Below are positions 1 to 64,000 of a stretch of 64,000 bases of DNA, one piece after another; the first letter of the stretch is position 1, and every line of letters starts with the position of its first letter. The DNA lies in assembly GCA_037310415.1 (NCBI GenBank), contig CP147780.1, positions 352,001 to 416,000 of the forward strand. Reading direction: 5' to 3'. Source of the DNA: Candidatus Atabeyarchaeum deiterrae (GTDB taxonomy: Archaea > Asgardarchaeota > Atabeyarchaeia > Atabeyarchaeales > Atabeyarchaeaceae). The position numbers were made by a program, and so were the translations under genes. Under the pieces are notes generated by a model, which was not told the origin of the DNA, searched no databases, and was given only the letters and a program-made list of their open reading frames with translations.

Positions 1-518
1 ACAAGGTAAATGTTCCACTCCCGCCCCTTACAGATTCAGAATGCTATCTTCACGCATTTGACGAGGTTGTCCCACCACTTCTGAGATCATTCAGCCCAGA
101 GGTGATAGTGAACCAGTTTGGTGTTGATACACATTTCGATGACCCGCTTGCTCACCTGAGCTTGACCATGAGTTCTTATGGCGAACTGGCGTCAAGACTG
201 CATTCTCTGGCTCATGAGATATGTTCTGGAAAATACGTGGTATTGGGCGGCGGGGGTTACAAGCCTGAGAGTGTTGCGATAGCGTGGTCAATCATGTTCA
301 GCAAGATCAGTGGGATCAGGATACCAGAAAAGGTTCCAGAAAGATGGACAGACCTCTGCCGGGAAACTCTCAAAAGAGAACCGCCAAAATCATTTTCTGA
401 CAGATACGAGTATTCCGGGAATAGTGTTAGACGTGAAAAAACAGCGCAGTTGGTTGATCAGAGAATTGCTGAGGTCAAGACAACAATCTTCCCGATTCAT
501 GGCATTCAACCAAGGTAA
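1..518 (+). CDS. Histone deacetylase / AcuC-family protein, C-terminal part (5' end outside window)
   Basis: Frame open from window start: KVNVPLPP...NQFGVDTHFDDPLAHLSLT...LGGGGY, the HDAC-family motifs. Confidence 0.9.
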   Translation, partial: KVNVPLPPLTDSECYLHAFDEVVPPLLRSFSPEVIVNQFGVDTHFDDPLAHLSLTMSSYGELASRLHSLAHEICSGKYVVLGGGGYKPESVAIAWSIMFSKISGIRIPEKVPERWTDLCRETLKREPPKSFSDRYEYSGNSVRREKTAQLVDQRIAEVKTTIFPIHGIQPR

Positions 519-662
519 AGCTGTTTTCGCTGAGTTACCCACTTTGTCTTGTGGGCTCTGTTGTACAATAGATATGATTATTAACACTCGTTTGATTAGA
601 TAAAGCTAAAGATTCCGCACGCTTTGTCTGCGGAGTCCAGTATGCGAGCTATGAGGTTCTGA

Positions 663-3404
663 TTGAGTTTGACGAAAGATGCTCCAACCTTGGACAGTTA
701 TTTCAAGTCAGACACAAATGTAAAACAGGAGCGAACTCCAAGGGGACGAAAGGAACTTGATAGGAAACCGAGTAGACAGGAAGAAGAACTGGGTGAAGAA
801 CCTTCAGAAGAAGATGCTAGCATTGTACAAGCGGAGGAAGAAGAATCTGAGATTGAACCTGAGGGAATCACGGGAGAAAGATACGTTGCCGATAACACGC
901 CACCATCTATTCTCCTATCAGTCAGGTACGATGGTGGTTCAGGAAAAGCATTCGCGAAACTGTATGACCCTGAGAAACAACAGCTTTACTTCTGGTATGA
1001 TAACACAGGTCACCTTCCTTATTGCTTCACGGACATAACCCCAGAGGAGATCAAAAGAAGATACCTTGCTGTTGCCAACCACCCAGGATTAAGGAATCTT
1101 GAGTCTGTTGAGAAATATGATCTCCTGTCAGACAGGAAGGTTAGAATGACCAAGATCACGGCTACAGATCCTTTGGCCATAGGGGGGAGGAACGATTCGA
1201 TCAGAGAACTCATACCCGACAACGTTTGGGAGGCGAAGATTCCCTACCATATATGCTACATATATGATCGAGGGCTAACCCCAGGAATGCCGTATCAGAT
1301 CAAAGAAGGAAAACTCCTTCCAACCCCAAGCAAGATACCGCAGGACCTGATGCATGATTTCTCAGACATATTTCAGAACGAGCCCAAAGAGTTCAGGGAG
1401 TTGTTGCCTCGTCTGCTGCCATATTTCATAGAGAGAACTCCTGACATTAGAAGAGTTGCGGTTGACATAGAGGTCTTGAACCCAATAGTCGATCGCATAC
1501 CCGACGCCACCACTGCAGAGCACAGAGTATTTGCAGTGTCTTTGGCATCAAATGATGGATTGAAAGAAGTATACCTGCTAAGAATTAACGGGGAAGGCAA
1601 GAACTATCAAGACCTGAACGAATCGTCCGCCAATCGTGAATTCAAGGTGAGTCTCTTTGACGATGAGAAGGATCTACTCAAGAAGACCTTTGAAATTCTG
1701 GACGACTACCCTGTTGTTGTGACTTTCAACGGGGACTTATTTGACCTGCGTTACCTTGCGCATAGGGCTCATAGACTGAACATAGACTCCAATGAGATTC
1801 CTATTATTCTTACAAAAGATAGAGCAACCGTGAAGTATGGAGAACATATTGATCTCTATAGATTCTTCTTCAACCGTTCAATTCAAGTGTACGCTTTTTC
1901 CAACAAGTATCGAGACATATCACTGGACACAATATCTCGAACGCTAGTTGGACTAGAAAAAGTAAAGCTCACAAAGAACTTTGTTCAGCTCTCGCCCTCG
2001 GAACTGTCTGAGTATTCTTGGCAAGATGCCAAGATAACATTTGAGTTGACGCGATTCAGCGGAAACATCGTCCTCAACCTCATACTCCTAATCATGCGCT
2101 TGTCCCACTTGCCGATAGAAGACGTGACTAGACAAGCTGTCTCGGCCTGGATAAGGAGTCTTTTCTATTTCGAACACCGTCAAGCAGGATACCTAATTCC
2201 AAGACCGCAGGACATATCCAAGTCAAAAGGACAAGTCGACACTAAAGCCATGATTAAGGGAAAGAAGTACATGGGAGCGATTGTAGTTGCCCCACATAAG
2301 GGAGTCCATTTCAATGTGGCGGTACTCGATTTCGCATCTCTGTACCCAAGTATTATCAAAACCAGAAACCTGAGCTACGAGACTGTAAGATGCCATCATC
2401 CAGAATGTCAGACAAACAAGGTTCCGGAAACAACACACTGGGTTTGCTCGAAGAAACGAGGAATATCATCACTTTTGATCGGATTCTTCCGCGATGTAAG
2501 GGTGAAATGGTTCAAGAACAAAGCCAAAGACAAGAACTTGAACAAGGATGAGAGAAGTCTCTACGACGCAGTATCGCAAGCATTGAAGGTCTTCTTAAAT
2601 GCCAGCTACGGAGTCTTTGGAGCTGAGACATTTCCACTTTACTGCCCTCCAGTAGCTGAAAGCACCACGGCTGTTGGCAGATATGCTATAATGCAGACCA
2701 TCAACAAGGCGAAAGACATGGGAGTCGAAGTCATATACGGAGACACTGATAGCGTCTTTCTCAAGAATCCCAGCGAGGCCCAAATCAGCGAACTCTTCAA
2801 ATGGAGCAACAACACCCTTGGCATAGAACTTGAGTTGGACAAGAGGTACAGGTATCTCGCTTTGAGTGAAAGAAAGAAGAACTACTTGGGAGTCTATGAA
2901 GATGGAACGGTTGACATAAAAGGACTGACAGGGAAGAAAAGAAACACACCTGATTTTCTTAGACAGGCATTTCGAGAAATGGTTCAAGCCTTGGCACAGG
3001 TTCAATCACCGCAAGACTTCGATGAAGCTCGTCGCAGAATCAAAGAAATTGCACGCACATGCTATAGGAAACTCGAAAAGCATGAATACTCACTTGAGGA
3101 TTTGGCCTTTCGCATTGAATTAACCAAGGAGCTAGATGCGTACAAGAAGACAATGCCACAACATGTGAAGGCAGCCAACCAATTGAAACAAGCCGGAGTC
3201 GAAGTCAGGGCAGGAGACATAATCTATTTTGTGAAAGTCAAGGGACCCACAGGAGTGAGACCTGTCAAACAAGCGAGTGTCAATGACATCGACGTGGATA
3301 AATACAAAGATGCTATTCAAAGTACATTTGAACAAGTCTTGGATGCCTTAGGCATCGAATTCCATGAAATAATGGGTCTTACTCGAATTGATGCATTTTA
3401 CTAG
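663..3404 (+). CDS. polB1: Family B DNA polymerase, PolB1-type
   Basis: ExoI AVDIEV, ExoII FNGDLFD, DFASLYPSII, NASYG, YGDTDS; acidic N-terminal extension and a Cys cluster after motif A as in PolB1. Confidence 0.95.
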   Translation: MSLTKDAPTLDSYFKSDTNVKQERTPRGRKELDRKPSRQEEELGEEPSEEDASIVQAEEEESEIEPEGITGERYVADNTPPSILLSVRYDGGSGKAFAKLYDPEKQQLYFWYDNTGHLPYCFTDITPEEIKRRYLAVANHPGLRNLESVEKYDLLSDRKVRMTKITATDPLAIGGRNDSIRELIPDNVWEAKIPYHICYIYDRGLTPGMPYQIKEGKLLPTPSKIPQDLMHDFSDIFQNEPKEFRELLPRLLPYFIERTPDIRRVAVDIEVLNPIVDRIPDATTAEHRVFAVSLASNDGLKEVYLLRINGEGKNYQDLNESSANREFKVSLFDDEKDLLKKTFEILDDYPVVVTFNGDLFDLRYLAHRAHRLNIDSNEIPIILTKDRATVKYGEHIDLYRFFFNRSIQVYAFSNKYRDISLDTISRTLVGLEKVKLTKNFVQLSPSELSEYSWQDAKITFELTRFSGNIVLNLILLIMRLSHLPIEDVTRQAVSAWIRSLFYFEHRQAGYLIPRPQDISKSKGQVDTKAMIKGKKYMGAIVVAPHKGVHFNVAVLDFASLYPSIIKTRNLSYETVRCHHPECQTNKVPETTHWVCSKKRGISSLLIGFFRDVRVKWFKNKAKDKNLNKDERSLYDAVSQALKVFLNASYGVFGAETFPLYCPPVAESTTAVGRYAIMQTINKAKDMGVEVIYGDTDSVFLKNPSEAQISELFKWSNNTLGIELELDKRYRYLALSERKKNYLGVYEDGTVDIKGLTGKKRNTPDFLRQAFREMVQALAQVQSPQDFDEARRRIKEIARTCYRKLEKHEYSLEDLAFRIELTKELDAYKKTMPQHVKAANQLKQAGVEVRAGDIIYFVKVKGPTGVRPVKQASVNDIDVDKYKDAIQSTFEQVLDALGIEFHEIMGLTRIDAFY

Positions 3405-3428
3405 CAGGCGAATCAGTTCCTGTTTGTG

Positions 3429-4202
3429 CTAAGCTACGCTTTCACCACAATTGGGGCAGAATCTGGCTCCCGATGGTATCTGGCCCCTGCAGTGAATACA
3501 ACGATCTATTGTCTCGTCTTTTCCTGATCGACAATCGTCTCGAGCACTCAAGGCCAGGGGAATGCCACTTGATGGGAGCCAACCTGGCGACTTATCTCTT
3601 CTCTCTTCCCCACCATATGATGTCCCAACGTCTCTTTTCGAGGGTTCTCCGAAAACATAGCTCAGCTCAGCTGTGCCGGATGATCTGTCTTCTTGAGAAG
3701 AAGAGTCTGAGGAGTCGGCAATAACATATCCTCTTGAGGACTCCCAATGACGGGCACCACCTTCAGCCCTGTGAAAATGAGTGGGATCGGAACTTCTTTC
3801 CTCGTGCATATCTGCTATGCTGTGATATGCAAGCATCTGGTTCTTAAGTGAAGAAGAGTCGATAATCTTCTTGGACACATCTAAGAACATCTGGTGGCAG
3901 ATTGACTTAATTCGCTCGTAATCTTCTGTGCTCAAACCTAGAAGTTCAAGTGCACCGTCTCTGTCCATGCATTTGTTGTCTAGGCTGCAGCAATATGCAA
4001 GAGAACCAAAGCAGGTTCGCAGCATCGCCATTTCCTGAACACTCTTTGAGATAGGTTGAATTCTGCTGTTCCCGATTAAGAGAGAGGTTCCTTCTACCCT
4101 CATGTCCACATATGCGGTACCAAGCAGGGTGTCGATGACTTTCTGAGCATCATACGCTCTACCATTGATGATTATGACACCTTTGGCTGAACTTACCTCC
4201 AA
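3429..4202 (-). CDS. Hypothetical protein with Cys-rich CFGSLAYCC...C..RD segment and C-terminal zinc ribbon
   Basis: 257-aa ORF; C-terminal CxxC...CxxC; GGAGGTG SD-like motif upstream. Confidence 0.75.
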   Translation of the reverse strand: MEVSSAKGVIIINGRAYDAQKVIDTLLGTAYVDMRVEGTSLLIGNSRIQPISKSVQEMAMLRTCFGSLAYCCSLDNKCMDRDGALELLGLSTEDYERIKSICHQMFLDVSKKIIDSSSLKNQMLAYHSIADMHEERSSDPTHFHRAEGGARHWESSRGYVIADSSDSSSQEDRSSGTAELSYVFGEPSKRDVGTSYGGEERRDKSPGWLPSSGIPLALSARDDCRSGKDETIDRCIHCRGQIPSGARFCPNCGESVA

Positions 4203-4409
4203 TCAAAGGACACCTCCCGACATTGATGAAGGATGACGATCGGAATGATCTATTCCAATAGACGAATAAGCGCTCTGCTAGATTATGAAACTTGGTAATA
4301 CTTAGAGAAGATCAGGGGAACATCAGTGCTTTGGTTGGATACTAAGTATCCTAAAACATGGATATTTGACCGAGGACAGTATTATCCTCACCTTTGTATG
4401 TGAACCATT

Positions 4410-4586
4410 CTATTCTAAAGCGCCACTTATGTCTTCGCCTGCGATTTCAGATTCAGGAAACTCATTGCCACAGAAAGGGCATTTCACGTACTTGCATCCG
4501 TACGTTGATGAGGGGCATCCTCTACATCCGAATGTTCTTCCGTAAGAGAGAGCAAAGCTTCGGCGACATTTTGGACAGACAACCAT
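4410..4586 (-). CDS. Small Cys-rich zinc-finger protein (58 aa)
   Basis: MVVCPKC...GCRGCP...GCKYVKCPFCG; GAGGA SD upstream of the ATG at 4586. Confidence 0.75.
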   Translation of the reverse strand: MVVCPKCRRSFALSYGRTFGCRGCPSSTYGCKYVKCPFCGNEFPESEIAGEDISGALE

Positions 4587-4695
4587 AATTGATTCCTCGC
4601 TTCGACAGAAGAGTTGGAGAAGATAAAAGTATTTCTCACATTCAATTGCTAGTACCACTCAAGGTCGAGATCACGTCAGACATTTTGCTATCTTC

Positions 4696-7695
4696 TTAGC
4701 CTTCGATGTATATCGAGGGGCGATACGGCTGCGCCAAGGAAGCCTTCTTGGATGGGTCATAGATGTTCCTGTCCTCGGAATCAAAGATCTTGATCTGTGC
4801 TGAGAACTGATTTCTGATTAACATTCTCTCATCTTCGAGTACTTCTCTTTCATCAATCCTTGATCCGAGTCTTCTTTCGATCATATTTCTTGGCATGGTC
4901 TTAATCGTATTAAACACAACTTCAGTAAATTTCGCTATTGCCTTTTCCCTGCCTTTGGCAAATGGCTTCGACATGGCAGTCTTGATTATTGAGCTAACAT
5001 TCGCCGTTTGGTCCTGCAAGACTATTTCCAAGATTAGTCTGTATAAGTCGTACTTCCACTTTGGGGACGTGTAGTAGATGAGCGTCTTTGGCTTAATATT
5101 GGTGACCTTAATTATCTCTCTCGTATCTTCTAGGATCTTCATTGTGTATGTCTCTCGCTCCTCGGCTTCAATATCTAGTAGCTTCTCATCAGGCGACGGC
5201 CAGATGGCCATGGATACAAAGCCTCGTCCACCAGATTTCTCCCATGCTTCTTCGCAAACATGTGGTGCAATTGGTGTCAATAGCCGGATCCATGTGTCTA
5301 CGACTTTCAGTAAGACGAAGGTTTTGGCGGTGTCTCGATTGTTTCTGCTTTCGTCTGCGTGACTTTCCTCAGCGCTAGTCCTTCTTAGGTACCAGTTCAG
5401 CTCCAAATCTAACAAGTAGAATGATTGTTGTATTGCTTCCCTTATTTCGCATTCTTCCATGGCTTTTGTTGCCTGAAGGATTCGGTTTTGAAGGACCGAT
5501 AGCATCCACTTGTCTATGCTTGTCAGTGCAGGCACGGGCTCACCTACATTCTTATGATGCACCGTTCTCTTCGATCCTACCTCCCTCACGAAATCATGGA
5601 ACTTCTCCAATCTCTGACGGATCGTCTCTGCAAGCGAGTCGCTGAAGTTTGCATCGGAGAGAAGCTCAGCTGAACCTAGCACGGCGATCTTTATGGTGTC
5701 TGCTCCATAGCGTTTCACGGCGTCACGTATTGGGATGGTGTTGCCTATTGATTTGCTCATCTTCTTGCCTTCCATCAACACCATTCCGTTATTCACAGTT
5801 TGCTTTGGCCAGAGCTCCTTTGGGAAGATCGCTACGTGATTGAAAATGAAGAACGTTAAATGGTTTGGTATAAGCTCTCTTGCGGAGTGCCTTGAATCTA
5901 AAGGGTACCAGTAAAGAAACTCTTTCCTCATGGATTTCAGCGTATCTTTCGATAGACCGTCTTTGTTGGTAAGCTTACTTGGGTCACCTTGACCCAAGAA
6001 TATGTAGTCAAAGACTGAGTCACTGAACTGTTCTGCCCTCAAACCCAATTCATTTATGTACTTCGCTATTGTGTAGTACGCCATGTATATTGTTGAATCG
6101 GAGAGGCTTTCAATTGTCCAACCAGGAGCTTGTGGCAGGCTGGTGCCTAAACCAGACTGTCTAGCGCATGCACGGAACTTCAACCATTCTATGACGTTTC
6201 TATATTCCTGTCGCAGGTCTTCTGGTATTATTCGCATTCTTTCTAGATGCTGAGAGACTCTTTTCTTCCATTCCGAGTCCCCATAGTTGATGAACCATTG
6301 GTTTTCTAGAAGTTTGACGACACACTCAGTGCCGCATCTGCAGCGCACAGGGCTATTTGTCAATTCGTAGAACTTCTCTGCAGTTCCTTTGTGTTCGAGG
6401 TCGGCTTTGACCTGATCTTTTGCCTTTGAGACTTTCGTTCCAGCATATTTGCCAGTGCTCTCTTTCATTATTCCTTCATTGAACTCTTTCAGGTACAATT
6501 CTTTGGTCGCGTCTTCAGCTTTCGGGTCACTTTGGGATTCTATCCTCATACGATCAACTACATCGCCAGCCGGTATGTTCGAGTAACCTTCGATCTTTAC
6601 GATTGAGACAGGGGAGATGCTGTTGATCTTCGAAGCCTCAAGTCCGTATTTGGACAGTTGTTCTGCAATCTCAGGTTTCTTGAGATCTCTCAGAGCCAAG
6701 TAATCATAAGGTGCGTGTCCGGGGACGCTCATTACTAATCCTGTTCCAGTCTTGGGGTCAACGAATGATGCGGGTAGCACAAGATTCTCCTGGCCAGTTT
6801 CAGGATTGACGACAGATTTGCCAATTAACTTGCTTCCAGATATCGTCTCATTAGCTGAGAAATTGATCTTCTTAGCCTGGTACTTCAACTTCTCAAAGCA
6901 TTCTTGTGAGGCGACCCATTTTTCTCCGTCAACCTTGGCAATGACATACTCAACATCAGGATTTATCCAAAGATTGGTTACACCGTATACGGTCTCTGGG
7001 CGATATGTTACAACAGGGAACACCAATCCGTCTTCCGTTCTGAACTTCAATAGTGTGACTTCTGTTATCTCTGGTTCTACATCGCCTTGAGTGTCATGCA
7101 TCCCGACCGGGTTATTGTCAGAAGGGCACCACCCAACAGGATGTGTTCCTTGAACAAGGTAACCTTTGCAGCTCAGCTTCCTGAATTGCCATTGAATGAA
7201 TTTACTATAGATTGGATCTATTGTTGTGAATTCTCGTCTCCAGTCTATCGAGTACCCCATTTCCTTCATTCCGAGCTTCAGTTCGTTATGGAAGTATTTG
7301 GCAAGAGTCAAAGGATCGTTAAAAGCCTTTATAGTGTCAAGTGGAATCTTGTAGTCCTTCTGGAACTCGTTTATTAACTCTTGGTCTTTCTTCGCAACTC
7401 TTCTTGCCATGGCTAATATTGGCGTTCCAGTGTAGTGGAAACCCTGTGGATAGAGAACATTGAATCCTCTCATTCTCTTGTACCGAGCATAGACATCTGT
7501 CAACCCGTAGGTTCTTCCGTGACCAATATGCTGAGGAGAGTTGACGTACGGATACGCGACTGTTACGAAGAACTTTGGTTTTGACGAATCCACATCAGCT
7601 TCGAAGATTCTTGCTTCTTCCCATCTCTTCTGCCATTTCGCCTCTATCTTATTGAAATCGAGGTGTTGTGCCGCCATTACAGACACGACCTTCAA
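4696..7695 (-). CDS. leuS: Leucyl-tRNA synthetase (archaeal type)
   Basis: HIGH and KMSKS motifs, editing-domain GTGLVMSVPGHAPYD, SLSDSTIYMAYYT. Confidence 0.97.
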   Translation of the reverse strand: MKVVSVMAAQHLDFNKIEAKWQKRWEEARIFEADVDSSKPKFFVTVAYPYVNSPQHIGHGRTYGLTDVYARYKRMRGFNVLYPQGFHYTGTPILAMARRVAKKDQELINEFQKDYKIPLDTIKAFNDPLTLAKYFHNELKLGMKEMGYSIDWRREFTTIDPIYSKFIQWQFRKLSCKGYLVQGTHPVGWCPSDNNPVGMHDTQGDVEPEITEVTLLKFRTEDGLVFPVVTYRPETVYGVTNLWINPDVEYVIAKVDGEKWVASQECFEKLKYQAKKINFSANETISGSKLIGKSVVNPETGQENLVLPASFVDPKTGTGLVMSVPGHAPYDYLALRDLKKPEIAEQLSKYGLEASKINSISPVSIVKIEGYSNIPAGDVVDRMRIESQSDPKAEDATKELYLKEFNEGIMKESTGKYAGTKVSKAKDQVKADLEHKGTAEKFYELTNSPVRCRCGTECVVKLLENQWFINYGDSEWKKRVSQHLERMRIIPEDLRQEYRNVIEWLKFRACARQSGLGTSLPQAPGWTIESLSDSTIYMAYYTIAKYINELGLRAEQFSDSVFDYIFLGQGDPSKLTNKDGLSKDTLKSMRKEFLYWYPLDSRHSARELIPNHLTFFIFNHVAIFPKELWPKQTVNNGMVLMEGKKMSKSIGNTIPIRDAVKRYGADTIKIAVLGSAELLSDANFSDSLAETIRQRLEKFHDFVREVGSKRTVHHKNVGEPVPALTSIDKWMLSVLQNRILQATKAMEECEIREAIQQSFYLLDLELNWYLRRTSAEESHADESRNNRDTAKTFVLLKVVDTWIRLLTPIAPHVCEEAWEKSGGRGFVSMAIWPSPDEKLLDIEAEERETYTMKILEDTREIIKVTNIKPKTLIYYTSPKWKYDLYRLILEIVLQDQTANVSSIIKTAMSKPFAKGREKAIAKFTEVVFNTIKTMPRNMIERRLGSRIDEREVLEDERMLIRNQFSAQIKIFDSEDRNIYDPSKKASLAQPYRPSIYIEG

Positions 7696-8055
7696 TCATT
7701 GTCAGATATGCAATTCTCCGATAGTGTGTTTCAGGAATACGTGGTGTGATAGCCAGAAAGTCAAGTGCAAGATGTTGCTTCTAGTCGATAAATGAACCAC
7801 GCGATCGGTTATCCTTCGATGTGAGATTGAAGTTTACTTATGAAAAATCAGTAATTGTGAAGAGTCATTATTAAGGTATTCGTATGTTGAGGAGGAATCC
7901 CCAAAAACATCAGGTTCCTCAGAGAACATAATCCCTCGAAAACAATGCTAGCCGGCGCCTCCGCACGTCTCTGGCTTACAGGCTCAGATATGTAGTCTAG
8001 GATTAATTAGCATTTGGTCAGTAACATAAGAGTCGGGGTTTCATACGTTTCTTTT

Positions 8056-10485
8056 TCAGCTGTACTCAATAGTGCTCCCTGTTCCGTGGGCTCCTCTGTT
8101 CACGATCACATAGTTTCCGGCCGCCCATCCTTTCACTGCATCCAAATGAGATATGAGTATTGTCAGACCGAAGAGTTTTGTCAATTCGTGAATTATGTCC
8201 ATTGTCGAGTTCACTCCCTCCCCATCAAGACTGCCCAGATCACCTTCGTCTATTATGAGAGTCTTCATCCGAGATAGTCTCTTGCCAGCTTCAGGCAGTT
8301 CGCTTAGGACTTTACTGACCGCGAGTCGAACAGCTAGTGCTATTCTGACTTTTTCCCCTCCACTGAATCTATGGACGCCATATTTCGCATCTCCGTCCTT
8401 TACCCAGATGTTCAATTTCCCATCTTCTTGTTCTTCTATGGTGATTGCATCATACCTTCCGCCGCTCAACTGAGCCAAGATTGATGATGATTCAGAGGCT
8501 ACTCTGGGTATTATTCTTCTAAGGATTGCAGATGGTATACCGTCTCTATGGAAGGCCGGTTCGAGTTTCCTGTAATCGGTGATTTCACGTTCAAGTTCCC
8601 TTTCGCTATTGGCAAGGCCCACGATAGTCGCCTTGTATGATGAAATATTCTTGAGGTTTGTTTCTATTTCTTCCCTTTGTCTTTTCAGACCTTCGATGTC
8701 TTTCATCACGTCGGTGTATTTTCTTTGTCCATCTTTGAGTTGCTGCTTTGACTTCTGATATTCTTCTTTGAGCATTTGTGACTTCTCTATATCCTTTTCC
8801 AGTTTGGAGTATTCCTCCATTAGGATGTTCCTTTCTTTGTTCAGCGATTCTATTACATTCTCTGCTCCAGCGATCTTTTCCTTGATTTTGGCAAGCTCCT
8901 CTCCTGCGCTGATTGCCTCTTCTGCTTTTGTCTTGAGGTCGTCAAATGTGGCAGGATTGTAACCTGAATTGATTATGCGTTCGATTCTACTCGTACATTC
9001 TCCCAGAAGTTTCCTCGCATCCATGAGCTTCATTGGGTTCTTACTATCTATCTCTCCGACAACTAGAATCTCTTCTTTCAGTGAACGTTGCTTCTCAGAC
9101 AGAGCTTTGTCGATCTCCTCGACTCTTTTGAGAAGATCCTTCATTCTCGTTTCTGACACCGACAGCTTTGGTAATTCGGTAACGAGTTTGTCTAGTGTTT
9201 GGTCTACAGCGCCCTTGCTCGAACTCAGCTTCTTTCTGCTTTCGTCTAGAAGTTTCTTTAGATCCTGAAGCTTGGCCCTCTGATACGTTCCACTCGATGC
9301 TGCCTCAAGGTCTCTTGAGGCTCTCCCGAAGTTGGTTGCAGATTCTTGCAGCTTGTCTATGCTCTCTGCGTGTTTCTTTATCAGAATCGGACTAGTTACT
9401 CCCATCGATGCCTCATCGATTTCCTTTTCAATCGACTTCTTCTCGTTCAGTAGAGTTCCTTGTTCCCTCTTCAGGTTGTCAATCTCGCCATTCACCTGTT
9501 CGAGCCTGATCTTTATGAGTTGCTCAAACATCTCGATCTGATTCGCCACTCTGCCGTACTCATCCTTCATGATTGAAGCTGTCTCGCAATCCCTTCTCAG
9601 TTTCTCTGCTATACCTGCTTTCTGTGTGTAGTCAGCTAGCTTTTCCTTGGACTCTGACAAGACGTCGTTGTTTTGTCTCAATTTTCTTTCGGTGTCATCA
9701 ATTCTTACCCTCAGATTCTTCAGGTTCGTTTCGTCCACAACGAGTTTGTTAACGCTTCGCTCAAGTCCAGATACAGTCTCTTCTACTGCGTGGACAGTAT
9801 TCTCAACTTCGAGTCTCCTCTTTTCAAGTTCCCTGCTCTCTAAGCCGATCTGCTGTGATCTATCAATCCAGTTCTTCTCTTGACTTAGGAAATCCTTCTT
9901 GGTTTCAAGACTATCCTTGATCTTCTCCAGTTTTTTCTCGGCTTCGGTCCTATTATCTTTCGTTATCTGTAGGGCTTCTTCATATATTCCCAATCTGAAC
10001 AAGGAGATGAAAATGTCCTTTCTCTTCGATGGGTCCTCTTCGATTAAACGCTTCATCTCTTCTTGTCTGATGATAGTGCTGTTAACAAAACCCGCATAGT
10101 CGAGGCCTATTCGCTCACTAAGAAAGTGCTCTGCATCATTGACCTTCAAATCAAGACGCTTCTTGTTCAGAAACACATCAAGGAAAGCGGTTCTTCTTGT
10201 AAGATTGAACATTCTTCTAACCACATAGATGTCGCCGCTTAGCTCAAACTCGACTTCAACGTAGCACTCTTTTTCACCAATTTTCACCAAGTCGTCCTGT
10301 TTGTACCCTTTTAGATCTGTTAACGAAGTTTTCCCGTACACCGCCCATGTTAATGCATCAATAACTAGCGTTGATTTTCCGGCGCCATTTGGGCCTATTA
10401 CAGTGACCGACTCATAGTCTCTTAGGTCCAGTTCTGAGTCCTTGAAGCACTTGAAATTGTGTAGATGTATTCTTAGCAGTCTCAC
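8056..10485 (-). CDS. rad50: Rad50/SbcC-like SMC-family ATPase (no zinc hook)
   Basis: Walker A GPNGAGKST, long coiled coil, signature FSGGE, Walker B LIIDEG, ISH; overlaps the mre11 stop. Confidence 0.9.
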   Translation of the reverse strand: MRLLRIHLHNFKCFKDSELDLRDYESVTVIGPNGAGKSTLVIDALTWAVYGKTSLTDLKGYKQDDLVKIGEKECYVEVEFELSGDIYVVRRMFNLTRRTAFLDVFLNKKRLDLKVNDAEHFLSERIGLDYAGFVNSTIIRQEEMKRLIEEDPSKRKDIFISLFRLGIYEEALQITKDNRTEAEKKLEKIKDSLETKKDFLSQEKNWIDRSQQIGLESRELEKRRLEVENTVHAVEETVSGLERSVNKLVVDETNLKNLRVRIDDTERKLRQNNDVLSESKEKLADYTQKAGIAEKLRRDCETASIMKDEYGRVANQIEMFEQLIKIRLEQVNGEIDNLKREQGTLLNEKKSIEKEIDEASMGVTSPILIKKHAESIDKLQESATNFGRASRDLEAASSGTYQRAKLQDLKKLLDESRKKLSSSKGAVDQTLDKLVTELPKLSVSETRMKDLLKRVEEIDKALSEKQRSLKEEILVVGEIDSKNPMKLMDARKLLGECTSRIERIINSGYNPATFDDLKTKAEEAISAGEELAKIKEKIAGAENVIESLNKERNILMEEYSKLEKDIEKSQMLKEEYQKSKQQLKDGQRKYTDVMKDIEGLKRQREEIETNLKNISSYKATIVGLANSERELEREITDYRKLEPAFHRDGIPSAILRRIIPRVASESSSILAQLSGGRYDAITIEEQEDGKLNIWVKDGDAKYGVHRFSGGEKVRIALAVRLAVSKVLSELPEAGKRLSRMKTLIIDEGDLGSLDGEGVNSTMDIIHELTKLFGLTILISHLDAVKGWAAGNYVIVNRGAHGTGSTIEYS

Positions 10486-11798
10486 TGCTCCTCACCTGTC
10501 TTTTCAAGAACTTCTCCGAGTATCTTCTCACCAAGCCTTATAATTTGCTTCTTTTCACCCTCACTCATCTTCTTCACAGCGCTAACGTATCTAGTCAGTT
10601 CTTCGGATGGTTTCAGGAATACCTCGCCAGCGCTGACGCTAGGATGAACCTCATCCTTTCTAAGTTCAAAATCCATGTCCCAGTAAAAAGCGCTCTTCAA
10701 TATAGCATTAATTGCATCTTGTTTTAGGTTCAAGTTAGTTTTCAGTTCACTTGTGGCGTTGCGAATTAGAATTCTAATTATAGCCTCTCTTTCTTCTCCA
10801 TTTGCCTTAAGCTGCTCCAGCTTCTTCATGAAATTCATCAATGAGTCTTTCGCGCTTTTCTCATCGCTTTTTGCTTCAGGGACTTTGAATTCGACGAGCT
10901 TCATTGGACGGGTAGGGATCTTTATGAATTCCGCCACGAATTGGTCGTCTCTCGCTGTATCGAGAAGAATGAAGCCTTTCTCTTCGTCGTATTCATTGAA
11001 GCTTGTCCTTTCGGTGCTCCCACTGTAGAAAGCCATCGCTTCATCTGAAGGTTGGCTGATCCGCTGGTACTTATGTATGTGACCGCACGCAGTATACCCA
11101 AAGTCTCGGAAAGGAATCACTGTTCTTGGTAGAACAATATCATTGGTCACGTATGTTGTGTGGCCTATGTCTGATCCTTCAATCATGTAATGCATCATCA
11201 AGATCGACTTGTGGCGTACTCTGCTTATGGCTATGTTGGCCATATCTCTGAGGACGGTTTTGATGGTGTTAACGACTATCCTCTGTCTGTCAGCGATCGT
11301 CAGTTCCTTCTCCGCTACTCTTAGATCAGACTGGTCCTTCAAGTCAAACCATCTAGCGGGGGAAAGGTAGGGGAAAGGGTAGATATCGACCTCATCTAGA
11401 TCTGCACTTGTTCTGATTGTAAGAGGTTCAGGTGTGGGCCTATGGCAAACGGTGACATTTTTGATATGATCCAAGAGCTGAAGTGGAGAGGCAGAACCTG
11501 GAAACCTTGGTGTGTCATGGTTACCTCCAATAATAACTACTTTTATTCCTTTCTGAGTCAATGTTGTGAGAGAGTCTAACACGTCTTTCCTGACTTTGTT
11601 GACCGGATCGATTCGGTCAAAAACATCCCCGCACATCAGGACGAGATCAACATTTTCCTTAATGGCAAAATCTGTGACGAATAAGAATGAATTCGTGAAG
11701 TCCTCAGATCTAATTCGAATACCTGTGATCGCGTCGATCTTGGGGTAGGCTCTTGGAAAGATGCCTAGGTGCATATCTGAAACATGTATCAGACGCAT
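10482..11798 (-). CDS. mre11: Mre11/SbcD nuclease
   Basis: SDMHLG, GDVFD, GNHD, GHIH, YSGS phosphoesterase motifs. Confidence 0.93.
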   Translation of the reverse strand: MRLIHVSDMHLGIFPRAYPKIDAITGIRIRSEDFTNSFLFVTDFAIKENVDLVLMCGDVFDRIDPVNKVRKDVLDSLTTLTQKGIKVVIIGGNHDTPRFPGSASPLQLLDHIKNVTVCHRPTPEPLTIRTSADLDEVDIYPFPYLSPARWFDLKDQSDLRVAEKELTIADRQRIVVNTIKTVLRDMANIAISRVRHKSILMMHYMIEGSDIGHTTYVTNDIVLPRTVIPFRDFGYTACGHIHKYQRISQPSDEAMAFYSGSTERTSFNEYDEEKGFILLDTARDDQFVAEFIKIPTRPMKLVEFKVPEAKSDEKSAKDSLMNFMKKLEQLKANGEEREAIIRILIRNATSELKTNLNLKQDAINAILKSAFYWDMDFELRKDEVHPSVSAGEVFLKPSEELTRYVSAVKKMSEGEKKQIIRLGEKILGEVLEKTGEEQ

Positions 11799-11848
11799 GT
11801 GTCCAAAAAGACCCCCATCTTGAAGAGATTCGTCATACGAGATAATAA

Positions 11849-13600
11849 TCAGATGCGCTCTGACACATCTTTAAGTCTCCTTCTACTCTCCTCGACCGAG
11901 GACGGTGAGGACTTGCCATCTTTGTCCCTGTGCCCCGTCTCCGCTTTCCGCACCCGCATGGGGCTCCATATCTCGTTCAGAGATTCGTCGTAGTTTCTCA
12001 CCTTGAATACCGTGTGATTTGGAAAAGCATAGCCAAAACCCAAGCATTCCTGTCTTCCAATCCGAGCGAGGACGTTTCTCCACTTGACAGGTTGCTCAGT
12101 TCCACTGAGCGCCGCATCTATGTCCCTCTCCTCACCTAGGTGAAAGAGAAACCTCGTGGGCATTTGACTTATGACTTCATCATCGATCGCTGACGGACGT
12201 TGGTCTACCACACAAAGCGTGAGCTTAAACTTTCTCATTTCCCGGGCGATCTTTCCGAAGACACTTCTCCTAGAGAACTCTGGTGACAGAAACTTGTGAC
12301 CTTCTTCTACCATGATCTTGGTAGGCTGATACTCATCAGGATTGGAAGTGAACTGCTCATAAAGCCGACGAGTGATCATGTTAGAGACCATAACATATGT
12401 TCCAACATCCATACCATACCTGCCAAAGTCTAGTACCACACTCTTGCTTGATTTTAGGTAGTTCAGTATATTCCTGACGCTGTCGATGCTAGAGGCTTTC
12501 TTGACGAAGTGCAGACGCTCGATTCTGGCTCGAATCCTCCTCTGTATTGCAGCCAGTGTTCCTCTTGGAATGCCACCTGGCCTAGCCCTACCTTTCTCGT
12601 CAGGTTGACCACCAGTCATTACAAGCAATTGATCAATGTCGTAGTCGATCAATGCTTCAAACCAGTTATCCTTGATGTATCTTTGGCAGATCATATTCAG
12701 TGAATCCTTCATGGTTTCAGTAAGATCCTCAAAGCTTATTTCCAAGTCTTCGGGTTCGAAGGACGAGTATGGCACTTCAAATGTCTCATCGTAATCTTTG
12801 GATGACTGTGGGTCAAGTGTCAGGTAAACAACTCTGTCTTCAAAAAAGTGTTTGAGACCAGGCGATCCGTCAGCTCTACTTCTCCGACCATACTCTGATT
12901 GCATATCAAAAGCCAATATGCAACCTTGCTCAGATTCAATGACGCATCCCGCCAGTAGTTTGGCTAACCGAGTCTTTCCGTAACCAGTTACTCCTGCAAC
13001 CATGGCGGATAGTTCCATGAATCTTCTGATGTCTAGAGGCAGAAGTGAATCGGTGCCCAGTAGAGTCCCAATAGGATATCTTACTTTTCTTTCGATTGGA
13101 CCGTAGACCAATCCTATGTCCGTCGAAGTTGCCAGATGAGCCTCAGAAAAATGCTTTGGAACCGTCACCGGCGGGGATATTTCTGAAGTTGTTCTGTCAA
13201 CCATTGATACTGGATTAGCGCTTATGTACGAGAAGAATATTGAGCCGTACGGGTACTCGAAAGCTTCAAATGAAGACACTGTGGCATTGCCACTTTTGTT
13301 GACAGCTGCCTCTCTGAACCCCGCAATTCTGTCAACCAGACCTTGGTCGGTTGAGGAAAGAACAATGTCGTTGATTATTGAAAAGAAATCGTATTTTTCT
13401 CCTTCGCAGACAATTGGGATCCCTATCTTCAAGTCTTCGGGAGAGACATTATCATTGAGGCGGATTAGGAGCCCTTCAGTGGTGCTGGCTCCGACCACTC
13501 TACCAATATTGGAATCTGGCTCATCCGAGTTATTTTCCCTCCTTTTCTTGTTGTCGCCATCTGAATTATGCCCAATGTGACTCATTCTGACTTCCTCCAT
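11849..13600 (-). CDS. herA: HerA bipolar helicase/ATPase
   Basis: N-terminal HAS-barrel-like region, Walker A GVTGYGKT, Walker B MVEEGH, EMRKF, QRPS. Confidence 0.88.
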   Translation of the reverse strand: MEEVRMSHIGHNSDGDNKKRRENNSDEPDSNIGRVVGASTTEGLLIRLNDNVSPEDLKIGIPIVCEGEKYDFFSIINDIVLSSTDQGLVDRIAGFREAAVNKSGNATVSSFEAFEYPYGSIFFSYISANPVSMVDRTTSEISPPVTVPKHFSEAHLATSTDIGLVYGPIERKVRYPIGTLLGTDSLLPLDIRRFMELSAMVAGVTGYGKTRLAKLLAGCVIESEQGCILAFDMQSEYGRRSRADGSPGLKHFFEDRVVYLTLDPQSSKDYDETFEVPYSSFEPEDLEISFEDLTETMKDSLNMICQRYIKDNWFEALIDYDIDQLLVMTGGQPDEKGRARPGGIPRGTLAAIQRRIRARIERLHFVKKASSIDSVRNILNYLKSSKSVVLDFGRYGMDVGTYVMVSNMITRRLYEQFTSNPDEYQPTKIMVEEGHKFLSPEFSRRSVFGKIAREMRKFKLTLCVVDQRPSAIDDEVISQMPTRFLFHLGEERDIDAALSGTEQPVKWRNVLARIGRQECLGFGYAFPNHTVFKVRNYDESLNEIWSPMRVRKAETGHRDKDGKSSPSSVEESRRRLKDVSERI

Positions 13601-13655
13601 ATTCCATCTTCAGATCGTTCTTGCTTGATCCGATTCGCGGTTGGATCAGTTTGGA

Positions 13656-14864
13656 TTACGTCTTGACCGAACCTCTAGTCAACTGGGATCCTTTCCCTTT
13701 CTTTGAGATTCCATCCAACTGCATGTGAAAATCACTGCGAGTAGTTCCATAGATGGATGTCAACGATGAGAGTACTTCCTGATAACTGAAACCGCTCTGT
13801 AGTGCAGCTTGCAGACAGAGTGATTGCAGAGCAGAGAACATGTGTCTCAATGTTACGGCAAGTTGATGAGCTTCTGCGCACGGAAACGGGTACCCAAGGC
13901 ATAGCTCATTTGAAGCATAGTATGCTACGTTCTTGATAATGCTTTCTACATCGTGGCACCAGACTTTGGGCCTCACAGTTTTTTCTTGAATGTCGATCCT
14001 GAAAGGTTTAACTGCGAGGGGATGCAACTTTGCGTACCTGACCTTTACGTCTCCTGGAACCTCAATATACCAACAACGTTCCAATTTCTTCCGCTTAGCG
14101 ATCGCCTGCGCGTAGGTTTCGTCGCGATACATGCTGTTGAGAGATGATCTGGAAGTATCTTTCACGATACCTATGAATGCATTGTCATTCTTCACGCAGT
14201 TCCCAACAGCACCATCAATATGTTGTTTAAAAGGGGCCTCGCTTCTCCTAGCCAAACTTCCGTCAATGGCAATAATTGTGTTGTTGTAGACGCTCGAGAC
14301 TCTTTCAGTCATCTCGAACTCTTTCGCGATCATGTACAGTTCCGCGACAAATTCAGTTCTGTCCTTAGTTGCATAGGGTCGAGATGGTTTCTCATGTGAA
14401 GAGTCTGACCCGTCTTCATCACTTTTTCCTCGCCTCTCATTATCGATGGAACTAGTAGTCCCTTCGGTCTTTTCCTCGTTCATCTCCAGGTCAGGGTAAC
14501 TTGAAGCAGATGATGTAATTCGGAGAATCTGCCTCATGGTTTTGTCATCTATATAGCCGGTAAGCGATTCGTCGAAACTGAGAAGGGCAACACGGTCGTC
14601 ACAAAGTTGGTTGACTATTCGAAAATCATTGTCATAGGTTATGGCGGCAACCCTGATAGCCACTATGGAAGTTGTGCCGATTCTCCAAAGAGGGATATAT
14701 GATCCATCAATGGCTGTGAAGCTACTAGCGTGACTTGTTTTGGGGAACTCAAATTCGTTGAACTTTAGCTTTTCAATATCCTCTGCTATCTTGTCTTCTT
14801 CGTTATCCATCGCATTTCTAATCTTACCAAAGATCTCGACTAAACTCTCAATATCTATTGGCAA
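13656..14864 (-). CDS. nurA: NurA nuclease
   Basis: Two IDGS motifs, GIVK, GYPFP..EAH; adjacent to herA. Confidence 0.88.
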   Translation of the reverse strand: MPIDIESLVEIFGKIRNAMDNEEDKIAEDIEKLKFNEFEFPKTSHASSFTAIDGSYIPLWRIGTTSIVAIRVAAITYDNDFRIVNQLCDDRVALLSFDESLTGYIDDKTMRQILRITSSASSYPDLEMNEEKTEGTTSSIDNERRGKSDEDGSDSSHEKPSRPYATKDRTEFVAELYMIAKEFEMTERVSSVYNNTIIAIDGSLARRSEAPFKQHIDGAVGNCVKNDNAFIGIVKDTSRSSLNSMYRDETYAQAIAKRKKLERCWYIEVPGDVKVRYAKLHPLAVKPFRIDIQEKTVRPKVWCHDVESIIKNVAYYASNELCLGYPFPCAEAHQLAVTLRHMFSALQSLCLQAALQSGFSYQEVLSSLTSIYGTTRSDFHMQLDGISKKGKGSQLTRGSVKT

Positions 14865-15078
14865 CTTGGACTCACCTTGGCGAGCAATGACTCCTGGATC
14901 CGCTTTTCACAGACAAGACAAACATGGACACATGGAACCTTAAGTGGAGTGCGATATTTAAGCGTGCCAACCAAGGCTTAAATTCAGAATCAAGGCAAAA
15001 AGGGTCCGGCAAAAGCAAACATCAAACAAACTTGGCGAGGACCCAAGACAATTTGGTCTTAGCTCTTTCCACATCTAT

Positions 15079-15921
15079 CTACGACTCTCTTGCGCGAATC
15101 TCCGCTATTGCCTTCTCAGTAACCTCGATGATCTTGTCTCTGTAAGATGTATCTACTGCAACTAATCCGTGGGTTTTGACTCCGAGCAAAGATTCCACTT
15201 CATGCGGAGACAAGCGATCAGGAAGATCCTGTTTGTTAGCTATGCCAACTATTGATGCCTTAGGCTCGATTGTTCTGACCAAGTTAATGAGGTTCTTGGA
15301 GCGCTCAACATTAACCTTGGAAGAGTCTGTTACAAGAAGCACTAGCTTGGAGTTTCTCAGAAAAATCGGCCAAGTTCTGTGATATTGTTCCTGTCCGGCA
15401 AGGTCCCAGACTCGGATTCTGGCGTTTCTGACTACAATGTCTTCCCTGTCAACGTTTGCACCAATCGTGGGGAAGTATGCTGCAGGTGCGGCAACTCCTT
15501 TCAGTAATTTAAATATCGTCGTCTTCCCAACTGCTCCATAACCTGCCAGCGTCATTTTTATGATCTGGGTTTCTTCCTCTCCGGCAGCTGCAGACTTAGC
15601 CGCTGGGGATTCGATCACATCGACCTGTCTCCTCAGAACCGTATCACCAATATCGCCCAGGGACCTGTCAGCAGCAGCTATGCTCTTTACTTGAATCACT
15701 TCATTTCCACCAAGACTCTCCGAACTCGCTGAAGGGGTGATTCCATATGTACCTTGTTTAAGAGCACCTAGAGTTTCAACATGACCTAGTTCTGTCTCGA
15801 TCTCCCGGAGTTCAGTGCCGAGTTTCTTCAGCGCATCGGAAAGAGAGTCAACCAATATTGCAAGTCGATCTGCGACCCTCATTACGCGTGTTTCCAACTT
15901 CTTATCGCCAATGCTACTCAC
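15079..15921 (-). CDS. Ras-superfamily (Arf/Rab-like) small GTPase with N-terminal coiled-coil extension
   Basis: G1 GYGAVGKTT, G2 PTIG, G3 WDLAGQ, G4 NKQD. Confidence 0.88.
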   Translation of the reverse strand: MSSIGDKKLETRVMRVADRLAILVDSLSDALKKLGTELREIETELGHVETLGALKQGTYGITPSASSESLGGNEVIQVKSIAAADRSLGDIGDTVLRRQVDVIESPAAKSAAAGEEETQIIKMTLAGYGAVGKTTIFKLLKGVAAPAAYFPTIGANVDREDIVVRNARIRVWDLAGQEQYHRTWPIFLRNSKLVLLVTDSSKVNVERSKNLINLVRTIEPKASIVGIANKQDLPDRLSPHEVESLLGVKTHGLVAVDTSYRDKIIEVTEKAIAEIRARES

Positions 15922-16182
15922 TGCCGGAACCCACCTTCTCGTTGTGAGTCAGATTCTATCCCAATTATCTGAGTTCTTGAACCGATGGTTTGCGAATAGA
16001 AGGCTGACTACCAGACAGCCCTATCCAATACTATTTTCCAACTCACCTATATGTATTTACTTACTTCGCTTGTTGCTGCAACAGAGTTCTCCGAGAACCG
16101 CAAAGTCATTTCATGAGTGAAACGATTGAAGAATATCGTCTCTCTTACTTGACAGACTCTTGCCCAACTCGTTTTGCCTGTC

Positions 16183-17058
16183 TCACAAATCACTCTTCTT
16201 CATTGGGGGCTTCAGTGAGTGATATTTTTTCCATGGCGATTCGTTGTCGACGAATGTAAACTCGACTTCAGGAAGGTCTATACTGAGCAGCTGCATTAAA
16301 CGTCTCATTCCAAGGGACTCCATGATATCATGGTCCGCGCACACGTAATTCAGTCTCAGTTCGTTCGAGAGCACCGCTATGGCTCGTGAAATATCGCCAG
16401 TCAAATACGTGTCGACGTGTCTCATTTTGGCGAGCCGCAGCCATTCTGTTCTGCCGTACTCACCGGCTAATATTACGATCTTCTGGATTGGTGCGTACAA
16501 GTTGCCCACATAAGGAATATCACTGCAACCTAACCGTTCGCTTATCCTCTCAACCAGATCTGACAGCAATACATCATCCTCAGTACGCCCACTCGCACAA
16601 TCGTGTTTCTTTCCCGCGCCACAAATTCTGCCTAGGGGAACACTTCTGTCTTCGAATTCAACGTTGAAAGCCTCGGCAATCGGAGTGCCCAGAATGTCAG
16701 CCACGGTGTCATTTACACCGCATTCAGCGGTTAGCCAACTCGTGTGAACAACATAGACTGCAACTTTGTTTTCAATTAACAACCTTACTTTGTCAAGCAG
16801 CGTATCTGTCAGAGCGTTTATGGGTTCGGAGAGGAGACCATGATAGGTGATCAAGATATTGGCGCCGTAGGAGGCCGCCTTGAGTATCACCTGAGGTGTA
16901 ACACAAGTTGCTATGGCACATTTGCGAACTTTGAATCGCTTCTGGATAAGTGACCCTTGCGGTCCGACTTGAACACCAACAAAATCGTTGGCCATCGCAG
17001 ACGCTGGAGGAGAAAACCTCTCGATGCAATCAATGAACAGTTTTAGATCAACACTCAT
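16183..17058 (-). CDS. Nif3/YbgI-like dinuclear metal-centre protein (degenerate ligands)
   Basis: D.VG.QVG, ITYHGLL, VYVVHT, GVND, YLTGD, H...E pattern; ORF open to 17115. Confidence 0.8.
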   Translation of the reverse strand: MSVDLKLFIDCIERFSPPASAMANDFVGVQVGPQGSLIQKRFKVRKCAIATCVTPQVILKAASYGANILITYHGLLSEPINALTDTLLDKVRLLIENKVAVYVVHTSWLTAECGVNDTVADILGTPIAEAFNVEFEDRSVPLGRICGAGKKHDCASGRTEDDVLLSDLVERISERLGCSDIPYVGNLYAPIQKIVILAGEYGRTEWLRLAKMRHVDTYLTGDISRAIAVLSNELRLNYVCADHDIMESLGMRRLMQLLSIDLPEVEFTFVDNESPWKKYHSLKPPMKKSDL

Positions 17059-17191
17059 ATTGTAACAAGTAACATGAGCTCTTAATATTCCTACCATCCG
17101 CTTGAGACAAGACACACATCAGTTAGGAAAGGCTCGCAGATCACGTCAGTGGCCAACAGTAGAACAAGAAAATTCGTGAGGTCAAAATGTA

Positions 17192-17330
17192 TGCGGCGCT
17201 CGGGATTTTCACCCTATAAGACCAGTGCTCAGCACAGGGATTTGAACCCGAGTTTCCGCCTTGGGCTGTTGTTAACCCAAGTTAGAGGCTTGGAAGGCCT
17301 CAGTCCTAGACCAGTCTAGACCAGCGCCGC
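17192..17330 (-). tRNA. tRNA-Gly(TCC) with two introns (variable region ~17254-17282; T-loop 59/60, 17206-17240)
   Basis: Acceptor GCGGCGC/GCGCCGC, anticodon arm GAGGC-CTTCCAA-GCCTC; T-loop intron has a perfect BHB (TTCA/TGAA helix). Confidence 0.92.
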
Positions 17331-17464
17331 ACAGCTGTATCACTTATTGAGTTCTCCACTTATTTTTACTTAAGTCTTTCTGCATGAGCATGCTGATTCA
17401 CGGTTCATCCCGACAAGCGCAATAGAACAGTCGTTCAAGTCGACTCAAAACAGAAGTCAAATGA

Positions 17465-17636
17465 TGGTGCGCCGACCGGGATTTTCATCCAGTGAGAGTG
17501 AACTCTCTGCCTGACTTTGAACCCGGGTTTTGCCGATGACCCCACCATTAAGCGGGGTAACAACATTATCGGCGTGGCAGGCCAATGTCTTAGACCATTC
17601 CAGGCTCCAATATTTGGCAGACTGGACCATCGGCGC
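17465..17636 (-). tRNA. tRNA-Gly(GCC) with three introns (D-loop 17598-17619; 44/45, 17530-17567; 59/60, 17482-17515), CCA encoded
   Basis: Acceptor GCGCCGA/TCGGCGC+ACCA; arm TTGGC-CTGCCAC-GCCGA; BHB central helices CCAG/CTGG, GCCG/CGGC, TTCA/TGAA; spliced length 78 nt. Confidence 0.92.
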
Positions 17637-17743
17637 ACCTTTCTTCCTGCGATCAGAATTTTAATTAAGGATTACTTAAATGCTTTGTGTCTGGGGATGA
17701 ATTTCCGCCACTAACTTGATTTCACAAGAGTTAGAAGCTTATC

Positions 17744-18697
17744 ATGAGCGAAATAGTTGCCAGAAGGCTTGCCGAAAAGTTTGGCTATTCACGTTATCTT
17801 GTCGACAGGTACGTGGAACTTTTCGGAATTGACGGCACCACCAAGCTTCTGGAAGCAAACGAGAAGGGCCTGAAAAGGTGCATTAGATGCAATACGATTC
17901 GTGTTTCACCAGAGTACTTAGGTGACAGACTACAGAGGAAAGGATTCAAACTAGAGAGAATAAGCTGGATCCCCTACGGGTTTAGAGTATTAGAAGAACG
18001 ATTCCGCCTTGGGTCGACAACCGAGTTCCTTCTTGGGTACTATTATGTTCAAGAAGCAGCTGCCATGCTCTCGGCCCATGTTTTGGCTCCTCGCCTTGAT
18101 GATCTCGTTGTCGATCTAGGAGCCGCGCCAGGCGGGAAGACCACACAGCTAGCTCAGATAATGGAAAACAAGGGCGCTATTATCGCGATCGATCTGAATC
18201 GAAGCAGAATGAAGTCTTTGAGATCCAACCTGGCAAGGTGCGGTGTCTCGAACGTGATTGCCTACAGAATGGACGGCAAGGACTTATCTAGCCTAGATGT
18301 GGTTCCTGACAAGATCCTTCTCGATGCTCCATGCTCTTGTGATGGTGTGATTCCATTTGATCCATCCAGAAAGAAGAGTAGAGGATTGGAGGACATAATG
18401 TTCTGCTCCTCAATTCAGAAGAGGCTAATCATGGCTGCGGTCGAATGTTTAGCTCCAGGCGGAGAGATTGTCTATTCGACTTGCAGCACAGCTCCCGAGG
18501 AGAATGAACACATCATAGCCGAGGCTATTGAGAGGTTCGAGGTTGAAGTTCTGGATTTGGACTTGGGTTTCGGCGATGAGGGCCTTCGAGAAGCATTTGG
18601 CATGAGGTTTCCCGACGAACTTCGCTTGGCTCGCAGATTCTACCCTCATAGACATGGCACAGAGGGTTTCTTTGTATGCAAGTTAAGGAAAAGGTGA
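17744..18697 (+). CDS. RsmB/NOP2-family RNA m5C methyltransferase
   Basis: DLGAAPGGKT, ILLDAPCS, VYSTCS..PEENE. Confidence 0.93.
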   Translation: MSEIVARRLAEKFGYSRYLVDRYVELFGIDGTTKLLEANEKGLKRCIRCNTIRVSPEYLGDRLQRKGFKLERISWIPYGFRVLEERFRLGSTTEFLLGYYYVQEAAAMLSAHVLAPRLDDLVVDLGAAPGGKTTQLAQIMENKGAIIAIDLNRSRMKSLRSNLARCGVSNVIAYRMDGKDLSSLDVVPDKILLDAPCSCDGVIPFDPSRKKSRGLEDIMFCSSIQKRLIMAAVECLAPGGEIVYSTCSTAPEENEHIIAEAIERFEVEVLDLDLGFGDEGLREAFGMRFPDELRLARRFYPHRHGTEGFFVCKLRKR

Positions 18698-18706
18698 GTC
18701 GATGAG

Positions 18707-19255
18707 ATGGCAACAATAGAGTTTCGAATAGCGACCGCCGAGGAGAAGAGAACAATTATGAAACGCATAGATGACTTGTTTGGCAAGGATGTTGCATCGA
18801 AAACGATTGGGAGTATGGAAGTCATCATGGCGAACGGGAAGCGGGTTGAACTTTTTCTGGTTCCACAGAAGGTTCTAAGTATTTTCAAAAAGACTGAAGG
18901 TAAGCATAACCCCTATTGCTTGGGAGTCTATGTTGGAGACCTCGTTAACAATGAGTTCTTACCGAGCATTGAAGGAGCCACATTGATCTCTCCTCACACG
19001 AATAGAAAAATGAGGGTCTCAATGAAAGGCGAACAGACTATTCTTTATGGCAGGGATGTCAAGCGCTCATTTGTCAAGGAAGCTCCATATGATGCACACA
19101 AGGGAGAGAGAGTTGTAATAACCAATGTCCTTGATGAAACCATAGCATTAGGAAAAATGTCAATAGATCGTAGCAAGTTCAACGGTGTTAGCAAACAGAC
19201 GCTGGTGGCAGAGAACATCATTGACAGAGGATGGTATCTCAGGGAAGGCAAGTAG
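18707..19255 (+). CDS. nip7: Nip7-like PUA-domain ribosome biogenesis protein
   Basis: GEQTILYGRDV, D.GWYLR C-terminus; follows the NOP2-family gene. Confidence 0.78.
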   Translation: MATIEFRIATAEEKRTIMKRIDDLFGKDVASKTIGSMEVIMANGKRVELFLVPQKVLSIFKKTEGKHNPYCLGVYVGDLVNNEFLPSIEGATLISPHTNRKMRVSMKGEQTILYGRDVKRSFVKEAPYDAHKGERVVITNVLDETIALGKMSIDRSKFNGVSKQTLVAENIIDRGWYLREGK

Positions 19256-19372
19256 TGTCAGACAGTCGGCACAATCTCATTAGGGATCTCACATTACCTT
19301 TAAGTTCAAAAGCATCATGATTATGTGTCATAAATCATGAATGAATTCTCTCGGAAGTTGGTGTCTGAATAG

Positions 19373-20140
19373 ATGGCAGGCAAAGGATCGGCATCCTCAA
19401 AAGAGGCCACTCCAAAACAAGGAGATGCGATTAGCACGGGAGACTTCGTGTTAGTTGACTACGTGGGAAGAGTCAAGGATATTGGAAACCTCTTCGACCT
19501 GACCGTTGAGGATGTCGCCAAGAAAGAGAAGGTCTACCGGGAAGACGAAGTCTATGGACCAACACTCGTAGTGGTCGGCGAAGGATTAATGCTTAAAGCC
19601 TTTGAAGAAGCCCTGACCTCAATGAGAGTTGGCGAATCTAAGACCATCGAGCTGCCGCCAGAGAAAGCGTTTGGCTCTAGAGACTCGAGCAAAGTCAAGG
19701 TTTACCCTGTGTCTGCGTTCAGAAAAAGCGACGTGAAACCGTATGTGGGTGCAAGAGTGACCGTTGAAGGCAAAACAGGAATCGTCCAAAGCACTGGTGG
19801 AGGAAGGGTTAGGGTTGACTTTAACCCCGTTCTAGCTGGGAAAACATTGACATACGAGATTACTACAAGAAGCAAAATTGTGGATGAGAAAGAGAAAATA
19901 AACGCTTTGATCAAGCGTCGGATTAGGGGTGCCGACCTAACCAAGATCAAGATAGAGAGAGAAGCCGAATCGATGTCCTTCACAATGCCTAGGGAGACGT
20001 ATCTGATTGAAGGAATTCAGCTAGCAAAGACAATGATTGCAAGAGATATATTGAAGAACATCAAAGGAATAGACTTCGTTAAGTTTGTTGAGGCTTTTGA
20101 CAAAGAAACTTTCAAGTTAAGTGGGAAGAACCCTCCTTAA
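19373..20140 (+). CDS. slyD: Long-type FKBP peptidyl-prolyl isomerase (SlyD-like)
   Basis: GDFVLVDYVG, LPPEKAFG, VDFNPVLAGKTL. Confidence 0.9.
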   Translation: MAGKGSASSKEATPKQGDAISTGDFVLVDYVGRVKDIGNLFDLTVEDVAKKEKVYREDEVYGPTLVVVGEGLMLKAFEEALTSMRVGESKTIELPPEKAFGSRDSSKVKVYPVSAFRKSDVKPYVGARVTVEGKTGIVQSTGGGRVRVDFNPVLAGKTLTYEITTRSKIVDEKEKINALIKRRIRGADLTKIKIEREAESMSFTMPRETYLIEGIQLAKTMIARDILKNIKGIDFVKFVEAFDKETFKLSGKNPP

Positions 20141-20578
20141 TTTGACCACAGCAAGTTGTTTCCCTAATTTGCACTTGCTGCCTATTCTTCCGACAACCTC
20201 TTCTATTCTGCATTTGTCCCCTTCATGTATACCTAAGGGATTACACTTCTTCTGCTCTTCGCAATCTTTGGACTCACATTTTTGGGGTACATATCTTATT
20301 ACGGCGCCAGGCACACAAGATCTACTATCCAGTGTTGACAAAACTGTTGCTTCTCTGACCTCGACTAGAGTGACTCCTGCCTCGTGAACGACGCACTTGT
20401 GAGCAATGTCCCGAGACTTGACTATTTCATACACTCTACCTGGCTCTAGTTTCTGGCAGACTTTGAAAAGCTTACACTCATTGCAGTCTTCGACGGCACC
20501 AAAGTGAAGAAATGTCAGTCCCGGTTTTGCCTGCTTCGTACCTACCAGAGTTAGGACGATCGACATCAGGGCTCTCAC
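20117..20578 (-). CDS. UPF0179-family protein
   Basis: TLVG...AKPG..F, C..C...VC..LEPGR.Y, C..H pattern; conventional neighbour of egsA. Confidence 0.8.
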   Translation of the reverse strand: MRALMSIVLTLVGTKQAKPGLTFLHFGAVEDCNECKLFKVCQKLEPGRVYEIVKSRDIAHKCVVHEAGVTLVEVREATVLSTLDSRSCVPGAVIRYVPQKCESKDCEEQKKCNPLGIHEGDKCRIEEVVGRIGSKCKLGKQLAVVKLRRVLPT

Positions 20579-20657
20579 TCTTTGTTAGAAAACATGATCC
20601 AGCACATATTCTTCTCCCGCAAGAGGAAAGAGAGTTTCGCAAGAACATGCTCTCTGC

Positions 20658-21758
20658 TTAAATCACGCCTGTATCCTTTGCAAGTCTTCTTGCGGCCTCT
20701 TCTGTTAGTCCTTTCTCCCCCAGAATCGTATAGCGATCAGGTCTAGTAGTATGAGCTATGTGTAGCGCCTCTACTATTAAATCGTCATCGATTCCGAGTT
20801 CACATGCTGTTGTTGGCGCTCGGATGGTTCTAAGCGCCTTTTTTATCTTCATATAGTCCCCGCCATGTAAGTGTTCCATCATTATTGTGCCTACTCCGCA
20901 CTGCATTCCATGCAGAGCTGGCTTCGGAGCTATTCTGTCTAGCGCGTGGCTAAACATGTGCTCTGATCCGCTGGCGGGTCTACTGTTGCCGGCTATGCAC
21001 ATGGATATTCCACTTGAGATTAGCGCTTCCAGGATTACTCGACAACCTGCTTCGGTTCTCTCCTGGATCAATAGTCTGTTCCTCATGATAACGGCGGCGC
21101 TAAGCTTGGCAATGGACGCAGCGTACTCGCCGTAGTATTCATTTCGAAGCTTGTATGCCAGCTTCCAGTCTTTCACGGCAGTCCAGTTGGCAACTGCGTC
21201 CCCACATCCTGCAACTAGCAATTCGTCAGGAGCCTCCATTATCACTTCAGTGTCAGCGATTATGCTCATTGGTGCGTGGGCTTTCATTGAATATGGTTTG
21301 TCTATCCCTTTGACTGAGGCCTGAGGAGAGGCAACACCATCATGAGAAGCAGCGGTGGGAATGCTTACAAAAGGTATATGCTCGTTAAATGAAGAGAGTT
21401 TGGCCACATCTATGCTTCTTCCTCCGCCAACTCCCAGCACCACACCAGCACCTATTCCTCTTATTCTTTGCTGAGCCTTACTGACGGTCTCTGTGTCTGC
21501 TGCTTCGATTATCAGGACATCGACTTTGTAAGTCTCATCTTCAAGTGATTCTTTGGCCTTTCTCCCTCCAACTTTCATCGTGATCTCGTCGGCTACTACG
21601 AGTGCAGGTCCTTGCAGGCCGAGTTCCTTGCAAGTTGTTCCTGTGGACTCCAGGACATTCCGTCCAATTATGACGTGTCTAGGCAACTGTATTTGATGAA
21701 AAGGGAGCATCTCTAGTTTATTCCCCCTTGGATCGAAGAACGTATCAGGGAAAACCAA
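20658..21758 (-). CDS. egsA: sn-glycerol-1-phosphate dehydrogenase (likely start 21710)
   Basis: GGGRSIDVAK, PTAASHDG, SRPASGSEH, HG.QCG. Confidence 0.95.
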   Translation of the reverse strand: MVFPDTFFDPRGNKLEMLPFHQIQLPRHVIIGRNVLESTGTTCKELGLQGPALVVADEITMKVGGRKAKESLEDETYKVDVLIIEAADTETVSKAQQRIRGIGAGVVLGVGGGRSIDVAKLSSFNEHIPFVSIPTAASHDGVASPQASVKGIDKPYSMKAHAPMSIIADTEVIMEAPDELLVAGCGDAVANWTAVKDWKLAYKLRNEYYGEYAASIAKLSAAVIMRNRLLIQERTEAGCRVILEALISSGISMCIAGNSRPASGSEHMFSHALDRIAPKPALHGMQCGVGTIMMEHLHGGDYMKIKKALRTIRAPTTACELGIDDDLIVEALHIAHTTRPDRYTILGEKGLTEEAARRLAKDTGVI

Positions 21759-21974
21759 AGTACAAGATCAATGTTTAGCTATTAATCAATTTGGTCAGAC
21801 AGCTGTTATACTCACTGCAAGTGACAAATGTGCCAGTGAAGCACTGATATGCACCTGCAAAGATAATGTCATAACACGAAATACTTAAATAGCGGTTAGC
21901 TTCCTTTCAAGCTGTCACTGTGAAGCTCAGACGTTTTGTTTTAATACCTTCTCTCTCATTTTGGAGAGTGTGAC

Positions 21975-22658
21975 TTGTCGATGTTAAAGAACGCGAGGGA
22001 GAATACTCCAGACCACATATTGAAGGGAACCACAACTGTCGGTGTCACGTGCAAGGATGGAGTCGTTTTGGCTACCGACAGAAGAGCGACCATGGGATTC
22101 TACGTTGCTTCAAAAACTGCGAAGAAGCTCTTCAGGATAGATGACCATGTAGCTGCCACCATTGCTGGATCGGTCGCAGATGCCCAGAGAGTAATCGACA
22201 GCCTGCAGGCTGAAGCTGGTATATTTAAGATCAGGAATGGTGTGCCCATGCGTGTCAAAGCTGTCGCGAATTTGCTTTCGGCGATTCTTTTCGAGGCAAG
22301 ATTGTACCCTTACTTCATGGAGGCTGTTATCGGCGGAGTAGATGGCTCGGGTTCGCAGCTATACGATCTTGATCCTGTGGGCAGCCTGATCCAAGAGAAG
22401 TTCTTGGCTACAGGGAGCGGGGGACCAATAGCGTACGGCTTGCTGGAGGACTCCTATTCTGATGATCTCAGTGTAAAGGACTGCATACAGTTGGTGATTA
22501 GGGCCACAAGATCATCAATGGAGAGGGATGCTGCTTCTGGGAATGGTTTTGACGTGGCTTACATAACAGACACAGGTTATCACGAACTGTCTGAAGGCGA
22601 AGTCAGGAAGGTCATCGAGGAACTCAGTGCGAAGAGAAAGAAGACTCACTCATCTTAG
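21975..22658 (+). CDS. psmB: Proteasome beta subunit
   Basis: Propeptide followed by GTTTVG, DRRAT, GSG, RDAASG. Confidence 0.95.
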   Translation: MSMLKNARENTPDHILKGTTTVGVTCKDGVVLATDRRATMGFYVASKTAKKLFRIDDHVAATIAGSVADAQRVIDSLQAEAGIFKIRNGVPMRVKAVANLLSAILFEARLYPYFMEAVIGGVDGSGSQLYDLDPVGSLIQEKFLATGSGGPIAYGLLEDSYSDDLSVKDCIQLVIRATRSSMERDAASGNGFDVAYITDTGYHELSEGEVRKVIEELSAKRKKTHSS

Positions 22659-22720
22659 ACTTCTTCTGATCTGAGTAGTTTAACCTTGAACACTTAGTAA
22701 CCAGCTGGAAGGAATGCATA

Positions 22721-24628
22721 ATGTCGCTACAAGATGCGTTAAATGATATTAGGCAAACCATAACGCAAGGGTTGCCTAGCTCAGCAATGGTCAGTAGTGT
22801 TGAATTCGAAGGACCAGAGATAGCAGTATACTCAAAGAACCCGAAGGTCTTGCTCGAAGACGGGGGGTTCGTTAAGGAGCTGGCAAGAAAGCTAAGGAAA
22901 AGGATTGTATTACGCTTTGACCCGAACGTTCGCTCAAAAAAGGAGGAGGCGGAGAAGAAAGTCCGGGAGATTGTACCTACGGAAGCAGAGATAACTAGAA
23001 TATACTTTGACGAAAACGTTGGCGAAGTTATAATAGAAGCCAAGAAGCCCGGACTTGTGATAGGCCGAAATGGCAATACGCTCAGTGAGATAACTAAGCT
23101 GACCTACTGGAGACCATCGGTTCTCAGAACTCCTCCCCTTGAATCAAGAACTGTAATGCAGATCTCCAACATAATGCAGAAGGAAAGCGAAAGAAGAAAG
23201 CAGATATTGAAGCATGTTGGACAGAGAATCTACAGAACCCCAGTGATGAAGAATGAATGGGTACGCGTGACGGCGCTTGGTGGATTTAGAGAAGTAGGCA
23301 GGACAGCCATCCTCATGCAGACCCACGAAAGCTCTGTCTTGATTGACTGCGGTGTAAATGTGGGTAGCACGGAGCACGCATTTCCGAAGCTATCGGTAAA
23401 TGAGTTCAACATAGACGAGTTGGATGCCGTAATTATCACGCACGCTCACATCGATCACTCGGGCTACCTTCCATTTCTCTACAAGTATGGTTACAAAGGA
23501 CCTGTTTACTGCACGAAAGCTACAAAGAATCTCATGACACTTCTTCAATTGGACTACTTGGATGTCGCAGAACGTGAAGGGAAACTTCTACCTTATGGCC
23601 CCAAGGATGTAAGAGAGACTGTCCTTCACACAGTTCCACTAGATTATGGAGAAGTGACGGACATATCTCCTGACATAAGACTGACACTTCACAACGCGGG
23701 GCATATCTTAGGAAGCGCGATAGTGCATCTCCATATAGGAGACGGGCTGTACAATATGGCGTACACGGGTGACTTCAAGTATGCCAGAACGAGACTTCTT
23801 GAACCAGCAAACGCGAACTTCCCAAGACTTGAGACTTTAATAATGGAGTCCACTTACGGAGGACAGAATGATGTGATGCCTCCAAGAAACAGAACCGAGG
23901 AGCAATTAGCAAGGATCATTAAAGAGACCTTCGCCAAGCGTGGAAAGGTGCTGGTTCCGGTGCTTGCAGTCGGAAGGGCACAAGAACTGATTGTAGTATT
24001 GGAGGAATTGGTGCGGAGAAGAGTCATTGATGAAGTCCCAATATATATCGATGGGATGACATCCGAGGCTACTGCTATCCATACGACGCACCCAGAGCTC
24101 TTAGCTCGAGATTTGAGAGAGAGGATCTTCCACCAAGGTCACAACCCATTTCTAGCAGAGTACTTTGTCAAAGTTGAGAGTAACGAAGCTAGAACAGACA
24201 TAGTGAGTGGAGAGCCTTGCATTGTAATAGCTGCATCTGGCATGTTGACGGGTGGCCCGAGCGTAGAATACTTTAGACTAATGGCACATGATGAAAGAAA
24301 CTCCATGATATTCGTAAGTTATCAAGTTGAAGGAACTCTGGGACGAAGAGTACAGAAAGGCTGGCATGAAATACCTATGCAGCTGAGAGACGGAAGAACC
24401 GAAGTTGTCAATGTGAAAATGAGAGTCGAAACTGTCGAGGGATTCTCAGGACACTCCGACCGCAAGCAACTGTTGAGCTTCGTTCGTCAAGTCACACCAA
24501 GACCTGAGAGGATAATCCTCTGCCATGGAGAAAGCAGCAAGTGCTCAAGTCTCGCCCAAGCGATACATGTGCAGAATAGAATCGAAACAAAAGTGCCGCA
24601 GGTTCTTGAATCTGTTAGGTTAAAGTAG
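22721..24628 (+). CDS. fttA: aCPSF1/FttA KH-beta-CASP ribonuclease
   Basis: N-terminal KH domains (KPGLVIG), HAHIDH, AGHILGS, GFSGHSD. Confidence 0.95.
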   Translation: MSLQDALNDIRQTITQGLPSSAMVSSVEFEGPEIAVYSKNPKVLLEDGGFVKELARKLRKRIVLRFDPNVRSKKEEAEKKVREIVPTEAEITRIYFDENVGEVIIEAKKPGLVIGRNGNTLSEITKLTYWRPSVLRTPPLESRTVMQISNIMQKESERRKQILKHVGQRIYRTPVMKNEWVRVTALGGFREVGRTAILMQTHESSVLIDCGVNVGSTEHAFPKLSVNEFNIDELDAVIITHAHIDHSGYLPFLYKYGYKGPVYCTKATKNLMTLLQLDYLDVAEREGKLLPYGPKDVRETVLHTVPLDYGEVTDISPDIRLTLHNAGHILGSAIVHLHIGDGLYNMAYTGDFKYARTRLLEPANANFPRLETLIMESTYGGQNDVMPPRNRTEEQLARIIKETFAKRGKVLVPVLAVGRAQELIVVLEELVRRRVIDEVPIYIDGMTSEATAIHTTHPELLARDLRERIFHQGHNPFLAEYFVKVESNEARTDIVSGEPCIVIAASGMLTGGPSVEYFRLMAHDERNSMIFVSYQVEGTLGRRVQKGWHEIPMQLRDGRTEVVNVKMRVETVEGFSGHSDRKQLLSFVRQVTPRPERIILCHGESSKCSSLAQAIHVQNRIETKVPQVLESVRLK

Positions 24629-24659
24629 AGTCGATCTTCTGGCTTGGCTGGACTATTGA

Positions 24660-25076
24660 TTATTGTGTTGAGCTCTTTTTAGAGATTCTAACGAAAGATG
24701 GTGTGACAACAATATAGTCTTGTCCGAGCTGAGCTATGTCGCCGCCAATACTTCTGCAAGCCCCCCTCAATTGGTCCACAACTCTCTTGAGTTCTCTGTT
24801 CTGTCCGTATTGCATGCGACCCACGTATACTATGACTATGTTGCCCTTCTCCAGCTCGTCTAAGACTTGTTGGATGTTTGACAGGCTCTGGAGGTCTATG
24901 GATTTTATGTATATTACATCAGACTCCTCCGAGGATCCGGCGCCTTTATCAGACTCATCTTCGAGAACGCCAACTTTCTTCTTCAATTCATCTATGTCGA
25001 TTAGTTCCGAGTCCCCGCTGTTCTTCTCTCCTTCTTTATCTTCCTTCTTACCTCTTAGAAAATGAGGTAAAGGCAA
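24660..25076 (-). CDS. sepF: SepF/DUF552-family cell division protein
   Basis: GNIVIV...GGDIAQLG..YIVVTP. Confidence 0.8.
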   Translation of the reverse strand: MPLPHFLRGKKEDKEGEKNSGDSELIDIDELKKKVGVLEDESDKGAGSSEESDVIYIKSIDLQSLSNIQQVLDELEKGNIVIVYVGRMQYGQNRELKRVVDQLRGACRSIGGDIAQLGQDYIVVTPSFVRISKKSSTQ

Positions 25077-25220
25077 TAGTTATCGAACCCCCAGATACCA
25101 CTATCTTCAATCTATTGTTTTGCCGCTATTAGAAGTTTGTTATCGCCAATTCATAATTCGCACATATAGCTTGTTAAGGGTTCTTAAGTCAGGCTTGGCG
25201 CATTTTCACTCTGAACGTCT

Positions 25221-25739
25221 CTACAGAGTTTTGGTAAAGTTCCAGATCTTGTCTCCTACATAGTGCAGGTTTCTAACTACTTTGCCTGACTCGGCTTCCC
25301 GCATGGCATCTGCGTCCATAAGACTCATCCCTACGCAAATCGGCTTGGCGTTTTTCTCGTCTGAAACAACGACGATCCGATCTGCTTTTGTCGCAGGGTC
25401 AATACTCTTCACCCCAGGTCTGAAAACGTCAGCGCCATTGCAGATGTGCGGGACAGCTTTCATGTCCACAGTGACTCTGGGAAGAGGCAAGTCTGTTCTG
25501 AGAATAAGCACCAAAAGAGGGATGGCAAGCTGATCCTTTCCCACAAGAAACGCAGGTTCACCATTTACGGTGAAGATCTCTCCCTCTTGCAACGAAAAAC
25601 CTTCCACCTTGCATCCTTGCGGAAGCAGAATCCAGCTAAGACCAAGAGTTTCTTGTATCTTTTTCCGTAGATCTTTGATTTCACTTTTCCTAAGTGATCT
25701 ACCCATCTTCGAAAGCCTCATGCTCGGTGGATCTTCCAC
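25221..25739 (-). CDS. PUA-domain RNA-binding protein (DUF1947/MCT-1-like)
   Basis: VDMKAVPHICNGADVFRPG, GKVVRNLHYVGD.IW. Confidence 0.85.
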   Translation of the reverse strand: MEDPPSMRLSKMGRSLRKSEIKDLRKKIQETLGLSWILLPQGCKVEGFSLQEGEIFTVNGEPAFLVGKDQLAIPLLVLILRTDLPLPRVTVDMKAVPHICNGADVFRPGVKSIDPATKADRIVVVSDEKNAKPICVGMSLMDADAMREAESGKVVRNLHYVGDKIWNFTKTL

Positions 25740-25874
25740 ATCTTCAGGCTATCTTTCTGTGAATATATAATCGTGCGCCCTATTGAGGTTAGATGACTTA
25801 GGAAGATTTAAATAGTTTATATCATGCTACTCAATTTGCAATCATGCTTTCAGCAAAGGTGTGTGCTAGGAATT

Positions 25875-26105
25875 ATGAGTCAGCAGAAACCGCCCGACCT
25901 CCTTCAGAGATCACTTGATTCCAATGTCTTGGTCAAGCTAAAAGGTGGGCGAGAGATCCGTGGAAAACTGCGTGGTTTCGACATGCATATGAACCTTGTT
26001 TTGGAAGAAGCAGTAGAGATAGTCGACGAGAATAACGCAAAGAAGCTCGGAGCTATCGTTGTCAGAGGAGATAACGTGATAATGATAAGCCCGCCGCCAA
26101 GGTGA
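25875..26105 (+). CDS. Sm-like archaeal protein (SmAP1/LSm)
   Basis: G.L.GFD.HMNLVL, IVVRGDNV; immediately upstream of rpl37e. Confidence 0.93.
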   Translation: MSQQKPPDLLQRSLDSNVLVKLKGGREIRGKLRGFDMHMNLVLEEAVEIVDENNAKKLGAIVVRGDNVIMISPPPR

Positions 26106-26111
26106 GCATGA

Positions 26112-26297
26112 ATGACAAAGGGCACGCCAAGTTTCGGCAGGATACACAAGAAGGAGCACATAAGATGCCGAAGATGTGGTCGTAGAGCATACCACATTCG
26201 TAAGAAGCGATGCGCGGCCTGCGGCTACGGAAGATCAAGCAAGACTAGGAAATACGACTGGCAGAACAAGAACGTGAACAGCAAGAGACTGGTATGA
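26112..26297 (+). CDS. rpl37e: 50S ribosomal protein eL37
   Basis: [14 protein letters not shown]...CAACG. Confidence 0.96.
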
Positions 26298-26417
26298 TTG
26301 GCTCTTGAAGCTTAGCAGGATTTATTAAGAACGCAGCGTTCTAAATTTATCATATTTGGACGTAGAACGTGCAGGCTTCTCGATTCACTTCTCAATCAGT
26401 ATTTCCAAGAATATAGT

Positions 26418-26525
26418 GGGCCGGTAGCTCAGTTTGGAAGAGCGCCACGTTGGCATCGTGGAGATCCCTAGAAATATCGAAGAAGGGGCCATAAGTCGCG
26501 AGTTCAAATCTCGCCCGGTCCACCA
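26418..26525 (+). tRNA. tRNA-Ala(GGC) with a 31-nt intron at 45/46 (26464-26494), CCA encoded
   Basis: G3:U70 in acceptor GGGCCGG/CCGGTCC; arm CCACG-TTGGCAT-CGTGG; BHB GTGG-AG^A...CCAT-AA^G. Confidence 0.93.
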
Positions 26526-26609
26526 CTAATCCTTTGATGAAACAAAGTCCACACGTGCCAATGCCCTCGAAATGTCCTGGAGAATTAAAGATGGGTCACT
26601 CAGAGGAAT

Positions 26610-26774
26610 TGGTGGGCGGGGCCGGATTTGAACCGGCGATTCGGCGCTAATGGGGGTTTTTTCCCAATAACCTCACCGCCGTGTCTACCCGGAGAAGAAC
26701 AGGCAGAAACAATCAGGAATCTGCCAAGCACTTTCTCCTCAGGGCGGTATCATAACGAACTAGACCACCCGCCC
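26610..26774 (-). tRNA. tRNA-Val(GAC) with introns at 34/35 (26685-26739) and 46/47 (26640-26672), CCA encoded
   Basis: Acceptor GGGCGGG/CCCGCCC; BHB GCCC-TG^A...GGGT-AG^A regenerates CCGCC-CTGACAC-GGCGG; spliced length 77 nt. Confidence 0.88.
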
Positions 26775-26935
26775 GTTCTGAGAATCTCATGGTTTTATTC
26801 CTATATATTGTTTTTCGGTCCTCGTTTAGGTCTTTGAGCTACCAAGCTCATGCCCAATCCAACCAAAAATGTTTATTTAGGTGACACAGGAGAATGGTTT
26901 ACGTGCCTGAGAAAGTTTGATGAAGATGAACAGAA

Positions 26936-27538
26936 ATGTCACCCAAAATTAATCTGAGAGAAAGAGCCAAGATGATGTTTGCAGCGATTGTCATTGGAAT
27001 AACCGTGATGATACAGATCATTGGTGCCACCTACGTAAAAGTAGTAGTAGATATCCTCACACTCATCTATTTGATAAGTATTTTCATCCTTGCCCTCCTT
27101 CCTGTAGGAGTGGCATTGCTAGGAGTCGGAGTAACAGTTGTTGTGCAAGTTGCCATTGCCCTGCACACCGAAGTTGCTCTCAATGTGGCGAGCGTCTACA
27201 TCCTTGCTTTGGTTCCAATAGGCTCAACACTCGTACTGGTTGCAACCGAGTTCATCATAGCAGAAGCGATCCATCGACGGTTTACCGTCGAAGAGAAGAA
27301 GACTGCAAAGTTGAAATCAAGCAGAAAGGGAACACTGAAGACTGCCCTTGGAAATCTTGGTACAGCATGGATGCTTTCAGCTGCCATGGTCATCATAGTC
27401 ACTGGCACATTCTACTCATACGCAGTTGCGGCAATGAGCGGAACTGCTATTCCAAACTACATGAGTCTTGTTTTAGGTGAAAGCGCCACCATTGTAGTCC
27501 TATCGGTGATCGCGACTATTTTTAGGAGATTAATGTAG
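26936..27538 (+). CDS. Hypothetical multi-pass membrane protein
   Basis: 200-aa ORF with about 6 hydrophobic segments. Confidence 0.7.
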   Translation: MSPKINLRERAKMMFAAIVIGITVMIQIIGATYVKVVVDILTLIYLISIFILALLPVGVALLGVGVTVVVQVAIALHTEVALNVASVYILALVPIGSTLVLVATEFIIAEAIHRRFTVEEKKTAKLKSSRKGTLKTALGNLGTAWMLSAAMVIIVTGTFYSYAVAAMSGTAIPNYMSLVLGESATIVVLSVIATIFRRLM

Positions 27539-27719
27539 GAAAGAACGATGGTGAATTCAGCACGCTAGACTCACCATGAACCGACTCATAAGAGAAGGAT
27601 TCATCTCAAAGTTCATACCTGTAATGCACAAAGATACTCTTTCCTTCCACATTGAAACGACCTGCCTGAGAAAAACTTAAAAGAAACAGATCTTGTATAG
27701 ACTTTACCGACAAGTCAGT

Positions 27720-27888
27720 GCCGCGGTAGCTCAGACCGGGAGAAGTTGCGCACTTCACCCGATAGCGCCGGTCACATGGGGAAGACCTGTGATCCCCGTC
27801 GTGGGCGAGACTGAAGATCCGGTTGTCGCAGGAGGATATCCCGACATACTCGGGTGTCCTGCGATTTCAAATCCCGCCCGCGGCACCA
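27720..27888 (+). tRNA. tRNA-Phe(GAA) with three introns (22/23, 27743-27763; 30/31, 27772-27809; 53/54, 27833-27865), CCA encoded
   Basis: Acceptor GCCGCGG/CCGCGGC; spliced arm CCGGA-CTGAAGA-TCCGG; central helices CGGG/CCCG, CGCC/GGCG, CGCA/TGCG; spliced length 77 nt. Confidence 0.9.
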
Positions 27889-28044
27889 ACTTATCCGGTA
27901 GTTTTTCCGATGATTCAAGACTAGGATTTGTACCTCCAGTACCGGGACTTTCGTTCGAGCTTCGCAGGTTTCTTGGGGGGATAATGATTTAAGTTCTGCT
28001 GGAGGGTTCTTAGTTCTTCGTATACAATTGATTTTCAGATCAAG

Positions 28045-29430
28045 GTGGTCCTATTGGGAGTCGAGGACGTGTTCAGAGAATATGACATTCGCGGCGTATT
28101 CAATGCACAGTTGGTTCCTGAGACAATCTCCAAGATAGCGATGGCATTTGGAACTTATTTAGAAGGATCCGGTGAAGTAATAATCGGTCGGGATAGCAGA
28201 GTGGGCAGCGAGATAATTGAAGGAATTCTTTCGTACAGTCTGGCCTCTATTGGTTGCGACGCCACTTCGGTTGGCATGGTTCCAATTTCAGTGGCGAACT
28301 ATGCTATGTGGAAGAACAAGCCAAAAGCAGGAGCCGTCATAACTGCTTCGCATAATCCACCAGAATACAATGGCTTGAGGTTCAGACATAGTGATGGAAC
28401 AGGATATACTGCAGAGAACAAGATCATCCGCGACATCTTCTTCAGCGGCAGATTCCTGAAGAGAGAATGGAATCAGATTGGCAAGGTTTTGAGCATCCCT
28501 TCGCGCGTTACCTTGACAGATTACTCTGGATATTTGCTCGACCGCGTGAAGACCGACAGGAAGCTTAAAGTCGTTCTGGATCCTGGGAATGGCGCTGCCT
28601 CAGTTGTAGCTCCCCAGTTGTTCAGAGATCTCGGGTTTGAGGTGGTCACAATCAATGATCAGCCCGATGGAACGTTTCCAGGTAGGGATCCAGATCCAAG
28701 CGCCGAAGGAAAGGAAGCTCTCAGGGATCTGTCGAAGCTGATTGTCAGGACGAAGGCTGATCTCGGCGTTGCATTCGATGGAGACGGAGACCGAGCAGTG
28801 TTCGTTGACGAGAAGGGTAGAATAGCCATCCCCGAAAAGATTGGGATAATCTTTGCCAAGGAGTACTTGAGCAAGAAGAAGGGAAGAATCGTAGCTAACG
28901 TGTCATGTTCAATGGTTCTTGAGGATGAACTCTCGAAGGTTGGAGGGCAAGTGATTAGAGTCAGAGTAGGAGACGTCTTCATAACTGAGGCAATTAAGGC
29001 TCACAAAGCCCTTTTTGGCATGGAAATCTCGAGTCACTTCTATTTTCCAGATTTCTATCCTTTTGATGACGGCGTGCTGGCGAGCATCAAGATGGCTGAG
29101 ATACTTTCACATTCAAACGAGCAGCTTTCAGAGCAGCTTGACGGAATAGAGAGTTACCCGAGTCTTCGAGAGAACATAGAGTGCCCTGACAACGTAAAAT
29201 TCAACGTAATTGAAAGAATTAAGAACAAGTACATGAAGGAAGGGTACAGAATCGACCTTACTGATGGAATAAGAGTCGTTCTGGACGATGGATGGGTGCT
29301 AGTAAGACCTTCAAACACAGAGCCTAAGATTCGAATAACAGTCGAAGGAAGAACGAAAGAGATCAGTGAAATGCTGCTTTCCAAGTTTAAGACGGATGTG
29401 ATGGATGTCGAAAAGGAATACGGCTGTTGA
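28045..29430 (+). CDS. Phosphomannomutase/phosphoglucomutase
   Basis: FREYDIRG, ITASHNP, FDGDGDR, RPSNTEP. Confidence 0.93.
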   Translation: MVLLGVEDVFREYDIRGVFNAQLVPETISKIAMAFGTYLEGSGEVIIGRDSRVGSEIIEGILSYSLASIGCDATSVGMVPISVANYAMWKNKPKAGAVITASHNPPEYNGLRFRHSDGTGYTAENKIIRDIFFSGRFLKREWNQIGKVLSIPSRVTLTDYSGYLLDRVKTDRKLKVVLDPGNGAASVVAPQLFRDLGFEVVTINDQPDGTFPGRDPDPSAEGKEALRDLSKLIVRTKADLGVAFDGDGDRAVFVDEKGRIAIPEKIGIIFAKEYLSKKKGRIVANVSCSMVLEDELSKVGGQVIRVRVGDVFITEAIKAHKALFGMEISSHFYFPDFYPFDDGVLASIKMAEILSHSNEQLSEQLDGIESYPSLRENIECPDNVKFNVIERIKNKYMKEGYRIDLTDGIRVVLDDGWVLVRPSNTEPKIRITVEGRTKEISEMLLSKFKTDVMDVEKEYGC

Positions 29431-29584
29431 AGTATAATTCTCACTCCCACGTATCGAAGCCTCGTGAAATGACTGACTCATCGAAAGGATCGTAAACAAA
29501 AAGACTATATATCCAGACACTATTATGCAAAGGGTAAAACTGGATTCAGCAATCGTCTGCGACAGCTAGAGGTGAAACAGAGAA

Positions 29585-29989
29585 ATGCCAAAGGCGTTTG
29601 CGTTCAGAGGCCTCACAGTGGAGGAACTGGAGAAGCTGCCTATGGATGAGTTCGCTAAGTTACTTCCATCGAGGCAGAGGAGAAGCCTCCTGCGTGGGAT
29701 TCCACCTCGACACAAGAAACTACTTGAGAAACTCAGGCGTGCTCATAGGGCTCTGAAGAAGGGCAAGAAAGTGATTGTCAGAACCCATGACAGGGACATG
29801 GTTATACTCCCAGAAATGGTTGAATTGAGTGTTGCCATCTACAATGGAAAGGAGTTCATTCCTGTTGACGTAAGAGCAGAGATGATAGGGCATTACCTTG
29901 GAGAGTTCTCACCTCCATGCAAGAAGGTCATGCATGGAAACCCTGGAATTGGTGCCACCAAGTCTTCTGCATATGTGCCGCTCAAATAG
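29585..29989 (+). CDS. rps19: 30S ribosomal protein uS19
   Basis: [34 protein letters not shown]. Confidence 0.96.
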
Positions 29990-30153
29990 AGAGACCCGAC
30001 GTAGAACCAGCATTTGAGTTACACGCAATGCGATCACTTTATATACCCATTAGAGATTTCAAGACTCTACGATTTGTCTGCCGAGTTGATACAATCGTAA
30101 CAATGAGGTTACTATCATTCGCGACCGACGCAATGGTGAGATGAGAAATCAGT

Positions 30154-30630
30154 ATGCCTAAGTTCGGTTACTCCATCATGGGACTGGACCCAGATAAGAC
30201 CGTCAAAGCTAGTGGAATCGACATGCGTGTCTCATTGAAGAAAGCCGTTGAGGTTTGCAGGGAACTAAGGGGTCTGAAGTTGGAAGCGGCTAAGGAAATG
30301 CTTGATGAAGTTGTTGCAATGAAGAAAATGATTCCTTTCCGTCGACACAAGAAGAAACTGGCTCACCATGCTGACAAACTGAGGGAACACAAGTTCTATT
30401 CGGGTGGCTATCCTGTCAAAGTTGCAAAGCATATTCTTGTCATTCTGAAGAATGCTGAAAATAATGCCGAATACAAAGGACTTGACGTTGATCGACTTCG
30501 AATTATCCACGCCTCAGTCGATATGGGTCCAAAACTAAGAAGGTTCACCCCAAGAGCATTCGGTAGGAGTTCCCCGAAAACCGAGCAACTTACAAGAGTT
30601 CAATTGGTTCTTGAAGAGATTTCGGAGTAG
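30154..30630 (+). CDS. rpl22: 50S ribosomal protein uL22
   Basis: GGYPVK, NAENNAEYKGLD, PRAFGR. Confidence 0.96.
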   Translation: MPKFGYSIMGLDPDKTVKASGIDMRVSLKKAVEVCRELRGLKLEAAKEMLDEVVAMKKMIPFRRHKKKLAHHADKLREHKFYSGGYPVKVAKHILVILKNAENNAEYKGLDVDRLRIIHASVDMGPKLRRFTPRAFGRSSPKTEQLTRVQLVLEEISE

Positions 30631-30643
30631 AGGGAGTCGTAAC

Positions 30644-31525
30644 TTGCCCATAAAAACTCATTTTGTTCTAAAGGGTCTTCAGAGGGTCCGTATTGACGAA
30701 TACCTTGAAAACGAATTGAAAAGAGCGGGGTATGGCGGTGTCGACATCCAAAAGACACCACTGGGGACTAGGCTGACGGTTTATGCGGCAAGACCCGGTT
30801 TTGTGATAGGAAGAAGAGGGAAGACCGTCCGCGATCTCACTGAAGCATTGAAGCAGAAATTCGGGATCGATAATCCTCAGATTGAAGTTGCCGAGGTCGA
30901 AGTTCCAGAGTTTGACGCCAACATTATGGCACAGAAGCTTGCCTCGTCACTGGAGAGAGGATTCCACTATAGACGGGCCGTCTATTCGGTAATGAGGAGG
31001 ATGATGGAGGCAGGCGCCAAAGGAGTAGAAATTACCATCAGTGGGAAACTCACAAGTCAACGCGCTCGTTACCAGAAATTTAGGGATGGAGTCATAACTA
31101 AGTCTGGCGATCCAGTGAGGCAATTTGTTAGAGAAGCAACTGCGCCAGCTTCCCTGAAGCCCGGCGTGATGGGAGTCAGGGTAGTCCTGATGTTACCTGG
31201 AGAATTGCCTGATAAGATAAGGATCAGCTATCCTGAGATAGCTCCGAAGGCCCCTCAACCAGAAGCACAGAAGATGTCTGAGGAAGCTGTTGTGACTCCT
31301 GCTGTCACAGCAGAAAAACCTAGCGAGACGACTGTGGTGACTGGGCAGCCGCAGCAACTTGCACAAGAAGACAAAAAAGAGCCAGAGAGTGTAGCCGTAA
31401 CTGCACAAGAACCAGTCAAGGAAAACGAACCTTCAGAGCCTCAGAAGCAAACTGAAAAGAGAACCGAAAAGAAGGCAGAGAAGAAGAAAGCTGAGAAGAA
31501 GACTGGAAGAAGAAAGAAAGAGTGA
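30644..31525 (+). CDS. rps3: 30S ribosomal protein uS3 with long C-terminal charged tail
   Basis: RPGFVIGRRG KH motif, GAKGVEITISGKL; TTG start after GGGAG. Confidence 0.95.
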   Translation: MPIKTHFVLKGLQRVRIDEYLENELKRAGYGGVDIQKTPLGTRLTVYAARPGFVIGRRGKTVRDLTEALKQKFGIDNPQIEVAEVEVPEFDANIMAQKLASSLERGFHYRRAVYSVMRRMMEAGAKGVEITISGKLTSQRARYQKFRDGVITKSGDPVRQFVREATAPASLKPGVMGVRVVLMLPGELPDKIRISYPEIAPKAPQPEAQKMSEEAVVTPAVTAEKPSETTVVTGQPQQLAQEDKKEPESVAVTAQEPVKENEPSEPQKQTEKRTEKKAEKKKAEKKTGRRKKE

Positions 31526-31530
31526 TTATC

Positions 31531-31746
31531 ATGGCAATACTGCGCCTAAAAGAGATAAGAGGTATGTCCCCCGCTGAGAGAGAGAAGAGGCTTGAGGAGC
31601 TCCATGCTGAGATCACAAGAGCGAGAGCGCTTAGAACTGGTGGAGGAACTATCGAGAGCCCAGGAAGAATCAAGGAACTACGAAAGACGGTCGCTAGGAT
31701 CATAACCATAACTAGGGAAGAAGAGTTGAAAAAGAAAGGAGGATAA
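31531..31746 (+). CDS. rpl29: 50S ribosomal protein uL29
   Basis: MAILRLKEIR, PGRIKELRKTVARI. Confidence 0.95.
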   Translation: MAILRLKEIRGMSPAEREKRLEELHAEITRARALRTGGGTIESPGRIKELRKTVARIITITREEELKKKGG

Positions 31747-31752
31747 TCCAAA

Positions 31753-32031
31753 ATCAAGATCACACAGAGGAACATAGCTCGACATGAGTTGATAGGATTA
31801 CCTGCAAGAATCATATCGAGCACGCATGAAAGTCATGTTGGCGTAAAAGGCTCCATTATCATGGAGTCACGCAATATGATCGTCATCAAAACAGACAACT
31901 CCTCTGTCAAGAGAATACCTAAGAATTCGGTCGTCCTCGAAGTGACTATTCCCGACAATGGCAAAGTCAAGATCGACGGAGTCAAGATAGTAGGTCGACC
32001 GGAAAACAGAATCAAGAAAAGAAAAATATGA
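31753..32031 (+). CDS. rnp1: RNase P protein Rpp29/Pop4 (probable ATC start; first TTG at 31789)
   Basis: KITQRNIARHELIGL N-terminus, G.II.ESRN, RIPK, GRPENRIK. Confidence 0.88.
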   Translation: MKITQRNIARHELIGLPARIISSTHESHVGVKGSIIMESRNMIVIKTDNSSVKRIPKNSVVLEVTIPDNGKVKIDGVKIVGRPENRIKKRKI

Positions 32032-32220
32032 TTGACGGAGCGACGTTGAATAGAAGCGCGTACGAAAGTCTTTTATAGAAAAGGTCTCATCTTGCCGTTT
32101 TCAAGTGACCAAGAAGACCTATTGATTCAGAGTAATTCAGCTCAGGAACAGTTCGCACGCAGAATCCTGGACTCAAATCGGACAACAGCTAATAATGTCA
32201 ACAAGGAGTAGGAAGACAAG

Positions 32221-32547
32221 ATGAAGGAAAACATCGGGCTTGATGTCACTCCACCGAAAGCCAAATGTGATGATGAATTGTGTCCTTTCCACGGAACACT
32301 CTCAGTTAGAGGAAGAGTGTTTGAAGGAACGGTGGTAAGCGAGAAGATGGCAAATACTGTTGTCATCAGAAGAGAGTACTTGCACTACGTGAAGAAATAC
32401 ATGCGGTATGAGAGGAGAGGAAAGCATCTGCATGCTCATAATCCCTCATGTATTGCCGCTGAAGAAGGAGACTTGGTCAAGATCGCTGAGTGCAGACCAT
32501 TGAGCAAAACCGTCTCATTTGTAGTTATCGAGAAGAAGTCAAAGTAG
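32221..32547 (+). CDS. rps17: 30S ribosomal protein uS17
   Basis: [19 protein letters not shown]. Confidence 0.96.
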
Positions 32548-32600
32548 GATATTATTCATCTGAAAAGAGAATATCGGTTGCAGGTTAGGAGGTCTGTGTT

Positions 32601-33020
32601 ATGGCAAAGCGGGTAAAGATAGTTATTGGTAACAAGCCGAAAATCTGCCGAGGATTACCCGTCGGCACCTATATCTCTTGTGCAGACAACAGTGGCGCTA
32701 AGGTCCTCAAGATCATTGCAGTCACCGACTACAGAGGTAGGCTGAACAGATTTCCTGCTGCAAGTGTAGGGGACATGGTTGTCACAAGCGTTAAGAAAGG
32801 TACTCCCGAGATGAGGAGAAAGATTGTGAGAGCCGTCGTCATTAGACAGAGAAAATCTTACAGAAGACCCGATGGAACTTGGATCATGTTTGAGGATAAC
32901 GCAGGCGTGGTCGTCAGTCCTGAAGGAGAGCCTCAGGGAAGTGAGTTACGAGGACCTATAGCAAAGGAAGCAGCAGAGAGATGGTCAAAAGTGGCGACCA
33001 TTGCAAGCATAGTTCTGTAG
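32601..33020 (+). CDS. rpl14: 50S ribosomal protein uL14
   Basis: [23 protein letters not shown]. Confidence 0.96.
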
Positions 33021-33085
33021 CAAGAGTAAGACAGGTACGTGGACTTGACTAGTTCGCTTAACCAACATTAACGGAGGATGTAACT

Positions 33086-33472
33086 GTGTCAGACTCGAAG
33101 AGTCCGAGAAAGCAGAGGAGAGCCATATACAGGGCACCGCTTCACAGAAGAAGAAAAGCTCTCGCAGCTCAACTGTCACCAGAACTCCGAGAGAAATATG
33201 GTGTTAGGAACATACCAGTGCGGAAAGATGATGAAGTTCTGATCAAGGACGGAGCTTTTTCTGGCATTCAAGGCAAGGTGCTTAGTGTTGATTTGAAGAA
33301 GCATACTATTTCCGTCGACGGAGCGGCAGGAGAAAAGACCAGTGGACAATCATATACTGCTCCGATCAGACCCAATCACGTGACTATAGTGAAGTTGAAA
33401 CTAGATGACTGGCGTAACAAGATCCTCAAACGTAAGGGAGCTTCGTTGAAGGAGGAGAAAGAAGTTGGCTAG
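33086..33472 (+). CDS. rpl24: 50S ribosomal protein uL24
   Basis: SPRKQR...APLH, LREKYGVR. Confidence 0.95.
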   Translation: MSDSKSPRKQRRAIYRAPLHRRRKALAAQLSPELREKYGVRNIPVRKDDEVLIKDGAFSGIQGKVLSVDLKKHTISVDGAAGEKTSGQSYTAPIRPNHVTIVKLKLDDWRNKILKRKGASLKEEKEVG

Positions 33473-34238
33473 GAAAGGACCTAGAAAGCACTTGAAGAGA
33501 CTTGCCGCTCCGAGGGATTGGAGAATATCGAGGCATGAGCATTATTGGGCCGTTCGTCCGCGTTGTGGACCACATCCATTAGAGAAATCAATGCCGCTTC
33601 TCAATATTGTCAGGGAGACATCTACACCGCCTTACGCTGCAAGAGAGGCAAAGCGTGCGCTGTTTGAGGGCAAGGTACTTGTAGATGGAGTGATTAGACG
33701 AGACCACAAGTTGCCAATAGGCTTGATGGATGTCATATCAATTCCTGCAACTGGCAAAGTCTTCAGGGTTCTTCCATTTGAAAGACGAGGACTTGGCCTC
33801 CATCCGATAGACAAGTCAGAGTCAGGATTCAAATTATGTCACCTAATCAACAAGACCATAGTAAAAGGAGGAAACATACAACTCAACCTTCATGATGGAA
33901 GGAACATAATAGTAAAGAAAAATGAAGCTGGTGAAGAGTTCGCAAACATAAGAACCCATGACACCTTGAAAATCGAACTACCAACCCAGAAGATCATGAA
34001 CGTTGTAAAATTCGAGATCGGCACGATTGTCTTGATAAGCGATGGCAAGAACATCGGATTGAGCGGACGCATTGACGAGATTCGCAAACCCAAAGGTACC
34101 AGCTTGGTAACCAATGTCGTAGTGAAAAACGATGAAGGCACTGAGATCGAAGTTCCCCTAAATTATGCTTTCGCCATTGGAAAAGAGCAAGCATTGATTT
34201 CTTACCCCAAATCACAACATAGTGAAGCTGGAGCATAA
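33465..34238 (+). CDS. rps4e: 30S ribosomal protein eS4
   Basis: GPRKHLKRLAAP, PIGLMDVI, QLNLHDGRNI. Confidence 0.96.
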   Translation: MARKGPRKHLKRLAAPRDWRISRHEHYWAVRPRCGPHPLEKSMPLLNIVRETSTPPYAAREAKRALFEGKVLVDGVIRRDHKLPIGLMDVISIPATGKVFRVLPFERRGLGLHPIDKSESGFKLCHLINKTIVKGGNIQLNLHDGRNIIVKKNEAGEEFANIRTHDTLKIELPTQKIMNVVKFEIGTIVLISDGKNIGLSGRIDEIRKPKGTSLVTNVVVKNDEGTEIEVPLNYAFAIGKEQALISYPKSQHSEAGA

Positions 34239-34299
34239 AAAGAAGACACAACTCAGGTAGAGTTCTCTTAAAGAACAAAGTGAGCCAAAAACAGAATAA

Positions 34300-34446
34300 C
34301 TAGGAGAGCTTCTCAAAACCCAACTTGACTGCAACTTCTCTGAAACAACGACGACACAAGTTTAGTTTGTAGCGCCTGATTATTGCTTGATGAGAACCGC
34401 AACGTGTGCATCGTCTGCTACCTCTTCCGAGTCTAACCTTAACCAA
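34300..34446 (-). CDS. rps14: 30S ribosomal protein uS14 (zinc type), inverted relative to the cluster; not in the ORF track
   Basis: TTG start, GGAGGT SD 6 nt upstream; [48 protein letters not shown]. Confidence 0.95.
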
Positions 34447-34616
34447 AGAGATACCTCCTGCTCTTCACCTAGTCGATTGACTTTGTTGGAGGAGAAATAA
34501 AGGCAGCCATTCATATTAAAGCTTTATGTGATCTAAACCTTTGCTGCTTACTTAAAACCTGAAAAGGGCGAACTGGATGATTCAAAACAAGTGAACAAGC
34601 TGTAATCAACAAACTC

Positions 34617-35183
34617 ATGGAGGACAGTCGAAGAATGAGTAGCGTCGAAGAGATCGTGAAGAAATGGGAGGCAAACCCCATGTTGAGACCGGTAACGCGC
34701 CATGTTGTAGTCAACTGTTCAGTAGGCAAGTCTGGAGAACCTCTTCAGAAAGCAATGAGGATCCTGGAAACCATAACCGGTCAGAAACCCGCTCAATGCA
34801 AAGCCAAACAGACTGTCAGAGAATTTGCCATTAGAAAGGACGAACCCATTTCCTGCAGAGTCACTTTGAGAGGAAGCCGCGCAATGGAATTCCTGAAAAA
34901 GGCATTGAGTGTAGTGGATTTCAAACTCAGAGAAACAAGTTTCGATGATCAAGGCAACGTATCATTCGGGATAAAGGAACATATACAGATGCCTGGTGTT
35001 AGGTATGACCCAGACATAGGCATAATAGGATTCGACGTTTGTATCAAAGTGGAAAGACCAGGCTATAGAATCGCAAAGAGAAGAAGAATGAGAGCGAATG
35101 TCCCAGTATCGCAGCGCGTTGGGAAAGTCGAGGCCAAGGCTTTCTTGCAGCAAACGCTTGGAGTGAAACTTGTTGAGTCGTAG
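34617..35183 (+). CDS. rpl5: 50S ribosomal protein uL5
   Basis: ITGQKP, VTLRG, FD.QGNVSFGIKEHI. Confidence 0.96.
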   Translation: MEDSRRMSSVEEIVKKWEANPMLRPVTRHVVVNCSVGKSGEPLQKAMRILETITGQKPAQCKAKQTVREFAIRKDEPISCRVTLRGSRAMEFLKKALSVVDFKLRETSFDDQGNVSFGIKEHIQMPGVRYDPDIGIIGFDVCIKVERPGYRIAKRRRMRANVPVSQRVGKVEAKAFLQQTLGVKLVES

Positions 35184-35346
35184 TGACTCTTTACCGACTA
35201 AGCGCACAATGCTAATCTGTGGTTCGTTAGGTTACCAAAACATTTAACTTAATATTCATTTCATTTCAGATGGAATCCAACAATTAACCAAAAACAAGGT
35301 CAATCCATTGCAGTTGGTAATCAATCTAGTCGTTCAGGTGAGATAA

Positions 35347-35739
35347 GTGACAAGGCTTGACTTACTTTCAGATGCGCTGTCCAATATCTGGAACCATGAA
35401 ATAATCGGCCACAGAGAAGTAGTCATTAAACCAGCTTCAAAGCTTATAGGCTCCGTATTGCGAGTCATGCAGAGAACTGGATACATAGGTGAATTCGAGT
35501 TCATTGACGACGCCAAGACGGGCATCTTCAAAGTTCAGCTGTTGGGCAGAATAACCAAATGCCGCGTGGTAAAACCTAGGTTTCCGGTCAAGAAAGACGA
35601 CTATGAGGCTTGGGAGAAGAGGTATCTTCCATCAAGGGAATTCGGGCTACTTATAGTCACAACACCTCAGGGGGTAATGTCCCATCAAGAAGCAAAGACT
35701 AAGGGATTAGGAGGTCGTCTACTCGGGGTGGTGTACTAG
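35347..35739 (+). CDS. rps8: 30S ribosomal protein uS8
   Basis: [25 protein letters not shown]. Confidence 0.96.
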
Positions 35740-35811
35740 CTATACACAAGTAGATTGATTGTTCCAGCATTCGTTATCCGTAAGAAGGTAGACATTAAGA
35801 AGGGAGACATT

Positions 35812-36375
35812 ATGAGCACTGTGAGTGAAGAGATCAGAGTATCACCGGGAGTCTCAATAGAGGTAGACGGCAAGAAGGTCTTGGTGAAGGGCCCGAAAGG
35901 CGAAGTTCAACGTGACCTCTCACACATTTCCGCGATTGAAGTGAAGAAGTCAGGTGATAAACTGACTATTCGACCGCTCTTAAACAGAAAACACTATAGA
36001 TCTCTTGCAACAACCTTGAAGACAGAGATCAATAACATGATTTTGGGTGTCACCAAAGGTTTCACTTACAAGTTGAAGGTGGCACATTCACACTTTCCAA
36101 TTACCGTCAAAGCCGATAAGGGTAAGCGGCTCGTACTTATTGAAAACTTCATTGGTGAGCGGACTCCTAGGATCGCTTCTATCGAAGGGAACGTTGAGGT
36201 GACAGTAAAAGGAGACGAAGTCCTAGTCTCAGGAGCCGACAAGGAAGAGGTCGGTCAAACTACAGCAAACATAAGAAAGACATGCAAAATAAAGGACAAG
36301 GATCCTAGAGTGTTCCAAGATGGGATATACTTAAGCGAAATGTACTGTGGAGACGAACTGCTAAAGAAGATTTAG
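35812..36375 (+). CDS. rpl6: 50S ribosomal protein uL6
   Basis: VKGPKG, SHFPI, ENFIGE, KDPRVFQDGIY. Confidence 0.95.
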   Translation: MSTVSEEIRVSPGVSIEVDGKKVLVKGPKGEVQRDLSHISAIEVKKSGDKLTIRPLLNRKHYRSLATTLKTEINNMILGVTKGFTYKLKVAHSHFPITVKADKGKRLVLIENFIGERTPRIASIEGNVEVTVKGDEVLVSGADKEEVGQTTANIRKTCKIKDKDPRVFQDGIYLSEMYCGDELLKKI

Positions 36376-36395
36376 AAAACTACGAGGCGTCAACG

Positions 36396-37016
36396 ATGGG
36401 CGAAGAGAAGTCGGATCGTAGGGCTATACGGATAAGGAGCAAGCTGAAATCAAAGAAGCCTGAATTTATCAGATACGAAAGCTGGCGTTATGTAAGACTT
36501 GGCAAGTCTTGGAGAAATCAGAGAGGTCTGGACAACAAGGCACGCCTGAAATTGAAAGGATGGGAAGTTAGCCCGAATGTTGGTTACCGAGGACCGCGCA
36601 GAACTCGGGGCTTGCACCCGTCAGGATATCGTGAGGTCATCGTACATAACACGGATAACTTGGAGAAAATCGATCCAAAAACATATGCCATAAGGATCGC
36701 ACATCAGGTTGGCACTAGAAAGAGAATGTTGATCATTGGAAAAGCAGAAGAACTCGGATTGACGATTCTTAATCCGGTTTCTGAGATATTGCCTCCCTCT
36801 GCTGAAGCCGAGACTAAGAAAGAGGAGACAGAAGTTAACAAGAAGAGGACCCTCAAAGAGAAAGAGGAGAAAGTTGAAAAGGCAAAGGAAGAGAAAGAGC
36901 CCGAGAGAGAAGAAGAGAAAAGGATAGAGACGAAGGAAGCGAAACAGAAGAAGCAAAAAGAGAAAAAAGCAGAAAAGAAACCCGCAAAGAGGAAGAAAAC
37001 GACCGCTAGCAAGTGA
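36396..37016 (+). CDS. rpl32e: 50S ribosomal protein eL32 with Lys/Glu-rich C-terminal tail
   Basis: KKPEF.R, WR..RGLDNK, RGLHPSG. Confidence 0.95.
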   Translation: MGEEKSDRRAIRIRSKLKSKKPEFIRYESWRYVRLGKSWRNQRGLDNKARLKLKGWEVSPNVGYRGPRRTRGLHPSGYREVIVHNTDNLEKIDPKTYAIRIAHQVGTRKRMLIIGKAEELGLTILNPVSEILPPSAEAETKKEETEVNKKRTLKEKEEKVEKAKEEKEPEREEEKRIETKEAKQKKQKEKKAEKKPAKRKKTTASK

Positions 37017-37049
37017 ACATGGAACACGGAGAACAGGGAGGAATAATCG

Positions 37050-37499
37050 TTGAGTTTAAGGGCTCAGAGAAGGCTCGCGTCTGAAATCATGAAAATTGGT
37101 GAGAACAGGGTCTGGATTGATCCAGCAAGAATTGACGACGCAGCCATGGCTATCAGAAGAGAAGATGTCAAGAGACTGATAAACGATGGCGTGATTAGAG
37201 CTTCACCTAAGACCGGGGTGAGTAGGGGTAGAGCTAGGATCCTCCATCTGAAGAAGAAGAAAGGTCTGAGAAGGGGACCAGGAAGTCGCAAAGGATCCAA
37301 GCATTCGACCATTTCAAAGAAGACTACTTGGATGCTGACAGTTCGCCATCTACGCAAGCACTCGAAGCAACTCAGAGACAGAAAAATGATTAACAGGCGA
37401 ACATACCGAATGCTTTATGGGTTGATCAAAGGAGCGTTTTTCAAGAGCATTGCCCAGATCGACAGCTACTTGGATGAACATAAACTGATAAAGAGGTAG
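37050..37499 (+). CDS. rpl19e: 50S ribosomal protein eL19
   Basis: [21 protein letters not shown]. Confidence 0.96.
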
Positions 37500-37507
37500 A
37501 ACAAGAA

Positions 37508-38113
37508 TTGGCGAGAGGCCCAAGGTACAGAGTTCTATTCAGAAGAAGAAGAGAGGGAAAGACGGACTACTATGCCAGAATGAAACTGCTGAGGTCAAGC
37601 AAGCCGAGGCTTATAGTCAGAAAGACACTAAATAACATGATAGTCCAAGTGGCTGACGCCAAGCCTGAGGGTGACCATGTCATTGTATCAGCTTTTTCCC
37701 AAGAGCTGCGTAAGCAGGGGTGGATGGGCGAGTTTGGAAACGTGCCCTCCGCGTATTTGACAGGCTATCTTGCAGGCACAAGAGCAGTCAAGAAGGGTCT
37801 GAAAGAAGCAGTTTTAGATATAGGGCTTAGCGCCCCAAGCAAAGGTTCAAGATTATTTGCTGCATTGAAAGGATTTGTTGATGCAGGAGTAACCGTAAAT
37901 CACGGCGAATCGATACTGCCTTCAAACGAAAGGATAAGAGGAGAACACATAGCCAACTATGCTAAGGCTTTGTCTGACACGAATCCAGAGTACTATCAGA
38001 AGAGGTTCTCGGAGTATCTAAAAAGAGGACTCGAGCCGCAACGGCTACCAAAACATTTTGACGATGTAAAGAAGAAAATCAGTCCACCAGGGGGTAAGCA
38101 AGCTGAGCGGTGA
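37508..38113 (+). CDS. rpl18: 50S ribosomal protein uL18
   Basis: [24 protein letters not shown]. Confidence 0.96.
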
Positions 38114-38759
38114 TCAGACAGCACAACGAGAAAGAAGAGCTGAGGAAGGATGGATTCCAAGAACAAGGATAGGCAAACTCGTCAAAGAAGGGCACATCAC
38201 GTCAATCGAGGAGATCTTTAAATCGTGCGACATAATCAGAGAAGCAGAGATGGTTGATCTTCTTGTTCCAGATCTTGAGGAAGAAGTCGTAGACATCAAT
38301 CTTGTTCAGAAACAGACAGATGCGGGAGAAAAATCCAAGTTCAAAGCGACTGTAATAGTCGGAAATGGAAACGGTCTGGTAGGGCTAGGGGAAGGAAAAG
38401 CAAAGGAAGTTGGTCCCGCAATAAAGAAAGCAGTTAAGCAGGCCAAATTGAAGATAATCCCGGTTAGAATGGGATGCGGATCCTGGGAATGCAAGTGCGG
38501 GGAGAAACACTCACTACCCTTCAGAATTGGCGGGAAATCTGGAAGTGTGAGAATTACGCTTATTCCAGCTCCCAAAGGAATAGGTCTCGCCATAGCGGAT
38601 ACACCCAAGGTTGTGCTGCGCCTCGCAGGAGTAAAGGACGTATGGTCTCTGACAAAGGGTCACACCCGCTGCACAGTCAACTTTGCAAAAGCCACATTTA
38701 ATGCATTGAGAAAAACCCACAGTATCGTCTCGCCACGCGACTGGGCAGGAGGATTGTAG
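38103..38759 (+). CDS. rps5: 30S ribosomal protein uS5 (probable CTG start)
   Basis: Conserved [14 protein letters not shown]...SIEEIF lies upstream of the first ATG (38250); GCGSWEC, PAPKG.GL. Confidence 0.92.
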
Positions 38760-38764
38760 ACGGT

Positions 38765-39244
38765 ATGAGTACTAATAGCAAGTTGTTGGTCATTAGAATC
38801 AGGGGAGATGTTGACGTCAGAGATGAGATAAGGCAGACGCTCAAAATGCTTAGGTTACACAAGGTTAATCATGCTACACTGATAGATAGAAGGCAAAGCT
38901 ATTTGGGCATGCTTCAGAAGGTGAAGGATTATACCACATGGGGGGAGGTTAATGTCGATGCGCTGGAAGGAATTCTGGCAAAGAGAGGAAGAGCTCAGGG
39001 TAATAGACGCATTGATGATGAATATGTCAAGAATAACTCAAAGTTCAAATCAGTGAAACAATTCGCTGAAGCGCTTATCACCTCCAAAGCAACCTTCGAT
39101 GATGTGCACGGGCTGAAACCCGTCTTCAGACTCCATCCGCCAAAGGGTGGCTTTGAGGGAAAGAAAAAGAAACCCTTTAAGGTTAAGGGAGAGCTTGGTT
39201 ACAGAGGAGAGAGCATCAATAATCTGATATCGAAGATGGTCTGA
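38765..39244 (+). CDS. rpl30: 50S ribosomal protein uL30
   Basis: [25 protein letters not shown]. Confidence 0.95.
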
Positions 39245-39281
39245 AACTAGACTCGAAAGCGTAGGAGACGGTGTCTCTAAA

Positions 39282-39719
39282 ATGCCACCAAGATTTGTGA
39301 GAAAAGTCAGAAAGTTCCGAGGTTCGAGGACCTGCGGCTGGGGAAGAGTAGCCCAGCACAGAGGCTCCGGGCAACGCGGAGGATTCGGCAATGCCGGAGG
39401 TCATAAATATCTGTGGACGCAGTTTGTCGTTGAAGATCCAGACTACTTCGGGAAGAGCGGCTTCAGACCTCACAGAGTTATGCGAAAACCTAAGACGATA
39501 GACTTGGAAGGGATAAGCAGAGTTTTAGGAGAGCTGCCAAAGAAGGGTGAAGCTGCAGACAAAAGAATCAAGATTAACATAGTTGAACTGGGGTACGAAA
39601 AGGTGCTTGGAAGTGGCAAGATTGGCAAACCTGTTGTCGTGGAGGCACTTAGTTTCAGCAAAACTGCCAAAGAGAAAATAGAGTCGGCTGGAGGCAAAGC
39701 AGTAGTAGTAGAGCAGTAG
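39282..39719 (+). CDS. rpl15: 50S ribosomal protein uL15
   Basis: [26 protein letters not shown]. Confidence 0.95.
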
Positions 39720-39766
39720 TCGTTTGCGGGTTCTTGCATGGTTAGACAGAGAACTGAGGATGGTTA

Positions 39767-41224
39767 TTGACAATGGTGCGCTTCATAGACGTATTCGGAG
39801 CCCAGGCTAGAGTAATCCCGACAATAAAATCACCCGACAGGAGAGTCGCGTTCAGAGAGAAACTAGGTTGGACGGTAGTAATACTTCTGCTCTTCTTACT
39901 CATGAGTAACATTCCCATTTTTGGGGTAAACCAGCAGACTGCAATAGACTACTTGTATTGGATGCGGGTAATACTCGCCTCAACCCATGGAACACTCATG
40001 GAACTGGGAATAGGACCCATAGTCACTGCAGGACTGATAATGCAGCTTCTTGCTGGCTCTAAGATAATCAAGATAGATCTATCTGACCCTGATGACAGAT
40101 CCAAGTTCACAGCATCCCAGAAATCACTTGCATTGTGGATGACCGGCATACAAGCGGCAGCTTACATCATAAGCGGAGCATATGGAACCTTATCACTTCT
40201 GAATTCGATCATTGTCTTCCTTCAACTGTTCTTCGCCGGACTCATAGTTGTGTTACTAGATGAAACGGTGCAGAAGGGATGGGGTCTAGGTAGTGGCGTA
40301 AGTTTATTCATTGTTGCAAACGTGTCGCAACAGATCTTGTGGAGAACATTTTCACCGATGCTCGACTCAGGTGATGGATTATTCATCGGAGCGGTGCTAG
40401 CTACGATCCAAGCAGGACTAGGTCAAGGACTCGCCGGATTGGCACGAGTCTTTTTTGTAAGGCCTCTTGCCACGTATGATGCTGGAACAACTTTCGGATT
40501 GATAGTTACTGTAATTGTCTTTGTAGTCGTCGTGTACTTTGAAACGTATAGAGTGAATATTCCTCTGCAATATGCGAAGTTCAGGGGATACCGAGGATCA
40601 TACCCCATAAAGTTGCTATATGTGTCAAACATTCCCGTTATTCTTGTCCAGTCCCTATTTGCAACACTTCTCTTCTGGGTGCAGATAGTCGCGCGTGGGA
40701 ATATTGGTGGAGTGAACCCGTGGTTGGATCTACTTGGCGTGTTCACGTATGATTCTAAGGCCAACGCATATAGGCCAATAGGAGGACTTGTGTATTTCAT
40801 TACGCCTCCCAAAGATCTTTTGACAATATTCAGCAGTACACTTGGTATGATTCAAGCCCTTGTATACGGGCTTTTGATGGTTGGTCTGTGCGCCATGTTT
40901 GCCAAGATCTGGGTTGATCTATCTGGGATTGCACCCAGAGACATAGCTGAACAACTGCATGGCTCGGGCATGCAAATTCCAGGGTTTAGACGCTCACCTG
41001 TGATCATGGAAGAGGTACTTAATCGTTACATTCCCGTAGTTGCGCTTCTTGGCGGAATGATTGTTGGTCTGCTTGCCGTCGTTGCAGATATCTTCGGAGC
41101 TCTTGGAACAGGGATGGGGGTACTCCTACTCGTTGGTATAGTATACCAACTATACCAGACAATTGCTCAGGAACAAATGGCGGATATGCATCCCGCTATG
41201 CGCGGAATGCTTGGCTTGGGATAA
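39767..41224 (+). CDS. secY: Preprotein translocase SecY/Sec61alpha
   Basis: GTLMELGIGPIVTAG, GSGVSLFI, YVSNIPVIL, PGFR. Confidence 0.97.
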   Translation: MTMVRFIDVFGAQARVIPTIKSPDRRVAFREKLGWTVVILLLFLLMSNIPIFGVNQQTAIDYLYWMRVILASTHGTLMELGIGPIVTAGLIMQLLAGSKIIKIDLSDPDDRSKFTASQKSLALWMTGIQAAAYIISGAYGTLSLLNSIIVFLQLFFAGLIVVLLDETVQKGWGLGSGVSLFIVANVSQQILWRTFSPMLDSGDGLFIGAVLATIQAGLGQGLAGLARVFFVRPLATYDAGTTFGLIVTVIVFVVVVYFETYRVNIPLQYAKFRGYRGSYPIKLLYVSNIPVILVQSLFATLLFWVQIVARGNIGGVNPWLDLLGVFTYDSKANAYRPIGGLVYFITPPKDLLTIFSSTLGMIQALVYGLLMVGLCAMFAKIWVDLSGIAPRDIAEQLHGSGMQIPGFRRSPVIMEEVLNRYIPVVALLGGMIVGLLAVVADIFGALGTGMGVLLLVGIVYQLYQTIAQEQMADMHPAMRGMLGLG

Positions 41225-41287
41225 CGGAAACCCTTTCATACTAGAAAGACGATCTTAACTCAAGAATATGATATAACAGATCAGAGG

Positions 41288-50360: not shown

Positions 50361-50771
50361 GTGAGAAAAATGAAGATCCTCTTGACCAGTGGCAAAAGAA
50401 AAACTGCAATAGCAAGAGCCGTAGTAAAAGAAGGAAAAGGTAGGGTTAGGATTAACAACATCCCAGTTGAAATCGTAACACCTGAGCTTGCCAGGCTGAA
50501 GATGATGGAGCCTCTGCTTCTGGCAACAGATGACAGAGTAAAGAAAATAGATATTGACGTGGATGTCCACGGCGGAGGATTCATGGGCCAAGCGGAAGCC
50601 GCTCGAACATCGATCGCGAGGGGACTGGTTAGATGGCACAAAGATGCTAAGCTTAAGAAAAGCTTTACGGAATATGATAGAACGATGTTAGCAGGCGATT
50701 CAAGGAGAACTGAACCAAAGAAGTTCGGAGGACATGGGGCGAGAGCCAGAAAGCAGAAGTCTTATAGATGA
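50361..50771 (+). CDS. rps9: 30S ribosomal protein uS9
   Basis: [30 protein letters not shown]. Confidence 0.96.
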
Positions 50772-50820
50772 AGTTAGGGTTAATTTGTCACTTCTCAGTC
50801 TAAGAACGGTGAGAACAAGA

Positions 50821-51030
50821 ATGATGATTCCAGTCAGATGCTTCACTTGTGGAAAACCCATAGGAGACAAGTGGGAAGAGTTTATACGTAGAACCAGACA
50901 AGGAGAAGAGCCCAAGAGGGTCCTCGATGAATTAGGAGTGAAGAGATATTGCTGTAGAAGAATGCTGTTGTCTCAGGTCGATCTATTGGAGGACATAATG
51001 ATCTTTACGCCGGGTCAAGAGGAGTCATAG
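50821..51030 (+). CDS. rpoN: RNA polymerase subunit Rpo10 (N)
   Basis: [18 protein letters not shown]. Confidence 0.95.
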
Positions 51031-51068
51031 CCTAAATTAGGAATAAAAGGACACTATAGTTCAATCGT

Positions 51069-51704
51069 ATGTGTGGAGAGAAAGCTATGTCCATGGAGAT
51101 TAAAAGCGAAGAGTTATTGATACCCTTAGACGACTATCTCGCAGCGGGAATGCACATCGGAACTCAAGTTCGAACTGAAAGCATGTCGCCTTTTGTGTAC
51201 CGGGTTCGTTCAGACGGACTCTATGTTCTTGACATCAGAAAAGCCGATGAACGCATACGGGTCGCTGGAAAACTAATAGCGAGATACGAACCATCTAAAG
51301 TCATCGCGGCCTCCTGCAGACAGTATGGTCAGAGACCTGTTCAGAAATTCAGTGAGTTAGCAAGAGCAAAGCCCGTGATCGGAAGAATAGTACCAGGAAC
51401 ACTTACAAATCCTTTTCTTGATACCTACATGGAGCCAGACATCATTATTATCACTGATCCTAGGGCTGACGTTCAAGCACTAGAGGAAGCACTTGTTATT
51501 GGAATTCCAGTCATTGCGCTATGTGATACCGACAATGTCGCGACAAACATAGACTTAGTAATACCGACGAACAATAAAGGAAGAAGAGCCCTCGCCCTGG
51601 TATACTCGTTACTTGCTCGCCAAGTTCTCAGGGAAAGAGGAGAGCTTCCGATGGGCAAGGAGATGGGAGTTACGGTAGACGAATTCGAATCTAAACAGGT
51701 TTAG
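51069..51704 (+). CDS. rps2: 30S ribosomal protein uS2
   Basis: YLAAG.HIGT, PGTLTNP, IPTNNKGR. Confidence 0.96.
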   Translation: MCGEKAMSMEIKSEELLIPLDDYLAAGMHIGTQVRTESMSPFVYRVRSDGLYVLDIRKADERIRVAGKLIARYEPSKVIAASCRQYGQRPVQKFSELARAKPVIGRIVPGTLTNPFLDTYMEPDIIIITDPRADVQALEEALVIGIPVIALCDTDNVATNIDLVIPTNNKGRRALALVYSLLARQVLRERGELPMGKEMGVTVDEFESKQV

Positions 51705-51883
51705 TCGACGCTTATTGAGCTCATAGCCCGAGAAAGCATAATGTCGAGGCAAACCCAGTGCGCTAATTTCTTTTATTATCTTGCGCATTTTTACAGAAAG
51801 AGATATCTCCATGATGGAGTGGGAGTTTGGACTATTTAGGAGGGTAATACCGCATCCAACACCATCCGAGTCACAGGAAAACT

Positions 51884-52306
51884 CTGGAGAGTGGCGTTAT
51901 TGCCACAGCGCCTGGCAAATTGATAATCGCGGGAGAACACGGAGTTGTCTACGGTAAACCAGCCTTGGCAGTGGCGATAGACAGGAGAAGCTATGTTAGA
52001 GTAGATGAGAGAAAAGACAAGAAGATAGTCATAGAGTCTGCCTCTCTGCATGTAAGAGGCGAATACGAAGACGGAAGATTCCAGACGCTCCTGGGAAGAG
52101 AGGCAACCAAAAAGATACTGGATCCAATTCATTTTGCCATCACAGAAGTATTGGAGAATGCAACTCAAAAAAGAGGGATAGATCTAAGAATAGACTCTCA
52201 GATCCCTGTTGGAGCAGGACTTGGATCGTCGGCTTCAACGATTGTTGCCACGGTAGCTGGAACCGCAAGACTCTTGGAAGTCAAGTTATCTCCCAAGGAG
52301 AGATAG
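51884..52306 (+). pseudogene. mvk: Truncated resident mevalonate kinase, N-terminal half
   Basis: ATAPGKLIIAGEHGVVYG and GHMP motif PVGAGLGSSA, then a stop at about residue 140; start probably CTG 51884. Confidence 0.8.
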
Positions 52307-52340
52307 GTTGACTACAATATTAGTATGGAGGAAAACAGAA

Positions 52341-53279
52341 TTGGGAAAAGGATATGGCTACGGTAAGACTATCCTTTTCGGGGAACACTTTGTGGTCTAT
52401 GGTTTGCCAGCGTTGGCATCAGCGCTTGGTGCAAAAACCACAGCCATAATCGATAGGATCCCACGCAAAGGGTATGAGTTGATTGACAACCGTCCCGAGG
52501 TTCCAGGATACAAGAAAGATAAGTACGAGGAACAACAGATTTCCATCAAAAACGTTCTCAAATTTATGGGAGTCGATACCGAAAAGCAGGGTCTGCGTAT
52601 CACTCTTGGTGGGGATCTAATCTGCTCAAGTGGAGTGGGGGCTTCAGCTGCTAGCTGTGTTGCGATAGCGCGAGCAATAACTGATGAATTCAAGCTCAAT
52701 TGGAATGATACAAGGATAAACGATGCGGCCTATGAAGGGGAGAAGGGGTATCATGGAACCCCCAGCGGAATTGATAATACTGCTTCAACATTTGGGGGAT
52801 TGGTGTATTTTGTCAAGAACATGAAGGGCGGTCCAAACACAATGGACACCACCAAATTGAAGAACGTCGTGGAACTTGTTATTGGCAGCTCCGGGATCAC
52901 CTCGGATACCAAAGAGGTGGTTGATGCTGTTAAAAAGTTGAAAGACAAGGATCCCAAATGGTTTGACGATATTATCGGGGAATATTCAAAATTGGTCGCT
53001 CAGGGGCGACAGGCTCTGGAGAATTTCGACTTGCCGCTAGTTGGAAAGTTAATGGACAAAAACCACACACTACTTCAGAAGATCACAGTATCGAATGAGG
53101 TTCTTGACTCAATGGTTGTGATCTCCAGAAAAGCAGGCGCTTTGGGAGCGAAAGTAACTGGAACAGGCCGTGGCGGAAACATGATTGCTTTAACACCCAG
53201 CGTGAAGCTACGAGACAAGGTTGCCAGCGCACTTCAAGCTGCTGGGTATGAAGTTTGGAAAACAACTATTGGCGCTTAG
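52341..53279 (+). CDS. mvk: Mevalonate kinase (second, complete, divergent copy)
   Basis: GKTILFGEHFVVYG, SSGVGASAA, HGTPSGIDN, GAKVTGTGRGG; GGAGG SD before TTG. Confidence 0.9.
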   Translation: MGKGYGYGKTILFGEHFVVYGLPALASALGAKTTAIIDRIPRKGYELIDNRPEVPGYKKDKYEEQQISIKNVLKFMGVDTEKQGLRITLGGDLICSSGVGASAASCVAIARAITDEFKLNWNDTRINDAAYEGEKGYHGTPSGIDNTASTFGGLVYFVKNMKGGPNTMDTTKLKNVVELVIGSSGITSDTKEVVDAVKKLKDKDPKWFDDIIGEYSKLVAQGRQALENFDLPLVGKLMDKNHTLLQKITVSNEVLDSMVVISRKAGALGAKVTGTGRGGNMIALTPSVKLRDKVASALQAAGYEVWKTTIGA

Positions 53280-53306
53280 CATGTGACATGGTGGTGGAAG
53301 TGAGAA

Positions 53307-54617
53307 ATGGATTTTCGGCAATATGTTGACAAACTAGAGAGAGAGGGAAACCTCTATAGAATAAGGAAAGTAGTTTCAGGTGATGTGGAGGCAGCTGCTG
53401 TTTTGAAGGCGGCTGAGCCGACACCTGTGCTGTTTGAGAGTATTAAGGAAAACAAAGGATTTCGGGTAGCTGGAAACGTCTTTTGTACAAAAGAAAGCAT
53501 CGCCAAGTACTTCGGAATCACAACTGCTGACCTAATCCCAAAACTCACAAAGGCGATTGACCAACGCAGCCAACCAGAGGAGACCAAGAACGCTCCGTGT
53601 CAAGAAGTCGATATGGGGACTGTCGACCTCAACAAGTTGCCCATTCTAATGCACAATAAAGCAGATGGAGGAAGGTACATCTCTTCGGCAGTGGTTATTA
53701 CAAGAGATCCTGAGTATGGACAGAACTTGGACTTCCACCGAGCTATGCAGATCTCCAACAATAAGATGAGTACTAGGATTATTCAGGGCAGAGATTTTTA
53801 CAAATTCCTTGAGCGAAATGAAGAAGTTGAGGCGGCATTCTGCGTTGGCAATACTCCTAATGTCCTGGTCGCTGCTGCGACCTCTGTTCAGACTGGAATT
53901 GATGAACTCTACATCGCAAACGCCCTTGAGAAAATGCGAGTTACAAAAGCGAAATCGGTGAATCTCATGATTCCCGCTGATTGCGAGGTAGTGCTCGAGG
54001 GTAGGGTTTTTATGAAAGAAAGAGCCGCTGAGGGGCCATTCGTCGACTTAACCGAGACCTTCGATATTATTAGGCAGGAGCCCGTTTTCGAAGTCCGTAA
54101 GATCACTCATAGGAGAGACCCTATATGGCAAGCTCTTCTCCCTGGTGCCCTAGAGCATAAATTACTTATGGGAATGCCTCGAGAGCCAACGATTTTCAAG
54201 AAGGTTACAGAGTCGGGTGTCAGATGCCTTGATGTCAATGTGAATCCTGGAGGATGTTCATGGCTCCATGCAATAGTCAAGATCGACAAGAAAAACGAAG
54301 ACGATGGGAAGAAAGCAATTCTTGCAGCCTTCGCTGGTCATTCGAGCTGTAAACATGTATTCGTAGTCGATAAGGACATTAACATCTATGATCCACTCCA
54401 AGTGGAGTGGGCGATGGCCACAAGGTTCCAAGCAGACCGGGGACTAATAAACAAAGGGAAGGAACCGGGATCCAGTCTGGATCCGAGTGCCGATCCGCAG
54501 ACCAAAATGACCAACAAGGTAGGGTTTGACCTGACAGCGCCACTAGTAACGAAGGGAAAGAACTTCGCTCGCGTTGAATTCCCCAAAGTTGATTTGAAAA
54601 AGTATATCGAGGAATGA
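53307..54617 (+). CDS. UbiD-family prFMN decarboxylase, probable anhydromevalonate phosphate decarboxylase
   Basis: DGGRYI, EGPFVD, VEWAMATRFQ, GSSLDPS; mevalonate context. Confidence 0.85.
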   Translation: MDFRQYVDKLEREGNLYRIRKVVSGDVEAAAVLKAAEPTPVLFESIKENKGFRVAGNVFCTKESIAKYFGITTADLIPKLTKAIDQRSQPEETKNAPCQEVDMGTVDLNKLPILMHNKADGGRYISSAVVITRDPEYGQNLDFHRAMQISNNKMSTRIIQGRDFYKFLERNEEVEAAFCVGNTPNVLVAAATSVQTGIDELYIANALEKMRVTKAKSVNLMIPADCEVVLEGRVFMKERAAEGPFVDLTETFDIIRQEPVFEVRKITHRRDPIWQALLPGALEHKLLMGMPREPTIFKKVTESGVRCLDVNVNPGGCSWLHAIVKIDKKNEDDGKKAILAAFAGHSSCKHVFVVDKDINIYDPLQVEWAMATRFQADRGLINKGKEPGSSLDPSADPQTKMTNKVGFDLTAPLVTKGKNFARVEFPKVDLKKYIEE

Positions 54618-54620
54618 TCT

Positions 54621-55796
54621 ATGAAACTAACTACTGAAGAGAAGAAGATGGCTGATGGCGAGTACGGCTATGCCACTCAGAAAGCGATGGAGATACTAGT
54701 TACCTTGGGGGAGATCTATGAAGCCGAACGGATGATTCCCGTTAGTTCAGTCCAAATCTCTGGTGTAAGTTATGCAAATCTTGAAGAAGCGGGGCTTGAG
54801 TGGCTGGCTGAGATGGCTAAAGATGGGAAGGTTCGTGTACTTACTACGTTGAATCCAGCAGGTATGGATCTTGAAGATTGGAAGAAACTTGGGATAAGTG
54901 AGGATTTCGCCAGAAATCAACAGCGTGTAATCGATGCGTTCTTCCGAATGGGGGTTATCACAACATGTACATGTACCCCTTATCTTGTCGGAAACGTACC
55001 CCACTTTGGTGAACACATATCATGGGGAGAGAGCAGCGCAATCTGCTATGCTAACTCGGTACTGGGAGCCCGAACCAACCGTGAGGGGGGGCCCAGTGCC
55101 CTTGGTGCAGCATTGACTGGAAGAACACCGGAATATGGTTTTCATCTGGACAACAAGAGACAACCACAAGTGAAAGCCCAAGTACAGGCAAAACTGAATG
55201 GGACATACGAATTTGGCGCTTTAGGAAAGGTTCTGGGCGAAAAGTTGGGGGAAAAGATTAGTTATATCACAGGAATCCCAAGCGCATCAGTCGAGGAACT
55301 CAAATCCCTTTGTGCTTCCTATGCTACCTATGGGGGAGTTGCCCTCTTCCACATTGAGGGGATCACTCCCGATAGAGTCAGCCAAATTCCTGTTGAAACA
55401 GTTACGGTTACGGATGAGGACATTAAAGCTGCGATCAATGCTTTGAATCAAGAAACATCTATCGATTTTGTCAGTATTGGTTGCCCACACGCGACATTGG
55501 CTGAACTCGAATACATTGCCAACAAATTGAAAGGAAAACAAGTGAAGAAAGAGGTCTGGATAACGACTGCACGCCCTACGAAGCAAATGGCAGACCGGAT
55601 GGGTTTCACCAAAATGATCGAAGGAGCTGGAGCCAAGGTTGCTGCAGATACTTGCTGTGTCGTGGCTCCCATAAAAGGGAGATTTGTTGGATTAGCCACC
55701 GACTCAGCTAAGGGCTGCTATTACGGATCAGGGAAAAACAGGTTCAAGGTAAAATTGATGTCCATCGATGAATGCATTGAGGAGGCGCTTAGGTAG
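54621..55796 (+). CDS. Aconitase X catalytic subunit, probable phosphomevalonate dehydratase large subunit
   Basis: SGVSY, TTLNP, CTCTPY, ESSA..YANSV.GARTNREG, GCPH, DTC. Confidence 0.88.
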   Translation: MKLTTEEKKMADGEYGYATQKAMEILVTLGEIYEAERMIPVSSVQISGVSYANLEEAGLEWLAEMAKDGKVRVLTTLNPAGMDLEDWKKLGISEDFARNQQRVIDAFFRMGVITTCTCTPYLVGNVPHFGEHISWGESSAICYANSVLGARTNREGGPSALGAALTGRTPEYGFHLDNKRQPQVKAQVQAKLNGTYEFGALGKVLGEKLGEKISYITGIPSASVEELKSLCASYATYGGVALFHIEGITPDRVSQIPVETVTVTDEDIKAAINALNQETSIDFVSIGCPHATLAELEYIANKLKGKQVKKEVWITTARPTKQMADRMGFTKMIEGAGAKVAADTCCVVAPIKGRFVGLATDSAKGCYYGSGKNRFKVKLMSIDECIEEALR

Positions 55797-56186
55797 ATGC
55801 AGCTAAAAGGAAGAAAAATCTACAGAGGCAAAGCAGAAGGGGAAGCACTCGTAACGAAACAAAGCATCTCATTCTACGGTGGTGTTGATCCGTCAACTGG
55901 AACGATTGTGGAACGGGGACATGAGCTAGAGGGAAAATCGATCACGGGGAAGATCCTTGTATTCCCGACGGGAAAGGGATCGACTGTTGGCTCCTATGTA
56001 CTTTATCAAATGTCTAAGAATGGCAAAGGACCGAAAGGACTCGTCCTAAAAGAGTGTGAGGCAATTGTGGCAGTCGGATGCATCATTGGCGGAATCCCAT
56101 GCATTGACCACATAGACATCGAGAAGCTAACCACGGGTAAACACCTCATCCTAGATGCGAACAAATCTGCTTTGGAGTTCAAGTGA
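55797..56186 (+). CDS. Aconitase X swivel subunit (DUF126), probable phosphomevalonate dehydratase small subunit
   Basis: SFYGGVDP.TG, GKGSTVGS. Confidence 0.88.
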   Translation: MQLKGRKIYRGKAEGEALVTKQSISFYGGVDPSTGTIVERGHELEGKSITGKILVFPTGKGSTVGSYVLYQMSKNGKGPKGLVLKECEAIVAVGCIIGGIPCIDHIDIEKLTTGKHLILDANKSALEFK

Positions 56187-56302
56187 AAACCCTCAGATAA
56201 CCTACAGTTCCGAGGAATCCAAAAGTAGGAAAGAAATTCGCACCGCTGACCAATGGGCATCAATGCCTGTACGGGACTAACACGTAACCTTTCAGCTTTG
56301 TT

Positions 56303-56480
56303 CGAGACACCGATTTGAATAAGTCAACTACCACCTATTGAAGTAGGTGGTTTGTGCTCGTGGTGAGGAGCATTGTTGCTAACTAGTGCTTGCTCACCGT
56401 CATGGCACCGGACGGGCTGGTTGACAGCAGCCTCACTCTGGGAAAACTGGACGGGATAAGGTGTTTGAGCACGTTGTTTG
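56303..56480 (-). ncRNA. Putative TnpB omegaRNA (reRNA) overlapping the tnpB 3' end; guide predicted from the flank, TTATTCAAATCGGTGTCTCG
   Basis: Known IS200/IS605 architecture plus the terminal hairpin; 5' boundary uncertain. Confidence 0.5.
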
Positions 56481-57680
56481 GTGGTCCGCTCCCAGAGCAG
56501 TTTAGCGATGTTCACCGACGCGTTTCTATCCGCGTTGGCGGCGAACCCGCAACCGCATTTGAACCGGCTTCCGTTCCTAACGCCTCGTGCACCGCACTTC
56601 GAGCATACCTGCGACGTGTTCCGTGGACTGACCAGGCTAACCTCAACGCCTTCCTGCCAAGCTACGCTCTGAATCGCCTGCCTAAACATCGAGTAGGGCA
56701 TCCGCTTCACCTTCCGGTTCGACTTTCGACTGAGCTTCGTGCTCTTCGACCCCTTGAGGTCTTCTACGGCGATAGTGCCGCCGTGTTGTTTGGCGAGGAC
56801 GACTATCCTATGCGCTTCTTGGTAGCACCTCGTCTTGGCGAAGTTGTGCTCATATCCTCTGAGTTCTCCGAGGACGCGCCGCGCCCTTCTAGAACCCGTA
56901 GAGGCGTGAGCCTGAAGCTTGGAGCGACGGACGCCAAGGTCGCGCTTAACCCGCCACACATCGCGCCCAAAGTACAGCTGCCGTCCAGCTCTCCCGGCGT
57001 TGAAGACCGTCACGGCAGCGAGGGTGCCGACCCCGACATCCACGCCGACAGCCACACGACTTGTCGTGGGTTCGGCGACCGCGAATGTTCGCTTAAGCGT
57101 GACCCTGGTCAACTGCGAGTCGAGCAGTTTAAACTCGGTGAATGTCCAGCCGCCTTGGAGCAGCTGCCCGAGTCTTCGCCACGCGCCATCTTTGGCGACG
57201 GGTAGACCGAGCCTTCCATTGAGCGTCGCCACACTCAGAACCGGATTGCAGCGCTTTGTCTGGGTAAGCGAGGCGCTTCGTGGAACGTTGTAGGAGACTG
57301 GCAGGCGCCTGAACCCAGAGATCTTGTGCTTCCGCTTCGCCCAGACCTCGCGTCGAGCTGCGCATACGAGTTGGGCTGGAAGCTCGGACTTCTCGCACAT
57401 TTTCGTGTAGGTGAGGTGGTGGAGCTGGTTTTCCGTGTGTGGCTTCTCGGACTTGAGAGTGGAGAGGACTTCGTTGGCGACGCCAACGTATTCGGAAAAT
57501 AGAGAGAAGAGTTTATTCTGCTTCACCCTCGTCAAGGGGAGTAGGTTCAACTCTACGGACCTGATAACCTCTCTCCACACACTCAAACACAAAGCATAAT
57601 GTTGCCGCTAGTGTCTTAAGAACTCCCAGAAGGAAGGAGCAATTCCTTCACCGTTTGAAAACGGTGGTCTCCTTGCTCCA
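56323..57680 (-). mobile_element. Non-autonomous IS200/IS605-family (IS1341-like, tnpB-only) element
   Basis: Right end hairpin CCACCTA-CTTCAA-TAGGTGG followed by TAGTTGAC; left-end hairpin GGAGCAA...CACCGTTT-GA-AAACGGTG...TTGCTCC at ~57636-57679; visibly more GC-rich than the flanks; no tnpA. Confidence 0.82.
56324..57592 (-). CDS. tnpB: TnpB RNA-guided endonuclease
   Basis: RuvC-I VGVDVG, RuvC-II IAVEDL, zinc finger CSKC...CGC, RuvC-III ADRNAS.NI. Confidence 0.9.
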   Translation of the reverse strand: MCLSVWREVIRSVELNLLPLTRVKQNKLFSLFSEYVGVANEVLSTLKSEKPHTENQLHHLTYTKMCEKSELPAQLVCAARREVWAKRKHKISGFRRLPVSYNVPRSASLTQTKRCNPVLSVATLNGRLGLPVAKDGAWRRLGQLLQGGWTFTEFKLLDSQLTRVTLKRTFAVAEPTTSRVAVGVDVGVGTLAAVTVFNAGRAGRQLYFGRDVWRVKRDLGVRRSKLQAHASTGSRRARRVLGELRGYEHNFAKTRCYQEAHRIVVLAKQHGGTIAVEDLKGSKSTKLSRKSNRKVKRMPYSMFRQAIQSVAWQEGVEVSLVSPRNTSQVCSKCGARGVRNGSRFKCGCGFAANADRNASVNIAKLLWERTTKQRAQTPYPVQFSQSEAAVNQPVRCHDGEQALVSNNAPHHEHKPPTSIGGS

Positions 57681-57688
57681 ACGACCAT

Positions 57689-57772
57689 GATGTTGGGAGA
57701 GAAATCGAAAAGGCTGGAGGAACAGTGATACAAACTAGCAAGACTGAAGGAGGGGTAGCGACAGAAGGCTAG
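57689..57772 (+). pseudogene. Probable C-terminal remnant of the resident mevalonate kinase
   Basis: DVGREIEKAGGTVIQTSKTEGGVATEG* resembles the archaeal MVK C-terminus (IE.AGG......T..GV); same strand as the N-terminal fragment. Confidence 0.6.
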
Positions 57773-57788
57773 ACCGGAATGCCGCAGA

Positions 57789-58643
57789 TCAAGGTAAAAT
57801 CGAAGTACCCACTTTCTCGCCTCTTAGAGCCTTTAAGATGTTACCTTCTTGGAGAGCATTAATCACCATTGATGGGATCCCCAGCCTCGCGATAGACATT
57901 AGCTCTTTGAACTTTCTGCCCATGCCCCCGTCGACATCCAGACTAGAACTCTCCCTCGGACTGAACTTATCTTTCTCAGACAGGGTTATTGTCTCGACGA
58001 GCTTAGCTCTGGAATTCTTCTTCGGGTCATCCGTAAAAATCCCTTGAACATCTGTACCTGCAATTACGAGATCCACGTCCTTCAGCTCTCTTGCGCACAG
58101 GTAAAGTATGGTATCACCTGAAAGGACGCTCGCATCTCCATTTTGATCAAAAACAATGTCCCCGAAGAGAACAGGCGTGTAATGTTCAACTAATCGCTCT
58201 AATCTGGGACAGTCAAACAATGCATCAATACCAACCCACGGTCGTTCTGTGTCCCTGCTAGTGACAGTAAACAATGAATGAGGAGGAATGCTGACCGCCG
58301 GAATACCACTGCTGAGCATCTCATTCATGAAAATGGTGTTCTCTAGCTGAACAGAGTACAGAGTCAAAGGCCATCCGACTAGTCTCTGTTCGAGAGGATC
58401 TACTTCAAGGAAACTACTGACTGGGAAATGACCAAATATCCCTGCTCCATGGACTACGATCAAATATCCAAGGTTAGGAAGGCAAGTTTTTATTTCTTGG
58501 CAAATTCTCCTAACTACTTCAGTATTCATAAATCTGGTCGCATTATCCCATATTCCCTTTGGGCTGAGCGGGAAATTCGTGGAGCCCTTGTACGTAACTA
58601 TGCTACCGCCCAGTTTCAGTAGAACATTCTTTCTCTTCGCCAT
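57789..58643 (-). CDS. ipk: Isopentenyl phosphate kinase
   Basis: LLKLGGSIVTYK, VHGAG.FGH, PVLFGD, LSGD, DV.GGM..K. Confidence 0.88.
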   Translation of the reverse strand: MAKRKNVLLKLGGSIVTYKGSTNFPLSPKGIWDNATRFMNTEVVRRICQEIKTCLPNLGYLIVVHGAGIFGHFPVSSFLEVDPLEQRLVGWPLTLYSVQLENTIFMNEMLSSGIPAVSIPPHSLFTVTSRDTERPWVGIDALFDCPRLERLVEHYTPVLFGDIVFDQNGDASVLSGDTILYLCARELKDVDLVIAGTDVQGIFTDDPKKNSRAKLVETITLSEKDKFSPRESSSLDVDGGMGRKFKELMSIARLGIPSMVINALQEGNILKALRGEKVGTSILP

Positions 58644-58813
58644 AGCCTGGGGCACCAGCCTCAACATTAATAATGAAATCGAAGATTAGATTCTTCAAGA
58701 GGCAAAACTACAATATAATACTACTGCGTTCTCGTTTCCAACTAGGGTTGATCTGAGATTAACTGATGTTCTGATCCTCGCTTAGAGATTGGATTTCCTG
58801 GAGGTAGAAAAAG

Positions 58814-59986
58814 TTGAGAAAAAGTGCCGCAAAACCGAGGGAAAAAGAACAGATACCTCCGAACCGCCTCACAAGTGAGAGGAAACTCGACCATATTCGT
58901 ATATGTTTAACCAAAGATGTGCAAGCGTTGCAGAAGAAAACCGGATTCCAGGATGTTGAACTGATTCACAATGCCATTCCCGAAATAGATATGAGTGAAG
59001 TGAAGACGGAGACAGAACTATTCGATAGGAAACTGGCTTTTCCCTTGATTATTGCTGGAATGACTGGCGGACACCCAACAACCAAGAGAATCAATGAGAC
59101 TCTGGCAAGGGTTGCACAGGAAACAGGGATTGGCATGGGTGTGGGAAGCCAGAGAGCAGCCATTGAGGACGCTTCGCTCGTGGAGACCTTTTCAGTAGTC
59201 CGAAAAGTCGCTCCAGACATACTTGTCATAGGTAACTTAGGCGCTCCTCAGCTTTCCAGAGGATATGGAGTCAGAGAAGCCAAGAAAGCTGTCGAGATGA
59301 TAGATGCTGACGCATTAGCGATCCATCTCAATCCACTTCAGGAAGCAGTTCAACCAGAAGGGGAAACAAGCACCAAGCAGACATTCAAGAAGATTGCTGA
59401 TATCGCCGACCAACTTGAGGTCCCCGTCATAACAAAAGAAACAGGATGTGGAATCGCTTACGAACAAGCTCTCAGATTCGCTGAAATCAACGTAAAAGGT
59501 GTTGACGTCGGCGGAGCTGGCGGAACTAGTTGGCCTGCAGTGGAAGCCTACCGACAGCTTGGCAAAGGAACTAATAATTGTGACGCTATCCCTCTAGGTT
59601 TCACTTTCAGAGATTGGGGAATCTCGACTGCCGCCAGCATCGTTGAAGTCTCGACTGTTGAGGGGTTAAAGACAATAGCGACTGGCGGAGTAAGAAATGG
59701 AATAGATGTGGCAAAAGCGATCGCGTTAGGGGCAGATGTTGCAGGAGTAGCACTACCTTTTCTGAAGCCCGCATACATGGGTGATGAAGAGACTCTCAGA
59801 GCTATGGTTCTCAGAATAGCAAAAGAGCTGAGGACTGTAATGTACTTGACAGAGTCGCGGAATACAGATGCCCTAGGAGAAGCAAATCTGGTGCTGGGAG
59901 GAAAACTGTCGGAGTGGCTCACGATGCGAGGATTCGAACCGAGGCAGTATGCTAAACGGAGAAGGTGGATACAAAGAATGAAGTGA
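58814..59986 (+). CDS. fni: Type 2 isopentenyl-diphosphate isomerase
   Basis: RK.DHI, MTGG, GSQRAA, HLNPLQEAVQPEG, KETG.G, GGTSW. Confidence 0.95.
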   Translation: MRKSAAKPREKEQIPPNRLTSERKLDHIRICLTKDVQALQKKTGFQDVELIHNAIPEIDMSEVKTETELFDRKLAFPLIIAGMTGGHPTTKRINETLARVAQETGIGMGVGSQRAAIEDASLVETFSVVRKVAPDILVIGNLGAPQLSRGYGVREAKKAVEMIDADALAIHLNPLQEAVQPEGETSTKQTFKKIADIADQLEVPVITKETGCGIAYEQALRFAEINVKGVDVGGAGGTSWPAVEAYRQLGKGTNNCDAIPLGFTFRDWGISTAASIVEVSTVEGLKTIATGGVRNGIDVAKAIALGADVAGVALPFLKPAYMGDEETLRAMVLRIAKELRTVMYLTESRNTDALGEANLVLGGKLSEWLTMRGFEPRQYAKRRRWIQRMK

Positions 59987-60104
59987 CAAGCCATGACCTG
60001 AAAAGTGCATCAAACACATTTCGAGCACAAGCCTTTTATGTGAATCTGCTTTACGAAGATACCACCAGTCCTGACATGAATCGGAGATGATCCTCTGATA
60101 AGGG

Positions 60105-60497
60105 GTGATGTATCTTTTGTCTAAGAAGTTTGAGGCTCCGAAGGAGCTTGTTGATAAGGCATACCATGCGATCGAGCTTGCAAGGAAAAGTGGAAAAGTC
60201 AAGAGAGGAACAAATGAGGCCACCAAGACTATTGAAAGAGGCATAGCAAAACTGGTAGTTATTGCTGCAGACGTTGATCCGCCCGAAATCGTTGCTCCAA
60301 TACCGTACATCTGCGATGAGAAGAAGATACCGTTCATTTTCGTTCCAAGTAAGGAAAAACTCGGGAACGCTTGTGGAATAGACGTACCTGCTGCTGCAGT
60401 GGCGATCACGGAAGGTGGCGAAGCAGAGAAAATCGTCAAGGAAATCGTAGAGAAATTGAAGGAAATAAGAGAGACTGGAAAACCGAAGAAAGAATGA
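60105..60497 (+). CDS. rpl7ae: L7Ae (ribosomal / K-turn-binding protein)
   Basis: GTNEATK.IERG.AKLVVIA.DVDP.EI. Confidence 0.96.
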   Translation: MMYLLSKKFEAPKELVDKAYHAIELARKSGKVKRGTNEATKTIERGIAKLVVIAADVDPPEIVAPIPYICDEKKIPFIFVPSKEKLGNACGIDVPAAAVAITEGGEAEKIVKEIVEKLKEIRETGKPKKE

Positions 60498-60600
60498 TTA
60501 ACTAGAGGGTAGCGTTTTCGGAAAGGAGCCGAACGTACCCCAAGAAACGGATCTTGAGAATCCTTCTTTCATTACATGCAAAGATGATGCTTGTAGGTGA

Positions 60601-60837
60601 ATGGGTAGTATGTCAAGGGGACCCGGAACGGAGGATCTGTCTATACCTGCGGAAGTTATACAGGTCGTGGGAAGAACAGGCGTCACAGGGGAGATAACAC
60701 AGGTAAAGGTTAGAGTCCTCGAAGGCCGAGACAAGGGAAGAATACTCACAAGAAATGTCAAAGGTCCTGTCAGAGTTGGAGACACTCTCATACTACGAGA
60801 TACCGAGAGAGAAGCAAGAAAACTTAGGACTTCATGA
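60601..60837 (+). CDS. rps28e: 30S ribosomal protein eS28
   Basis: [24 protein letters not shown]. Confidence 0.96.
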
Positions 60838-60876
60838 GCAGAAAACCAAGGACAAAAGAGCAACTTGCAGCAGTAG

Positions 60877-61131
60877 GTGATGCTAATGGTAAGGGAGACA
60901 AGGTGCCTGTTCTGCGGATCAAACATCAAAGCTGGCACAGGGATTATCTACGTCAAAAATGACGGCGTCGCAATGAATTTCTGCTCATCAAAATGCAGAA
61001 AAAGCATGATTGTGCTAAAAAGAGATCCTAGGAAGCTAAAATGGACAAAAGTACACTCAGAGAAACTCAGAGAAGCACAGAAAGCCAAGGAGACGAGAGC
61101 AGCTAAGAAATCTAAGGCGACTAGGAGATAG
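60877..61131 (+). CDS. rpl24e: 50S ribosomal protein eL24
   Basis: C.FCG..I..GTG..YV, FCSSKC, PRKLKWT. Confidence 0.95.
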
Positions 61132-61147
61132 CCTCGGAGATCTGCGC

Positions 61148-61828
61148 TCACTTCTTTCTTCGATCCATAAGGCAAGTTTCGAGGACTGCATCCGAAAAGC
61201 CCTTCAGGTATTTTTTGTCTGCATCTTGGATTTCTGAAGCAAGGAGTCTTGATAAAGTATTCCGACCAGTCTCCTCTTTGATCCTACCTTCAACGATTCC
61301 CATACAAGCAGAGCGAAGTTCTCGGGTGTGATCAGTGTAAGGTTTGGATTCATAGAGTTCGATGTAAGCATCTATTTGTTTGGCTACAGTTTTCTGAGGA
61401 TTTCTACTTAGACCTACTTCGCTTTCCCAAAGCCCAATCTCTTCTAATGAGGTCTTGTCACTATCCGATGCATGCGCAACATTGACCCCTCCATATATTC
61501 CATATTTCCCTCTCAAGGACTCGGGCTCAGCTTTGTGCGCAAATGTTGAGCCCAGCATCTTCCTTATTTCTTGAATTACCCCTTCGCTCTCAACCCGCAT
61601 TGCAAGAACAGGACCAGAGGTGATGAACTTGATTAGCCACTCATAGAATGGCTTGCTCTCATGAATTGAATAGTGTTTTCTGGCAAGTTCAGAAGAAACC
61701 AGCATCTCCTTAAATGCTCGGACTCCAAACCCTCTTGACAGAAGAATTTTTAACGCTTCCACGCTTACAAATCTTCTAACGATGGCGTCAGGTTTTAATA
61801 CCAATAAGGTCTCTTCAATCAATTTCAT
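61148..61828 (-). CDS. ndk: Nucleoside diphosphate kinase with C-terminal extension, inverted relative to the cluster
   Basis: LKPDA, HY..H..KPF, ITSGP, SLRG.YG, NVAHASDS. Confidence 0.92.
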   Translation of the reverse strand: MKLIEETLLVLKPDAIVRRFVSVEALKILLSRGFGVRAFKEMLVSSELARKHYSIHESKPFYEWLIKFITSGPVLAMRVESEGVIQEIRKMLGSTFAHKAEPESLRGKYGIYGGVNVAHASDSDKTSLEEIGLWESEVGLSRNPQKTVAKQIDAYIELYESKPYTDHTRELRSACMGIVEGRIKEETGRNTLSRLLASEIQDADKKYLKGFSDAVLETCLMDRRKK

Positions 61829-61939
61829 CACCTGCACTGGAAAAGTCATTTAGCATCGGAAGCACATAATTCGCTGATTTGCGTCACCAACTCTCGTCTT
61901 AAATCATTATCTATGCATCTTAAGAGGGGCGGATAAATC

Positions 61940-63721
61940 TTGCCTATCAGGCAGCCAATAGTCGCAGTTCTAGGGCATGTAAACGCTGGCAAAACCACGT
62001 TACTTGACAGAATTCGCGGAACAGCAGTAAGTCTACGCGAAGCTGGTGGGCTCACGCAACACATAGGTGCTTCGTATCTTCCAGTCTCCACGATCGAAAA
62101 GATCTGTGGAGATCTTCTCCAGAAGTTCAAGATCAAGCTTACGATTCCGGGTCTCCTGATAATAGATACCCCGGGTCATGAGATCTTCATGAATCTAAGG
62201 AGAAGAGGAGGGGCTGTAGCGGACATGGCTATTCTTGTGGTTGATTTTACCAAAGGACTCGAAGCTCAGACTTACGAATCCGTAAGCATTCTAAAAGCAA
62301 GGAAGACTCCATTCCTGATAGCTTACAACAAAGTTGATAGAACTGAAGGCTGGAGACCTAACGAAAATGCTTCATTTACAGATACTATTAATAGACAAGA
62401 CAGCTTCGCGAAGCGATACGTTGACGAAAGAGTGTATGAATTGATGGGCGAGCTCTCAAGAGAGGGATTCACTTCCGATCGCTTTGATCGAGTTGAAGAC
62501 TTCACAAGAACTGTGACGATAATTCCAACCAGTGCCAAGACGGGTGAAGGTATTCCCGAGCTTCTTGCCATACTTGCCGGACTCACTCAAAGCTACATGA
62601 TGGGTAGGCTTCAGGTAGAGGAAGGCCCAGCTAGGGGAACAATCCTCGAAGTCAGGGATGAACCCGGCTTTGGAACTACCATAGATGTGATAGTGTACAA
62701 TGGGATTCTCAAAAAAGGAGACACGATTATTGTCGGAGGGAAAGACAGGGCGATAGAAACCAAAGTACGGGGTCTTGTACAGCCGAGACCCTTGGTTGAA
62801 ACAGGTGAATCACGTGACAAGTTTATTCACGTTGACGAAGTTACTGCTGCCGCAGGCGTCAAAGTTATCGCTCCCGAACTTGAGCATGCTGTAGCCGGAG
62901 CGCCACTTATTGTTGCTGCATCCGACGCCGATGTTAAACGTGTGATGGCTGAAGTCACCTCGGAGATAAATCGGATCAAGATTAATACCGATAAGACGGG
63001 AATCATCCTGAAGGCTGACACACTAGGGGCGCTCGAGGCAACAGTCTCATACTTGGAGGAACGAAAGATACCGATCAGAATTGCTGATGTTAGCGAAGTA
63101 TCAAAGAGAGATGTTACTGAAGCCTACGTTGTGAAAAACGAAGCACCTCTATCTGCAGTCATACTCTGTTTTAATGTTAGAGTTCTCCCAGAAGCGAAAG
63201 ATGAAGCTGAGAGGCTGGGAGTACCCATCTTCAAGAATGATGTCGTCTACAGATTGGTACAGGAGTATGAGGAGTGGGTAATCCAGAAAAGGGAGGAAGA
63301 AAAGAAGAAGACGCTAAGTTCAGTCGTCATGCCTGCAAAATTCAGAATACTACCAGGATACGTCTTCAGAAGAAGTCATCCAGTTATAGTGGGGGTCGAA
63401 GTCCTTGCAGGAGTAGTGAAGCCAAAAGTGACACTAGTGAACAAGGACGGAGATGATGTAGGGGAGATCGCCCAGGTTCAAGACGAAGGAAAAACAGTCC
63501 TCCAAGCTACCAAAGGAAGTTCAGTGGCGGTGTCAATAAGAGGCAATATCCTCGTCGGTCGGCAAGTAAATGAAGGAGACATATTGTATGCAAACGTTCC
63601 TGAAGGAGATATTAGGATAATGCGAACAAAGCTCGAAGGGGAGTTATCGCCTGAAGAACTTCAGACCCTATCTGAATTAATCGAAATAAAGAGAAAAAAG
63701 AACCCTATCTTCGCCTTTTGA
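61940..63721 (+). CDS. infB: Translation initiation factor aIF5B (IF-2)
   Basis: RQPIV.VLGHV..GKTT, REAGG.TQHIGA, DTPGHE, NKVD, KADTLG.LEA. Confidence 0.96.
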   Translation: MPIRQPIVAVLGHVNAGKTTLLDRIRGTAVSLREAGGLTQHIGASYLPVSTIEKICGDLLQKFKIKLTIPGLLIIDTPGHEIFMNLRRRGGAVADMAILVVDFTKGLEAQTYESVSILKARKTPFLIAYNKVDRTEGWRPNENASFTDTINRQDSFAKRYVDERVYELMGELSREGFTSDRFDRVEDFTRTVTIIPTSAKTGEGIPELLAILAGLTQSYMMGRLQVEEGPARGTILEVRDEPGFGTTIDVIVYNGILKKGDTIIVGGKDRAIETKVRGLVQPRPLVETGESRDKFIHVDEVTAAAGVKVIAPELEHAVAGAPLIVAASDADVKRVMAEVTSEINRIKINTDKTGIILKADTLGALEATVSYLEERKIPIRIADVSEVSKRDVTEAYVVKNEAPLSAVILCFNVRVLPEAKDEAERLGVPIFKNDVVYRLVQEYEEWVIQKREEEKKKTLSSVVMPAKFRILPGYVFRRSHPVIVGVEVLAGVVKPKVTLVNKDGDDVGEIAQVQDEGKTVLQATKGSSVAVSIRGNILVGRQVNEGDILYANVPEGDIRIMRTKLEGELSPEELQTLSELIEIKRKKNPIFAF

Positions 63722-63812
63722 GAAGAAATAGATATAAAAATCCATGTGTCATTACCTACTGAGACGTGAGAAAGAGCTGTGTTAGTCCAAAGACGGGAGG
63801 CATGAGTTCAAA

Positions 63813-64000
63813 ATGCCAGGTGTGAAACTAGTCGTATCCGATCCTGATGCAAAAAGAGCATATCAAATGGAACTAAGTGAAGACAAGGCAAGAAGCATCC
63901 TAGGCCGGAAAATAGGAGAGACTGCTAACGGCGATGCCCTGGGATTGAAAGGATATGAAATACTGATCACGGGCGGAAGTGACAAAGACGGTTTCCCAAT
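63813..64000 (+). CDS. rps6e: 30S ribosomal protein eS6, 5' part (runs off window)
   Basis: MPGVKLVVSDP...GRKIGE...ITGGSDKDGFP. Confidence 0.92.
   Translation, partial: MPGVKLVVSDPDAKRAYQMELSEDKARSILGRKIGETANGDALGLKGYEILITGGSDKDGFP

Follow-up and report, generated by a model that had tools for sequence, protein, structure and literature searches.

A probable in situ displacement of the resident mevalonate kinase gene by a mevalonate-pathway operon in the Asgard archaeon Atabeyarchaeia-2

The window that we analysed is a 64,000-nucleotide stretch (contig CP147780.1, positions 352,001 to 416,000) from the genome of the Asgard archaeon Candidatus Atabeyarchaeum deiterrae, called here Atabeyarchaeia-2 (G000), which we compared with Atabeyarchaeia-1 (G001) and with the lineages labelled G002, L184, L185, and L186. 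Between the genes for ribosomal protein S2 and IPK, and on either side of them, the following features are found (window coordinates).

51069–51704, plus strand: ribosomal protein S2, the vertically inherited upstream flank and universal archaeal neighbour of mvk
51705–51883, plus strand: native intergenic region between S2 and mvkA; a TATA-like TTTTATTA occupies 51771–51778
51884–52298, plus strand: mvkA N stub, codons ~1–138 of a type-A mevalonate kinase, with the motifs APGK..GEH and PVGAGLGSSAS
52299–56322, plus strand: young, probably imported block, comprising a 9-nt leader, mvkB, ubiD, acnX large and small, and a non-coding tail
9 nt from 52299, plus strand: leader of the block, AGAGATAGG
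52308 or 52341–53279, plus strand: mvkB, with a conserved TTG start at 52341 behind GGAGG at 52327–52331
53307–54617, plus strand: ubiD (Pfam PF20695, PF01977, and PF20696)
54621–55796, plus strand: acnX large subunit (PF04412, 503 bits, full length)
55797–56186, plus strand: acnX small subunit (PF01989, 119 bits)
56187–56322, plus strand: conserved non-coding tail of the block, common to G002, L184, and L185
56323–57684, minus strand: IS200/IS605-type tnpB-only element of 1362 bp, with subterminal hairpins at both ends
56324–57592, minus strand: tnpB (422 aa; 1269 bp of the element), the only gene between its ends
57685–57772, plus strand: mvkA C stub of the ~28 final codons, NDVGREIEKAGGTVIQTSKTEGGVATEG and a stop codon, convergent with IPK
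57789–58667, minus strand: IPK (AA_kinase), vertically inherited downstream flank
58814–59986, plus strand: type-2 IDI (FMN_dh), vertically inherited downstream flank

The original prediction held that the N-terminal half of a resident mvk gene stops at 52306, and the profile searches confirm this. Here, the reading frame spans 51884–52303, with its TAG stop (52304–52306) falling within the adjoining block, and matches GHMP_kinases_N (PF00288; 47.6 bits) and, far more strongly, the type-A MVK profile (156.8 bits, E 1e-46, profile positions 3–137). Both motif I (PGK..GEH) and motif II (P.G.GLGSSA) of the GHMP N-terminal domain are present, and no ATG, GTG, or TTG lies 5′ of the APGK motif in this frame. 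Phylogenetically, the N stub belongs to the type-A clade (support 100/100), and in the MVK tree (141 columns) it groups with Bathyarchaeia-like and unnamed sequences and not clearly with Baldr or Odin. No further copies of it were found elsewhere in the genome. Profile positions ~138–295 are absent from the 64-kb window and only 296–324 reappear, at 57685–57772; in other words, ~160 of roughly 325 codons are missing, as was predicted for the middle of the old gene. Moreover, mvkA lacks a complete GHMP C-terminal domain (GGGGC motif) in one started frame, and judging from its sequence we regard the two stubs together as a pseudogene, a broken gene rather than a functional member of the family. 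A search among 5.8 billion proteins returned no close intact mvkA ortholog, the best intact relative being 50% identical, with nothing among longer proteins exceeding this value, and because of this the state of the Atabeyarchaeia-2 lineage before the replacement is one that we infer rather than see.

As to the C-terminal remnant, which had been placed at 57689–57772, the identification with the MVK C-terminus stands, but the start is at 57685, directly after the exact end of the IS. The stub gives 8.0 bits on the MVK profile (positions 296–324 of 327) with an E of 0.21 in the six-frame search of the window, where it is the third-best profile match in 64 kb behind the two MVK genes, and an E of 0.005 when the search is confined to the interval. 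Taken alone, this match appears weak and not significant, yet it is correctly placed, with 16 nt between its stop codon and the convergent IPK gene. More conspicuously, the orthologous C stub of Atabeyarchaeia-1 is significant (29 bits, E 2e-8, profile positions 284–323), and a C stub is also present, weakly, in L184. The Atabeyarchaeia-1 stub begins ~12 codons earlier than that of Atabeyarchaeia-2, though the IS sits at the same left flank in both, and this offset calls for one more small deletion or for separate histories. We considered whether the 45-nt extra remnant in Atabeyarchaeia-1 (TGGRCMAAL...) could be a leftover of the IS left end, and rejected this, since in the profile alignment it falls on the GGGGC motif (29 bits) and L184 has its derived features as well. 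The non-coding tail at 56187–56322 was likewise tried as a further mvkA relic (FAPLTNG, compare GAKLTGAG); when translations were stitched across frames, the profile matched nothing outside positions 296–324, and such an origin is a possibility only.

Between the two stubs, a full mvk, a UbiD-family gene, genes for AcnX large and small subunits, and a tnpB-only IS are all present as predicted. MvkB is a full-length MVK with both GHMP domains (PF00288 and PF08544; 232 bits on the MVK profile, positions 9–315), both AcnX subunits of phosphomevalonate dehydratase are encoded in the operon, and the UbiD-family protein has the N, Rift-related, and C domains. The statement that ubiX is absent holds for the window but not for the genome, where a UbiX-like flavoprotein (G000:2682153–2682668, 157 bits) could partner the cassette UbiD. 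In some sister lineages ubiX lies inside the operon, which is not the case in Atabeyarchaeia-2. MVK, the AcnX large and small dehydratase, a UbiD-family decarboxylase dependent on prenyl-FMN from UbiX, and IPK make up the Aeropyrum-type pathway, the dominant archaeal route (PMC11052028). The cassette, with its MVK, AcnX pair, and three-domain UbiD, has the same gene content, IPK and IDI2 adjoining it and UbiX lying elsewhere. The families of its proteins, their arrangement in an operon, and the pathway as published thus suggest an archaeal mevalonate pathway operon with putative roles in M5P dehydration and tAHMP decarboxylation. It is of the usual Asgard kind, an mvk-ubiD-acnX operon linked to S2 (Hermod, Thor, Hod, and Loki types). 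Its mvkB and ubiD are the sole intact MVK and UbiD genes in the genome, which supports the predicted splitting of the resident mvk in place by an incoming operon that complements it. Other GHMP kinases of the genome were tried as a second MVK or decarboxylase and rejected; judged by sequence motifs and not by profile search, they are galactokinase-like, pantoate-kinase-like, and beta-RFAP-synthase-like.

Atabey species with 90–99% identical operons share habitats, a classic cause of chimeric joins, and reads of co-occurring species might have been joined at 52299 and 56192. However, one independent Logan contig covers 50800–55768 with 0 differences and a second covers 55781–58900, while a run from a second study yields a 417-bp contig (51912–52328), again with 0 differences, that reaches 30 nt past the left junction. 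Moreover, the operon allele of Atabeyarchaeia-2 is 3% different from every other known copy, and the published genome was curated and validated with Nanopore and PacBio long reads (PMC11291895). The junctions are real and a chimeric assembly is next to impossible. Among the runs with a word share of ~0.3 (wastewater, oil, and soil), the one examined lacks the stub junction, and the operon there stands behind the conserved intergenic region.

Over 3894 bp, the block is 96.8% identical in DNA to its counterpart in Atabeyarchaeia-1, and uniformly so up to its edges. By comparison, the genome-wide identity mode of the two genomes is 65–75% (887 kb aligned; 1.2 Mb of G001 covered) and their rRNA reaches 88–93%, such that the block is the top outlier, above rRNA. 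In four other Atabey lineages, DNA identity to the block is 87–97%. The cassette genes are 87–98% identical to those of the five other Atabey lineages, versus 66–80% for the flanking S2, IPK, and IDI genes, with a dS of 0.03–0.14 against Atabeyarchaeia-1 and 0.36–0.53 against L184 and L185, where the flanking genes are saturated. Taken singly, S2 is 74–80% identical to other Atabey lineages (dS at least 1.8 or saturated), and the IPK/IDI flank 64–70% (dS saturated). The edges at 52299 and 56192, and with them part of the tight packing that had been noted, are partly artefacts of the comparison with Atabeyarchaeia-1; the young block extends to 56322. The cassette tree departs from that of its neighbours: it joins Atabeyarchaeia-2 with Atabeyarchaeia-1 (99%) and G002 with L186 (82%), and is shallower than the flank tree, where G002 instead goes with L184 and L185 (99%). 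Identity and dS values far from the genome level, sharp borders, and this conflict between trees are all marks of recent horizontal transfer. The immediate source of the cassette would be another Atabeyarchaeia species.

No neutral decay is detectable in the N stub. When neutral drift is simulated to 0.75 substitutions per site or beyond, ~2 bits remain and fewer than 1% of frames stay open, as compared with the 156.8 bits of the actual stub, which therefore looks fresh and undecayed. Because of this, and because the cassette dS is low against saturated flanks, a recent event is supported. Alternatively, mvkA could have been split only once, in the ancestor of the Atabeyarchaeia, with the likeness among operons stemming from later homologous operon-for-operon exchange and the N stub kept open as a promoter or leader or for coupling to mvkB. 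The relatives, once searched, do carry the operon at the same S2–IPK site in all six sampled lineages, as such an ancient replacement would have it, and the C stubs in Atabeyarchaeia-2, Atabeyarchaeia-1, and (weakly) L184, as well as the non-coding tail after the small acnX gene in several lineages, agree with it. So do the possible TTG start 1 nt after the stop codon of the stub and the lack of the operon's own upstream region in Atabeyarchaeia-2. Coupling could keep a frame open, yet it would not hold the type-A MVK sequence at full strength, and the high identity to the extreme edges of the block is unexpected with internal homologous crossovers. In addition, the intergenic region of the other five lineages is not derivable from its arrangement by deletion. 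A single ancient replacement is thus unlikely in our judgement.

This intergenic region, of 105–127 bp between S2 and mvkB, is conserved in five of the five other lineages, and Atabeyarchaeia-2 retains only its last 9 nt. In its place stands the native S2–mvkA intergenic region, and 51705–51883 has no similarity to the conserved region of G001, G002, L184, L185, or L186. The native region is the probable source of cassette transcription. One might also turn the direction around and take the operon as resident and a 600-bp piece (the upstream region and the 5′ part of mvkA) as foreign, derived from an unsampled S2–mvkA organism and replacing the upstream region of the operon. A stub without a close relative, and present in Atabeyarchaeia-2 alone, would then be expected, S2 could have served as the left homology arm, and the freshness of the stub would follow from its origin in a working gene. 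Yet S2 of Atabeyarchaeia-2 is not anomalous in identity, its values being like those of the other flanks, the operon identity of 97% to Atabeyarchaeia-1 would need an additional recent exchange, and separate explanations would be called for by the C stubs beside IPK in Atabeyarchaeia-2 and Atabeyarchaeia-1 and by the ubiD2-acnX2 module, associated with type A, that occupies a syntenic site in Atabeyarchaeia-2 and G002. We find this reverse direction very improbable.

That second module lies outside the window.

G000:886525–888704: ubiD2 pseudogene, open acnX2 large gene, and frameshifted acnX2 small gene

Here, ubiD2 has an internal deletion and a stop codon. The closest relatives of the acnX2 large subunit are those of Baldr and Odin (44–48%), lineages in which an S2-mvkA-IPK arrangement is combined with a separate ubiD-acnX operon. 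Since its frame is still open, acnX2 large may have retained a function. At the syntenic site, G002 has a C-terminal relic of ubiD2 only, and Atabeyarchaeia-1 shows no trace of the module. The ubiD2 relics of Atabeyarchaeia-2 and G002 are 73% identical in DNA, comparable to the selected flanks and unlike long-dead DNA, and their inactivation was therefore late and separate, which again speaks against an ancient single replacement. The decaying module strengthens the reading of the locus as a snapshot of replacement. Of the xenologous replacement originally predicted, recency (by dS) stands, though the incomer is not exotic, given its source within the Atabeyarchaeia.

In our view, the evidence makes it probable that an imported operon is displacing an old pathway and that its arrival recently broke mvkA in Atabeyarchaeia-2. 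The ancestral Atabeyarchaeia would have made isopentenyl phosphate with dispersed Baldr/Odin-like genes, mvkA lying between S2 and IPK and ubiD-acnX at the second locus. The incoming operon, compact and of type B (mvkB-[ubiX]-ubiD-acnXL-acnXS, flanked by an upstream region of its own and a 3′ tail), may have entered the family after the main lineages split and then moved among Atabey species by recombination at the S2–IPK locus. Atabeyarchaeia-2 would have received its block from a donor close to Atabeyarchaeia-1, the left end, 9 nt ahead of the donor mvkB region, being joined illegitimately within mvkA at codon 138, and the right end replacing mvkA to about codon 296, with the loss of the ~160 codons between the stubs that remain. 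CAAG/AGAG is a candidate microhomology at the left junction, where the original mvkA sequence is lost, and the right crossover is placeable approximately rather than to the nucleotide. Transcription of the operon now probably starts at the promoter that once served mvkA, the second module, made redundant, is decaying in its ubiD2 and small acnX2 genes, and the tnpB-only IS would have been inserted later, between the block tail and the C stub. The anatomy of the locus, the young age of the block, the stubs and their orthologs, the decay of the second module, and the empty IS site are seen directly; which way the block moved, in what order things happened, how the ends were joined, and the capture of the promoter are inferred.

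Such a joining mechanism would resemble homology-facilitated illegitimate recombination, which de Vries and Wackernagel reportedly described in natural transformation in 2002. There as here, one side would be bound by homology (on the mvkA 3′/IPK side), the other joined without it, and the recipient DNA between them deleted. The deletion and the non-homologous left junction are seen at this locus, while the anchor and the microhomology are candidates only, the pre-event allele being lost.

Archaeal membranes cannot be made without isoprenoid precursors, and vertical inheritance is the usual picture for such core pathways. In situ xenologous gene displacement within conserved neighbourhoods is a concept said to go back to Omelchenko, Koonin and colleagues in 2003, and the present case is alike in that a type-B mvk, equivalent in function but of distinct phylogeny, stands where the resident type-A gene was, beside S2 and IPK and with the neighbourhood kept. 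Unlike in that concept, both ends of the displaced gene remain here and the physical event is visible; moreover, what arrived is a whole operon, one that leaves a distant second module redundant too, and this block has passed between several sister species. The locus would thus be a case in which in situ displacement can be dated and followed step by step, a complete Asgard genome, validated with long reads, having kept a physical intermediate of the swap: the new operon cuts the old kinase in two, a second locus holds the decaying old decarboxylase and dehydratase, and later stages are visible in sister species. It suggests as well that operon transfer is possible between species with only ~70% amino acid identity across their genomes, and that Asgard mevalonate-gene trees, which are used in arguments on eukaryote origin, can reflect very recent exchange.

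With regard to the IS, tnpB has a GC content of ~60% against 46% for its surroundings, and its product matches Cas12f1-like_TNB (65 bits) and, weakly and below the cut-off, OrfB_IS605 (18 bits). The ends at 56323 and 57684 were set by full copies elsewhere in G002 (82%) and Atabeyarchaeia-1 (73%), and the insertion point lies between GAATAA and ATGAT with no target duplication. Because G002 has a clean empty site (GAATAA|ATGAAG), the IS is a later simple insertion into already joined DNA and not the maker of the junction or the deletion, contrary to the original suggestion that TnpB cleavage or IS-mediated deletion had possibly helped.

Still, RNA-guided TnpB cleavage of an IS-free allele, or an IS-mediated deletion, would explain why the IS sits exactly at the boundary of young block and old C stub in Atabeyarchaeia-2 and why a degraded copy occurs at the same left flank in Atabeyarchaeia-1. 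TnpB-type genes are found in or beside the operon in four of six lineages, at three positions, and the empty site of G002 keeps a TTCAT-like motif plus TTATTCAAATCGGT..., with 14/14 adjacent bases (18/20 overall) matching the right-end flank in Atabeyarchaeia-2. Against such a role, the young block is without an IS at this point in G002, L184, and L185, the tail and stub having been joined before the insertion; the illegitimate left junction is 4 kb away from the IS; and the element has no tnpA, the genome's single Y1 transposase match lying elsewhere. That TnpB created or drove the replacement is, on balance, distinctly improbable. It is likewise distinctly improbable that TnpB-type elements drive or accelerate the spread of the operon, with IS-free alleles cleaved and repair from an IS-bearing allele co-converting the operon, as homing endonucleases do with flanking exons; were it so, a core metabolic operon would sweep across species as the passenger of a selfish nuclease.

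The tnpB-only elements of the IS200/IS605 family, and TnpB homing, were reportedly treated by Karvelis in 2021 and Meers in 2023. Our element is like them in its single tnpB with a zinc-ribbon TNB domain, subterminal hairpins, absence of target duplication, short conserved motif at the insertion, and clean empty site in a relative; it differs in having no tnpA. Its hairpins show compensatory changes between copies, and miniature derivatives of it, a further likeness to the family, occur within the same genome.

The genome of this Asgard archaeon, Atabeyarchaeia-2 (G000 in coordinates below), is complete at 2,756,679 bp. Two complete Atabeyarchaeia genomes have been published, with an AAI between the pair of about 70% (PMC11291895), and the second, Atabeyarchaeia-1 (G001; CP147779.1, 'SRVP18_Atabeyarchaeia-1'), is 2,808,651 bp long. 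Mevalonate genes and TnpB come up neither in that paper nor in its companion, which deals with mobile elements. In the window, the stretch from S2 to IDI2 is laid out as follows (plain coordinates are window positions).

51069-51704, S2
179 bp, spacer between S2 and the mvkA N stub
51884-52298, mvkA N stub, the first ~138 codons of a mevalonate kinase (MVK); frame ends with TAG at 52304-52306
52308 (TTG) or, more likely, 52341 (conserved TTG behind GGAGG) to 53279, mvkB
53307-54617, ubiD
54621-55796, acnX large subunit
55797-56186, acnX small subunit
136 nt, tail after the acnX small subunit
56324-57592, minus strand, tnpB of an insertion element (IS)
ending at 57772, short open frame (mvkA C stub)
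57789-58667, IPK, convergent
58814-59986, IDI2

The likely true start of mvkB is TTG 52341, which with its GGAGG is common to all six Atabey lineages; TTG 52308 is not conserved, being CTG in Atabeyarchaeia-1, and the GTG called as the start there reads GTA in Atabeyarchaeia-2.

To a type-A MVK profile, built from 11 Asgard relatives and 120 database matches, the N stub was matched at 156.8 bits (E 1e-46, positions 3-137). Motifs I and II are kept in this fragment, and no ATG, GTG or TTG was found ahead of its APGK. The C stub gave 8.0 bits, with its match covering profile positions 296-324 of 327; it is the third-best match in six frames of the 64-kb window behind the two MVK genes, and is weak taken alone (E = 0.21 for the whole window, 0.005 for the interval only). 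At the same site in Atabeyarchaeia-1, directly ahead of the convergent IPK, we found a remnant of 45 codons (TGGRCMAALCPDARTRNVAAKIESSGGKAILTNKMDQGVTI), which starts 12 codons earlier and scored 29 bits (E 2e-8, positions 284-323), and a weaker one, sharing the derived GR-M.A.C features, is present there in L184, a JGI Atabey contig. Together, the N stub match and the three C remnants show that a type-A mvk once stood between S2 and IPK in this family. The two fragments in the window are what remains of its two ends, and some 160 codons that lay between them are gone. The original prediction of an mvk split in two, its middle lost, is thus upheld, while the peptide at 57689-57772 does fall at the correct end of the profile but needs the Atabeyarchaeia-1 copy to be recognized as MVK. 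The Atabey IPK lies on the strand opposite to that in other Asgards, where S2-mvk-IPK share one strand, and is just 26-39% identical to other Asgard IPKs.

The N stub shares only 29% identity with mvkB, as against 36-43% with the MVKs of Baldrarchaeia, Odinarchaeia, and other Asgards that carry the gene order S9-RpoN-S2-mvk-IPK. No intact close mvkA allele was found, the best full-length protein being 50% identical to the N stub. In an MVK tree of 141 shared columns, types A and B were split with 100/100 support, and the N stub fell within type A. The mvkB type is that of Hod, Heimdall, Hermod, Thor, and Loki archaea, in which mvk-ubiD-acnXL-acnXS is a standard operon, and in Hermodarchaeia this operon likewise lies directly 3' of S2. 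The cassette is therefore not exotic but an ordinary type-B Asgard operon; of the proposed replacement, the splitting of a resident type-A mvk by an incoming operon stands.

When compared with Atabeyarchaeia-1, the flanks are 67-80% identical in DNA and 52299-56192 is 96.8% identical, evenly up to both edges. In fact, across 1.2 Mb of that genome (887 kb aligned; mode 65-75%), this was the longest and most identical segment, topping even the rRNA operon (88-93%). In the first 1.2 Mb of Atabeyarchaeia-1, and the rRNA operon aside, the only other segments of at least 90% identity were G000:1683545-1685623 (92.5%, 2 kb) and 835082-835902 (90%, 0.8 kb), which could reflect mobile DNA or additional exchanges of recent date. 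Four further Atabey lineages (G002 and the JGI contigs L184, L185, and L186), reached via the 90% cluster of the AcnX protein, have the order S2-conserved intergenic-mvkB-(ubiX)-ubiD-acnXL-acnXS-IPK(-)-IDI2. Between Atabeyarchaeia-2 and the other Atabey loci, DNA identity is 87-98% for the cassette genes, against 64-80% for RpoD, L18e, L13, S9, S2, IPK, IDI2, L7Ae, and IF2. Cassette dS is 0.03-0.14 to Atabeyarchaeia-1 and 0.36-0.53 to L184/L185, whereas all of the flanking genes have reached saturation (dS of at least 1.5). Nor do the cassette genes follow the species tree: flanking proteins group G002 with L184/L185 (99%), all deep lineages being about 79% identical, and the conflicting cassette tree joins Atabeyarchaeia-2 with Atabeyarchaeia-1 (99%) and G002 with L186 (82%) at 88-97% identity. 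Moreover, the G002 operon is a mosaic (ubiD 89%, mvkB and acnX 97%). Taken together, the high identity, low dS, tree conflict, and mosaic indicate a common ancestor of the operon much younger than that of the species, and the operon has moved among Atabey species several times, the latest between the Atabeyarchaeia-2 and -1 lineages. In a wastewater metagenome (run X7), many contigs matched the operon (52155-56760) at 90-100%, behind the conserved intergenic region, with none matching its flanks at 90% or more, and about a third of sampled words were present in oil and soil runs; these occurrences point to a geographically widespread allele family.

The S2-mvkB intergenic region of 105-127 bp is common to five other lineages, and Atabeyarchaeia-2 retains only its last 9 nt (AGAGATAGG), with its own spacer and the mvkA stub in place of the rest; the other lineages' arrangement cannot be derived from this one by deletion. 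On the right side, identity to G002 (about 90%, non-coding) extends across the tail as far as 56322, where it breaks off, and the apparent edge at 56192 is the product of a rearrangement in Atabeyarchaeia-1. In simulations of stub decay by substitutions only, drift of at least 0.75 substitutions/site, half of the minimum dS between species, left the stub with about 2 bits and <1% of frames open, and at 0.045-0.09 the frame was still open in 29-55% of trials. Set against this, the undecayed stub was within a selected gene until about the arrival of the block. That the junctions are assembly chimeras is very unlikely, as independent Logan contigs of run X1, which may be the source sample, span 50800-55768 with 0 differences and 55781-58900 with three, and both genomes were validated with Nanopore and PacBio reads (PMC11291895). 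A 417-bp contig from another study's run also covers 51912-52328 with 0 differences.

The IS (60% GC vs 46%) has its ends fixed at 56323 (GTCAACTACC...) and 57684 by complete copies found at other sites in G002 (82%) and Atabeyarchaeia-1 (73%), and bears a hairpin at each end, with compensatory changes between copies that include the left-end hairpin. Miniature derivatives of 200-380 bp, with both end hairpins and without tnpB, occur in Atabeyarchaeia-2. The site is clean and empty in G002 (...GATTTGAATAA followed directly by ATGAAG...) and filled in Atabeyarchaeia-2 (...GATTTGAATAA, the IS, then ATGATG...), from which it follows that tail and C stub were already joined when the IS inserted. 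The IS thus made neither the junction nor the deletion, contrary to the suggested possibility of an IS-mediated deletion. In Atabeyarchaeia-1, the same left flank adjoins a degraded IS copy, of which the right-end hairpin and a further 77 bp remain; its identity of 88% agrees with neutral divergence at the dS of the block. This copy is split in the hairpin loop by a 2,043-bp element (locus L018 13056-15192) with a DNA methylase (N6_N4_Mtase) gene, a SAM methyltransferase gene, and a flanking 7-bp duplication, TATTGAA. Four of the six Atabey lineages have a TnpB-type gene within or next to the operon, and three different positions are used (after mvkB, acnXL, and the tail), a clustering that looks like more than the chance scatter of IS copies and in which TnpB might possibly have a causal role.

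G002 locus L019 7752-8470 (C270), TnpB-type gene directly after mvkB
L186 10186-11081, TnpB-type gene after acnXL
window 56323-57684, tnpB element
G001 locus L018 15116-15192, degraded IS copy
G000:311759-312135, 2365361-2365426, and 2005724-2005761 (loci L021, L022, L024), miniature IS derivatives

A tblastn search of the whole Atabeyarchaeia-2 genome with the cassette proteins revealed a second, decaying ubiD-acnX set of Baldr/Odin-like type at G000:886525-888704 (locus L027 919-3098). Here, ubiD2 has lost much of its interior to a large deletion: what is left is an N-terminal piece, which contains a stop codon, and a C terminus of 106 codons (UbiD_C 65 bits), and the gene is also frameshifted. 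The frame of acnX2-large remains open (403 aa, AcnX 462 bits), but that of acnX2-small shifts shortly after the start and runs on at the 3' end. Baldr and Odin archaea, whose single AcnX is the closest to acnX2-large (44-48%, vs 40% to the cassette copy), have ubiD-acnXL-acnXS as a separate operon. The flanks are syntenic across Atabeyarchaeia-2, G002, and Atabeyarchaeia-1; in G002, all that remains is a C-terminal ubiD2 relic of 169 codons (75% protein and 73% DNA identity to that of Atabeyarchaeia-2), and no ubiD2-acnX2 remnant is left at the Atabeyarchaeia-1 site. As the relic's DNA identity equals that of selected flanking genes, it was under selection during most of the period after speciation. 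The sole intact MVK and UbiD of Atabeyarchaeia-2 are mvkB and the cassette ubiD, its other GHMP kinases resembling, by motif, galactokinase, pantoate kinase, and beta-RFAP synthase.

In the simplest account, the ancestor would have had a dispersed type-A pathway, and a type-B operon would have entered the family after its radiation, with recombination at the S2-IPK locus, a conserved one, as its means of spread. In Atabeyarchaeia-2, the incoming DNA, lacking or not using left homology, would have joined within mvkA at codon 138, while its right side would have replaced mvkA up to a crossover placed approximately, at about codon 296. The ubiD2-acnX2 module would then have started to decay, and insertion of the tnpB element would have come last. 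As the operon has lost its own upstream region here, its transcription probably starts in the promoter region of the former mvkA (TTTTATTA at 51771-51778). As for ubiX, it is absent between mvkB and ubiD in Atabeyarchaeia-2, Atabeyarchaeia-1, and L186, and occupies this position in L174 (G002:C117), L184 (7132-7683), and L185 (7132-7683); a UbiX-like gene of Atabeyarchaeia-2 lies far off, at 2682153-2682668.
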